Assembly: GCA_951406725.2 (NCBI GenBank)
Contig: OX597824.1
Location: 55,862,001-55,926,000 of the forward strand
Source of the DNA: Octopus vulgaris
Lineage: Eukaryota
Direction of reading: 5' to 3'
DNA length: 64,000 nt
Shown: positions 1-64,000 of the stretch, piece by piece
Position numbering within the stretch: position 1 is the stretch's first letter
Layout: each line of letters opens with the position of its first letter
Notes under the pieces: generated by a model
The model's database searches: none
What the model saw: the letters and a program-made list of their open reading frames with translations, nothing else
What the model was told of the DNA's origin: nothing
Translations under genes and position numbers: made by a program

Positions 1-2685
1 CCTTGCAGACTGAAGCAATTTTTATTTGAAAGTTTCAATGAATATTAAAAATCTATAGCTGAATTTTCAAAAACAGGATATCATTGAGACGAAAACATGG
101 ATTTGATTAGTTTAAATTGTAATAAAGTTTCAATAACATCCTAAAACTTTCATTCAAATTTTCTATAATCACAACCTATCATCACAAGAATATTGCATTT
201 AGACATTTATTGGCACAAAATTCATTTTCGCTGAATGCTCAAAATATTTGGAGAGAGAGTAATGTTGTTTGAGATATGTGTTTATATGTGTAGCTTAATG
301 TTTACGTGTATATACATATAGTATATACATATAGTTTAATGTCTATGTATGTAACATTTTGTGCATTTGGACTTTTGAGTAATTTTATGTTTATATGTGT
401 ATAAGAGAGTATGTACACAGTTCTGTATGTATACATATTTAAGAATGTTTGCATGTATGCATGTGCATGCATGTGTGGTGGTATGTGCATGCACGCACAC
501 ACACATGCACGCGCACACACACACACACACACACACATTGGCAATAGGATTCTATTTATATGTTTGTGTTAATGCTAGTGTCTGTTTGTTTATGTATGTT
601 TTATCTCTTTCTTTATCTCTGGAAAGATGTAGAAATTTTATACAAATTTGTTTATAAATCTGTGTTCTTAGAATGGTGAGCTACAGATGGTTAATTTAAT
701 AGAACTGGGATATCCGCCAAAGGTTTGGTGCTTCATATCTTGTCTTTGGCATTGCATTATATGTATAGCCAAACTAATACATTTTGAAACAGTCTAGTCC
801 ATCCAACTGTTTGTAGGCACCAGATTACAATTATAAATACCAGCATCACAGAAAAATTGCTGACCAAAATTACACCATACATATTAGGATTCCTGTTAAG
901 AAGCCTTGCTTGTTTTCTTCAAAGACCAAAAAAAAACTCATATGGACGTAACACTCAGATGTGAAGGTGGTGCTGCTGTTTCTGCTACTACACCCACAAA
1001 ACTACATCGAAAACAAAGTGATTTGAACTAATTGTTAAAATCTCACTCAGTCACACTTGACACACCTGCTTCATCACCTGCAGTGAGTCATACCTCCCAG
1101 CTATCACACACTCAACTTTTCAGCCAGTCTTTCCTTACAAGAATTGTAATTCTCTGGAATTCCATTATCACTTGCTTTTTTCTCTGCAGATAGATTTTCA
1201 AGCTGAATATGAATCAGATTCTGTGTCAGTCAAGGAAGCGCCTCGAAAGAAGCTTAACTACATCAATACCACACCTTGGCTATGTGTGCATTCTTACATA
1301 CACATTGTCCCACACATGGTTTGCATGCCTTGAGCATATAAGCCGTGGACTGGCAAAACAATCCTCCATCTCCAATCCTGTTTGGTTATGTGATGTTCAC
1401 AAGTCACACAAATGTGAAACATTGATGTCCACCACTCCTAGATTGGATTGACAGTGTGTTATCTCCCCTATCCACAACTCAAAGGTGTTTTAACACCTGG
1501 TGATTTGAGGCTTTTACACCATTCCAATAGCAGCCTACAAGCAAATGCCCAAAGCTTAGGCATTAGTATACATGGTTGATAATACACACACATACATAAA
1601 CACATACACATGCATGCATGCATGCGCACACATGCACACATATCTACCATAGATACACAACCCACTCAGGCCTTTTCTACTGGCCAAGGGACATAATTCT
1701 TGATTAATCTCCCACTTAATTGCTTCTCACAACTTCATTTTGTATTTTTCACAGCACCCACAAACCAGAAGTAACACTTCCTCACCTTCAGTAACCAATG
1801 ACTGAAAGCAGTCATCATATTTCTTTTTCATACCTGCCATCTCTGAGGAGTACAAGCATTAGCTAACCATCCAGTTATATAATATATGATGCAAAACTAA
1901 TTGGTAAGATCATCCAAAATGGATCTATAATGCTGTATACTTTTTGATTACTATATTGATAACTATATGAGTGCTTTTTTTTGTGTGTGTGTGTGGCTTA
2001 CAGATTCCTAGATGACTATATATTTCTGTCTTGTTGCTGAATCTACTGATGCTGGTGCTGGTGCCAGTGATAGTGTTGGTATTGACGTGAGGTGTAATAA
2101 GTAAAAATGGATAATTAAGTTAAGGATTGATGTACAGAATACTGTACAAAAACAATTGTTTAATTAATCAAAATTTGCCTCTTAGTTGGAGAAAGAAAAT
2201 CCCTAGTAACAATCATTATGGAAACAATTTCTAACAATTAAGAATTAATTTCTCAAACTTAATTCAATAAACATTGCCTATTATCCAGATTAATGCTATG
2301 GATTAATTTGAGCCATTTCGTTTGCTCATTTTTGGTTTCAATGATAGAAACAAAATTGGCTGAAAATTTTGAGGGAGGAAGAGAAGTTATAACCAATAAA
2401 AATCACGCTCCACATTTTACTGGTACTTCAACCAAGGCTAGTTTTGAATATATGAGGTGCATCACAAAGTTCTCAGACTAGTTCTCTAGTGTGCAAATAG
2501 ATGGCAGCACAGTGACCTTCATGAGGCAGTGTGCCAAGTGTCATTACTGTGTTTACTTCACAAGTATATACAGCAATGGCATATCAGAGGAGGTTTCAAA
2601 GAGTGAAAGTGTAGCAAAGCTAATGGTAGTACCCCAGCATAGCCACAGCTCTTGAGATGAAGCTAATGAAGAAAAAATATCTGTA

Positions 2686-2900
2686 CAGGCATAGCTGTGT
2701 GGTAAGAAGCTTGCTTCCCAACTACATGGTTTCAGGTTCAGTTCTGTTGCATGGCACTTTGGGCAAGTGTCTTCTACTATAGCCTTGGGCCGACCAATAA
2801 TCATCATCATCATCATCATCATCATCATTTAACGTCCATTCTCCATGCTAGCATGGGTTAGACGGTTCGACCGGGGATCTGGGAAGCCAGAAGGCTGCAC
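2686..2900. repeat. Truncated tRNA-derived SINE head followed by a (CAT)n tail and RTE 3'-end fragment
   Basis: AGGCATAGCTGTGTGGTAAGAAGCTTGCTTCCCAA...GGTTCAGTTC matches the SINE heads at 41980, 56053 and 56505. (CAT)n-TTTAACGTCCATTCTCCATGCTAGCATGGG matches the RTE tails at 24908 and 46414. Confidence 0.7.
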
Positions 2901-4037
2901 CAATTTAATAATATTGTGTATCGTATTGGCATGTGTAAGGATGTGTAGAATGTGTTTGTTTTTGTATATACATGGCAATGATAGTTTCTATGGAATGCTT
3001 GCATTAAGAAAAAACAAAAACACTTCTAAGTTTGTTGTAGGTCAGCATACATGTTGTTAAATTTCCTTTAGAAATTCTGCCTGAAGATATACACAATTCA
3101 CTGGTTTCGTATATGGTATATATACACAACAAAAACATACACAACAAAAACACACACACAGGTAATCGTTCCGTAAGTCAGGGATGACATTGAAATAAAC
3201 ATGCGAGAAGCTTTTGAAGACAGAAGACATGGATAAGGACGAATAACACGGCAGGATTGAATTGAGGTCAAAACAGAGAATACGATTGGTTAAAATTCAA
3301 AGAGTTAAACTACGTAAAAGTTACAAAATACATTTTTCTCAAAAAAACTAATTGAAATTAATGTTTTCTTTTGACACATTCTACCAGTATACGAAGTTTC
3401 AAATTATTTAGTTAAGTAGAAAATTCTGTCCATCTTTTAGAAAAGATCCTGAGTTAGTATTTAAGTATACAATATGTATAAATATTCAACTATTTCTGGA
3501 TAATTTCTTTTCCTCTCTCTATTGTGGTATATGCTCCAAAGTATTCATAAATTTCTATCCTTTTGTTATAATATTCTTCTTAATAATCCTTTGAATAACC
3601 CTAAACTTAAACTGTATACATAGCAACAATTTAACCACAGTACCACGTGATAAGACTTCCCCTGTTTCATTATCAATAGTCTACTAGTGAGCGACCCCCC
3701 CCACCCGTAATTATCAGCTAACATCTTGTTTTAAATTTTCCCTTACTAAACCTCATGATATTGCTTATAATAAATCTTGACTTTTTATGACTATACCAAC
3801 TAGAATGTCTGTCAACTCCCTCACCCCTACCCCTAACAGACACTGCCCTCTGTTCTCTCAGCCTTAGATATACAAGGGATTTGATAAACTAGTCTATAAA
3901 TTAAAACTGACCCCATAAAGACAAAAAATCAGTGCCAGGCAGAGTCTTCTTGATAATTTTAGTAACTTCTATGCTGAAGTAGAGACATGTTCTTTGTCTA
4001 TCTCATTAACTTCTTGGAGATTTCAGGTATAATTATA

Positions 4038-5585
4038 CTAGCATTATGACCCGTCGTTGCCGGGTCTTAGTGCTAGTGCATGTATATATGTGTATATATA
4101 GGTGTACATATTACATGTACATCTATATATATATACATCTACACATAAAATACGAAATACAAAGTTATATCTTGATATCGCTAGTGATAACAATACTCAA
4201 AATATATAACAGACTGGAATTGTTAGCCCATCTCTTGCAATTTCAATCAATTGTATCTTGTCCTCCCTCTTGTATAGAAGTGTGGCTACAATCCAGCCTA
4301 CCTCTACTTCTGGGGGGACATTTTTAATTTTTATCCAGGACGTCCTACGTCCCAGATATAAAGGTAAAAGTAAAATATTTCCACTTTGCAAGTTTCGAGT
4401 CGAGTACTCCCTTGCATGCTCCGTTGACTCGAACCTTGCTTCTATTGTGGCGAATTTACCGCCTCTGGTTAGATATCTTTCATAGTGGCACCAAGATACT
4501 TTTCGATGGTGCTTTCCTCCAGGTGTTCAAATCTTGTTTTTTCTCTACATTGTATACTTTATAGACAATAGTGTTTACTTTAATTTAATTTTTTATTTCG
4601 TTTGGTGGTGTTATCCTAGATTCACCGTCTTTGTCGGTGATCAATCCGAAATAGGTTTGTATTTCTTCCATTTTAAGTTTAATGAGTTCACACCCGCCAA
4701 TGGCTGCAGTGAAATTCATTTTTTAGACTTTCTTCTATCGAAGGGATTCTAACAAAAATGCTTCCATATAAACGGTGAAAATATTGTCAATTTCCCCAAA
4801 CAGGGACACAATTCAATTTTTAAACAATAACCAAAGCTCCTTCTCCCAAAGGGGGAGGGTTACAGTGTACAATTATTTAACAAATGCAACACAACAACGT
4901 TTCCCTTACGGGGAAACAAAGCACGTGATAACAATAGTTAAACAGTAATAATAATAACAACAAACCTTACGGTGAATTAAAAAGCAGTACGCAGTTGATT
5001 TAATTTAATTTATTCCCATTCATGTGAAACCACTTATTCATTTTCTAGTCATTAATGTAATTTTATACCTATTACTATTTTTACTTTTGTTATGTTACAA
5101 TTATATTATACTTTAGTTTGATTTTAATTATTACTTACTACAATAATTCAATTATTATTATCTCTAATTTTTATTGTTACAGTGAAAGTATTTGACATAA
5201 AATAGAGAAATGTTTTTGTTTCACTTTTAACACGTAATACTGAAATAGTGGAGAAGATATGATATTGCTATGGGCTCGCCCTAGGCAAGAAGTTGAACAT
5301 TTTTTTTGCCCATGAAACTACATGGACCCTAAGTAAGACATGTGTAAAATTTGAATGAAATTGGGTGTGTAGTTCTCAAGTTTTAGGGAATCGTAGTGGA
5401 GAAGATATGATATTGCTGTGGGCTCGCCCGAGGCAAAAAGTTAAAACATTTTTATGCCGATGACACTCCCCAGACCCTAAGTAAGGCATGTGTAAAATTT
5501 GAATGAAATTGGTTGAGTAGTTCTCAAGTTTTAGGGAAACACACAGACAGACAGACACACATTCTCAGTTTTATATATAGAGAGA
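4038..5585 (-). mobile_element. Non-autonomous Helitron carrying a decayed Gag/ORF1-like fragment
   Basis: On the minus strand it has a 5' TC(TC)TATATATAAAACTGAGAATG(TGTC)n start and a 3' hairpin GACCCGGCAACGACGGGTC followed by CTAG. It is inserted between A and T with no TSD. Related copies are at 6380-9828 and 57223-59293. Confidence 0.8.
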
Positions 5586-5630
5586 TTAATGTGTCCATCT
5601 ATTCTAATTTAATTAAATTCTATGTCTTTG

Positions 5631-5717
5631 TGCAGCTGAAGATTGTTCTACATTTTAAATTGAGGTAATGATTGCATTGTTCAATTAAATGGAGTTGCAT
5701 GAAACGATCATACTGCA
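5631..5717 (+). ncRNA. Type I hammerhead ribozyme motif (degenerate copy)
   Basis: TGCAG-CTGAAGA-long stem II-GAAAC-GATC-AT-A-CTGCA. The sister copy at 19350-19436 has an intact stem III (AC-GATC-GT, GUA site). Confidence 0.6.
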
Positions 5718-5756
5718 TTACCTCTGGATATCCTTGTTGCTTATTTTGATATATAT

Positions 5757-6287
5757 ATATGAGCAAAATGCGCCCCATTCAATGGACAGTGCTGAATCAT
5801 ATCTGCTGAATAAAAAGCAATCAGTATTTTCTTTTCATTAAAAAATAATTAATCATGCTTTTATTTCAATAAAATTTTTGGTTTTGATAAATGAAGGCAA
5901 AAAAATCTTCTTGAGAAACCAAATAGTCTTTCCTTCCTTCATGCCAAGTTTGAAGAAAATATATCTTTTGCATCTTACTTTTTTGGTCTCTTAAATATAC
6001 TGCATTTTGTGGCATTATTTCTAGCAAGCTGGCTTTTTTTGCACAAACTGCACGGGAATTTTTCACGCATATGCATAGTATCGATCGCAACAGCTGATGT
6101 ACTTGCACGTACAAATGCACGTTCCCATGGCTTTATCGATCGCATTCTCATCTGGAATCAATTTTTGTAATTTTTTCAAGACTTATACACGCCCTGATAC
6201 CGTTGGTATCTACATATCAAATTTGAGTGCAATCGGACGGAGGATGCCCGAGATCCTAGAAGACACACAGACAGACAGAACAGATTT

Positions 6288-6296
<9 letters not shown>
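5757..6296 (-). mobile_element. Probable non-autonomous Helitron/HINE-like element
   Basis: Minus-strand start TATATAAAATCTGTTCTGTCTGTCTGTGTG...CCGATTGCACTCAAATTTG resembles the 5' ends of the other Helitrons here. The 3' end is not resolved. Confidence 0.4.
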
Positions 6297-6319
<23 letters not shown>

Positions 6320-7333
6320 GTGAAATTTAAGGAAAAGAAAAATTATATATGTATTTATATATATATATATATATACATACTAGCATTAAAAACCCGTCGT
6401 TGCCGGGTCATAGTGCTAGTGCATGTATATATGTGTACATATTACATGTACATCTATATATATATATATATACATCTACACATAGAATACAAAATACAAA
6501 GTTATATCTTGATATCGCTAGTGATAACAATACTCAAAATATATAACAGACTGGAATTGTTAGCCCGTCTCTTGTAATTTCGATCAATTGTATCTTGTCC
6601 TCCCTCTTGTATAGAAGTGTGGCTACAATCCAGCCTACCTCTACTTCTGGGGGGAAGGGGCATTTAAAATTTTTTTCCGGAACGTCCTACGTCCCAGATA
6701 TAAAGATAAAAATAAAATATTTCCACTTTGCAAGTTCGAGTCGAGTACTCCCTTGCACGCTCCATTGACTCGAACCTTGCTTCTATTGTGGCGAATTTAC
6801 CGCCTCTGATTAGATATCTTTCATACTGGCACCAAGACTCTTTTCGAAGGTGTTTTCCTCCAGGTGTTCAAATCTTGTTTTTTCTCTACATTGTATACTT
6901 TATAGACAATAGTCTTTTCTTTAATTTAATTTTTTATTATCCATCTGGACTATTCCATTTCTGCACGCTAATTTTATTTTTAATTTATTCCCATTCATGT
7001 GAAACCACTTATTCAAGTTCAAGTCATTGATGCGATTTTATACCAATTGCTATTTTTACTTTTGTTATGTTACGATTATATTACTTTAGTTTGATTTTAA
7101 TTATTACTTACTACATATATTAGAAATATTAAATTTCTAAATATCTCATAGAGATATGTACGGTGGTGGGGCGATAGAATGGTTGTATACTATCAATTTA
7201 ATGTGACAGTAGGGGATTATACCGCCGCTGTTTAGCCCTAGGAAGCATCGACGCCTCCTGATGGCTTCGACACATTTTGTTTTCCTGTGTCCTTATATAT
7301 TTATGAAGAGGAGACAAATACCCCCAGCAGCCA

Positions 7334-7400
7334 GGCCTACATCTAGAGACACGCATGTTTCAGGATCTTTGTCCATCATTGGTCTAGAGTAGCAGAAGCC
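7334..7400 (-). ncRNA. Type I hammerhead ribozyme, probably inactivated (core CCAATGA, G5A)
   Basis: Minus strand GGCTTCTGCTAC-TCTAGA-CCAATGA-TGGA..TCCT-GAAAC-ATGCGT-GTC-TCTAGA-TGTAGGCC. Confidence 0.7.
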
Positions 7401-7539
7401 CGCCAACTGCAGATGAATCTTTATTATAGGCACAATGGCCCGAATGGAGAGGGGACATTACAATACAGGACATGGGGTACATATAACAAAAATACAAAAA
7501 GGATGGTATGACAATGAAATATTTACAATTACAATTGTG

Positions 7540-8891
7540 CTATCCGGGGCGTTCATCCGTAATATAATCGAGTAACTCCTCCTGTTCTATAACACCTGGC
7601 AAACTGTCATATCGAATGTATTGCATTACGCCTACAGCTATATTTGAATACACATTTATTAATTTCATTACTGTCTCTCTTTCTACAATTGCCGCCTTTA
7701 TTTGGTCATCGAATTTCTTCGGGTTCAGTTTTACTCTAGTTAGATTTTTCATATTCGCTAATTTCTTCTCAATTTCTTTGTCCTTTTTGTACAACATTAT
7801 AGCTTTGAGATTTCTTCCTTTTGGCCTTCGTCCTTCCTTACATATTTTCAGTTGTTCTTCCATTTTTCTTTCCCATTCTTTCTCTTCCTCCCACATTGAA
7901 ACTTCACTCACTTTCGTTTCTGTATCTCTCTCATCGTGCGTTTGATCCTCTATCTCGTCGGTAGACTTCTTTTTAGCTTTTTTCTTTTTTGTGCTTGCGT
8001 TCTCTTTCTATCCTCTTTTACTTCTGTTTTTTCCTTTTCTTTCTCCTTCACCAACTCATCACCACTTTCTACATTATCTGTAGTTACAATTTCCTCTTCC
8101 ACTTGCAATTCCACATTCGCCTTTTGTAACTCCTCTGTCAAAGCCTCCAGTGTTATCGTCTTCTCTTGTACTTCTCTTAGCGGACACATATCCTTCATGT
8201 GGCCTCTAATTTTACATTTGTAAGACACTGGGGGTCTCCCTTCCACCACGACTCTGAGACGTGTCTCGTCGGGGAACACCAACTCCTCAGGGATGTTATA
8301 CAGGTCTGGCATGGTTATGTGAAGCAAAGCCTGCACCGCATAACCCCACCACTTTATTTCTTTCGACTTTTCTACCTTCAGTATGTCGACGCTCTCTTTG
8401 CAGTTGAATATTATTGCCGCTACAATTCTTTCCGTGTCTAGTTCCGGTGAAATTTTACTAATCCGTATTCTCACTGCTCTTTTTCCACAATGGCTAGGTA
8501 GTAACACCCATTTTTCGGATTTCAATATTGTTGTGGCGTTTCTCTTCGCTTCGTCTTCGTTTTCAAAACGAGCGTCTACTGTCGCGTATTTTCTACCTCT
8601 ATTGTAGAAGGTAGTTTTTCCTTTAATTTCCTGTAGACACTTCTCGATTTCTTCCACCTCTGCTATTTCTATTCTCTTCGAAACCACACTCCACGTTCTG
8701 TACGTTATAATTCTCTTCTCAGCTTCTTTCACTTCGTCTTCAGGCGGTGTGTCCCTCAGACAATCACCTTCCTTCTTGAAGCTGTCGTAGTACTTCCTCA
8801 AACTCTACTTCTCGATAACTATTTCTTCCAACTGTAGTTCGCTCACAGCCAGGCCTTTGCCTGCTGCTCCCGCATAAGTTTGGGCTTGTAT
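7540..8891 (-). pseudogene. Gag/ORF1p-like nucleic-acid-binding protein (possible RRM-like region, CCHC knuckle, Lys/Glu-rich linker, conserved C-terminal domain); one stop and one frameshift
   Basis: ORFs 7950-8801 and 7540-7911 join via a -1 shift near 7975. The upstream extension reads TYAGAAG past an in-frame TAG. The knuckle RPPV[S]YKCKIRGHMKDMCP has its first Cys mutated. It is clearly homologous to 15287-16707 (YATVDARF/YATVDVRF, WVLLPSHCGK/WILLPSYCGK). Confidence 0.8.
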
Positions 8892-9435
8892 ACCCAACAA
8901 AAACTTCAACAATTCACCACGCCGTAACACCTTCCAACAACAAAATCCAACTCACAACCGCAATACACAATAACCGTAATACAAAATAACCGACACAAAC
9001 ACTGCCCGCCAGCTGCAGATATCTGTCCTGACTTCGTAAATATATATATCTAATTTTTGGTGAAGTTTATTCACTGATTACCAAAATCAGAAATATTAAG
9101 TTTCTAAATATCTCATAGAGTTATGTACGGTGGTGGGGTGATAGAATGGTTGTATACTGTCAATTTAACGTGACAGTAGGGGATTACACCGCCGCTGTTT
9201 AGCCCTAGGAAGCATCGATGCCTCCTATGCTTCCTAGGGCTAAACAGCAGCGGTGTAATCCCCTACTGTCATGTTAAATTGACAGTATACAACCATTCTA
9301 TCGCCCCACCACCATACATAACTCTATGAGATATTTAGAAACTTAATATTTCTGATTTTGGTAATCAGTAAATAAACTTCACCGAAAATTAGATATATAT
9401 ATTTACGAAGTCGGGACAGATATCTGCAGCTGCCA

Positions 9436-9502
9436 GGCTTCTGCTACTCTAGACCGATGATGGACAAAGATCCTGAAACATGCGTGTCTCTAGATGCAGG
9501 CC
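9436..9502 (+). ncRNA. Type I hammerhead ribozyme (U4C variant, core CCGATGA)
   Basis: Stem I GGC..CTGC..TCTAGA / TCTAGA.GCAGGCC, stem II GGA/TCC, GAAAC, short stem III ACA-TGCG-TGT. Predicted cleavage after GTC at 9488. Confidence 0.75.
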
Positions 9503-10393
9503 TGGCTGCTGGGGGTATTTGTCACCCCTTCGTAAATATATAAGGACACAGGAAAAAAATGTGTCAAAGCCATCAGGAGGCGTCGATGCTTCCTAAACAG
9601 TGGCGGTGTAATCCCCTACTGTCATGTTAAATTGACAGTATACAACCATTCTTTTACTACATTTAATTCAATTGTTATTATTTTATTGTTAAGGTGAAAG
9701 TATCTGACATAAAATAGAGAAATATTTTTGTTTCACTTTTAACACGTGGAGAATAGTGGAGAAGATATGATATTGCTAGGGAAACACACAGACAGACACA
9801 CATTCTCAGTTTTATATATATATAAAGATTACTAATAATAATAATATTGGTGATGATTGAAAGCATGAACTGTGCAGGCAAGTTTATGAGAGGAAAGTTT
9901 ATGAAGGGAAGCTAGGAGACAGGTATATATAGCCAAGACAAGTATATATAACCAAGACAGGTATAGACTGATAGTCAAGGGACAGGTATATATAGCCAAG
10001 GGAGAAGCAGAAAAGAAGTTTGCCAATGTTCAGTGATGTGAGGACCAAAGAACTGAAGTATTTCAGATTTAAAGACAGTGTGTGAGAGAAAATTGTGTCC
10101 GCATGGATAATGGTGCAATTGCGTTTAATGATTCTGCAAAGAAAGAGGCTTGGAGATGCCATTATGAAAGACTGCTGAACATGGAAAATGAATGGGAAGA
10201 AGAGAGCCTGCCAAATGTTGGCCAGCTACCCGAATTGACAGTACCCTGGTAGATAAAGCAATTAAGGATATGAAGGCAAGGAAAACCCCCAGCCCATCAG
10301 GAATCACCACTGAGATACTTAAAATATCTGATGGTGAAGGAGATGATCTAGTCAGTGGTATTGGAAATCAGATAGTTCACAAAAGAGTCATAC

Positions 10394-10626
10394 CTATTTC
10401 TTTACTACCCACAAGGGGCTAAACACAGAGGGGATAAACAAGAACAGACAGACGGATTAAGTCAATTACATCGACCCCAGTGCGTAACTGGTATTTAATT
10501 TATCGACCCTGAAAGGATGAAAGGCAAAGTCGACCTCGGCGGAATTTGAACCCAGAACATAACGGCAGAAGAAATACGGCTACGCATTTCGGCCGGCGTG
10601 CTAACGTTTCTGCCAGTTAGCTGCCT
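10394..10626 (-). mobile_element. tRNA-derived SINE inserted in the RTE LINE
   Basis: Minus-strand A box TGGCAGAAACGTTAG and B box GGGTTCAAATTCC. Same family as 60349-60560. The LINE sequence resumes on both sides. Confidence 0.8.
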
Positions 10627-11258
10627 TGACTGATGTAGCAGCACCATAGTCAACTGCTACAAAGGTAAAGGTGATGCTTTAGAGAGAAATAACTACAGGG
10701 GTATCAAATTTCTGGATCAGATGATGAAAGTCATGGAGAGCATCATAGCTCTACTAATTAGGGAGAGAGTTAGCCTAGATGAGATGCAGTTTGGTTTTGT
10801 GCCAAGTAGAAGCACCACTGATACTATATTTTTGGTAAGGCAACTGCAAGAGAAATACCTAGCCAAAGATAAATGTCTGTACCTGGCTTTTGTTGACTTG
10901 GAGAAAGCCTTTGACAGGATCTCCCAATACTTTATCTGGTGGTCAATGTGAAAACTAGGGATAGACAAATAGTTGGTGAGAGCTGTACAAGCCCTGTACA
11001 GGGATGGTGTCAGTAAGATGAGGGTTGGCAACAAGTATAGTGAAGAATTCCAGGTAAAAGTAGAGTTTCACCAAGGATCAGTCCTAAGCCCCCTCTTATT
11101 CATCATAGTCCTCCAGGCAATAACAGAGGAATTCAAGATAGGCTTGCCCCTGGGGTCTCTATGTTGATGACCTTGCTCTAAAAGCTGAGTCACTACCAGA
11201 ACTAGAGATGAAGTTTTAGATGTAAAAGCAAGATCTAGAATCAAAGGGCCTTAGAGTC

Positions 11259-11829
11259 TATAATGAAGATGGCAATGAAGTTGGGTAAATAAAAAAATCG
11301 AAAATGTGAAAATGGATATACAACGTGAGATGAAACTGAAGTGTTCTCCATTATAAAATAAAATGATTGCCATACATGAAATAAATTAATATAACAGGTT
11401 ACAACAAAGATGTATAAGAGACTTCGTGTTTAGGCTGGATTATTGATCTTGTAGACAAAGTTGATGTACTGATTGGTGCTGTGTAGAAGCAGCAGTTGGT
11501 CTGCTGGTTGTGTAGTGATCATATGGCAACGATGTAGGCAGGTGTCTGGTGAAGGTGAAAGCGGAGACAAGCTGGTGTCAGATATGAGTGGCATGACCTA
11601 GAGCAGTCACGAACTGCCATTCTTATAGTGATCAGTGGGCTCCTAGAGCTGGTGATTAATTTCCCCGTGTAAGGAAAAACAAACTATTACACCAACATGA
11701 CTGGATGGCTGGAAACCAATCAATACAAACAACAAAATGCTTGTGGGGCCAACATCCAGGTATTTACGCCTAAACAACCACGATGAAAACATCTCACAGA
11801 TAACGACAGTGTAAATTACTTTTGCTACA
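11259..11829. mobile_element. Solo LTR (Gypsy-type) inserted in the RTE RT region
   Basis: 4-bp TSD AGTC (11255-11258 and 11830-11833). The ends TATAATGAAG...TTTTGCTACA are a degenerate TG..CA with imperfect inverted termini. The RTE frame (GLRV-NLAKTK) rejoins on removal. Confidence 0.65.
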
Positions 11830-14116
11830 AGTCAATCTAGCAAAAACCAAAGTCCTAGTAAGAAGGAAGGTAGACAAATCACAAACCCCTTCAGGTAGAT
11901 GGCCTGCTCAATTTGTAGAAAAGGTGTAGATAGAAATTCCATATGTACCTAGTGTAAGCTATGGCACATAAGAGGTGTAGCAATATTAAAATAAGGTTAA
12001 TCGAGAAGATAGCTTTTGTGTGTGGCAGATGCACAGGGGCAACAAACACCGAAGATATACAGAAAACAGATTCCATTACATGCCAGGGGGAGAAGCTAGA
12101 AGTAATTGTTAGCTTCCACTACCTAGGTGATCAAGTCTATGGTGGGGGTGGATGCTCTGAGAGTGTAGCTGCTAGAATAAGAATAGCCTGGGTGAAGTTC
12201 AGAAAGCTCCTATCTCTGCTGGTAACAAAAGGCCTCTCACTCAGAGTAGAAGGTAGACTGTATGGTGCATGTGTGCGAACAGCCATGCTACACAGCAGTG
12301 AAACATGGACCATGACTGTTGAGAACATGCGTAGGCTTGAAAGAAATGAAGCTAGTATGGTCTGCTGGATGTGTAATGTCACTGTGCGCCCATGACAGAG
12401 TGTAAGCACCCTGAGAGAAAAGTTGGATGTAAGAAGCATCAAATGTGGTGTCCAAGAGAGATGACTGTGCTGGTATGGCCATGTGCTGTGTATGGAGGAA
12501 GACATCTGTGTAAAGAAGTGTCACACCCTAACAGTGGAAGGAACTTGTGGAAGAGGCAGACCCAAGATGATATAGGTGGTGAAGTATGACCTTCGAACGT
12601 TAGGTCTCACAGAAGCATTGACAAGAGACAGAGACCTTTGGAGATATGCTGTGATTGAGAAGACCTGGCAAGTAAAGTAAGATCACAGCCATGGCCAATG
12701 CCAGTGTCGCATAACCAACCCATTTAAAAGTACCCTTGAATCATCAGGTGATACACTGTGCTTGAGAAAACCTATTGTGTCAAGTGAAATCATAGTCATA
12801 GCCAATGCCAGTGCCACCTGACTGGCTCCTGTGCCGGTGGCATGTAAAAGGCACCATCTGAACATGTTCAATGCTAGTGTCACCTGACTGGCTCCCGTAT
12901 CGGTGACATGTAAAAAGCGCCCACTACACTCTTGGAGTGGTTGGCGTTAGGAAAGACATCCAGCTGTAGAAACCTTGCCAGATCAGATTGGAACCTGGTG
13001 CAGCCTACTGGCTTGACAAGCTTCATTCAAACCATCCAACCCATGCCAGAATGGAAAACAGACGTAAAATGATGAGGATGATAATGATTATGATAATGAA
13101 GATGATATAATTTAATTTTGGTACTGTAAATTTTGGTGTTTTGCTAAAAAGGCATATGTACTATTTTCTCAAAGCTGAGAAAGTCTTCACAAATTGTTAC
13201 TCAGAGTTTCCATCAGACAATTGTAATAATACTGAATAATAAATCATGTCGATATATATAATACTAGCTTAAAAGCTGCTTATCAGGTGACTTTTAAGCT
13301 AGCTCCTGTGGAGAGCTCTTCATTAGGCTTTGCGCCCAACAATGACACTTCATGCATTGGGTACATAATAAATTTTATTAAACTTGAACAATATTTTTCA
13401 AGCAATGAACAATTTTCATCAAAACAATTTGATATAACTTGTCCACTTGGAACTTATTGCAAAACTGTATGATAAACAACAGTACTACCACCATCGCCAC
13501 TACATCTGCCATACACATATCATTCAGACTTCTGATGCCACCACCATCAATACCTTTGACTTCACCGCCTTCCCCCTCTACCACCATCACCACTGTCTTT
13601 CACATCACTTACTCTCACTGTCATCCCTGACTGTCTCAGCTATCACCACCACCACCACCACCATTATCACCGCCACCTCTGCCTCTATCATAACTACAGC
13701 TTATACTATTACTATCACCCCATTACCATCGTTCAGTATATTAGTTCAGTATGTTGGTTCAGTGTTCGGTCTCTCTTTCTGTCACTCTTATTATTACTCC
13801 TACTGCTACTATCAACACTACTACTTTTAATAAAAACATCATCAACTCTCTTAAATTGATGCTGAATTTTGGGGAAACTGTATTCAATTAAAGTGTATTT
13901 TATGTGTGTGTGTGTGTGTGTGTGTATATGTATATATGTACACACAAACACACACACACACACACATACACATGCTGTATTAAAGAAAGCAAATAATAAA
14001 GCAAAAATGATAGTGTTCAGTAGTTGGTTCAGTAAGCTGGGCACAGGAATTTCTGTCCAGGAAAGTTGTACATCATCACTTTCTTTCTCTTATATATCCA
14101 CACACACACACACACA

Positions 14117-14178
<62 letters not shown>

Positions 14179-14567
14179 ACTCCCATTTCCACCATCAACA
14201 CTAATACTTTTAATAAAATGTCATCAATTCTTCCTAAATTTCTTTGTCTCTCTCTCCCTCTATTTTTCTTTCTCTCTCTCTCTCTCTCTCCCTCTGTCTT
14301 CACCACCGTCCTAACTTTCTTTATGCCTCCTATAACTCTCATCCCAACATGAGGAAGTGTTATTAAATAGCGAGAGAGGTGGGGAGAGTAAAGTGTGACA
14401 CACTGACAACAGAAATTTTGTTGCTGATGTTATTATTATTATTATTTATTCAAGTCACTGCCTGGAATTGAACTTGGAATCTTGGGGTTAGTAGCCTGTA
14501 GGCAATTATAGTGTGTATTTTAGGGCTTATAAACCTAATATTTTTGTATCCTTCCTTAAAAAAAAAA

Positions 14568-14710
14568 CACCCTAGAAATGAGAACCCAGGGTTGGGTTCA
14601 AAATTCCAGAAGGTCACCTGATGAAAGCTGGAGAGTAAATCAGCGGAAACGTTGTGGTAACAACAAACAAAATGAGGACACATATCCATCCAATGTAAAT
14701 AATGTAAATA
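14568..14710 (+). mobile_element. Penelope-like pseudo-LTR fragment with minimal hammerhead (14615-14657)
   Basis: CAC-CTGATGA-AAGCTG..CAGCG-GAAAC-GTT-GTG has the palindromic AACGTT stem III typical of Penelope-like minimal hammerheads. An AT-rich tail runs into (TA)n. Confidence 0.65.
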
Positions 14711-14921
14711 TATATAAGCAATAATAAATCTCTGAACAAGGTATAGACAGTAACTGCACGACAATGTGAGGTATATTTGCCATCTCAATATGGCTAACCA
14801 CTAAGGGTGGATGTTACTGTAGCTTGTAGCCCCAGGAGAACATCTCCAGCTGGCTATAGGCACACTTTCTGTGCCCTATCGGTATTTGCAAAGGGAGGTC
14901 ATCCTTCCCTCATCAGCCTAA

Positions 14922-14980
14922 GTGATACACATGGACTGCAGTTTCTGGGTATTGACCCATCATCAGCGCACGACAATCAC
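14922..14980 (-). ncRNA. Type I hammerhead ribozyme with canonical core
   Basis: GTGAT..GTGCG-CTGATGA-TGGG-TCAATA-CCCA-GAAAC-TGCA-GTC-CATGTGT-ATCAC. Stem III is the palindrome ACTGCAGT. Proximal stem I is partly decayed. Confidence 0.8.
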
Positions 14981-15286
14981 CGGTTTTTGTATTTCTTTAT
15001 TTGGCACTAAGGCCACAACACAGAGGGGACACTACAAGGACAGACACAACACTACAGTGGGGACAATAAATATAAAACAGATGAAAATGAATATTATATA
15101 ATAATGGAAAATGAAATGGCTGCATGGGCCCCACTCCACATACAGTACCATTGGAGTGTTTTTACACTCTGTTATTACAGTCTTATTTTATCTGATTTTT
15201 CCTCTTTTTTTCCGTTCATTAAATGTCATTTTTTCTTCAAAAATACTCTTCCTTTCTCTTTTTTTTAAAACTTTTTTTTTTTCCTT

Positions 15287-16707
15287 TTAACGCTTCATAT
15301 ACTGCTCCAGCTCTCTCAGTTCGATTACTGGTGGCAGCTCATTGAACTCCACTATCGTTCCACCAGGGTCGATTCCATCACCGCACCTGTCTCTAAGTCT
15401 TTCATAAACCACCTTATCGGCGACCAAACCTTTCACTCTCTCAGAGTACATGTCTCTGGGCATTTTCACCCTTACGATGTTTTTAAACTTCACAATTTCC
15501 TTTTCCACTTCCTTGTTTTTTGAATAGGTAAAAAAACTCCATTGTTTCTTCCATCCTCTAGGCTTTCTCCTTTCTTCCTCTCCCAATATATGCTCCTCTG
15601 TACTCTTCCTGAGGCTGGAACAATCTTCTTCTCTATCTCCACTATTAACAGTTTCTCCATCTCACCCTCTTGTAGCTGAGTCTCTGAAACTTCTGCCAAA
15701 TCACATGTCATCCTCAACCTTGTTTCCTCCTTCTCTGGCTCATTGTCACACAACTTCTTAATTATTTTTTCACTTCCCTTCTTCGCCTTACTTTTGTTAT
15801 CTTTCTTTCTCGTTACGTCTTCCTTTTCCACCTCTTCTTTCTTCTTTTTCTGGTCAGTCGGTGGCGGGCTTGCCCTAACGCTCCTCCTTCTTTTTCTTTC
15901 CACTGTTATGAAACCCTCTTCCGCTGCTTTTTCACTACTCTTGACCGTCTCTGCCTGTTCGATATTTTCTTGATTTTCTCTCTGTTTCTGTGGGCATCTC
16001 GCCTTCATGTGTCCCTTTTCGCCACATTCAAAACACACCGGCGGACTGCCCTCCACCTTCATTCTCAGTGAGAAACCGCCAGGCAACACTATCTCCTCAG
16101 TTATTCTATTGAGGTCTTCTACTGTTGCCTGGATTGTTAATTCCAATCCATAGCCCCAGTAGTCCTGCATATATGTTCTGGTGGCCTTTAGTATTCTGGC
16201 CCCGTCTTTCATGTTATACATAATGGCTGTCATTAGCCATTCCTCCTCCAGCTCGGGGGGCACTTGGCCGACCTGAACTTTCGCCACAAGTTTTCCGCAA
16301 TATGATGGCAAAAGAATCCATTCTTCCGAACGAATTGCCTCCGTCGCATATTTTAATGCTTCCTCCTCCGATCTGAATCGCACATCCACAGTGGCATACC
16401 TTCTGCTTCTCGTTCTGAAGGTTATAAACTTTTTAATGCCTTCCAACACTTTTTCAATTTCTTGTACTGCTGCTATTTCTATTTTCTTTGTGGCGACCTT
16501 CATGGTCTTGTAGGTCACCGTTTTCTTTAGTATGCTGTTCGTCAGCTCTTCGGTTGGCATTAATTTTATCGTTTCACCCTCCTTCTTTATCAGCTTCTCG
16601 CAATCTTTTATTTTCTTGTCGTCGACTAATATTCCATAAGTTCTTTCCTCTGCTCCTCTCCCAGTTGCGGCTGCATTGCTGTGGCCGCCTGCTGGTGACT
16701 TCTCCAT
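15287..16707 (-). pseudogene. Gag/ORF1p-like protein with intact CX2CX4HX4C zinc knuckle; single frameshift before the C-terminal domain
   Basis: ATG at 16707 (MEKSPAGG) and knuckle SPPVCFECGEKGHMKARCP. The C-terminal ORF 15287-15586 (LPPVIELRELEQYM) is homologous to 7540-7911 (LPGVIEQEELLDYI). Confidence 0.85.
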
Positions 16708-17101
16708 TTTCCTCGATGGGAAAATATAACAACACAAAAATTAAACAATATTAACACCGATAACGACGACCAGCAAAAATCAACAATTAATTACTCACAT
16801 TAATGCTCCGTCTTCAACAACTCGAAAAAAATCACTGGTTTTCGATGAAAGGAGTCCCAATGCAAATATTTATATCCTTTTTCCAGTAACTTTATGTCAC
16901 TGATCTTGAAAAAATGTATACAAGCAATAATAAATCTCTGAACGAGGTATAGGCAGTAACTGCACAACAATGTGAGGTATATTTGCCATCTATCTATCTA
17001 TCTATATATATATATATATATATAAAAGGCAGAGCTCCAGCATGGCCATAGTCAATTGATTGAAACAAGTAAAAGAATAAAAGAATATTTATATATATAT
17101 T

Positions 17102-17935
17102 CAGGGTGTGATGGGTATATTGTCGACATTTTATATTTTTAATTTCGTGCATGTGCATTGTTCATTTTTGATTTTGTTGACTACACAGTATAGTAGGGTT
17201 AGTTGGGTTCTGTCTGTGAGAAAAAACAGCACCATGACACAATTGACTCTGCCAGAAATTTGGAAATGACATGCTGTACTGCTTGGCATTTGTGCTAGAA
17301 GCTTCAATAAGAAGATTTCAGAGTGTTTGGGTGTCAATCTGAGGACATGTACCGAGAGTGATAAAAATCAAACATCCAGTCAACATCATGGTGTTTAGAG
17401 TGATCACTAGTGATGTCGACGTTATGCCTCCATTCATCTTCCCACACAACCTCAGACTCAACACGGAGGCCTACATCAAGTGGAGGAGGTAGTGCTGTCC
17501 TATGTCAAGATAATGGCTGCTGGAAGACTCTATGTCTGGCAACAAGTCTCCGCACCATGCCACACAAGCAGGACAATTCTGCGACCACATCACCCCTAAT
17601 ATCTGGCCACCAGATACAACCCCCTTGATTATTATGTGTGGGGCGTAGTTGAGCAAGAGACTAACAAAACTCTTTGTAACACCAAAGATGGACTGAAGAC
17701 AAGTATTATAGCAGCCTTCACCAACTTAAACAAGGAGACCACCCAGAAGAGTTGCAGGAGATTCTGAAGTTGTTTGGAGGCCATGGTTGAAGCCAATGGT
17801 GATTTCATTGAATAAATTTACTCTTTAGTATTTCAAGATATTTTAATGAAATTTTGGTAAATATATCTGTTAAAATGAGATGTCAGTGTTATTTTCATTT
17901 TTGCGTAATTTAGAGGACAATGTATTCATCGCACC

Positions 17936-17938
<3 letters not shown>
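17102..17938 (+). mobile_element. Internally deleted Tc1/mariner-superfamily DNA transposon
   Basis: TIRs CAGGGTGTGATGGGTATATTGTC / GACAATGTATTCATCGCACCCTG with a 3' TA flank. Transposase remnant WPP...PLDYYVWG at ~17604-17645. Confidence 0.75.
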
Positions 17939-17977
<39 letters not shown>

Positions 17978-18559
17978 GAAACAGGACTAGTTCCATGAAC
18001 CTCTTTGGTAGGCTTTTCTAATTCTTACTTTTATATATTGATACATACATTAGACTCTAGACCTAGTGGTTAGGCTGTTGCACTCATGATCGCTAGATCG
18101 TGGGTTTGATTCCCAGACTGGGCAGTGCATTGTGAGCAAAACACTCCAGTTCATAATGTTCCAGTCCCCCTTTCAATCAGGAGAGAATGTTGGCCTGCAT
18201 ACCTAGCCAGCAGGGTGTTATCATTTGATGATTAAAATGATGCAAAGCACATTTTGATCAGTGATGTGTAACAACATCTGACAGTCTGGACAGTCACGTG
18301 ATCACATGATATATATATATATATATATGTATATATGTGATGGTGGCCATCCATTCGTGATTGAGGAAGACCATTGTTGACCTTCAGGAATATTGTGCAC
18401 TCTAGGAATAACTTATATTTTGCATTTGTGACTCTGTAGGTGGCTACTGAGGCCTGCTCTTGACAAGCATACATGACAGCAAACATTGCAAACCAATTTG
18501 GGATTTTTTGCGGAGGGTGAAAGTGGTAACAAGAACAGGACAGTGAGAACAAAACAGTA

Positions 18560-19170
18560 ATTTATTTGCTTTATTTGTCAAGTTACAACAAAAGCAGCAT
18601 GGTGTTCAAAGTAGAGGCCATTGTGTTGCACCTTCTGAAGTCACCTTTCTACCATTTCTTTTGTCCTACTTTGATATCAGTTCTTGTCCTTTGAGGCAAG
18701 CAACTCCTTCACTGAGGCTTCCACCTCCTCTTAGTTAATGAAGCATCACAAACACAGGAAGCAAACCATGGATCGAAACAAGTAATAATCCAAGGTAGCT
18801 AGGTCTAGACTATATACTGGGTATGGCACCAGTTTGATTCCCCCAAGTTCCAGGAGTTTATTCCGGATCATTCAAGCTGTATGAGGTCTTGTGTTGTCTT
18901 GATGCAGAAGAGCTTGCTTTCTGCTAACCAATGCTGGGTATTTTTGCCGTGCAATGGCATATATCCACTCCAGGTGTTCAGAGTTCAGGTTAGTGTCGAT
19001 GGTTTGACTGCCCAGAACAAATTTGTAATGAATTATCCCCTCATAATTCCACCAGATGCAGAACATCACCTTGTGGTCAAAAGACCCATGTTTGGCGACA
19101 AGTTCTGAAAGTTGTTGGCCCTTGGTTAACCACTGATTATGCTCTAAACTGGTCAGTAAAAGCCATTACA
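18560..19170 (-). mobile_element. Mariner transposase relic
   Basis: KVMFCIWWNYEGIIHY, LLHQDNTRPHTA and a degenerate HPxYSPDLAxxDY motif. Confidence 0.75.
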
Positions 19171-19309
19171 ATAAATTTACTTTCTGCTGCTGGTCTAATT
19201 TGTAAATTTGAAGTTCAATCACCATTTATCCAAAAATGCTAGTTTATCCCAAATATGTGTAAGCTTATTAAAGAATGTATACTTCTCTATTTTGTGGTTA
19301 TATATATAA

Positions 19310-20940
19310 TATATAAATCAAAATAAGCAACACGGATATCCATAGGTAATGCAGTACGATCGTTTCATGCGACTCCATTTAACTGAACAATGCAATCATT
19401 ACATCAATTTAAAATGTAGAGCAATCTTCAGCTGCAGAAAGACATAGAATTTAATCAAATTAGAACAGATGTTTGGAGTAGAGTTGAGGGAGTAGACAGA
19501 CATTCTAGATGGTATAGTCATAAAAATCAAGATTTATTAGAAGCAATGTAATGAGGTTTAGTAAGGGAAAACTTAAAACAAGATGTTAGCTGATAATTAA
19601 GGGGTTGCCCATTAGCAGACTATTGAAAATGAAACAGGGTAAGTATTATCATGTAGTATTATAGTTAAATACTTTGAAACAATGTTGCTATATTGTATAC
19701 AGTTGAAGTTTAGGGTTATTCAAGAGATTATTAAGAAGAATATTGTAACAAAAGAATAGAAATTTATGAATACTTATGAGTATATATCAAACTTTTAACA
19801 CAATAGAGGGAGGAAAAGAAATTATATAGAAATAGTTTAATATTTATACATATTGTATACTTAAATACTAACTCATCAGATGGTGTCTGGGAATATTGAT
19901 TAAATGATATTTACTGGTAATAAAGGAGTATTGAGGTAAAAGAACATGCTAATTATATATTATTAAATTTTAATCTAAGCAGTTTTTTTTATAAGTAGTG
20001 AATATATCGGTATAGTTTAATATAAGCTAAGTATGAATTTATAGAGATACAAAAACTTAGAATAATTTTATAAATAAATAAAGGCTAATTATAAAATAAA
20101 ATAAAATAATCAAGGGTAAAACATCATAGAAAGGAATAAAATGGCTTAATTACTAATACTATGGTAAAGTATATGTAGCTTGTTCACCAATAGAGAAGAT
20201 TTTTTAGAAAAATATAATAATTCAAAATATATTAGACTAAAAACTATATTTACTTATTTAGCTAATATCTATAAAAGACTGATATTTGGTATCGGCTAAA
20301 GGAATATTTAGGTTATGGAACAATTCTATTTTACACTAATCTTTTTTTTTTTAAATTAAGGGTTATATTATTGGTTTCAGAAGTTATTATTGTTACTCCC
20401 TACATGATATTTATAGTTTCCTAGTGGTACTTGTTTAGAAAGGTTATTTATATAAAGGTCCTTATAAATACTAAGATCAGGAGGGTAGAGCCATTTAAGA
20501 AAGAAAAAAATCAAGTAATTTCTTAAGATCATTTCAAACAATATTGTCATAAGGTTAAAATTTTAGGGTAATCAAGAAGATTATTAAGAATGAAAATCTT
20601 AACAAAAGGATACCACTTCTTTGAATATTTTGAGTATATACCAAATTTTTACCACAATAGAGGGAGGAAAAAGAAATTGCAAAGAACTAGATTACTATTT
20701 ATATACTTATTACTTATCTAAAATATTAACTTATTATATGGTTTCTATGGAGATTGATCAAATAGATTTAATTGGTATTTAATAAGGGAGGGGGGGGGCA
20801 ACTGAGGTTAAAGAACATGTCAACTATATACTGATTTAATTAAAAATTGAACCAATTTTAAGTTGTGGAGATACCAGTATTACCTTATATAAGCTGAGTA
20901 TGAATTAATAGGGGTACAAGGATTAGATTTATTTAAGGCT
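19310..20940 (-). mobile_element. Penelope-like AT-rich element end (same family as 3447-5755) with hammerhead at 19350-19436
   Basis: Minus strand TGCAG-CTGAAGA...GAAAC-GATC-GTA-CTGCA. Internal partial duplication (19730-20060 resembles 20575-20920). Flanked by (TA)n. Confidence 0.6.
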
Positions 20941-21435
20941 GCTATATATAATATATATATATATATATGTAAACTCACATATTCATCTCTATGTGAATAA
21001 ATGTGAGTGTGTGTGTAGTCAACATAGCTGAGTTGATAAGATATTGGATTACAAATCCTATAACCTTCAGTTTGTCTTCTTCAGATATTTTGCTAGGCAC
21101 AGCTCCACTTTTGTCTTGATGCTCAGTTTGCTGTCAGAAAATAAGTTAAGTAGATCTAAGGGAATGTTACTTATGATAAAATGCCATCCTTTTCAGAGAA
21201 ATATTTGTGTCTCAAAGAGGGGCTATATGATTTATGAAGTTATGAAATATTCTTCTTATAAACTTACAGCCACACCCAAACATTCACATATTAATTGTGT
21301 AGGACTGAAGTTATAATTATATTTATCATCAAAAAATGTTTAACTCTTGTCTGGCCATATTTTTTTTATATGAATATCACTACCAATCTCTGACAGGTAA
21401 ATGAAGAATTTAGGATGATTTGGAAAAAAACATTT

Positions 21436-22447
21436 TTACCTCTGCCTTAGCGAAGGCAGAGGTATTGTTTTCAGTCATGTTTGTTTGTTTGTTTGTCTAT
21501 GGACAAGATATCCCAATAACTACAGGATGGATTTGGATGAAACTTTCAGGGATGTTTGGCCTCATAACTGGTATGAACTGATGAGATTTGGTTCCAGACA
21601 AGGATTCTGGATTATTTGTTATATCTACTTTACTTTATATGAAGTATTGCAATCTTACATTCACTTTCAAGTCTTTCTCTGATTTTCTCCCTTGAAAGCA
21701 TGCTCATAGTTTCCATGTAAGTTACGGCAGCATTGCTGTTTCCAAAGTTTTATTTTCGTTTCTCTATTATTAATTTTACTCGCATCTCTATCTTAGTAGA
21801 AATTGATAGATAAAGAAATCAAACAACATAAACAAATGGCAGCAAAGCTGTTCAGAAATTGAATAACACTAATAAATTTAATTTGTCCATGACAATTTTT
21901 AGTTTTACTAATTTTGAATATATTGCTCCTGTTTAAAACCTTTTACCTACTTGACAATTGCATTTCTAGCTCTGCCTTGAAGGAAGTTTTACTTCTTGGA
22001 CTCACATTTTTGTGTGCAATGATGTTGCTAAACCTTTGTTAACAGCACCGTATGCTGGTCCTTTCCATTTTCTTTCAGACACGGATACATTTTTCACTAT
22101 AGATCTTAATGGTCGTAAAGACACTATATCAGTGGACAGACTAAAAAAGGCCATCATAGAGAAAACTGCCCCTGTTCCCACTGCAGATGACACACACACA
22201 GCATTACAAACATGGCCTGCATACCCACCTTCACATCCATGATTGCCATTGGGATTGATCAGATAGTGGATAAGGATTCTGGATTATTTTTCTGGAGAGT
22301 GGTCAGGTTCATTTTTAGTAATCTCGTTTGTCAGAGCAGTCGAGTTTATTTCAAATATTTGCATTTTAAAAATCATCTCCAGCTAATCGTTGAGAGGACA
22401 TTGGTGTTGCCTTGGTGGAGGTTTGCACTCTCAGAGTGTTCTTGTTA
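21436..22447 (+). mobile_element. Non-autonomous Helentron/HINE-like element containing a Gypsy integrase fragment
   Basis: 5' TTACCTCTGCCTTAGCGAAGGCAGAGGTATTGTTTTC hairpin plus (GTTT)n, and 3' GGAGGTTTGCACTCTCAGAGTG hairpin. Internal peptide APYAGPF...ISVDRLKKA. Confidence 0.55.
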
Positions 22448-24907
22448 TTATCAATTTAATTTTTGGAGTATAAAATATTCTTTCCTAAATTTGCAAAAGA
22501 AAGTTTTAATCTAGTTGGCTTAAAATTATATTTTCCTTCATACTAGGTATTAGATAAAAATGTAAATAGTGTCACAATATTCAATATCTGAGGATCTCTC
22601 CTGGTACCCAAAAATATGTAACATTGTGAAAACTATAGCTCAATGATGAAATTTCCTCTTCATAAAATTATTTCACTTCCAGACAATGCTGACCCATAAG
22701 ATAATTCAAGATCCACATCTGGGATGTTGTTGCTGTTGCACTTGTAACTCCAACATGTAAACCTTTTGGATGTTGCTGCTGTTGCTTTTGCTGTATTTAA
22801 ACATCTGCAATGCTACTGCTGTTGCTACTTATAAACATCTGGTGTGGTTGCTGTTGCTGCCACACATAAGCATCTAGGATGGTGGTGGTGGTGCTGCTGC
22901 TGTTACTGCTATACATAAAAATCTTAGGCTACATCCAAAAGAAAGCCACCCAATTGATTGTCAAAGATACACTGATGAACATATTACAATATCTGGTCCA
23001 GACATAATGTGCCCTCTTTCTATCTATTCTACCACTACTACAATGGTTTCAGATTTTCTGCTGCACGCCACATCCATCAAAACTCACCTCATACATCCTT
23101 TCACTACACTGAAGATGTCTTTCTCCAGAACACCTAATCCTTTTGCCCTTAACATCAGTTCTCTGGAATACCCTTTCCACCCACATTTTCCTGCCAAACA
23201 TTCAAATAGAAACCACATCAACCAATCTTGGAGGGGCTGCAAAGATCACCATGACAGTCTATCCTTCAAAGTAATCCATAAAACATGTTATATCTAACAA
23301 TTCACATTTCTTACACTTTTAATGACTGAAGGTTGAGATGGATAAATAATGTTGGTTTGAGTAAGGCTATGTGTACAGATAAAGGAAGAATGAGGAAACC
23401 AGAATTAAGTGCAACAATTTATTCAACCCAATAAAAAGTGTTAAAATTGCAAAGCTGTAGAGATACATCTTGAAGAAATGGTCAGAATATATACACAATG
23501 GTTTAACAAGTAGATGATAGATAATGATGATGTAGGCTGGATAGAACAGGAAAAACACATATGAGACATACATTCTGTTGGAGGACAGGAACAAACGTAT
23601 GCATGAAAGGTTAACTGAGGCTGCCTGTAGAATAACTGCTTTCTACTGAAGATCTGAACTCTGCTATGTCAACCCACCTCACTGAAGAAAATAACAGGAA
23701 GACTCCCCTTATATAGCTGAGAGCAGTGTGCTTGGCTGGGCTGTCATGGGATGGGGCAGACAGCCTGCATAAAGTTAGATGGACATGGCCATCACATGAT
23801 GAGCAAAATGTGGGTACTTAAAGGTAAAGAGCCAAACTATGAACATGCTTGCTACAACTACCCCCTGAAAAGAAGAATGACCATGAGGAAAAGATATGAA
23901 AAAGAAAAAAAAAACTGTAGCATGAAGGAAAAATGTACAACAAATCATAAGAACAAAAATGTACAAAAGGGAAATACAATAAAAAAAGGAGAAAAAAGCA
24001 TGAGCAAAACAGTGTAAATAAGCATGTACAATACATCAATTGTTATGAAAAAATAGCCAGAAGTTTGTAAAAACAGATGCAAACCATTGCAAAAAATGTT
24101 CTGACAGTTCAAGGTGCAAGTCTTTAGAAGGGTCTGAAGAAGCGAGTCCAGTGATGTGAAAATGAGAAAAGTTTATGATCTGTAGATAGTCCATGAAATG
24201 CTGTAAGTAATGAGCTGGTACAAAGGAATGATTATGAGTAAGCTGGACTTGCAGTGGTGGAAATGGTGGTAAACAATAAACTCTGATAAAGAAGGATATT
24301 GAAATCCGTTGATTGCCGTAGCTGCTGTGAAAAAGGATGTTGAATGGCAACACAAATGTAACGTGAAGCTCCCATGGGTTAATTAGTTGAAATAAAAAGC
24401 ATTGTAAGCAGAAGAAAAAAAAATATGATGAAATCGATGGTGAAGAGAATGCTGAGATCCAAGATGACCATGGATAAGCATTTGTCAAGTTTGAAATGGC
24501 GTGAATGGATGCAGTGCTGGGTGAAGATGACAAACGAAGACCCCCAAAAGTGGCAGTAGTGATAGCTGTCATGACAAGGTGTCAGATTAAACATGGATGC
24601 AAAGTTTAAGTGCCATAGAGAAAACATTGCCTCAAGAAAAATGTTATGGTGAGAGAAAACAGCGCAAACTCTTTGGGTCAAATCCAATGCCAAGAATTGG
24701 TTATTATTTTAAGCTGTATTGGGCACTATCTCATCAGGGTTTTTTGTTTTTATAAAATGAAGGTTACATCTTTCTTGAAGGGATTCAATTAAATGTCCAA
24801 TCTCTTTACCCAGGTGCAATATGTTTTCATACAGTTTCTATTTATTCAGTCTCCTTCACAAGATATGGACTGACCAAAAGCTGTAGTAAAAGATATTTAC
24901 CCTGGAT

Positions 24908-25667
24908 CATCATCGTTTAACGTCTGCTTTCCATGCTAGCATGGGTTGGACGGTTCAACTGGGGTCTGGGAAGCCAGAAGGCTGCACCAGGCCCAGTCTG
25001 ATAAAAGCAGTGTTTCTACAGCTGGATGCCCTTCCTAACGCCAACCACTCCGTGAGTGTAGTGAGTGCTTTTTACGTGCCACCGGCACAGAGACCAGATG
25101 AAGCTGGCAACGGTCACGATTGGATGGTGCTATTTACGTGCCACCGGCACGGAGACCAGACGAAGCTGGCAATGGCCACAATCGGATGGTGCTATTTACG
25201 TGCCACTGGCACGGAGACCAGACGAAGCTGGCAACGGCCACAATCGGATGGTGCTTTTTACGTGCCACTGGCACGGAGGCCAGCACTGGCTACGGCCACG
25301 TTCGGATGGTTCTCTTACGTGCCACTGGCACTGGTATCACAGCTACAAATTCTATTGATGTTGATCAATTACGATTTTGATTTTCACTTGCCTCAACAGG
25401 TCTTCACAAGCAGAGTTTTGTGTCCCAAGAAGGAATGGAATGCATAAGTGGGCTGGCTACATCCCACGTAGAGGCCATGGGATTATGGCCCCACTTGTCC
25501 TGCCAGGTCTTCTCACGCACAGCATACTTCCAAAGGTCTCGGTCTCTAGTCATTTCCTCGGTGAAACCTAAAGTTCGAAGGTCGTGCTTCACCACCTCGT
25601 CCCAGGTTTTCCTGGGTCTACCTCTTCCACAGGTTCCCTCAACCGCTAGGGTGTGGCACTTTTTCAG
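24908..25667 (-). mobile_element. RTE LINE 3' end with internal ~60-bp tandem repeats
   Basis: KKCHTLAVEGTCGRGRPRKTWDEVVKHDLRTLG C-terminus, 3' UTR homologous to 12680-13080, repeated TTTACGTGCCAC units and a (GAT)n tail. Confidence 0.85.
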
Positions 25668-27959
25668 GATGCTATGTATAAATGTGATGTGATGCATGTG
25701 TGTGTTTTATATATGTGCATGTATGTGTATGCCTGTGAGTTTTATATATCATAATTATTTAAGTCTGTTTTCCATGCTTGCATGGGTATGACAAATCTCT
25801 AGCAGAGGGTCTTACTATCTGTTGTGGTCCCTTCTTATCTCCTCTGTGAGACCCACTGTCCTAAATTCAACTTTCATAACTTCTCACATCTTTCTGGGTC
25901 TTTTTTCACAAGTTCTTTCCATATGGATCTTGTCCCCTATTTACCCAATTACCATCATTCATACACATCACACATCTGTACCAGCAGTCTTCTTCCTTGC
26001 ATACAACATCTAATTTCTTTTATATCCAGTTATCTCTTAGTTCATTTGTGATCAGTCATTCAAACCTACATAACACACTCAATGAAGCATGCAGTTCTCA
26101 TTTATTTCCTTCTTCTAACATCATCCCCGTGTTTCAGTCACCACTATGCAACATTACACTTCATGCATATGCATCATACTATCTGTTGTTTACTTAGAGA
26201 GAGAATTTTGTGTTTACAGTGGAGATAAATTTCCCCGATACCTTTTCTACTGCCAAGCTTTCTGCTACTGCCACTTAAGTCACCTTTGTAATTTAAACTA
26301 TCAACTACTTTTAGGGCACCCTCTAAGGTTTAAAAAGATTTTATTTCGGGTGTTGTTATTGCTGACTACTTTTGTCTATCTACTACATTTTAAGTTTTCC
26401 ACTATCAGCCTACTTCTGTTTCCATTCCGTCTCTTGTACCTGCATACTTCACATTGGGTCCATTATATGGAATTCCTAGCTATTTATTTTCCACATAGTG
26501 CCCAGAAAGCAGTAGAGTCCTGGATCCTTTCCTATCAATTAATACTTTTGTAGTGTGCAAAACTGAACTGATTGAAACATGTGATGAGTTGGATAAAAGG
26601 GTGCCAAGTGACCCTAGCTGAAAGAACCTACGAAGGAAGAGGACCAAACAAGAATGATCATTATTGGAACATTTGGATCAGGCTGACATAAAACTAAACC
26701 TCACCAATTTAGATCATGCTTCTTTTGGTTAAATGAACACATGATCAGGAAATACAGAGGAGATCAAACAGCGGATTCAATCAAACTGAGGACCTAACTT
26801 GTATTTTCTATCAACTCTGGAAGGATAACAGCAAAGTCAACCATGGTGGGATTTGAACTCAGAACTTAAAGGGAGGGAACTACGTACAGTAAAGTATTTT
26901 GATTATGTACACTCACAAATATTTGTCATTCAAAATAAAAATATATCGATGTCAGTACCAAATTGATACAGTTGAAACAGGCTATACTACTACTACTATT
27001 TTAGCACAGAGAATGATCAATTGAGCTTTTGCATGGTTGTACAACTTGCTTAAGTAGCAAGCAAATCTCCTTTCTGTCACACTCTACAGTTTTAAAAATG
27101 GACAAATTTTGCCCATTTTAAAAATGGACATATACAAAAATGACTGGGTGATCCCAGTTAGATCTCCTTTTATTGTACGTGAACTGGAACAGGACTGACC
27201 TGAGAGGGGCACACATTAACCTTTATGAATAGAAATAGCATAAAGGAAATTTATATAAAACCTTAGAGTTGTGCGTCAGTGTGTATATGTGTATAGGTAA
27301 GGAAGGAGTGGACAGAATTGACATCAATTTATTTACTAAATTCTTGATAAAAAAAAAATTAACGAAGAAAATATAATTTATTTGTTACATAGACAGCGCA
27401 ATATGCGTATATGTTCTTGCTGCTCTTCCATTGTAGTTTCATCCTATAACTCTATAAATCTGGTCATCAAGGTGAATAAGGCTTGCACAATAGTTTAACC
27501 CAGACACCACCAATACTTCAGCTTCGATTAGAAAGATGGAATGGTTAAAACGTCCGTAGTTAGTAACTGGATATCAGTCAGGTGTGACAGAAAGACGGTC
27601 ACCTAAATATAGTAGTAGTAACAAGAAATAATATATACTAATCATCTATCATAGCCTTCCAAACGATCGATAAACTCGCACTTTTTAGTAATTATCTGCC
27701 ATCTTCATCTAAACGTACATAAAAAAAAAACAACTTTATTTATAACTTAGAAAAAATATTTTTGATGAAATTGAAAAAGAAAAGTAAAAATTATAAAAGG
27801 GCAACTGAAATAAAAGAGTAAAAATGACAAAGACGAATTAAAATTTTAAGTATATGAATCGCAATTGACTTTTACACATTCATCCAATTTCCACAGATTT
27901 TATATAAAATATTATATTTTAGAGTAAATAAAAAAATAAAAGAAGAAAGTGTTACGTAA

Positions 27960-28787
27960 TAGTAAAAACATAACCAATGAAAGTGGTGGTAGTGGGGAAA
28001 TTAATAAATTATGTAGTCGAGTCTGTTGGAGTGTACATTATGCAGCAGCCCGGATTCCATAGTATATCCAGGTCTACGTTTAGCGCCAAACCTCTTCGCA
28101 ACCAATTGAATCACTGAGAGGTCAACACTCAGCTGCTGCTGTTGTTGTTAAGTCGAGTGCCTCCTACTACATCAGTTCTTCCCTACTCATACCAACACCA
28201 TTACTCTGTAGTTGTACTTACAGTATCCCTACTAACTCCTCCTGTTCCTCTCACTGCGGTAGTCGTCACCGACCACCAGTTTCTGTGTTAATTGCCAGTC
28301 AGTCAGTTGCTGTTATCTTTAGTAGTCGTCTTGTTGTTAACTCGATTATAGACAACTGTTCTCTACATACTCTGCAAACCCCGCTGGGTCAACCACCAAC
28401 GGACAAACCGTTCATTTTCGCGTGTTGTGAAATTAAAAAAAAAACAACCTAATCTAAACCAGGATATTTGGATATATACAGTGTAGATTTTAAATTAAAT
28501 ACTTGCACGCATACATACGCCCATACAATATAAATTCACAAATATATATTTTTAAAAATCCCACCCAATATACATATATGTATATGATACTTACATATAT
28601 ATATATATCCCAAAATTGAGAGATTCAAGACTAATCTGTCTTCTCTCATTCATTCTATCTTGAAAAAAAAAATTGTTACTGAGAAGGATTGCTGAAAGTG
28701 CTACTAATTTGGCCTTCAGACAAAAAACGATCTGATTTACGATCTAATTTCATTAGTGCAGCACATACAAATATAAAGAAACGAGCC
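27960..28787 (+). promoter_or_regulatory. Probable promoter and 5' UTR of the host gene
   Basis: Repeat-poor, relatively CpG-retaining stretch with CCAAT motifs (~27973, ~28102) directly upstream of a Kozak ATG. The TSS is not determined. Confidence 0.35.
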
Positions 28788-30276
28788 ATGGCTGACGAAG
28801 GCATTAATAACATGACCCAGCCGGATTCAGTTGGCAACCTCCTCGGAGATAGCCATTTAGGCAATTTGGATAATTACAGTTCTAGTGCTTTCCAGTCGGA
28901 ACCTCTGCAGCCTCAACCGTCAGCACCTCATCAGATGATGTCTTCTGGATCGATTTCTTCGTCTAATCCTCTGGATGATGACTTCGGTTTTGATTCGCAC
29001 ATCACCTCAAGCAACACGGTTAACCCAAGTTCGAATACCACCAGCAGCGGCAGCAACAATTCGGCTCAGTCATCTTCATCCTATACCCCGGGTGAGCTAA
29101 TTTCTAATACTTATAACCCTGTTGATCATGACAGTAACTATAATGCTAGTCGTGTTCAAATCGCTACCCATGACACTGGAGAAAATTTTAATCTTGACAA
29201 TAGTAATTATGGAATGTCTGATTCTTCACCACCACCACCTTTATCGCAACACCAGCAGCACCATCTAAATGAACCATCGTCTAAAGACGATGAGGTTGAC
29301 AGTGGAGATTCTGACAGCGACGATTATGAGAAATATGACCATGATAGTCTTGTTAGAGGTCAGACTGTGCTTACATCGAAACACAGTGAGGACCAACAAC
29401 ACAGTCAAGACGAGTACGATGATGAAGATGACGATGGAGAAAGTTCCCTCATCGAATATAATGATATTGAAGATGATGAAGTAGATGTGGTTAAAGATAA
29501 CGATTTTGTTTACTCGACTTCTGCTGTGGCTGATTCAGCCAACGCGGTTGATAAATTTCCAGATAATGTCCAAGCACCACAACTTTCCCCTTTAGATTCT
29601 TCATTGTCACCTCAAACATCACCAACCCTCCAGGCACCCTTCCATTCCGAAATTCCCCCCTTTGGTTCTTCTGAAGCAAATGATGTTGCGACAATTTCTC
29701 AGTCCGACGAAGGCAAAGTGGTGGATTCGCCCTCATTTATGCCCTCAGATCCTTTCATTACTAGCACCAGCGATGCAGGTACACCATCACCTGTTCCTGT
29801 CACTAGTTTTGGCTATGATGACCCACTGAAATTGTCTGGTGTTGCTTCTTCTGTTGAGACTGCAGCTCCTAGTGGTCAGTTTGTGAACGATCTAGCACCC
29901 GAAGTAATAGGTGGCAATGATGGTGTAGAAGTTGCTGGTAGTGAAAATGATGATGACAGCTTTGACGAACAGCGATGTGAAATTCCTGCGTATTCATCGC
30001 TGTCAATGTCGACACCTGTCGTAGCATCTGCTGACCCCTCTTTTAGTCAACCCAAATCACCATCCCCTCCGATTTCCGACCCTCAGTTATCCGTGCTCGA
30101 CTCCGATCCGTATTGCACCACTATTAAACACCAACAACCATCTACTTTCTATAACACTCAAAGCATCAACGAGAACCGCTTTTCCTCAGAACCCGATTCC
30201 TCGTCAGAACCCACAGTACAAACAGGTCCTAACTTTACAGAACCTAAAGAAGCACAACCACAGTCGACGTTAGAAG
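28788..30276 (+). CDS. First coding exon of a host gene: ~496-aa acidic, Ser/Pro-rich intrinsically disordered N-terminal region (possibly a long reticulon isoform; identity not demonstrable here)
   Basis: Long uninterrupted non-repeat ORF with higher GC, a strong Kozak context GCCATGG at 28788, and a splice donor GAAG|GTAGGA at 30276/30277 (phase 1) just before the frame closes. Confidence 0.8.
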
Positions 30277-30367
30277 GTAGGACATGGCTGACTCATTAGA
30301 CTGTACACCTCTACCATTAATCCAGCTAACAATCTATCCACTACTTCGATTAACTAATAATTTAATG

Positions 30368-37670
<7,303 letters not shown>

Positions 37671-39464
37671 AAGTATGTTTGTCCTAATAAATGTGTTGTG
37701 ACATCTATGGTCAATCTATATGTGTTTATGTCATGTTTTATTTACCAATATCATGTTAATTTGTCATATGTTAAGTCTGTGGTTATTCCATACTTGTTGT
37801 TTTGTATTTCTTAACATATTTCTTGATCTAATTATTGACACATAACCAGAACGTTCTTTCTCTTTCTCTCATATATTTCTGAAACATTAAGTAGTATCCA
37901 GCCAATCTCCTCCTAACCCGCTTCTTTCTCCATTTCCAATATTACAAGCCAATATTATTATCACTACAAAGCATTTTCAATCCAAACATACTTTCGCTAA
38001 TTTCTTTTATCCGTCATTCCTCTTTCAGTGGAAGTTACGAGTAGCTTCACTAAGAGTCTTCAACAATTTCTTCGCTGCTTCCTTATTCTTTTCTACTTCA
38101 GCATTTTCTCTGCCTTCAACCACTTTAAAATCCTTTTCTTTACCACAGATGTCATACATTATTCTTTGTGAACATGTCAAAGAAGTAGTTATATACATCA
38201 CGCACATACATTACATATGCACTTGCAAATGTGTATATACACGCGCGCGTTGTGTAGTGTAATATATACATATCTAGGTTAGGGTGCAGCAGATAAATGT
38301 ATGAATGTATTTTATATGAATATATACGCATATTTCAATTACATTTTCTATTCAAATTGTAATATACAAACACAAATGCATATGTACAGACAGGTATTGG
38401 TGTGTGTGTGTGTGTGCATTCAGTAGTACTCTACGTGGTGTGGTCAGCTAATATATTTGATACAGATTATTATTGCAGGTATTCAATGGACTAAAAAATT
38501 CGATAGTTATCAATATTTCTGGTATTCTATCATTGTACTTTTTACACATTAACATTCAATATTAAGTTGTCACATCAGCCTCTCATCCATATTCCGTTTC
38601 ACGTCTTTTATTGCTAAAGAATTCACAAATTTTCCCTTCCCGGAAAATAAAGTCTGCCCTGCTCTCTTCTTCTGTGGTTTAATACTCTTATTCACTATCT
38701 CCGGACCTTGTCCTCTTTTAATTTTTCGTCACTCATTCATTCATTGACTCTCTCTATTCATCTCTTATACTTTCTTCTCTGAAATAAAACGTAAAACATA
38801 TTTATGGCATCTTTCTCAACAACTGAAGCCAGCTAGGAAGTCGTGTGACCTGCTAACAACAGCAGGTTCCTTCCTGATCTCCCCTAAAATCACTTAAAAC
38901 AAACAAATAAAATGTAACATAGCATTTTGTTGTTAAAAAAATAGCTCAGGTTTGACCCTACGTCATTCTGATAATCTTTTCATTATCATCATCATCATTA
39001 TAACGTTGGATACCTTTTAAATTTTCTGTCGAAAACAGCTTCGATTCTTCTACATAAATTAACCCTTTAACTTAAAAATAAAACACATTTAAAACCATCC
39101 TTCATATTCTCTTAACACAGCCATCACAAAATATCAATGAAATGGTTTTGTAAAAACTTGTCACGTTTTAAATCTGATTAGTCAGATTATCTAATAATTA
39201 TAATCAATGGATTATAAAAAAGATTAGTCTACTACTTGAGTCCAATCCACCACTTGTCGGAGTGTAGACTAAAATTCAATTTGAAAGATGTAAATAAAAT
39301 AACACTGGAGAATAAATGTTCTTGAGATGATATAACGTTATTTAAGGGCTTGTTCCATTTACTTACCAAAAGAGCAAAAACACACCTTAAACTATTATCA
39401 TTTTCATTATCATACTATTGTTATGTATGTCTATATATATGAATCCATATGAATATAAGTGTGA

Positions 39465-39501
<37 letters not shown>

Positions 39502-39718
39502 CGGAGATGTACTCGCATAGCAAGTGATTTGATCTGAGATCGTGTGCTGAAACGAAAACAATTGCAGCGTGACGAAAATACTTTGACAAATTAAACTTAA
39601 ATGTTGAAGTGAATCGAACGGCTTTTGTGTGTTTCTTAAATGGCTTACAAACACCTTCCACGCTGCAATTGTTATATATATATATGTATATATGAATGTA
39701 TGCATGTATATATATGTA

Positions 39719-39792
<74 letters not shown>

Positions 39793-39816
39793 TATGCATA
39801 TATGTATATATATATG

Positions 39817-39929
<113 letters not shown>

Positions 39930-39981
39930 GTATATGTATATATGTATGTATATATGTATATGTATATATATATATGTATAT

Positions 39982-40013
<32 letters not shown>

Positions 40014-40042
40014 GTATTTATATATATGTATATATATATATG

Positions 40043-40073
<31 letters not shown>

Positions 40074-40142
40074 GTATATATATGTATATGTATATATATG
40101 TATATATATATATGTATATATATATATATGTATATGTATATA

Positions 40143-41572
40143 TAATGTAATAAATAAAAATATATGCATACATACAAACATATGTACGTACCTACATCTA
40201 CATGTATATATACATGCATATATAAAAAAAATATACGTAAGTACAGGACACCACAACAAGACGTAGAAACGGGAAAGCAAAAAATTTACAAGAAAACAAG
40301 TACAGGACACGCTACACAAGGAAAAATCCACCTTCATCAGCTGTCGCTAGTTAACTCAGGCGTGTTTCGAAGGCAAGACAGGACACATCGTCAACTAGGC
40401 CTTCCTGCGAGAGAATTAAAATAAAATTCCAAGCAGCGGGGTAAAACGGGTAAGAACACAAACAGGATGTAACAATAAAACTGCACAATAAAATACAAGA
40501 TAAAAATACATGTACAAAAAAATACAAGACGAGAAATAAAAAGAGAATACAATACGGGAAATCAAACAAACAAGAGAACAAATGAGAAAAAACAAACAAA
40601 CGAAAAGGCCTTTTTTTGGCTAGACGAAAGATGTTGTGGCAGCTTGTGGAAAGCATGACTTTTCAGTAGCAGAGGCAGCGTGCAAAAGAAAGAAATTTTT
40701 AGGCTGGCAGTGAGAAAGAAGGAAGGAGGGGGGACACGCGGCTAAGAGAGAGAAAAGAGGAAAAGTGAGAGGGAGAGAGAATGGAGAGGGTAAAGCAAAG
40801 GGAGAGAATTTCGCGTCTTAAATATACATAAAAATTAAATGGAGACAAGAAGTGGAATGAACCGACGAATCGAAACGAACCCGACGCGAGGCGCTGTCAG
40901 ACAATAATGTAATAAATAAAAATATATGCATACATACAAACATATATGTACGTACCTACATCTACATGTATATATACATGCATATATAAGTAAATATACG
41001 TGAGTACAGGACACCACAACAAGACATAGAAACGGAAAAAACAAAAATTTACAACAAGAAAACAAGTACAGGACAAGATATATATATATATGTATATATA
41101 TGTGTATATATATATGTATATATACATATATATACATTTCGAGAAACGAAAAAAAAAACAGCATGGAACGGACCATTTTTTTAACAACGAAAAACAGATT
41201 ACAAGACAACTACACAAGGAAAAATCCCCTTCTTCAGCTGTCCCTAGTTCAACTCCAGCGTGTTTCGAAGGTGAGGACAGAACACGTCTCGTCGAACTAG
41301 TCCTTCCTGCGAAAGAATTAAATAAATTCCTTTGCAGAGGGGTAAAAACAAGGAAAAAAATGTGACAAAAACAGAACGTAAAAACAATAGAATTAAAAAC
41401 AAATACAAAATAAAAATACAATTACAAAAAATATAGTACAAGAAGGAATAGAAACAGGACAGGAAAACAAATAATGAGGGCCTATAAGCCTAGACGAGGA
41501 AAAATTTTTTTTCACGAGCGCAGGAAGAAACATGTTTACTTGAAGAAGGCCGCCAGTGAAAGGAAGTTCTAT
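40143..41572 (-). mobile_element. Tandem 3' ends of Penelope-like (Neptune-type) elements
   Basis: Two related units (40143-40450 and 40903-41350). Each is preceded on the minus strand by a frameshifted C-x-x-C-x-x-E-K remnant (RC-LC-TEK ~40655-40683; TCF-CAREK ~41505-41537), as seen at the end of Penelope-like GIY-YIG ORFs. Hammerhead core strands are present. Confidence 0.55.
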
Positions 41573-41653
41573 CTATATATATATACACATACATATATAT
41601 CCATATATATATATATGCACATATATATACATACATATATATACATATACATA

Positions 41654-41734
<81 letters not shown>

Positions 41735-41817
41735 CATATATATATATATACATATATATATACATATATATAAACATATATATATATATATATATACATA
41801 CATATATATACATATAC

Positions 41818-41861
<44 letters not shown>

Positions 41862-41924
41862 TATATACATATATATAAACATATTTATATATATATATAC
41901 ATATATATACACATATATATAAAC

Positions 41925-41975
<51 letters not shown>

Positions 41976-41978
41976 GTA

Positions 41979-42140
41979 TAGGCACAGGAGTGGCTGTGTG
42001 GTAAGTGGCTTGCTTACCAACCACACGGCTCTGGTTCAGCTCCCACTGCGTGGCACCTTGGGCAAGTGTATTTTACTATAGCTTCGGGCCAACCAAAGCC
42101 TTCTGAGTGGATTTGGTAGACGGAAACTGAAAGAAGCCCG

Positions 42141-42198
<58 letters not shown>

Positions 42199-42410
42199 GT
42201 GTATGTGTGTATATATGTTTGTGGGTCTGTGTTTGTCCCCCCAACATCGCCTTACAACCGATGCTGGTGTGTTTACTTAGCGGTTCGTCAAGAGTCTGAT
42301 ACAATAAGTGCTAGGCTTAAAAAGAATAAGTCCTGGGGTTGATTTGCTCAACTAAAGATGGTGCATGACCGCAGTCAAATGACTGAAACAAGTAAAAGTG
42401 AGAGTAAAGA
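41979..42410 (+). mobile_element. tRNA-derived SINE with internal (TA)n
   Basis: AGGCACAGGAGTGGCTGTGTGGTAAG head and GCAGTCAAATGACTGAAACAAGTAAAAG tail. Many copies in the window. Confidence 0.8.
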
Positions 42411-42479
42411 GTATGTATATATATCTATACATATATATATATGTATATATACATATATATATATGTATATATATATACA

Positions 42480-42852
42480 CTAGCAGTATCGCCCGGCGTT
42501 GCTCAGGTTTGTAAGGGATATAACTATAAAGCATTTTTAGAGAGTTATAGCCAAAAAATAGCAAAAAATGATGGTAAATCTTTTTTGAGAGTAAAAAAAG
42601 GTGGAGTTGCGTCCCCTAGACAGTTTGCGGTTTGTGTTTCTGATTCTCGACCCCATGTCGAATTTATCGATTTTTTTCAGAACTGGGGGAACTTTTCAAA
42701 ATTTTCGCTGCGTTAGTTTTGAATTATGACATTGGGCTATGTGTGTGTTAAGTTTCATCAGAATCGGTTGAAAGCCATGGTCAGGGTGAGGGTACAAGCA
42801 AACAGACACACAGAAACACGCACAGACAAACTGCCGTTTATATAGAGAGAGA
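42480..42852 (-). mobile_element. Short non-autonomous Helitron
   Basis: Minus-strand 5' TCTCTCTCTATATAAACGGCAG(TTTGTCTG..) and 3' hairpin CCTGAGCAACGCCGGG followed by CTAG. Confidence 0.7.
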
Positions 42853-42888
42853 TACATATATATGTGTATATATACACACATATATATG

Positions 42889-42919
<31 letters not shown>

Positions 42920-43149
42920 GTATATATATGTATATATATATATGTACATATATGTATATATATATATATGTATGGATATGTATATGTATATATGTATGGA
43001 TATGTGTGTGTGTATGTGTATATATATATATATATATATGTATGAGTATGTATACACATATGTATATATATATATATATATGTATGAGTATGTATACACA
43101 TATGTATATGTATATATATATATATATATATGTATGAGTATGTATACAC

Positions 43150-43187
<38 letters not shown>

Positions 43188-43189
<2 letters not shown>

Positions 43190-43373
43190 CTATGAGAGAG
43201 AATCCACTATATGGATGCTCTTACGCTAGATATAGATCTGCAAAGGGACTCAACCACTAAGAATTGTTTGGTGTGCTGAATTATTTCTTGAGAACAATTC
43301 TTCGTGGTTGAGTCCCTTTGCGGATCTATATCTAGCGTAAGAGCGTCCTCATAGTGGATTCTCTCTCATAGTT
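43188..43373. repeat. 81-bp inverted repeat (hairpin) at the end of a TA-embedded element
   Basis: 43188-43268 is the near-perfect reverse complement of 43293-43373. Confidence 0.85.
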
Positions 43374-43483
43374 GTGTATTAATAATATTTACTGAATCTC
43401 GGTCTTTTATACGCTAGGCCACTGGTGTTTAAATTGATGTTATTAAATTAATATCCAATTTTTTTCACCCCTCTTTTTGACTT

Positions 43484-43535
<52 letters not shown>

Positions 43536-43594
43536 CATATATAAAGTTAAATTTTTTGTAAAGTATATTTTTAAGTATACTTCACAATATATGT

Positions 43595-44690
43595 ACTGTT
43601 TTAAGTGCTCATTGCAAGCTTCCCTTATTCTGGTTGAAATCCATGCCGGGTGTCAGTCAGCAAGTCATTTTCTTCAAGGAACACGATTACTTTCTTGTGG
43701 ACTATTCGTTGCATGACTTTGCTGACATGTACAGTCAGAGAGATAGACCTCTAAGTTTTAGCATCTGCCCTGCTTCCTCCATTCTGGATAGGACATTTTA
43801 TCCCTTCCTTCAGTTTGTCTGGGAGCTTACCACTTCCAAAAAAGTTCTGAAAGAGAAGCTGCTGTGGTTTTGCAAGGGCTTGCTTGCATGATTTGAGAAG
43901 GATCACTGGAACTCCATCAGGGGCAGCAGCAGAATTTGTGTCAATATCATCTATGGCCAGCATTACATCTTCAATGTTCATGTACTCAATGTTTGTCTCT
44001 TTGGTTACAGGTAAAGTGGCAAAGAATTCTGTTGGTTTGTTCACCTGCCTGTAATGAAAACACCTTGGAACTGTTCATTCAGTATTTCACTTATCCTCAT
44101 GGGGTTTCCTGTGAGGGAGCCATCTTTTTGGGAGAGGGCTCCTATCTTGTGGCATACTGAGACAGTTTCTTAAGTAAACTCAAAGAAAGCTTCAGGATTC
44201 AACTTGATATTTTCTATAACCAAGCTTCTTTATCAGCTCTCTCCTTTTCATGAGACTGATGCAGACTTTTCTCAATCTCCAATAGCGCTCTCTCCAGGCG
44301 AGACCTCTTGCCACTTTTGGGGTGCTTACTCAGATGGTTTGCAATCTTTGCCCATCGTCTCATAAGAATCTTCCCTTCCCTCTGAATCCTATTTTTGTGT
44401 ATGTTGGTCTTGCACAATGGGACAGATTTGTCACATATGGTTTGTATTATGGACATGCAATGTTTTTGTTTCACGCCAATGTCTGATGTGGAGAGATATT
44501 TAGGCCAATCCAGCCTGAGAATCTCTTTCTCAATCAACTTCCAATTTGCTTTATGAAAATTTAGTATGGAGAGATTTTGGATGCTTCGTATAGGCTGTAT
44601 GTCTGCAGGAGCTTTTGTTCAATACATAGCTCTATTATGTTTTGATCCAAGAGCAGCGTCAGTGTCACTTTGATATTATGGATAATGTTT
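43595..44690 (-). mobile_element. Decayed CR1/jockey-group LINE ORF2 fragment (linker and RT N-terminus)
   Basis: SAAAPDGVPVILLKSCKQAL, GKLPDKLKEGIKCPI and GGSRADAK followed by a degenerate YRPISL motif. Confidence 0.75.
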
Positions 44691-44702
44691 GTGTATATAT
44701 AT

Positions 44703-45455
44703 GTGGCCTCTACCTGGGATGTAGCCGGTCCACTTATGCATACCTTTCCTTCTTGGGACACAAAACTCTACTTGTGAAGACCTGTTGAGGCAAATGAAAA
44801 TCGAAATTGATCAACATCAATGGAAATTGCAGCTGTGATACCAGTGCCAGTGGTACGTAAGAGAACCATCCGAATGTGGCCGTTGCCAGCGCCACCACGA
44901 TTGGCCTCGTGCTGGTGGCATGTAAAAAGCACCATCCGATCGTGGCCGTTTGCCAGCCTCGCCTGGCCCCCATGCCGGTGGCACGTAAAAGCACCCACTA
45001 CACTCACGGAGTGGTTGGCGTTAGGAAGGGCATCCAGCCGGCAGGAAACATTGCCAGATCAGACTGGGCTTGGTGCAGCCTTCTGGCTTCCCAGACCCCT
45101 GTTGAACCGTCCAACCCATGCTAGCATGGAAAGCGGACGCTAAACGATGATGATGATATATATATATATACACATATATATGTATATATATCATCATCAT
45201 CGTTTAACGTCTGCTTTCCATGCTAGTATGGGTTGGACGATTTGAGTGAGGACTGGCGAAACAGATGACTGCACCAGGCTCCAATCTTGATCTGGCAGAG
45301 TTTCTACAGCTGGATGCCCTTCCTAACGCCAACCACTCCGAGAGTGTAGTGGGTGCTTTTACGTGCCACCGGCACAAACGCCAGTTAGCCGCTCTGGCAA
45401 CATTCACGCTCGGATGGTACTCTTAGTGCTCCACTAGCACGTATGCCAGTCATCG
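44703..45455. mobile_element. Two RTE 3' ends arranged tail-to-tail (44703-45157 +, 45191-45455 -)
   Basis: Both match the RTE 3' UTR, with (GAT)n/(CAT)n tails facing each other across a TA tract. Confidence 0.8.
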
Positions 45456-46208
45456 AATTAGACACTTATGAGATCAATGTGTTGTCTATCGAAAGAGTGT
45501 TTTTTTGGTACAAGTAAATGCCGATAAAATCATTTCAAACCTTTCCAATTTCCCTTCCCTGTTTTACAGCTAGAACTTGTGCAACGATCTGACATATAAG
45601 TTACTGTCACTTGGGAAGAGGATTTTTTATGCTTCAGAAAGAGAGTTTATTTGATAGAAATTGTTGAAATACATATGTACTTCATATGAGTAGCAAATTG
45701 TGGAGGATCCACTGTACTTGTTAGTTTGAGTCATAAAATCAGCCCCTTTTAAAATGATGTAAAAAATCCTGAAAATTTGTCATATTAAACATTCATTTCT
45801 TATTCAGGATCTAGTTTGTTTCATTCATAAAATCTGCATTTTTTAAAAGGAAGTAAAAAATCTGAAAATTGGTTATCTCGATGCAGTTTTCCATGCTTAT
45901 TCTGAGAAGCCATGAACTTCTGGAGAAAAAATTTGACACGCACAAAATTTTTTTTTAATTCATTGTTTTAAGATATGGACAGTCTGAATCTACTATTCAT
46001 TTCCCTTTATAATTTCCAAATAATTTTTTAAATAGTTCAAAATCAAAATTACGTGAATATGTGTGCCAGAAATAGTTGTTAAAAACTAAGGAAATAGATT
46101 TTGGGGAGATCTCTTATTATGACTGACTTTTATTCCATTATTCTGAAACTTATACATATACATCTATAAATGCATACAGAAACATAGGGTTAGTTTTAAA
46201 TACATCCT

Positions 46209-46247
<39 letters not shown>

Positions 46248-46250
<3 letters not shown>

Positions 46251-46410
46251 TAAAAAACGGTAAGATAACAAAAGAAAGAAAGAGACCTCAATATTACATA
46301 AATAGAGGAAATTTATCTGTAAAATAATATATTCAGTAGCCAAGAAAAAACTCTGAGTTTCGGATGCCGAGGTGGAAATCGACAATGCCATCTCTTCGGT
46401 TATCTGGCCA
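46248..46410 (-). mobile_element. Penelope-like end fragment with degenerate hammerhead (46339-46408)
   Basis: Minus strand GCCAGA-TAA-CCGAAGA-GATG..CATCC-GAAAC-TCAGA-GTT-TTTTCTTGGC, ending in (TA)n. Confidence 0.45.
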
Positions 46411-46413
46411 ACT

Positions 46414-46686
46414 CATCATCATCATCATCATCATCGTTTAACGTCCGCTTTCCATGCTAGCATGGGTTGGACGGTTCAACTGGGGTCTGGCAAGCCCGAA
46501 GGCTACACCAGGCCAGTCAGATCTGGCAGTGTTTCTACAGCTGGATGCCCTTCCTAACACCAACCACTCCGAGAGTGTAGTGGGTGATTTTATGTGCCAC
46601 CGACACAGGTGCCAGACGAGGCTGGCAGACGGCCACGCTCGGATGGTGTTTTTTATGTGCCACTGACACAGGTGCCAGACGAGGCT

Positions 46687-46690
<4 letters not shown>
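46414..46690 (-). mobile_element. RTE LINE 3' UTR fragment
   Basis: (CAT)n-CGTTTAACGTCCGCTTTCCATGCTAGC, homologous to 24908-25100. Confidence 0.8.
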
Positions 46691-46726
<36 letters not shown>

Positions 46727-48684
46727 TTTCAGCATATCTACACAATTGTGCCCCAAAGATTTGCTTCTTCGTAACCTTGAGAAAATTAAATATTTCTTTT
46801 CTATAAATATGCTTAAGATCAAGTAGATTATGATTAAATTGAAATTCATTATGAAAACCATTTGTCCCTAAAGGAGTTTTAGAAAATTCACACCATAAGG
46901 CTTTGTCGTATATATATATATATATATATATATATCCATATATATGTGGGTGTATACATATTGTTTTAATTATATCTTTATATATGCACATACACATATA
47001 AAATACTGGCACACTGTCGGTTACGACAATCACAAGTATCTAAAACTTCTTCACCACTTTTCCAACTTCATTTTTCGTCTTAAAAAGAAGGCTTTCGTCT
47101 TCTTGGACTATATGTCATACCGCAGCACGGCTGTTTGCCTGCTAATATGGACATGTGGCTGGCATTTCACATATAAATTCCAGGATTATGTGAAAAAGTG
47201 TGAAGACCGTCAATTGGCTTTCTTCCATAAATGTATTTAAAAATTATTTGGAAATTATAGAGAAACAAAAGGTAGATTCGGACTGTCTATATTTTAAAAC
47301 CATGAATTAAAAAAAAAAATTGGCAGAGGTGGGAGATTTTTTTTCTGCATTGTCATATCAATCAAATGCAGAAGACATAATCAAAAGAATTTTGTAAAAA
47401 TCCGTAAAAACACAAAAGTTATGAAGGGTTTTAGCATGTGCTTACATCATAATTCCGCCCATTCACACACACACACACACACACACGTGTGTGTTTGCTA
47501 GTGTCTGTTTTTCCTTTAGTTTTTGTTTATTTATACACATCAACAAATGAGCCAATGAGGTACTTGTTCAATTTGCTAGAAATAACACTATGCTCTTGTT
47601 AGTATTAAGGAAAGGGAAAATGTTTACTCCTCTCCATCATTACGATTAGAATTAATATTTTTGATTTTGTTTGGCTCAATAAATTTAATTTTTTTAAAAA
47701 TACTTCTGTCCATTGCTTGATACAGGAAATTAACAAAAAATATAGAAAGAGAAAGAATTTGGTGTATAGCCGCAGTTCAAATGGGTACAAAACCTAAAAC
47801 AAATGTGTGTGTGTGTGTGGTTGGGTCTTTGATAGCCAGGGGTCAATTTAAGTTCAATCACAGAAAGGAATTCAAAAGAGCAACACTCATATACATAGAA
47901 ACATATACATACACAAATACATATCTATCAGCCACTCCCAAAAGCCAATTTGATCCAAAATTCTGACCACCAGTCTTTAAATATTTGCACACAAACACAC
48001 ACACACATTCAGCTTTTCACTTTTCATTACCTTTTTCCTTTTAATTGTCTGTCACTAATTCATCTGTCTTTAGTTTTTATTTATGTTTTCGAGGTTTCAC
48101 TTTAGCGACACCAGTGGGAAAAGTGTTTTTTAAGTTTTTGAAAATTTTAAACTGACTGTCGCAGAGATGTGAAAATATGGCTACTACTTGCTAATTTCAA
48201 ATTGAACTTACCACAAAGACAGGGTCTTCCAGTGCCCTCTTAATGCCCCCCCCCTTAGTGCCCCTTAGCTCCAAATGGCCCCTGTTGAGAATCTTTGAAT
48301 TAAATGATTAAAATTAATGGACAAGAGGAAGTGCACAAGAAATGTATTAGCTTACTACTCAGTGAAGAGAGAGTTTGACATTTCAATCATAGCTCTTCCT
48401 TGGAAAGGAGAAAGGGAAAAAGTCCAAAGAAGAAATATATACGTACATGTTTGTATGTATATGCATGTGTTCGTGTATGTATGTATGCATGATTCATATG
48501 ACCATTCTTCGTTTTCATACTCCCTATATGTTTGTTTAAAACTGAGTAATGAATGATTAATTCACCAAATGGTTCAAACATACTCCATGTCATGTATTGA
48601 GAGCTGTTGTTTTTTTTTAGTTTGTACTCATATGTATGTATGTGCATGCATACATACATACATGCATGTATGTATGGATGTATG

Positions 48685-48721
<37 letters not shown>

Positions 48722-50802
48722 AGGTATGCATATGTAACATCTGTATGTGTATGTATACATACAGATGTGTCTTACTGTTGCTTCACTATTTGTCAGTAAA
48801 CATGTGATAGTGTACGTCAGGTGAATATCCAGTGCTGTATCACACAATGGTTAATGGTATATATATATATCACATGTATTCATTGGTGTGTGAGTATGTG
48901 TGTGTATACACACATACACACACACATTAGGTAGGTGATGAACAATATAGTCTTTCATAGCTTTTTATTGATGGATGGATGTAAGATTGAATTTGTTACA
49001 GCTATGGCAGATGATAGAATTTTCCAGATCTACCAATATATTTTGGTCCATAGACACTTACTCATGCTGCCATTCTATCTATCTATCTGTCTGTTCATTC
49101 ATCTTCATCATTTTACATCTGCTTTCCATGTTGGTATGGGTTTGGTAAGTTGTCATGCTCTGAGTCAGGTCTGTTTGAAGTTATTACTGACTTCCTTTGT
49201 GTGATCTGTGAGTCACGTCTTGCTTTACATTTTATACTGGCATAGATCCTGTAGCTTGATGCCCTTCCTAAAACCAACCTTTCAAGAATAAGTATTGTGT
49301 ACATTTTATGATGGCACTAGCACTAGAGATGTCATATTCTTAATCAAAGAGGACGGAAGGGACCTTCCAACCTTGTGCTTTCTCCACTCAACCACATACT
49401 AAGTGCTATTTGTTGTAACATTAGCATGCGTGGATACCTTGTACACAGAAAGGGTAAAGTGTACTCACAAATCTAAAATATGAACAGTTGCTCAGGTAAA
49501 GAGGGAGAGAGAGAGAGAGATGCAGACAGACTGGGTAGAATGAAGGGTGCAAGCGTTTAGAAACAGTATAATTGGAAGAGTCAAGGTGGAGAGAGGGTGA
49601 TTGTAGAGAGGTGGACCAGGGGAGTGTGAGTAATAACTACACAGGCCTGACCATTCGTTGAGGCAGATTTTCTCCGACCAGATGTCCTTCCTATCGCCAG
49701 CCCTAACCTGTTACCAAGCAGGGTAATATTTCCATGTCGTTGGACATGCTTTCATACGTTGGAAACGAAGGACACATTTACTATGACGGTGATGCTCGTT
49801 TACAGCAATTACGCGCTGTCAAGACAAGGAGACATATATACACGCTTTCACATACATATATACACGGGTATATATATATATATACACACACCCTCTTACT
49901 CTCCCACCTTAAATATTACAATAGCAGTATCTCTATGTTGACCTGCTAGTGATAGCCCTTAGTTTTTCCTCAAATCATATCCTACCATTTTTAAAAAGGA
50001 CACATTGGATAATGCAGTCCTCAATGCACTAAAAGATGAGTCAGGGTTTTGATTATAGATCTATGCGATCACTTTCGACTTGGAGTTAAACAAGACTAAT
50101 GACCATCATCTCTATCGTCAATGTAATACGCAGTGACTACCACCTTAACATCATCACCACAATCGTTATCTTCATCATCAAAATCATTGCTCCACTGCCG
50201 TCGTCATTAATGCTAGCATCGTCACTTTCAACTCCACTGCAGCAATTTTACCATCACTGTCATTGTCACCGTCTGTATTACCATCTCCATCATCGTCACT
50301 AGTACCAGTGTCATGTGTTCCCAAACTATCTCACATTTATGACTCCCTCCACCTTTTCTCACTCTGTTGTATTATGATACTACTATAGTAATAGCAGCAG
50401 CAGCAGTATTGATAATCCACACAATAACACACATAAAAATAAACAACACACACACACTATGACATCTTTGAACAGCAGGTCCTTAGCGTACTTTTGTCTA
50501 ACTCCATCTTTAATGTTAAGTAGTAGATGCAGTTGGCTGCTGGCTCAAATCACACACATACATACGGACTCTTATTACACACACACACAGTACATATTGT
50601 TAGTGATATAAAGTACACAATTGTATGAAATCGCTTCAGTCCATAGATACAAACTTCGTTTTCTATCTATCTGTGTGTGTGTGTGTATACACACCAGTCC
50701 TGTGTGAGTCCATAGACAGATAAGTATTGACTGATATCTATCTACGTCCACTCACAAACAAGTACATGTTTAATACATACATACATTTGTATATATATAT
50801 AA

Positions 50803-50952
50803 AGGCGTGGCTGTTTGATAAGAAGCTCGCTTCTCAACCACATGTTTCCGTGGCACCTTCAGAAAATGTCTTCTACTAATACCCTCGGACTGACCAAAAC
50901 CCTGTGAGTGGATTTGGAAGAGGGAAACTGGAAGAGACCCATCGTGTGTATA

Positions 50953-50983
<31 letters not shown>

Positions 50984-51195
50984 TGTATGTATGTATGTGT
51001 GTGTGTTCTCCCACCATCGCTTGACAACTGATTGTGTGCTTATGTCCCTGTCGTTTAGCGGCTCAGCAAAAGAAACAGATAGAATAAGTACTAGGCTTTC
51101 AAAGAATAAGTCATAGGGTCGATTTTTTTGACTAAAACCCTTTTAGGCGGTGCTCCAGCATGGTCGCAGTCAAATGACTGAAACGTGTAAAAGAA
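50803..51195 (+). mobile_element. tRNA-derived SINE
   Basis: Colinear with 41979-42410. Confidence 0.75.
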
Positions 51196-51367
51196 TATAT
51201 ATATATAAATGAATATATATATATGTATATACACACACACACACAGAGGAAGATGTATTATACACTAGTTCTGTATGAGTGCCCAGACAGTGGTTAACAC
51301 ACCTACGTCCACTCACGCAGAGACACAAGTACATGTTTAATATACACGTCTCCATCTCTCTCTCTCT

Positions 51368-51417
<50 letters not shown>

Positions 51418-51710
51418 AAAAGTAAAAAATACACAAACTGGGACAAGAACGTGAAACATTTAGAAGACGACAGAAAACACGGACGGGACTTTCGAAGCTC
51501 TCAGTCATCAGTCAAGAACCAGATCATCTTCGCAATTTCGGCTGATATATATATATATTATATATAAAATTTACAGAATGAGATGAAAAAAATCTAAGAC
51601 TGTGAAAGATTTCAGAACATTTATAAAGAGGTCTTATAGCTGTTTCCAGGATATTTTATATATCCCTTCATCATATATGTATGTGTGTATATATATATAT
51701 GATGATATAT

Positions 51711-51765
<55 letters not shown>

Positions 51766-51992
51766 TATACACACACACACACACACACATATATATACAT
51801 ACATACATGTATATGTATATATAATACATATATATATATATGAGGGTAAAAAAATTGAATATTAGTTTGATTAATATCAATTTAAAAACAGTGGTCTAGC
51901 ATATTAAAATCTGAAGGTTCAGAAAATTATATTACATACATATATATAGTATATATGTATGTACATATACATGTATATATGTATATGTACAT

Positions 51993-52043
<51 letters not shown>

Positions 52044-53816
52044 CACAGATATGCGCATATACGGAATGTAACCTTAGTAAATACCACACTATAAATATTG
52101 AAGCGAAAGAATTAGCATAATAATTAGAATAAATGATAGGGCTGAATGTTTAGCTCCTAAACTTTCTCCGAATCACTTTGAAGATCAGAAAGCCAACTTT
52201 ACAGACACGCGCGCGAACGCACATAGAGCCTACTTACACAGAGACACAAGTACATGTTAATTGCATATATTATGTCAATGTCTTGTAGCGATGCTGTCTG
52301 CCTCTCCACCACTTCATTGGCAAAGGTTTTTATCCAGAATGGCGATATGGCATTCGTCATTATATTGTTTTTATATCTCTATTACGGGACATGTGTATAG
52401 GTGGGCAGCTATAAATTGTGAAGGTTTATTTTTTACGGTTGTTGTCATATTTCAGGAAGACGAAGAAAATGAAAGCTGGAACTTCCTCCTCCCCTTCTAA
52501 TGTTGACGTTAAGTTCACCGCAGTATTGATTTAATGGTGCATTTCGAATTTTTCTTTGGCATTGGTTCAGCGAAACGAGGAAGCAGAAACAACTCAATAG
52601 TTATGACAACACCACTAAATTATTATACACACAGACGTGTGTGTGTGTGTCTATCTATCTATCTGTCTGTCTGTCTGTCTGTCAATATCTATCCATACAT
52701 GCATGCATATATAATATAATGCTATATCACCTTTCTTCTTCAACGCCTGTGAAGACAAACGCTATAAAAATATGGATTTCTGACTGAAAGACAAATGACT
52801 GCAAATTTATAAGAACGAGTGTGTGGCCTTCATGCATCTCTCAGTGGATTTGGGTTTTACTGGTGAAGGAAAACTATTGCTACATTTAGTAGTTGAGAGT
52901 AATACAATACCATCAGAATTAACACGTAGGAATGAGATTGTGTGATATTCATGCCTTTCCCATCATATTTATTGTGAAGAGCAGAAAGTCTCACTGAATG
53001 TCTAGTATGTTAATCTGATTTTGTAAAGCAAGGGTAACAACTCTGGACTTAGTTTGGTCTTAGACCTGTTCAACAAAATTTTTTATTTTCAAGATTAATG
53101 GTGATATAATCACTATATTTGATGTGCTATAATGCACATGTGTAGATATCAAAAGTTATGACTGAGGCAATTACTCGGGCACCATTCATATGAAAAATAA
53201 CAGTCTTGTTAAGGTTGTAGCTAAATATGCTCGACACCATGTTGATAACAATTTTGTTTGGTTTGTGTCGAGGTTAAATTTTGTTGAGTAGAAATAAGTC
53301 AGTGTATATAACTTATATTGAATTGACTTTGGCTGGTTGAAGGGCCTACTAGGTTTTGCACTCGGTACCAGAAGAATGAAACCAAATAGCGCTTAATTTG
53401 ATACCCTTCTCCATTGCAACCAGCCTCCAACACAGCAACTACATTTTCTTATTTTAGTGTAAGGCTCCCCACATTTACATTTTATCTGACTCCAACCTAA
53501 CTGGTAATACCACTTCTCCCTTTCTTTTCTCTTTCCTAGGAAAAGCATAAAGCTCTGAGCATTAGATTCAACACTTTTGACAAACAAATTTATTGACTAA
53601 TTATCGACTAACTGTTACAAGCATAGACTAACAGTTTTGTTGGTTTCCAAAGTTACTTGACAGATTTATGGGAGAGGAGAAAGAGATGTGAGTAACTGCT
53701 CTGTGTAACATTCTTTTGTACTTGTGCTAGGTGAAATGAGATCTTGGACTGGAGAACTGATTTATTAGGAACTTATTACTATATAACATTCCCACCTTTT
53801 TTTATTCTTTCTTTCT

Positions 53817-54221
53817 TTTATTCTTTTACTTGTTTCAGTCATTTGACTGCGGCCATGCTGGAGCACCGCCTTTAGTCGAGCAAATCGACCCTGGGACTTA
53901 TTCTTTGTAAGCCCAGTACTTATTCTATCGGTCTCTTTTGCCGAACCGCTAAGTGACGGGGACGTAAACACACCAGCATCGGTTGTCAAGCAATGCTAGG
54001 GGGACAAACACAGACATAGAAACGCACACACAGACATATATATATATATATGCATATATACGACAGGCTTCTTTCAGTTTCCGTCTACCAAATCCACTCA
54101 CAAGGCATTGGTCGGCCCGGGGCTATAGCAGAAGACACTTGCCCAAGATGCCACGCAGTGGGACTGAACCCAGAACCATGTGGTTGGTTAGCAAGCTACT
54201 TACCACACAGCCACTCCTGCA
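53817..54221 (-). mobile_element. tRNA-derived SINE, well preserved
   Basis: Reverse complement of the 41979-42410 family and nearly identical to 62562-62905. Confidence 0.85.
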
Positions 54222-56052
54222 CCTTCTACACAATGGTGGCAAAATTTACAAGTGTTGGGTATTTCTAGTGTGTACTTGATAAATAAATATTTAGTCATTG
54301 TTTTACTATTTCTCTTACCCCATCACCTTCACTCTAACAATTATCTTATAACAACAGTGATAAGCGTTCTTTCTAATTTTGGAACAAAGCCAGCCATTTT
54401 GTGGGGAGAAAAGGCAAAGTTGACCCTGATGGAATTTGAACACAGCATGTTTATGAATCAGCAGAAATAAAACTAGCCATTTTGCCCAATTTGCTAAAGA
54501 TTCTACTTGTTCACTGCTTAATGATAATGGTTTCAAATTTTAGCGCAAGGCCAGCAATTTAAATCAAAAATATTGATTCTGGTGCTCAACTAATACTTAT
54601 TTTATCTACCTCAAAAGGATGAAAGGCAAGTTGACCTTGGCGGAAATAATAATAACAATAATAATAATCCTTTCTACTATAAGCAGAAGGCCTGAAATTA
54701 GGGTGGGAGGGATGAGTTGATTACATTGACCCCAGTGCTTAACTGGTACTTATTTTATTGACTCTGAAAGGATGAAAGGCCAAGTCGACCTCAGAATATG
54801 AAGAGGGACAAAATACTGCCAAGTATTTTGCCCAGCATGCTAACAATTTTGCTAGCTCACTGCTATAATAATAATGATGATGACGATTTCTAACAGACAA
54901 TTGGTTACCATATTTGCCTGTAGTACTTGAGAGATGAACTTGGCAGGATTTGAACTCAGAGATACAACTAAAAGCACCAAGTGTTTGTCTGCAATCCAGT
55001 CATTTCAGTGAGTGAACTGTTGCTCAATAGGAATGCCAGTCTTCTCTATCTCTGTGATGTCAATGGAAATCATAATAGTATTGATGCAAAAGTAAGGTGA
55101 ATGTTGTTTTACAACTAATGATAAACTTGTAGAAACAACTTGCTGTAATGGTTGATTAATTATCGCATAATTGGTTGGTGTGGAGGAAAGGAAAGAAGAA
55201 AAAAAAACCCAGATATAATACTACTGCGCTGCGCAATCATTTTTTCTGCTTTATTTCTCATTTTTTTTTTCTGTGGCTTCTCTATTTTTGTTTTCAGTTC
55301 TTCCTTTCTGCTTTTTTCTTTTATCAAAATAGTTTGGTTGCTGTTGGCTCATTTCTGATTTTTCATCTCATTTATGGTTTTATTTAATTATTTATGTAGT
55401 TCACTCCATTTTTTGTGGACTCATTCTTTTTTTTATGAATCTCATTAAAATGCATTAAATTCAATATGAAATTACAATTTATTAAATACGTAATTTCCCC
55501 CTTCAATTCAAATACTTACCCTGTTAGTCACTTGATTCATGGAAACAGCAGCCAAATCTCCCTCAACTCATCTTTACTGTTTTTAAGGAGAAACATGCAA
55601 GATAATCTAGTTCTAGATACACTAACTCTGAAAACAGAATAGGATGGTCATGGTTAGAATACATTTGATTAAAGGTCTATTGGATATACTTTGCCACAAG
55701 GTTTTTTATGTAGAACAATGACATATTACTTTCTTGTTCAGTATAATTAATATTAATTATTAATATCATTATCAATTGTTACCTATCACAGGCAATACTT
55801 CACTGTGGGTCACTGGTATTAGTTTTAACCTAGCCCCTCTATCTCATCAATAGTCAATAATTGATCATATTGAAATAGTGTCAGATTTTGTCTGATTCTT
55901 TCAATCTATCACCCTTTATTTATATAATATGTTCATTTAAATATATTCATTCATTTAAATATTACAGATATTAAATATATAATAATAATTTTGTTTATGT
56001 CATGTAACAGTACTGTTATGTACATTAAGTTTGTGCTAATATTGTTACACAA

Positions 56053-57160
56053 AGGTGTAGTTGTATGGTTAAGAAGCTTGCTTCCCAATCTGTGATCTTG
56101 GGTTCAGTACCACTGTGTGGCATGTTGGGCAAGTGACTTTTACTATATCCCTGCACCAACCAAAGCCTTGTGGGTAGATTTGGCAAACAGGAACTGAAAG
56201 AAGCCCATTGTGTGTGTATAGAGTTGTGTGTCCTTGTCTAGACATCATATGATGGTTGTAAATGAGCAAAGGTGTCATAAAAGCGAGGTCATTTGTTTCA
56301 AGTCTTCCATAAAAAAAAACATATTCTGGTCATGCAGAAATATTACCTTGTTTGGAAATAGATGAGAGTTGACAACAGCAAAGGCATCCGGTTGTAGGAA
56401 TCCTGTCTCAACAATTTCTATCTGACCCATTGCAAACATGGAAAAAAGTGGACATTAAATGATGATGATAGTTTGTAATGATAATATAGTAATATTGTTA
56501 CATATAGGCACAGGTATGGCTGTGTGGTAAGAATCTTACTTCACAATCACATGGTTCTGGGTTAAGTTCCATTATGTGGCAACTATCATCTATTTTAGTC
56601 TTGGGCCAACCAAAGCCTTGTGAATGGATTTGGTAGGCGGAAACTGAAAGAAGCCTGTCATATATATATATCATCATCATCGCTGTTTAACGTCCGCTTT
56701 CTATGTTGGCATGGGTTGGATGGTGTGACTGAGGGCTAGCAAGTCAAGGTAGCGCCAGGTTCCAATCTGATCTGGCAAAGTTTCTACAGCTGGATGCCCT
56801 TCCTAATGCCAACCGCTCCGAGAGTGTAGTGTGTGCTTTTTATGTGCCACTGCCACAAGGGCCAGTCAGGTGGTACTGGCATCGACCATGCTTGAATGGT
56901 GCTTTTTAAGTGCCATGGGTATGGGACCAGTCAGTCAGCACTGCCTTTGTCTGTGCTTGTCCCCTCACTGCCATTTCACAACTGGTGTTGGTGTGTTTAC
57001 ATTTCCATAATTTAGCAATTCAGCAAAAGAAACTGATAGAATAAGTACTAGGCTTTAAAAAATAAGTACTGGGATTGATTTGTTTGACTAAAAATCCCTT
57101 CAAAGCTGGTGCCCCAGCAAGACTGCAGTCAAATGACTGAAACAAGTAAAAGATAAAAGA
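56053..57160. repeat. Cluster of nested SINE and RTE 3'-UTR fragments
   Basis: SINE heads at ~56053 and ~56505, an RTE tail at 56670-56940 (-), and a SINE tail at 56945-57160. Confidence 0.7.
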
Positions 57161-57222
57161 TAGTATAAAATAATATTGTTACATATTTACATAATAGTGT
57201 GATGTATATTAAATATATATAA

Positions 57223-59293
57223 TCTCTATATATATAAAACTGAGAATGTGTGTGTGTCTGTCAGTCTGTGTGTTTCCCTAAAACTTGAGAACTACACAAC
57301 CAATTCCATTCAAATTTTACACATGCCTTACTTAGGGTCCATGTTTCATGGGCAAAAAAAATGTTCAACTTCTTGCCTAGAGCGAGCCCATAGCAATATC
57401 ATATCTTCTCCACTATTTCAGTATTACGTGTTAAAAGTGGAACAAAAACATCTCTCTATTTTATGTCAGATATTTTCACTTTAACAATAAAAAATAGAGA
57501 TAATAATAACAATTGAATTATATGTAGTAAGTAATAATTAAAATCAAACTAAAGTATGATATAATAATTAAATCGTAACATTGCATCAATGACTTGAACT
57601 TGAATCAGTGGTTTCCCATGAATGGGAATAAATTAAAAATAAAATTTAAGTGCAGAAATAGAATAGTCCAGATGGAGGTGTGCACGTCTTTTACATTAGA
57701 TTATTTGCTAATTAGCTAGCATTAAGTATCTATATGAAGTTTGGCTGTATGAAAGATGCTTCTACTGATTACCGCTGTTGGTTTATTTCTGATCCATAAA
57801 GGCCTATAGCTTCAACATAGTACTGCTTTTTTGTTTACCGTAAGGTTTGTTGTTATTATTATTTCTGTTTAACTATTGTTATCACTTTTGTTGGTTCCTC
57901 GTAAGGGAAGCATTGTTGTGTTGCATTTGTTAAATAATTGTAAACCGTAACCCTCCCCCTTTGGGAGAAGGAGCTTTGGTTATTGTTTAAAAATTGAATT
58001 GTGTCCCTGTTTGGGGAAATTGACAATATTTTCACCGTTTACACGGAAGCATTTTTGTTAGAATGATATCTTCTCCACTATTTCAGTATTACGTGTTAAA
58101 AGTGAAACAAAAACATTTCTCTATTTTATGTCAAATACTTTCACTGTAACAATAAAAATTAGAGATAATAATAATTGAATTATTGTAGTAAGTAATAATT
58201 AAAATCAAACTAAAGTATAATATAATCGTAACATAACAAAAGTAAAAATAGTAATAGGTATAAAATTACATTAATGACTAGAAAATGAATAAGTGGTTTC
58301 ACATGAATGGGAATAAATTAAATTAAATCAACTGCGTACTGCTTTTTAATTCACCGTAAGGTTTGTTGTTATTATTATTACTGTTTAACTATTGTTATCA
58401 CGTGCTTTGTTTCCCCGTAAGGGAAACGTTGTTGTGTTGCATTTGTTAAATAATTGTACACTGTAACCCTCCCCTTTGGGAGAAGGAGCTTTGGTTATTG
58501 TTTAAAAATTGAATTGTGTCCCTGTTTGGGGAAATTGACAATATTTTCACCGTTTATATGGAAGCATTTTTGTTAGAATGATAGAAGAAAGTCCAAAAAT
58601 GAATTTCGCTGCAGCCGTTGGTGGGCAGCGAACTCATTAAAATTAAAATGGAAGAAATACAAACCTATTTCGGATTGATCACCGACAAAGACGGTGAATC
58701 TAGGATAACACCACCAAACGAAATAAAAAATAAAACTAAAGAAAAGACTATTGCCTATAAAGTATACAATGTAGAGAAAAAAAACGATTTGAACACCTGG
58801 AGGAAAGCACCATAAAAAAGTATCTTGGTGTGACTATTAAAGATATCAAGTATCTAACCAGAGGCGGTAAATTCGCCACAATAGAAGCAAGGTTCAAGTC
58901 AATGGAGCATGCAAGGGAGTACTCGACTTGAACCTTGGAAAGTGGAAATATTTTATTTTTACCTTTATATCTGGGGCGCAGGACGTACCGGATAAAAGTT
59001 TAAAATGCCCCCCCCCCCCCCGAAGTAGAGGTAGGCTGGATTGTAGCCACACTTCTATACAAGAGGGAGGACAAGATACAATTGATTGAAATTACAAGAG
59101 ACGGGCTAACAATTCCAGTCTGTTATATATTTTGAGTATTGTTATCACTAGCGATATCAAGATATAACTTTGTATTTTGTATTTTATGCGTAGATGTATA
59201 TATATAGATGTACATGTAATATGTACACATATATATACACATATATACATGCACTAGCACTAAGACCCGGCAACGACGGGTCTTTAATGCTAG
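57223..59293 (+). mobile_element. Non-autonomous Helitron with internal duplication and captured Gag/ORF1-like fragment (58580-59120)
   Basis: 5' A|TCTCTATATATATAAAACTGAGAATG and 3' hairpin GACCCGGCAACGACGGGTC...CTAG|T. Reverse complement of the 4038-5585 family. Confidence 0.85.
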
Positions 59294-60348
59294 TATTATT
59301 ATATGTTGATACAATAATACTGTTATGTATATTACATTCACAGTGATATTGTTTCATATAGTATATAATACTGTTTTGTACATTAAGTGTACTAATAATT
59401 CTGTTATATTTATGAAGCGTAATATAATAATATTGTTATATATAGTGTACAATAATACTATTACATATGTAATGTAATAATAACCTAATTAAATTCAGAA
59501 TAGTAAAAACTAATTTCATCTGCAAGTGTCAAGTCAGGTATTATTAGTCCAGTGGACTGGCAAAGTTGTTAAAGCATTGAACAAAATGTCTTATGATATT
59601 TGTTCCAATTCTTTACCTTCTGAGTTCAAATCTTGCAGAGGTCATTTTTATTTTTCATCACTTTTGGATCAATAAAATAGAGGGGGTTGATGTAATCAAC
59701 CAACTCTCTTCCCGTCAAAATCTTCTGGAATTGTGCCTAAATTAGGAAGAATTATTATCATCATCATTATTATTATTATTGAGTGAAAGAGCAGTGCATG
59801 CCATCAAAGTGACGCTGGGGTACAATTATACAACGCCCAATATAACCATCATGACTACCTGTCTGAGAAGAGTACACCAGGCACATGCATCACAACCACA
59901 TGTATGCGACATGGTGATCTTATATCAAGATAAACAGCTTGTGACCTTGCAGGTGGGGCTAGGTTAGAATTTTCTTCAGGTCAAGCAGCCCATCCCACTC
60001 AAAAGGTCCCTGAATAAGGTTTGTTTGAGGATGATGAACGAAACACCCATGTTTCCAGAAGTGAATTATTCAAACCTCAAAGAACTCCTCTCAACACATG
60101 GCTATGATGCTCCTCTACTACTTGTAATTAGAGATGCACATATCGTCAACCACCAAGGGACATGCTCACCTAGTTAAGGCCAAACAACTGACATGCAAAT
60201 CTGTGGTGTTGAGCTGAATATTTGCTGTAGCCTATCTTTCATACCAAGACAAAACAATGTACATGATAACACTTCCGATCAGTTAAGATCAGAAGCCATG
60301 AGAGCCACTGCCTGGTACTTCATCAGGGCATTATTATTATTATTATAA

Positions 60349-60555
60349 GGGCGGCGAGCTGGCAGAATTGTTAGTATGCTAGGTGAAATGCTCAGCAGTA
60401 TTTCGTCCACCACTACATTCTGAGTTCAAATTCCAGTGAGGTCGACTTCGCTTTTCAGGGTCGATTAAATAAGTACCAGTTATGCACTGGGGTCAATGTA
60501 ATCGACTTACCCCCTCCCTGCAAATTTCAGGCCTTGTGCCTGTAATAGAAAGAAA

Positions 60556-60592
<37 letters not shown>

Positions 60593-60785
60593 AAGGTGGT
60601 GAGCTGGTAGAATTGTTACCATACCAGGCAAAATGCTTAGCAGCATTTTGTCCAAGGTCGACTTTGCCTTTCATCATTTTGGGGTTGATGAAATAAGTAC
60701 AAGTTGTGTACAGGGGTTAATATAATTGACTAAACCCCTCCCCACAAATTTCAGGCGTTTTGTCTTGGGTAGAAAGGATTATTAT
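60349..60785 (+). mobile_element. Two tandem tRNA-derived SINEs with (ATT)n tails
   Basis: GGCGGCGAGCTGGCAGAATTGTTAG A box and GAGTTCAAATTCC B box. Same family as 10394-10626. Confidence 0.75.
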
Positions 60786-61524
60786 TGTTATAAATTTTGT
60801 GTAGCCACTTAAGATTGGGACTTTAGATTCACTTGTATTCATTTACTGGTAACAATGATCTCCAATTACTGTAATTACTGTAATTTTTGTTTGGTCCTAA
60901 ACATTTTTTTAATATTTGTTATTTTTCTGCTGGATGATAAAGAAGATTTTGCATAGCTGAGGAATATAGCGCCTAGACTTTCAGCTATGTATGCATGTAG
61001 GACAGGTGATGTTGGTGGGTTTCATGTCCACTGGAAATGTTTTATTTGCTCTCAACACGTGGCATTTTATTGAGTATATCTAGTTGTTATTGCTTAACCT
61101 TAGGTTAGTCCTTTATCAAGTGGGCCTATGATCATAGGTTATTTTTTCATTCAAGTATATCCTTTCATTTTTAAGATGGTAGGGTGTGATTTGAGGCAGA
61201 TTTGGCTACTGTGTCTGATGGGTTGTATTCCTCTTATTTGTTTCATAAATACCTGATGTTTGTAAGTGCCATGACTTGCATGAAAGTTACCTACAAGAAT
61301 CTTGGAGAAGGGTCTGTTCTCTTTTTAGTCCCAGCTTCTAAACCTGGACTGAAGTTAAATAATGACTTTGTGAAAGTTTGGTAGTGGGAAAGAATTGAAA
61401 TTTTTATTGAAAATGTCGTTATAACATTTACTTCATTCATTTTAAACATTCCTTGACTTTCTCTCATCTAATGTGGTATGTATGTACACACACACACATT
61501 CATACATGTGTGTGCATACATGTA

Positions 61525-61555
<31 letters not shown>

Positions 61556-62495
61556 GTGTGTGTGAGACATATATATATATATGTCTCACATTCACTTTTC
61601 CTCTGTGGAGGTTTTGTATGTTTTAAATTTGTCTCTATGCCATCATTGATGACTAAGCGTGTAAGTATTTATAATTTCTATGTCTAGTCTGACCTTAACT
61701 CCAGCTTTATAATCAGTAAGCAGCAAACAGTAACTGTTACAATAATTGTAGACATTGAGGATGGTTGCTTGTTACATCAGTTGGTCTCTGGTTTTGTTTT
61801 GAGGAACAACTTTTAATGATATGAAAAAATAAAGCGTGGGTAGTGTCAGTGGCTTTAATAGTTTTCCATCTACCAAATTCACTCACAAGACTTTGGTCTA
61901 CATAGGGCTATAATAGAAAATACTTGCCAAGGTACTACACAGTGGGATTGAACTTGAAACCAAATTTCTCAACTGCTGATATTTTTCAAATATAATGAAT
62001 GGTGGTTCCCTAATATGGCAAGACTCTCTGGCTGAAAAGGTAAAAGAATAAACTAAAGTGACAGTTTTTTTGGTATTTTTTAGACTGTTGATTTTATTAT
62101 ATTCTTTGACTGCTCTCACTCATTTCAGTCATTAGACAGGCCATACTGAAGGACATAATACTGACTAGGACATAATTCATTACATCAACCTCTCTCAGTA
62201 CTTATTTTAGGATGAAGGATTAATGTGTGCATGTAAGTATGTATATATGTCTATATGCATACATGTATATTTATATGTGTATGCAGAGGCATATATGTGT
62301 GTTTGTATATGTGTGCATACACTGGTTTGTTATTCTGTGTGTGGAATTAGTGAATGTATATGTATGTTTGTATTATTATTATTTAACTCCAAGTCAGCAT
62401 TGAATTAATAGACTTATGATCATAAGCATTCCATCCATGGCCATCTCATACTTTTCGATGTTGTTAAACTTAGACAACATTCTCTAACGTGTTTA

Positions 62496-62528
<33 letters not shown>

Positions 62529-62561
62529 TTAAAAAAAAATTTTTTTTTTAAATTTTTTTTT

Positions 62562-62905
62562 TATACTTGTTTCAGTCATTTGACTGCGGCCATGCTGGAG
62601 CACCACCTTTTAGTACTTATTCTATCGGTCTCTTTTTGCCGAACCGCTAAGTGACGGGGACATAAACACACCAGCATCGGTTGTCAAGCAATGCTAGGGG
62701 GACAAACACAAACACACACATATACATATATATACATATATACGACAGGCTTCTTTCAGTTTCCGTCTACCAAATCCACTCACAAGGCATTGGTCGGCCC
62801 GGGGCTATAGCAGAAGACACTTGCCCAAGATGCCACGCAGTGGGACTGAACCCGCAACCGTGTGGTTGGTTAGCAAGCTACTTACCACACAGCCACTCCT
62901 GCGCC
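62562..62905 (-). mobile_element. tRNA-derived SINE
   Basis: Near-identical to 53817-54221. Confidence 0.85.
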
Positions 62906-62998
62906 TATATATATATATATATATTTGTGTGTGTGTGTATGTATATATATATATGTATGTATGTATGTAAACGTGTATATATATATATATGTATGTAC

Positions 62999-63055
<57 letters not shown>

Positions 63056-63179
63056 CATATGTGTGTGTATATATATATATATATGTATGTATGTACATAT
63101 GTGTGTGTATATATATATATATATGTATGTATGTACATATGTGTGTGTATATATATATATATATGTATGTATGTACATA

Positions 63180-63212
<33 letters not shown>

Positions 63213-63231
63213 GTAAATATGTATATATATA

Positions 63232-64000
63232 TAGACAGAAAGACCGATTTTATGACACCCTCTTGCAGACTACCTCATCAACGAATGACAGAGACCTTCT
63301 CTTTGTGGCTGGTGACTTCAGTAGGCATGTTGGACAACATTCAGGGGGATTACATGGAGGCTATGGTTTTGGTTCTTGCAATGAGGAGGGAACCAGGCTG
63401 CTGGAATTCTGTGATGCAAATGATCTTATGGTTTGTAATACTAACTTCAGATAACCTGCCAGTTACCTATTCACCTACTGATCTTGTAGACACACTAGTC
63501 AAATTTACTACATCCTTACCAGGAAACGGGAAAGATGGCTACTTATAAATGCCAAAACCTTTCCAGGTGAAGAATGCACCCCACAACATAGATTAGTAGT
63601 TAGCGGCATCAGGATCAGGGCTAAATGGATGCTCAGAGGACGACCAGCATGGAGTAGAAGGGTCTGCGAATAGACAGAGATTTAGAGACGTATTACTTGA
63701 AGCTTTTGACAAAATAGAGGGGGATATAGCATCACATGATGTGGAAGACAACTGGAGGTTTCTCCGGGACAACCTGTTGAGGGCTGCTGATCAGATCTGT
63801 GGATAGTGCAAAGTCCCCTCTCAACCCAAGGTAACGTGGTGGTGGAACAATGTAGCTGACAGGGTCATTAGGGAAAAGAAACAAGCATGGAAGGATTGGA
63901 AGAACGGTGGTAGCAGGGAATTGTATCAGACTGTTAGAAGGGATGCTAGGAGACCAGGTTTATTTAACCAGAGGGGAAGCAGAGAAAAAAATTTGCCAAT
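63232..64000 (+). mobile_element. RTE LINE fragment (AP endonuclease C-terminus and linker), runs off the window
   Basis: [48 protein letters not shown] and WWNN motifs, with stops. Confidence 0.85.

Follow-up and report, generated by a model that had tools for sequence, protein, structure and literature searches.

Background

Several non-LTR retrotransposons that encode only an ORF1 protein have been described. HAL1, HeT-A and Ag-Sponge, as excerpted from PMC5786205 and PMC5753468, are non-autonomous, ORF1-only LINEs that belong to the clades L1, Jockey and CR1, respectively. LINEs of the Tx1 clade prefer particular targets: Tx1 is found in Tx1D, Keno in U2, Tx1-Mar in Mariner-N4, and others in LTR or Harbinger elements (excerpts of PMC4494074). 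Other retroelements insert by position relative to transcription complexes rather than by sequence, among them the Dictyostelium non-LTR elements TRE5-A and TRE3, Ty3, DGLT-A and Tf1 (excerpts of PMC5006619 and PMC6101501; see also PMC6673722). TRE5-A ORF1p binds TFIIIB subunits in vitro, and Ty3 integrates 1-4 bp away from where Pol III transcription begins (PMC5006619, PMC6101501). According to the same excerpts, TRE5-A/TRE3, Ty3 and DGLT-A target Pol III genes, whereas Tf1 is an LTR element aimed at Pol II promoter regions.

The present analysis concerns a 64,000-nt stretch of the Octopus vulgaris genome (contig OX597824.1, positions 55,862,001 to 55,926,000; hereafter the window), which carries two elements, A and B. 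They are best read as non-autonomous elements that have only ORF1 and belong to an L1/Tx1-type lineage of octopus LINEs. Like HAL1, HeT-A and Ag-Sponge in the sources excerpted above, the octopus element codes for ORF1p only, keeps the 3' end of its partner and would need ORF2p in trans; like the Drosophila telomeric elements (excerpt of PMC13534243), it forms head-to-tail arrays and long-lived ORF1-only lineages. Unlike HAL1, HeT-A and Ag-Sponge, its ORF1 is of a type with two RRMs and a CCHC knuckle (ZCCHC3-like), most of its 3' ends lack poly(A), and copies are dispersed rather than telomeric, at the putative TATA-promoter starts of other repeats.

With Tx1-clade LINEs, as excerpted from PMC4494074, the lineage shares an APE-RT partner of the L1 group, insertion into repeats, tandem insertion and transcription that is suggested to come from the flanking target. 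In that excerpt each Tx1-clade family prefers one sequence family, whereas the octopus lineage is found in at least 17 unrelated groups of targets, which have only a TATA box at a fixed distance in common. Position-specific insertion is shared with TRE5-A/TRE3, Ty3, DGLT-A and Tf1, but the octopus element is an animal LINE inserted in sense at a presumed Pol II start, which would supply its promoter. The hammerhead units in which A and B lie, uA and uB, resemble metazoan non-LTR retrozymes and the hammerheads of Penelope pLTRs in being non-coding, 350-360 nt long, equipped with a type I hammerhead and arranged in partial tandem and inverted form (excerpts of PMC7229834, 10.64898/2026.07.22.740005 and PMC8557442), and differ in their minimal type with a palindromic stem III. 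Neither this octopus family nor LINE insertion at TATA start sites came up in the open-access literature searched.

Structure of elements A and B

A preliminary description of the window had presented A and B as protein-coding retrozyme-like elements, in which ORF and hammerhead unit travel together. Both were recovered where it had placed them, on the minus strand, with the same periods, ORFs, short repeats, AATAAA signals and type I hammerheads. The period is 1966-1967 nt for A (7101-7259 against 9067-9226) and 2206 nt for B (14706-14785 against 16912-16991). Each element, however, consists of two nested things, an ORF1-only non-LTR retrotransposon inserted in a retrozyme-type hammerhead repeat. 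The short repeats are target-site duplications of the ORF1-only element, and since they bound the ORF part alone, the adjoining ribozyme repeat is a landing site outside the element. The terminal redundancy, formerly read as circular permutation, is that of an interrupted retrozyme array.

Element A proper (7415-9003; minus strand, as are all features below unless marked otherwise) comprises a short T/G-rich leader, ORF1, a 3' UTR and a conserved tail that stops about 5 nt past AATAAA with no poly(A). The copies of its 17-nt duplication lie at 9004-9020 (5' copy, the presumed start of the uA transcript) and 7398-7414 (3' copy). Its ORF1 (7540-8891, about 450 codons) has lost the ATG and has an in-frame stop near 8806 and one frameshift near 7950-8007; two RRM-like domains, a decayed CCHC knuckle, an acidic/basic linker and a C-terminal alpha/beta domain can be recognised. 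Element B proper (14988-16829) is an ORF1-only element of a second subfamily, between the copies of a 13-nt duplication at 16830-16842 (5') and 14975-14987 (3'), and its ORF1 (15287-16707, about 473 codons) has one frameshift, between 15490 and 15661. The CX2CX4HX4C knuckle attributed to both proteins is intact in B, where zf-CCHC scores above the Pfam cut-off (E 1e-4), but has lost its first Cys in A (Pfam E 0.11). In both elements AATAAA sits 5-8 nt ahead of the 3' duplication copy, and the 3' tails have no stable fold (z 0.2 and -0.5).

No reverse transcriptase is present inside A or B, as had been reported; between them lies a fragment of one (10634-10948, plus strand; RVT_1 E 7e-11), which belongs to an unrelated decayed LINE and shows 28% identity to the partner ORF2 described below. 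A SINE-like repeat (10395-10625), likewise outside A and B, has a 3' tail resembling that of the elements and was used as a control.

Target-site duplications and conservation of ORF1

The sample consisted of 100 oriented loci and 20 stretches of 10 kb; the loci were the top-ranked near-full-length matches from 13,000-14,000 candidates, not a random draw, and 5'-truncated copies were left out. No tail was detected in 37 of the oriented loci, so the duplication analysis covers 63. Locus-specific direct repeats flank 45 of these 63 copies with a detectable 3' end, against 34 of 600 mismatched pairs representing chance; their length is 9-23 nt (median 16). Empty sites were found for 21 of 40 loci, some being self-matches within arrays, and the junction without an ORF module occurs elsewhere in the sampled DNA at 21 places for A and 26 for B, one of these lying in the window. 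One and the same ORF subfamily occurs in uA, in uB, in other units or in none, always with the target's own duplication, and new insertions stop 0-10 nt past AATAAA with no hammerhead remnant. Mixed arrays of modules show A-tracts of variable length at their junctions.

The ORF1 family is characterised by two RRM-like domains and a CCHC knuckle; a model of the C-terminal domain (pLDDT 84, best Z 4.6) gave no Foldseek match at E<=0.001. Purifying selection, which the preliminary description had proposed looking for, is evident: dN/dS is 0.11-0.28 in all six dS bins, and 51 cores are free of stops. ORF1 is conserved across independent insertions with target-site duplications. Young ORF1-only copies also occur; 14 of them, spread over several chromosomes, have a median identity of 99.9% over 700 nt. 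The ORF1-only loci contain a single ORF homologous to the ORF1 of autonomous LINEs, and a full ORF2 behind it is absent in those examined, bar one partial chimera (L222). The ORF1s of B, A and Y form one starred clade, at 28-36% from the two autonomous ORF1s sampled.

Probable autonomous partner LINEs

The autonomous relatives have an ORF1 that is 33% identical to that of B over 213 aa (profile E 1e-56 and 1e-74), followed by an ORF2 (1132-1140 aa) in which APE, RVT_1 and zf-RVT domains are recognised (Pfam PF03372, PF00078, PF13966). The nearest solved relative of this ORF2 is LINE-1 ORF2p (E 4e-66, versus 4e-26 for R2). The APE-RT-zinc ORF2 places the partner in the L1 group, while its Tx1 label, taken from ORF1 type and target preference, is tentative; its matches included no labelled Tx1 sequences.

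Of the copies with an ORF2, L085 ends precisely at the uA site and L033 at the uB site, three more (L243, L245 and L248) do so at a third hammerhead unit, and L242 shares its Helitron-like site and array with ORF1-only modules. The 3' end of L242 is 86-91% identical to that of young ORF1-only modules over about 50 nt. At E<1e-4 the tail profile matches 3 of 8 autonomous stretches, and it matches a second autonomous family only weakly; a duplication was obtained for 3 of 6 autonomous pairs. Because 3' end and insertion sites are shared, the partner's ORF2p probably mobilises the ORF1-only RNAs in trans. The earlier proposal of an own RNA-binding protein combined with a borrowed RT stands, the RRM-like/CCHC protein being under purifying selection and the RT having to come from elsewhere, but the partner is L1/Tx1-type instead of Penelope-like.

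Insertion downstream of TATA boxes

The 3' part of the upstream uA unit (9021-9226) contains a TATA-like box at 9041-9052, 26-28 nt upstream of the 5' duplication of A; the 3' end of the upstream uB unit (16843-16991) has TATAAAT near 16868-16874, which puts it 30-32 nt upstream of B's duplication. Across 17 unrelated target groups, an interval of -35 to -22, chosen post hoc once the data were known, contains TATAWAW in sense exactly in 8 (background 4.9%, p 5e-7) and with one mismatch in 13 (background 21.5%, p 2e-6), leaving 4 with no match; on the opposite strand the numbers are 0 and 4. This interval corresponds to the textbook TATA-to-start spacing. No common sequence motif was found at the cut or junction across the 17 groups. 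The SINE with the same tail does not encode ORF1p and, judged by tail similarity, presumably uses the same enzyme; it shows duplications without a TATA bias (exact 3/35, one mismatch 8/35; Fisher p 0.003 and 0.0006). The 5' junction is known for four autonomous copies; an exact TATA box is absent from all four, and three have one with a single mismatch. The boxes upstream of the insertions are presumably active promoters.

Proposed mechanism

The whole is best explained, in our view with good probability, by an ORF1-only LINE that inserts at promoter sites and receives APE-RT in trans, in the manner of HAL1 and HeT-A. What the data show directly are the target-site duplications, sites without the insertion, the spacing of the TATA boxes, autonomous relatives in identical positions and purifying selection. 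Target-primed reverse transcription would take place in sense at the transcription start of TATA-box promoters, and integration would duplicate 9-23 nt, from about +1 to +16. The element, apparently devoid of a promoter of its own, would be read from the hijacked one into an RNA ending about 5 nt after AATAAA, and autonomous relatives with the common 3' end would supply the APE-RT. Each retrozyme unit junction is predicted to carry a TATA promoter, making hammerhead arrays one favoured target next to LTR-like, Helitron-like and further repeats; repeated insertion at one site would give the mixed head-to-tail arrays. ORF1p, acting in cis, may dock on the initiation complex and in this way locate the site; that would account for ORF1 being kept.

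A broader form of this model may hold, although we regard it as tentative. According to it, the lineage as a whole, autonomous and long-lived ORF1-only members with about 10^4 genomic matches, would have given up its own promoter. With the RNP tethered by ORF1p to TBP/TFIID or to the open complex of Pol II, insertion would occur at +1 of any TATA promoter, whatever the surrounding sequence. Promoters would be donated by retrozymes, LTRs and Helitron-like repeats, and targeting in cis would explain ORF1 retention.

For the targeting step only, it is conceivable, if rather doubtful, that the site is chosen by ORF2p or by the DNA and not by ORF1p docking; promoter DNA might be open or bent, or an endonuclease might recognise an AT-rich box some 28 nt away. 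Target choice in the Tx1 clade is credited mainly to the endonuclease (excerpt of PMC4494074), contact between ORF1p and the promoter is a prediction, and the fold search with the C-terminal domain was uninformative. Yet the SINE duplicates its sites with no TATA bias, the cut has no motif, orientation is fixed, and ORF1 stays conserved where ORF2 has been lost, all of which speak against this alternative.

If the proposed mechanism holds, an animal non-LTR element integrates position-specifically at Pol II core promoters; in the literature searched, targeting of this kind concerns only Pol III genes (TRE, Ty3, DGLT-A) or an LTR element (Tf1). It would also provide a testable answer to why ORF1-only LINEs retain ORF1, with the SINE as a built-in control. 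Insertions would then mark where the repeats of the octopus have active TATA promoters, among them one at every retrozyme unit junction, which would bear on retrozyme transcription.

Hammerhead repeats as insertion targets

uA and uB are ordinary, module-free retrozyme-type repeats and the target of the coding element. The uA unit downstream of A (7120-7414) has a minimal type I hammerhead with GUC at 7348-7350 and a decayed core, CCAAUGA (7376-7382). The stretch 9227-9652 (plus strand) is an inverted arm of the uA array, not a direct repeat; it contains the core CCGAUGA (9454-9460) and a module-free unit-unit junction (9362-9485). A 9-nt duplication (plus strand, 7108-7116 and 9654-9662) brackets the entire uA array inside a Helitron-like repeat. 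The uB unit downstream of B (14706-14987) has a minimal hammerhead with GUC at 14934-14936 and the canonical core CUGAUGA (14960-14966). The two units are distantly related, as had been suggested, with 59% identity over 281 nt (pairwise E 1e-5), and the uA 3' core is mostly CCGAUGA (23/28).

Among 15 aligned hammerhead motifs, 89% of cells are paired and 8 of 13 pairs show compensatory change, a count that includes one misassigned pair (columns 18-67, unpaired in 14 of 15); none of 500 shuffled alignments reached the observed pairing. A strict motif scan found hammerheads in 0 of 30 loci, and the motifs reported come from a loosened scan. Rfam detected no hammerhead in either element at E<=10, and single-strand folding gave no distinct signal (z -0.5, -0.35 and -1.8). 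On the window as a whole, microsatellite matches dominate the Rfam output. Like retrozymes, both repeats have a type I hammerhead, a non-coding unit within 150-400 nt and tandem copies, although the arrays are mostly partial dimers. Module-free unit-unit junctions occur in 22 of 30 uB loci and 14 of 30 uA loci, besides the one in the window. Unit and ORF are both covered by four contig sets from runs that are not recorded as RNA; the module-free joint appears in two runs and a head-to-tail joint in one, which fits a circle and a genomic tandem equally.

That ORF and hammerhead unit form one self-cleaving, possibly circular retroelement of about 2 kb, mobilised by a Penelope-like RT, is improbable, and as the main mechanism it is largely refuted, although circles of about 2 kb may arise as a by-product. 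It draws on the unit behind 18 of the 25 A-subfamily copies with a tail, the inverted arm 5' of A, a Penelope-like pattern (excerpt of PMC8557442), the young Penelope-like elements in this genome, and the position of the inserted element between two possible cleavage sites of the array. Against it, the unit is found behind only 1 of 16 B-like copies and 4 of the 22 others, in total at least 23 of 63, so that the constant ORF-hammerhead linkage once expected is lacking and the hammerhead is no constant part of the mobile unit. Unlike a non-coding retrozyme, A and B contain an ORF of 450-470 codons under purifying selection. The variety of targets, each with its own duplication, the module-free junction inside the inverted arm, the clean ends of new insertions and the decayed 3' core of A point the same way. 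The preliminary description had itself named, as evidence against its model, relatives with an RT-encoding ORF2 behind this ORF and a majority of copies without a hammerhead; both are largely what was found, APE-RT elements with same-family ORF1 occupying the same junctions.

Neither A nor B contains a Penelope-type RT, with or without GIY-YIG. Such RTs near 3 of 20 large loci were unrelated or non-recurring, 30 GIY-YIG loci had neither unit nor module, and no matching autonomous Penelope-like element was present in 60 sampled loci. One candidate partner, a young Penelope-like family beside the array at L127, was rejected; its 3' end matches neither unit nor tail, and the association did not recur, an ORF module being present at 1 of 30 loci. 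ORFs flanked by hammerheads can thus be nested insertions and need not be ribozyme-bearing coding replicons.

Relationship to deletion derivatives

It is very unlikely that A and B are ordinary dead copies, derived by deletion from autonomous LINEs and landed by chance in abundant repeats: both ORFs in the window are broken, but the ORF1-only clades are deep, are under selection and include young members spread over several chromosomes, each comes with a duplication of its own at a position far from random, and no autonomous ORF1 more than 90% identical to either subfamily, with heterogeneous deletion breakpoints, was found in the 100 oriented loci and 20 stretches of 10 kb. Two chimeras could be cited in its favour, L222 (1 of 100 loci), in which an ORF1 of this type is fused with an ORF2 remnant, its C-terminal third, and L125, joining an autonomous-like ORF1 to an A-type tail; they indicate that exchange with autonomous elements happens.

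Structure of the elements and their hammerhead units

Elements A (7415..9003, minus strand) and B (14988..16829, minus strand) each carry a broken ORF on that strand, about 450 codons long in A and about 473 in B. Their anatomy agrees with the preliminary description, including repeat periods of 1966-1967 nt (A) and 2206 nt (B), the short repeats and the AATAAA signals, and each ORF is followed by a minimal type I hammerhead. An inverted arm forms the upstream side of A. The hammerheads of A and B were not detected by Rfam; all three helices are supported when 15 motifs, taken both from the window and from other loci, are aligned: 89% of cells are paired, 8 of 13 pairs show compensatory change, and none of 500 shuffles scored as high. 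The core is canonical in B, mostly CCGAUGA (23/28) in the family of uA, the retrozyme-type unit in which A sits, and decayed beyond this form in the 3' hammerhead of A. A second CTGATGA word with a hairpin and no GAAA is located about 50 nt behind the hammerhead of B (14905-14915, minus strand), and often reads TTGA/CGA in other copies.

Target-site duplications

At 45 of 63 loci the sequence immediately following AATAAA is found again directly in front of the leader, versus 34 of 600 mismatched pairs (score of at least 9). Forty with an offset of at most 10 nt were carried on and three were set aside as tandem; the remaining 37 duplications are 9-23 nt long (median 16), sort by similarity into 17 target groups, and in every case represent the target's own sequence. 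Pre-insertion sites were found in the DNA searched at 21 places for A and 26 for B, and an empty A site also lies within A's own inverted arm (9362-9485, 94%). A 9-nt duplication within a Helitron-like repeat in turn flanks the retrozyme array around A. The empty sites and locus-specific duplications therefore indicate that the retrozyme array is older, and that the ORF element was added later at a unit junction. An empty copy of the target used by the module in L016 is present at 22200-22480 of the window, with 84% identity across the join.

Independence of the ORF element and the hammerhead unit

Searches of the 2.8 Gb genome returned 14,343 and 13,170 first-look candidates for the two ORFs, which are not copy numbers (150 scored each), and 4,912 and 2,361 for the units (40 scored each). 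Excluding the window's own, an ORF was found within 1.5 kb of 2/29 top loci of uB, the unit hosting B, and 7/29 of uA, and unit-unit junctions without a module occur at 22/30 and 14/30 loci, respectively. The 3' tail is detectable at 63 of 100 oriented ORF loci. The constant linkage of ORF and hammerhead expected previously was not observed, a unit following the tail in at least 23 of these 63 loci (18/25 A-like, 1/16 B-like, 4/22 others), a lower bound, as a few divergent units are missed. A-type ORFs are hosted by uA, by uB, by other hammerhead families or by no hammerhead unit at all. In young subfamilies, mixed head-to-tail arrays occur that lack hammerheads and have A-tracts of variable length at the junctions.

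Very probably, the ORF element was inserted at start sites within other repeats. The composite may also be carried passively by the retrozyme's own machinery. The originally proposed ribozyme-protein replicon is not supported, since ORF and unit occur independently and the duplications bound the ORF part; there is no sign that the element uses the hammerhead, because new copies end upstream of it. In the L127 array one module (6375-7739) seems to differ from its neighbours by dense A-to-G changes, a pattern that suggests hyper-editing preceding reverse transcription; ADAR activity is strong in octopus.

Position relative to TATA boxes

With a single locus per target group and a distance window picked after inspection, 8 of 17 target groups have an exact TATAWAW whose first base lies 22-35 nt upstream of the duplication, versus 101 of 2062 background cases (p 5e-7); with one mismatch allowed, 13 of 17 have it, versus 21.5% (p 2e-6). 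On the opposite strand these numbers were 0/17 and 4/17. A looser pattern was matched in 12/17 groups versus 1-4/17 in eleven control windows, and no base consensus was found at the insertion junction across the 17 groups. Given textbook spacing, we take this distance to place the duplication start at the expected Pol II start. Such a targeting rule would surprise a transposon specialist, and is open to testing. At L117 (2330-2560) an ORF1-only and an autonomous element are arranged head to head with about 200 nt between them; they lie on opposite strands, and each is preceded by a TATA box of its own.

Putative autonomous partner and candidate SINE

A zf-RVT search yielded 25,802 candidates; many have an open frame 1130-1148 aa long, and some belong to 5.4-kb tandem arrays. 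The supposed absence of reverse transcriptase among relatives did not hold: two full copies encode an ORF1 of the same family (E 1e-74 and 1e-56 against the family profile; 33% identity to B over 213 aa) followed by an APE-RT-zinc ORF2, whose nearest solved structure is LINE-1 ORF2p. The autonomous copy L242 sits behind the Helitron-like TATA site at which young arrays also lie (8/20 large loci); it has the same 3' tail, and behind it comes an ORF1-only module. A third hammerhead unit begins where L243, L245 and L248 end, and the same unit lies behind modules in L126 and L130; the ORF2-bearing L085 and L033 end precisely at the insertion sites of A in uA and of B in uB, respectively. Duplications flank 3 of 6 autonomous end pairs, and of the four copies whose 5' junction is known, three carry a TATA box with one mismatch and none an exact match. 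In a quick midpoint-rooted ORF1 tree, built without a clade test, a single starred clade unites A, B and modules of the young subfamily Y and leaves out the two sampled autonomous ORF1s; a closer autonomous relative may lie outside the sample. L222 and L125 are chimeras containing autonomous-like pieces, and therefore exchange with autonomous elements occurs. At L241-L243 (G000:C2:73.04-73.07 Mb) five autonomous 5.4-kb elements are arranged head to tail, with a hammerhead unit at the end.

A SINE-like repeat (window 10395-10625, minus strand, and many other loci), whose 3' tail matches that of this lineage, is a candidate SINE partner of it. It is arranged in partial tandems of about 183 nt and is presumably of tRNA origin; ARAGORN found no tRNA in it. 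Several copies have duplications, often starting GGTAT, and no such TATA bias was seen (3/35 exact, all in (TA)n, and 8/35 one-mismatch, in a sample where a few rows overlap). At L216 (1180-3100) an ORF1-only module is inserted about 15 nt inside the head of this repeat, and Pol III starts may therefore be targets too.

ORF1 protein

The predicted structure of an intact ORF1 relative (pLDDT 77) suggests two RRM-like domains, a CCHC knuckle, a charged linker and a C-terminal alpha/beta domain. The modelled RRM-like domains match SFPQ/NONO, IMP3 and Sxl in Foldseek, and their best Z is 9.3 (75 residues, rmsd 2.0); structure comparison of the C-terminal domain gave no informative match, and ESM Atlas placed the protein with ZCCHC3-type RNA-binding clusters (0.91). 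ORF1 is under purifying selection, as anticipated, with dN/dS of 0.11-0.28 across all dS bins among 51 distinct cores selected as stop-free, one of them an autonomous ORF1. Of ten homologues looked up, the nine with a named source belong to Octopus species and Argonauta, which points to an octopus. An annotated octopus protein, P0017, joins 111 aa of ORF1 to WD40 repeats, being either a gene-model artefact or an exaptation.

Known systems and proposed mechanism

The lineage of A and B is of the same kind as the ORF1-only non-autonomous LINEs HeT-A, HAL1 and Ag-Sponge (PMC5786205, PMC5753468, PMC13534243). It resembles target-preferring Tx1 elements in inserting into other repeats (PMC4494074), but its target is positional rather than a sequence, as is that of TRE/Ty3/Tf1 (PMC6101501). 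The units uA and uB qualify as retrozyme-type repeats, whereas elements A and B do not (PMC7229834, 10.64898/2026.07.22.740005, PMC8557442). In the openly available papers searched, neither this ORF1 family nor the insertion of LINEs at TATA start sites was found to be described.

The proposed mechanism starts from observed features: the nesting, the duplications, the TATA spacing and orientation, the common sites and 3' end, and purifying selection. By analogy with LINE biology, the template strand would be nicked first, near +1, the RNA copied by primed reverse transcription would end about 5 nt past AATAAA, and the second nick would lie near +16. The element would then be transcribed from the captured promoter, which fits the additional leader-like segments that follow some duplications (L102). 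More speculatively, cis-bound ORF1p might dock on TBP/TFIID or the open complex, the analogue being TRE5-A ORF1p and TFIIIB (PMC5006619); a docking role for ORF1 itself is a tentative suggestion, with slightly less than even chances.

Other repeats in the window and elsewhere

The abundant Helitron-like repeat, which has TC...hairpin...CTAG ends, occupies 4070-5560, 6501-7119 with 9654-9781, and 57380-59170, and ORF1-family fragments lie right behind its TATA box at 4233-4478, 6715-6828 and 58690-59099. A decayed LINE with RT fragments, presumably RTE-like, is broken up by other insertions at 10080-12560 (plus strand). Tx1, Helitron-like, LTR-like and RTE-like serve here as labels of resemblance. 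An (AT)n-rich microsatellite block of 6.9 kb spans 30806-37662, and further long (AT)n tracts occur at 39.7-43.2 kb. Outside the window, L141-L170 comprise a very young Penelope-like family with RT, Cys linker and GIY-YIG domains (dozens of copies, about 98% aa identity), in which a motif scan found no hammerhead, and a second GIY-YIG family has open frames of 781 aa.

Follow-up and report, generated by a model that had tools for sequence, protein, structure and literature searches.

A stretch of 64,000 nt from the genome of Octopus vulgaris (the window; C11:55862001-55926000 of a 2.8-Gb genome) carries two coding cassettes, A and B, on its minus strand, each bounded by short direct repeats beside a hammerhead ribozyme motif. 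How did coding sequence come to lie between these repeats? A sequence-only reading of the window had proposed that a single element passes between a long and a short form through template switching at the repeat, or that an ORF1-only element repeatedly targets the site just upstream of hammerheads, which would make the repeat a TSD. Fixed ends, locus-specific TSDs and the presence of the cassette in several hosts support the second proposal, as do the absence of ORF2, purifying selection on ORF1, and a site and AATAAAGA tail held in common with complete LINEs. Both cassettes are defective members of an old ORF1-only (HAL1-like) lineage within the L1/Tx1-type LINEs. Overall, we consider it likely that they represent an ORF1-only retrotransposon with TSDs that was copied by the endonuclease and reverse transcriptase (RT) of complete LINEs at a site that would be the start of a host promoter.

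Cassette A (7415-9003, 1589 bp) has a fixed 5' end, ends in AATAAAGATTC with no poly(A) tract, and contains a broken ORF1 (7540-8891) in which the start codon reads ATA, a stop lies near 8805 and the frame shifts near 7990. It sits between the 5' (9004-9020) and 3' (7398-7414) copies of TSD A, with the upstream part of a host-1 unit at 9021-9227 and the downstream part of this retrozyme-like unit, plus a partial next repeat, at 7101-7397. The downstream part includes a type I hammerhead motif with a mutated core (7342-7388, predicted cleavage between 7348 and 7347), and the upstream part includes an element resembling the PSE of U1/U2 genes (9065-9078) that starts 58 nt upstream of TSD A. Cassette B (14990-16829, 1840 bp) is an ORF1-only copy of a divergent family, with an ORF at 15490-16707 and its C-terminal domain out of frame. 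The TSD B copies lie at 16830-16844 (5') and 14975-14989 (3'), the upstream part of the host-B unit (16845-17000) has a PSE-like element at 16891-16904, and the downstream part with a partial next repeat (14706-14974) has a type I hammerhead motif with a CUGAUGA core (14929-14971, predicted cleavage between 14934 and 14933). All of these features are on the minus strand. A search for ORF2 in cassettes A and B gave no match (E>0.3).

All five repeat strings quoted in the sequence-only reading are present where it had placed them, and the two copies agree within each element (16/17 positions in A, 13/15 in B). In the window, the A 17-mer occurs at up to three mismatches in three places, the two flanks and an inverted unit, and the B 15-mer at up to two mismatches in two places, both flanks of cassette B. 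The inverted unit (9228-9652, plus strand, period ~348 bp) has a PSE-like element at 9364-9377, a single target copy at 9422-9438 that matches the A repeat at 14 of 17 positions, and a hammerhead at 9448-9494. Its upstream segment is joined to the hammerhead through that one copy, as expected of the empty form that had been described. The repeats had also been said to abut the hammerhead, but the gap to the catalytic core is 15 nt in A and 8 nt in B; folding places the flanking repeats inside the long hairpin that carries the core (z -6.5).

Exact copies of the host-1 site number 113 genome-wide, with 63 exact empty joins. The proposed count of empty against filled units, made on the first 30 host-1 sites, gave 19 empty, 4 other and 7 behind a LINE-type tail, an occupancy of about one quarter of the sampled sites; the 7 filled sites consist of three cassettes and four autonomous-type elements. 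Empty host-1 units are often found as closely spaced inverted pairs (e.g. G000:C2:85777746 and 85777808; C9:93145849 and 93145959), and because such pairs are common, the inverted unit of the window is probably older host architecture.

The host units are non-coding repeats with a period of ~348 bp, a type I hammerhead motif and stems, and their size and motif are those of non-LTR retrozymes (non-coding repeats of 150-450 bp in which a type I hammerhead motif is present). Hammerheads were identified by core motif and stems alone; an Rfam search of the window returned no hammerhead match, and short-stem variants may escape Rfam. The core reads CCAAUGA in copy A and CCGAUGA in the empty unit, versus CUGAUGA, and by the rules for hammerhead cores the mutated core would probably leave the copy A hammerhead inactive. 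No host sequence was found beside a Penelope-type RT in the four loci examined. Animal non-LTR retrozymes, as presented in passages of PMC7229834 and bioRxiv 10.64898/2026.07.22.740005, are non-coding, measure ~350 bp, contain a type I hammerhead and form partial tandem and inverted arrays, and the octopus host units resemble them in size, predicted ribozyme type and both kinds of array. This correspondence is to the retrozyme-like hosts, not to the cassette. Newt satellite 2, for which an snRNA-type promoter is cited in the relevant part of PMC2220036, offers a precedent for the internal snRNA-type promoter that we propose below for the host units.

Both the 5' start and the 3' end are fixed among A-type copies. 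We classified every one of the 38 exact A-type 3' tails in the genome: 25 immediately precede a hammerhead host (9 in host 1, 9 in host 2, 3 in host 2b, 2 in host 2c and 2 in host 3), two are stacked before a host-type repeat and another cassette, and 11 lie elsewhere. In a TSD survey of 25 loci, 22 rows (21 distinct loci) had both ends. Terminal repeats in the 21 full-length copies measured 10-23 nt (13-18 nt in 15 of 21) and each equals its local flank; two of these TSDs say little because one copy lies in a microsatellite (L026) and the other is stacked (L023). A private local allele is present in both TSD copies at L028 and L125. Three copies (L003, L017 and L244) carry inverted segments, a product typical of L1-type reverse transcription. 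The repeats are very probably the TSDs of an inserted element.

Cassettes at random positions, or copies lacking the repeats, had been named as grounds for doubting this interpretation. The 11 A tails noted above are off-target, but those sampled keep flanking repeats of their own (16-21 nt at L005, L029 and L254). Targeting of the hammerhead-flanking site is partial: it is seen for 25-27 of 38 tails in family A, and in family B for 2 of 30 3' ends, those of cassette B in the window and of the copy nearest to it (94%), both in host B. A B cassette upstream of host B was absent in the 29 other host-B copies examined. An A-type cassette also lies inside host B (L128), and at L255 (G000:C12:46644500-46651000) three different ORF1-only cassettes are arranged head to tail at one host-B site. 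At L129 (G000:C10:62599000-62607500) a 3'-truncated B-type cassette is immediately followed by a co-oriented Penelope-type RT frame.

A template switch at the repeat that turned the long form into the short one and back would account for the presence of both empty and filled forms. It is very improbable, however, given that unrelated inserts of 1.6, 1.8, 5.3 and 5.5 kb share one site, the 5.3-5.5 kb inserts being unrelated LINEs, that inserts can be stacked, that the cassette occurs with its own TSDs in unrelated DNA as well as in several hosts, and that locus-private alleles are duplicated on both sides.

The sequence-only reading had suggested comparing the phylogenies of unit and ORF. Host labels mapped on a cassette tree of 41 copies (6 omitted on coverage grounds) speak for targeted insertion, with 18 changes of host against a minimum of 9. 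Shuffled labels gave a mean of 26.4 changes and a lowest value of 22; host labels therefore cluster beyond chance, and co-amplification or RNA-end homing may have contributed. One subclade (support 89) spans host 1, host 3 and unrelated DNA, and other subfamilies favour particular hosts. The clustering of cassette subfamilies with hosts would also be seen if a few insertions had created cassette-plus-host units that were then amplified as hammerhead-to-hammerhead RNAs by Penelope machinery, and the identical 17-nt junctions of L001, L004 and L006 and the junctions common to window B and the B copy of L255 are in keeping with such a history. This composite spread is nevertheless quite unlikely: TSD alleles follow each locus (L015, L028, L125), the supported subclade crosses hosts and unrelated DNA, window B and L255 differ in the upstream host allele, and L015, L019 and L250 retain donor-type sequence inside the TSD of a different target.

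Intact ORF1-only relatives encode 417-463 aa. Although it has lost its ATG and carries a stop and a frameshift, ORF1 of cassette A is 95.7% identical to the intact 463-aa ORF of L004, which comprises two predicted RRMs, a CCHC knuckle, a charged linker and a lineage-specific C-terminal domain (95 aa, alpha/beta). A structure model of the L004 product (mean pLDDT 69, 20 sequences) matched tandem-RRM proteins in structure comparison (best E 5.5e-4), and the cassette ORF1 product is predicted to be an RNA-binding protein. For the C-terminal domain, the ESM Atlas gave no usable match, and structure comparison of its model returned nothing more specific than generic alpha/beta sandwiches (best E in Foldseek 0.016; Z no higher than 5.3); among 19 loci, a profile of this domain matched cassettes only. 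We examined 90 of the 151 loci matching the cassette B ORF, and ORF2 was absent downstream (within 1.5-2.7 kb) in 89 of them, the exception having a 5'-truncated ORF2 fragment.

Calculated on open frames only, dN/dS of the ORF1 core was 0.10-0.22 in 11 measurable ORF1-only pairs (2 saturated) and 0.09 in the single autonomous pair, and that of the C-terminal domain was 0.09-0.36; these ratios indicate that ORF1 in the ORF1-only lineage is under purifying selection. In an unrooted tree of 18 sequences (2 left out), the ORF1-only proteins stand apart from six sampled autonomous ORF1s with support 100. Protein homologs of the cassette B ORF comprised two matches, both from Octopus bimaculoides. 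Because the Octopus bimaculoides protein P0001 has the lineage-specific C-terminal domain, the ORF1-only lineage is old. Two further identities for the cassette were rejected: that of a Penelope body between pLTRs is ruled out by the lack of an RT and by the cassette's own TSD, and that of a decayed full LINE by the fixed ends and by selection on ORF1.

A search with zf-RVT identified many LINEs with a 1130-1140-aa ORF2 and tails similar to those of the cassettes. The partner-type ORF2 has APE, RT and zf-RVT domains (Pfam) and, in a run on the related L124, is nearest to L1 among solved structures (231 bits for L1 ORF2p vs 89 bits for R2). One of 30 members of the zf-RVT set, L114, ends at the cassette A host-1 site. 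In the L114 family, 20 of 30 3' ends (a count that includes the query and some near-duplicates) precede a hammerhead host, 19 by script and 1 by eye, and two precede another element. L125 and L126 are complete APE-RT-zf-RVT LINEs that belong to two families; both lie at full length inside host B, with TSDs of 17 and 14 bp. Cassettes and complete LINEs have in common a terminal TGTCC...AATAAAGA(T/A), a similarity that is short. None of the complete LINEs sampled was an autonomous element with an ORF1 close to that of the cassettes (28-35% identity), and the assignment of a partner therefore relies on the site and the tail.

The partner shows two traits of the Tx1 clade as characterized in parts of PMC5203782 and PMC4494074, an RRM/zf-CCHC ORF1 and a target preference, and no named Tx1 reference was among the 120 RT matches listed. 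The partner is likely an L1/Tx1-type LINE, its Tx1 placement resting on architecture and behaviour. It is very likely that the cassette was mobilised in trans by the ORF2 machinery of complete LINEs.

What marks the insertion site? Its placement just upstream of the hammerhead, as first described, is true, but the insertion point tracks the distance to the PSE-like element more closely. U1/U2 genes share a PSE element at -56..-60, and we built a PSE matrix from 18 of these genes, with examples confirmed by Rfam. Measured from the TSD start, the best match lay at -55..-59 for 16 of the 18 host sites, which are not independent because the hosts are related, vs 0 of 7 off-target sites; between scans, the host-2 anchor for this distance was moved from ATC to the TSD start. 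Nine of the 16 matches were individually significant (p<=0.05 vs shuffles), and scores at hosts are modest (0.6-10.8 bits vs 22 for a real U2 site). In the empty unit of the window the U1 matrix places the best score at -58, and the combined matrix places it at -104. The PSE block is kept in 11/11 filled sites, two of which are references, vs 26/50 other host copies (p 0.002; host B alone, p 0.29). LINE tails also end at +1 in snRNA genes, in one U1 gene (L203) and in several U2 genes (L362, L370 and L373).

The distance from the insertion point to the hammerhead core, read from junctions, is 25-32 nt. Set against the 55-59 nt to the PSE, and with LINEs at U1/U2 +1, this makes the start site, not the ribozyme, the likely anchor. 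If the target were instead the ribozyme hairpin itself, as an extruded hairpin or R-loop, the location of the TSD within the 5' arm of a highly stable hairpin and the predominance of hammerhead repeats among on-target sites would follow. The two distances argue against a hairpin target, as do the U1 and U2 genes, which have no hammerhead and are entered at +1; no 3'-arm insertion was seen among sampled junctions, and promoter-truncated hosts are absent among filled sites. We regard the hairpin as an improbable target. With some reserve, we favour the transcription start of the host repeat's snRNA-type promoter as the insertion site, the PSE-like motif being the putative working promoter.

A repeat that we take to be Mariner-like from its transposase motif (L383-L412) is another LINE hot spot: 8 of 30 copies have LINE tails no more than 60 nt away, and an A copy (L251) is located in it. 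This hot spot provided an out-of-sample test that goes against a universal rule, as a PSE match at -55..-59 was found at 0 of 19 anchors. The repeat has 54 exact motif copies, an octamer-like ATTTGCAT upstream and stacks of short leftover pieces.

Four copies have 5' extensions inside their own TSD that start within ~4 nt of the insertion point of another target: host 1 for L015, host 2 for L019 and L250, and U1 from +1 for L026. The autonomous L369, L371 and L372 likewise have short 5' extensions matching another target. The extensions fit transcription from the donor's host promoter; similar ones in SINEU are explained, in the section of PMC4494074 concerned, by template switching to small RNAs.

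We propose that the PSE-like motif drives host transcription from the TSD start and that an inserted copy would be transcribed from this promoter. ORF1p may package its own RNA in cis, and mobilisation in trans would then proceed by target-primed reverse transcription with the endonuclease and reverse transcriptase of a partner LINE. Transcription of the inserted copy from the host promoter would reward the choice of site and explain why 5' extensions begin near the donor insertion point. The site may be recognised through an extended DNA sequence, through RNA-end pairing or through tethering to the promoter complex; our single best guess is extended recognition with the upstream block as part of what is read. 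A broader generalization is possible but doubtful: what guides LINEs and their ORF1-only passengers to a target may be where it lies with respect to the snRNA promoter complex (57-59 nt behind the PSE), not the cut-site sequence, such that one machinery would serve five retrozyme subfamilies and U1/U2. The ORF1-only lineage, with its own conserved C-terminal domain, would then be a third-level parasite that captures a promoter ahead of it and, 60-70 nt beyond its 3' end, a self-cleaving ribozyme.

The L1, Jockey and CR1 clades have all given rise to ORF1-only non-autonomous LINEs, and the portions of PMC5753468 and PMC5786205 that we draw on include HAL1 (half-L1), HeT-A and Ag-Sponge. As far as these accounts go, the octopus cassette resembles them in having ORF1p only and a LINE-type 3' end and in needing a partner ORF2p. 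It differs in its RRM-RRM-CCHC ORF1 with an extra C-terminal domain, in lacking a poly(A) tract, and in having a preferred site that lies in another mobile repeat. Target-specific LINEs of the Tx1 clade covered in sections of PMC4494074 include Xenopus Tx1 in Tx1D, Keno in U2 genes, and crocodilian Tx1-Mar in Mariner-N4 with SINEU passengers. By that partial description, the octopus system shares with them an APE-type endonuclease, a site in another repeat, TSDs of roughly 16 bp, tandem stacking, non-autonomous site-sharing passengers, 5' extensions and suggested flank transcription. Unlike those cases, the octopus target is a hammerhead repeat, the passenger is protein-coding, and the site is a promoter-defined position common to U1/U2 +1. 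R2 in 28S rDNA relies on target transcription, and flank sequence in its RNA may aid targeting (PMC4494074, in the part cited), both of which recall the proposed octopus system; R2 differs, on the same account, in its restriction-like endonuclease, its own ribozyme and its lack of ORF1.

Thirteen active L1-Tx1 families are listed in a published repeat annotation of Octopus vulgaris, whose main text does not mention ORF1, a ribozyme or a target (PMC13282606). Literature searches on Tx1 and retrozymes, on snRNA promoters and hammerhead insertion, and on octopus Tx1, Penelope and hammerheads found no description of this arrangement, subscription journals and Repbase being outside their scope; Repbase-type family lists (supplements of PMC13282606 or PMC4494074) may already name the octopus cassette and LINE families. 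The octopus cassette is a variant on known Tx1 and HAL1 behaviour, in which the ribozyme-repeat target and the coding passenger are the new part: ribozyme-bearing repeats are an added target class for site-specific Tx1-type LINEs, and a protein-coding passenger is added. Because one element enters hosts that differ in sequence while its spacing from a promoter element stays constant, these sites form a natural series for LINE targeting modes that could separate sequence recognition, RNA-end pairing and promoter tethering. The host sites also hint at how mollusc retrozymes get transcribed.

Several minor observations accompany these results. A U2 cluster (L358-L374; G000:C3:20.77-20.84 Mb) has complete LINEs at U2 +1, some in tandem, with a 14-nt TSD. 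At L317, L320, L321 and L255, cassettes with the tail AATAAAGAGAAA meet the host ~8-12 nt further downstream than those with the tail AATAAAGATT, and tail letters may co-vary with junction position. The end of an abundant SINE-like repeat (10395-10450 of the window) is 77% identical over 57 nt to the 3' tail of cassette B and also resembles autonomous LINE tails, making this repeat a candidate further passenger. Elsewhere in the window are an acidic, low-complexity 503-aa ORF with no Pfam match that is probably a host exon (28788-30299, plus strand), a degenerate (AT)n array of 6.9 kb (30806-37662) and a 62-bp tandem repeat (25065-25331).
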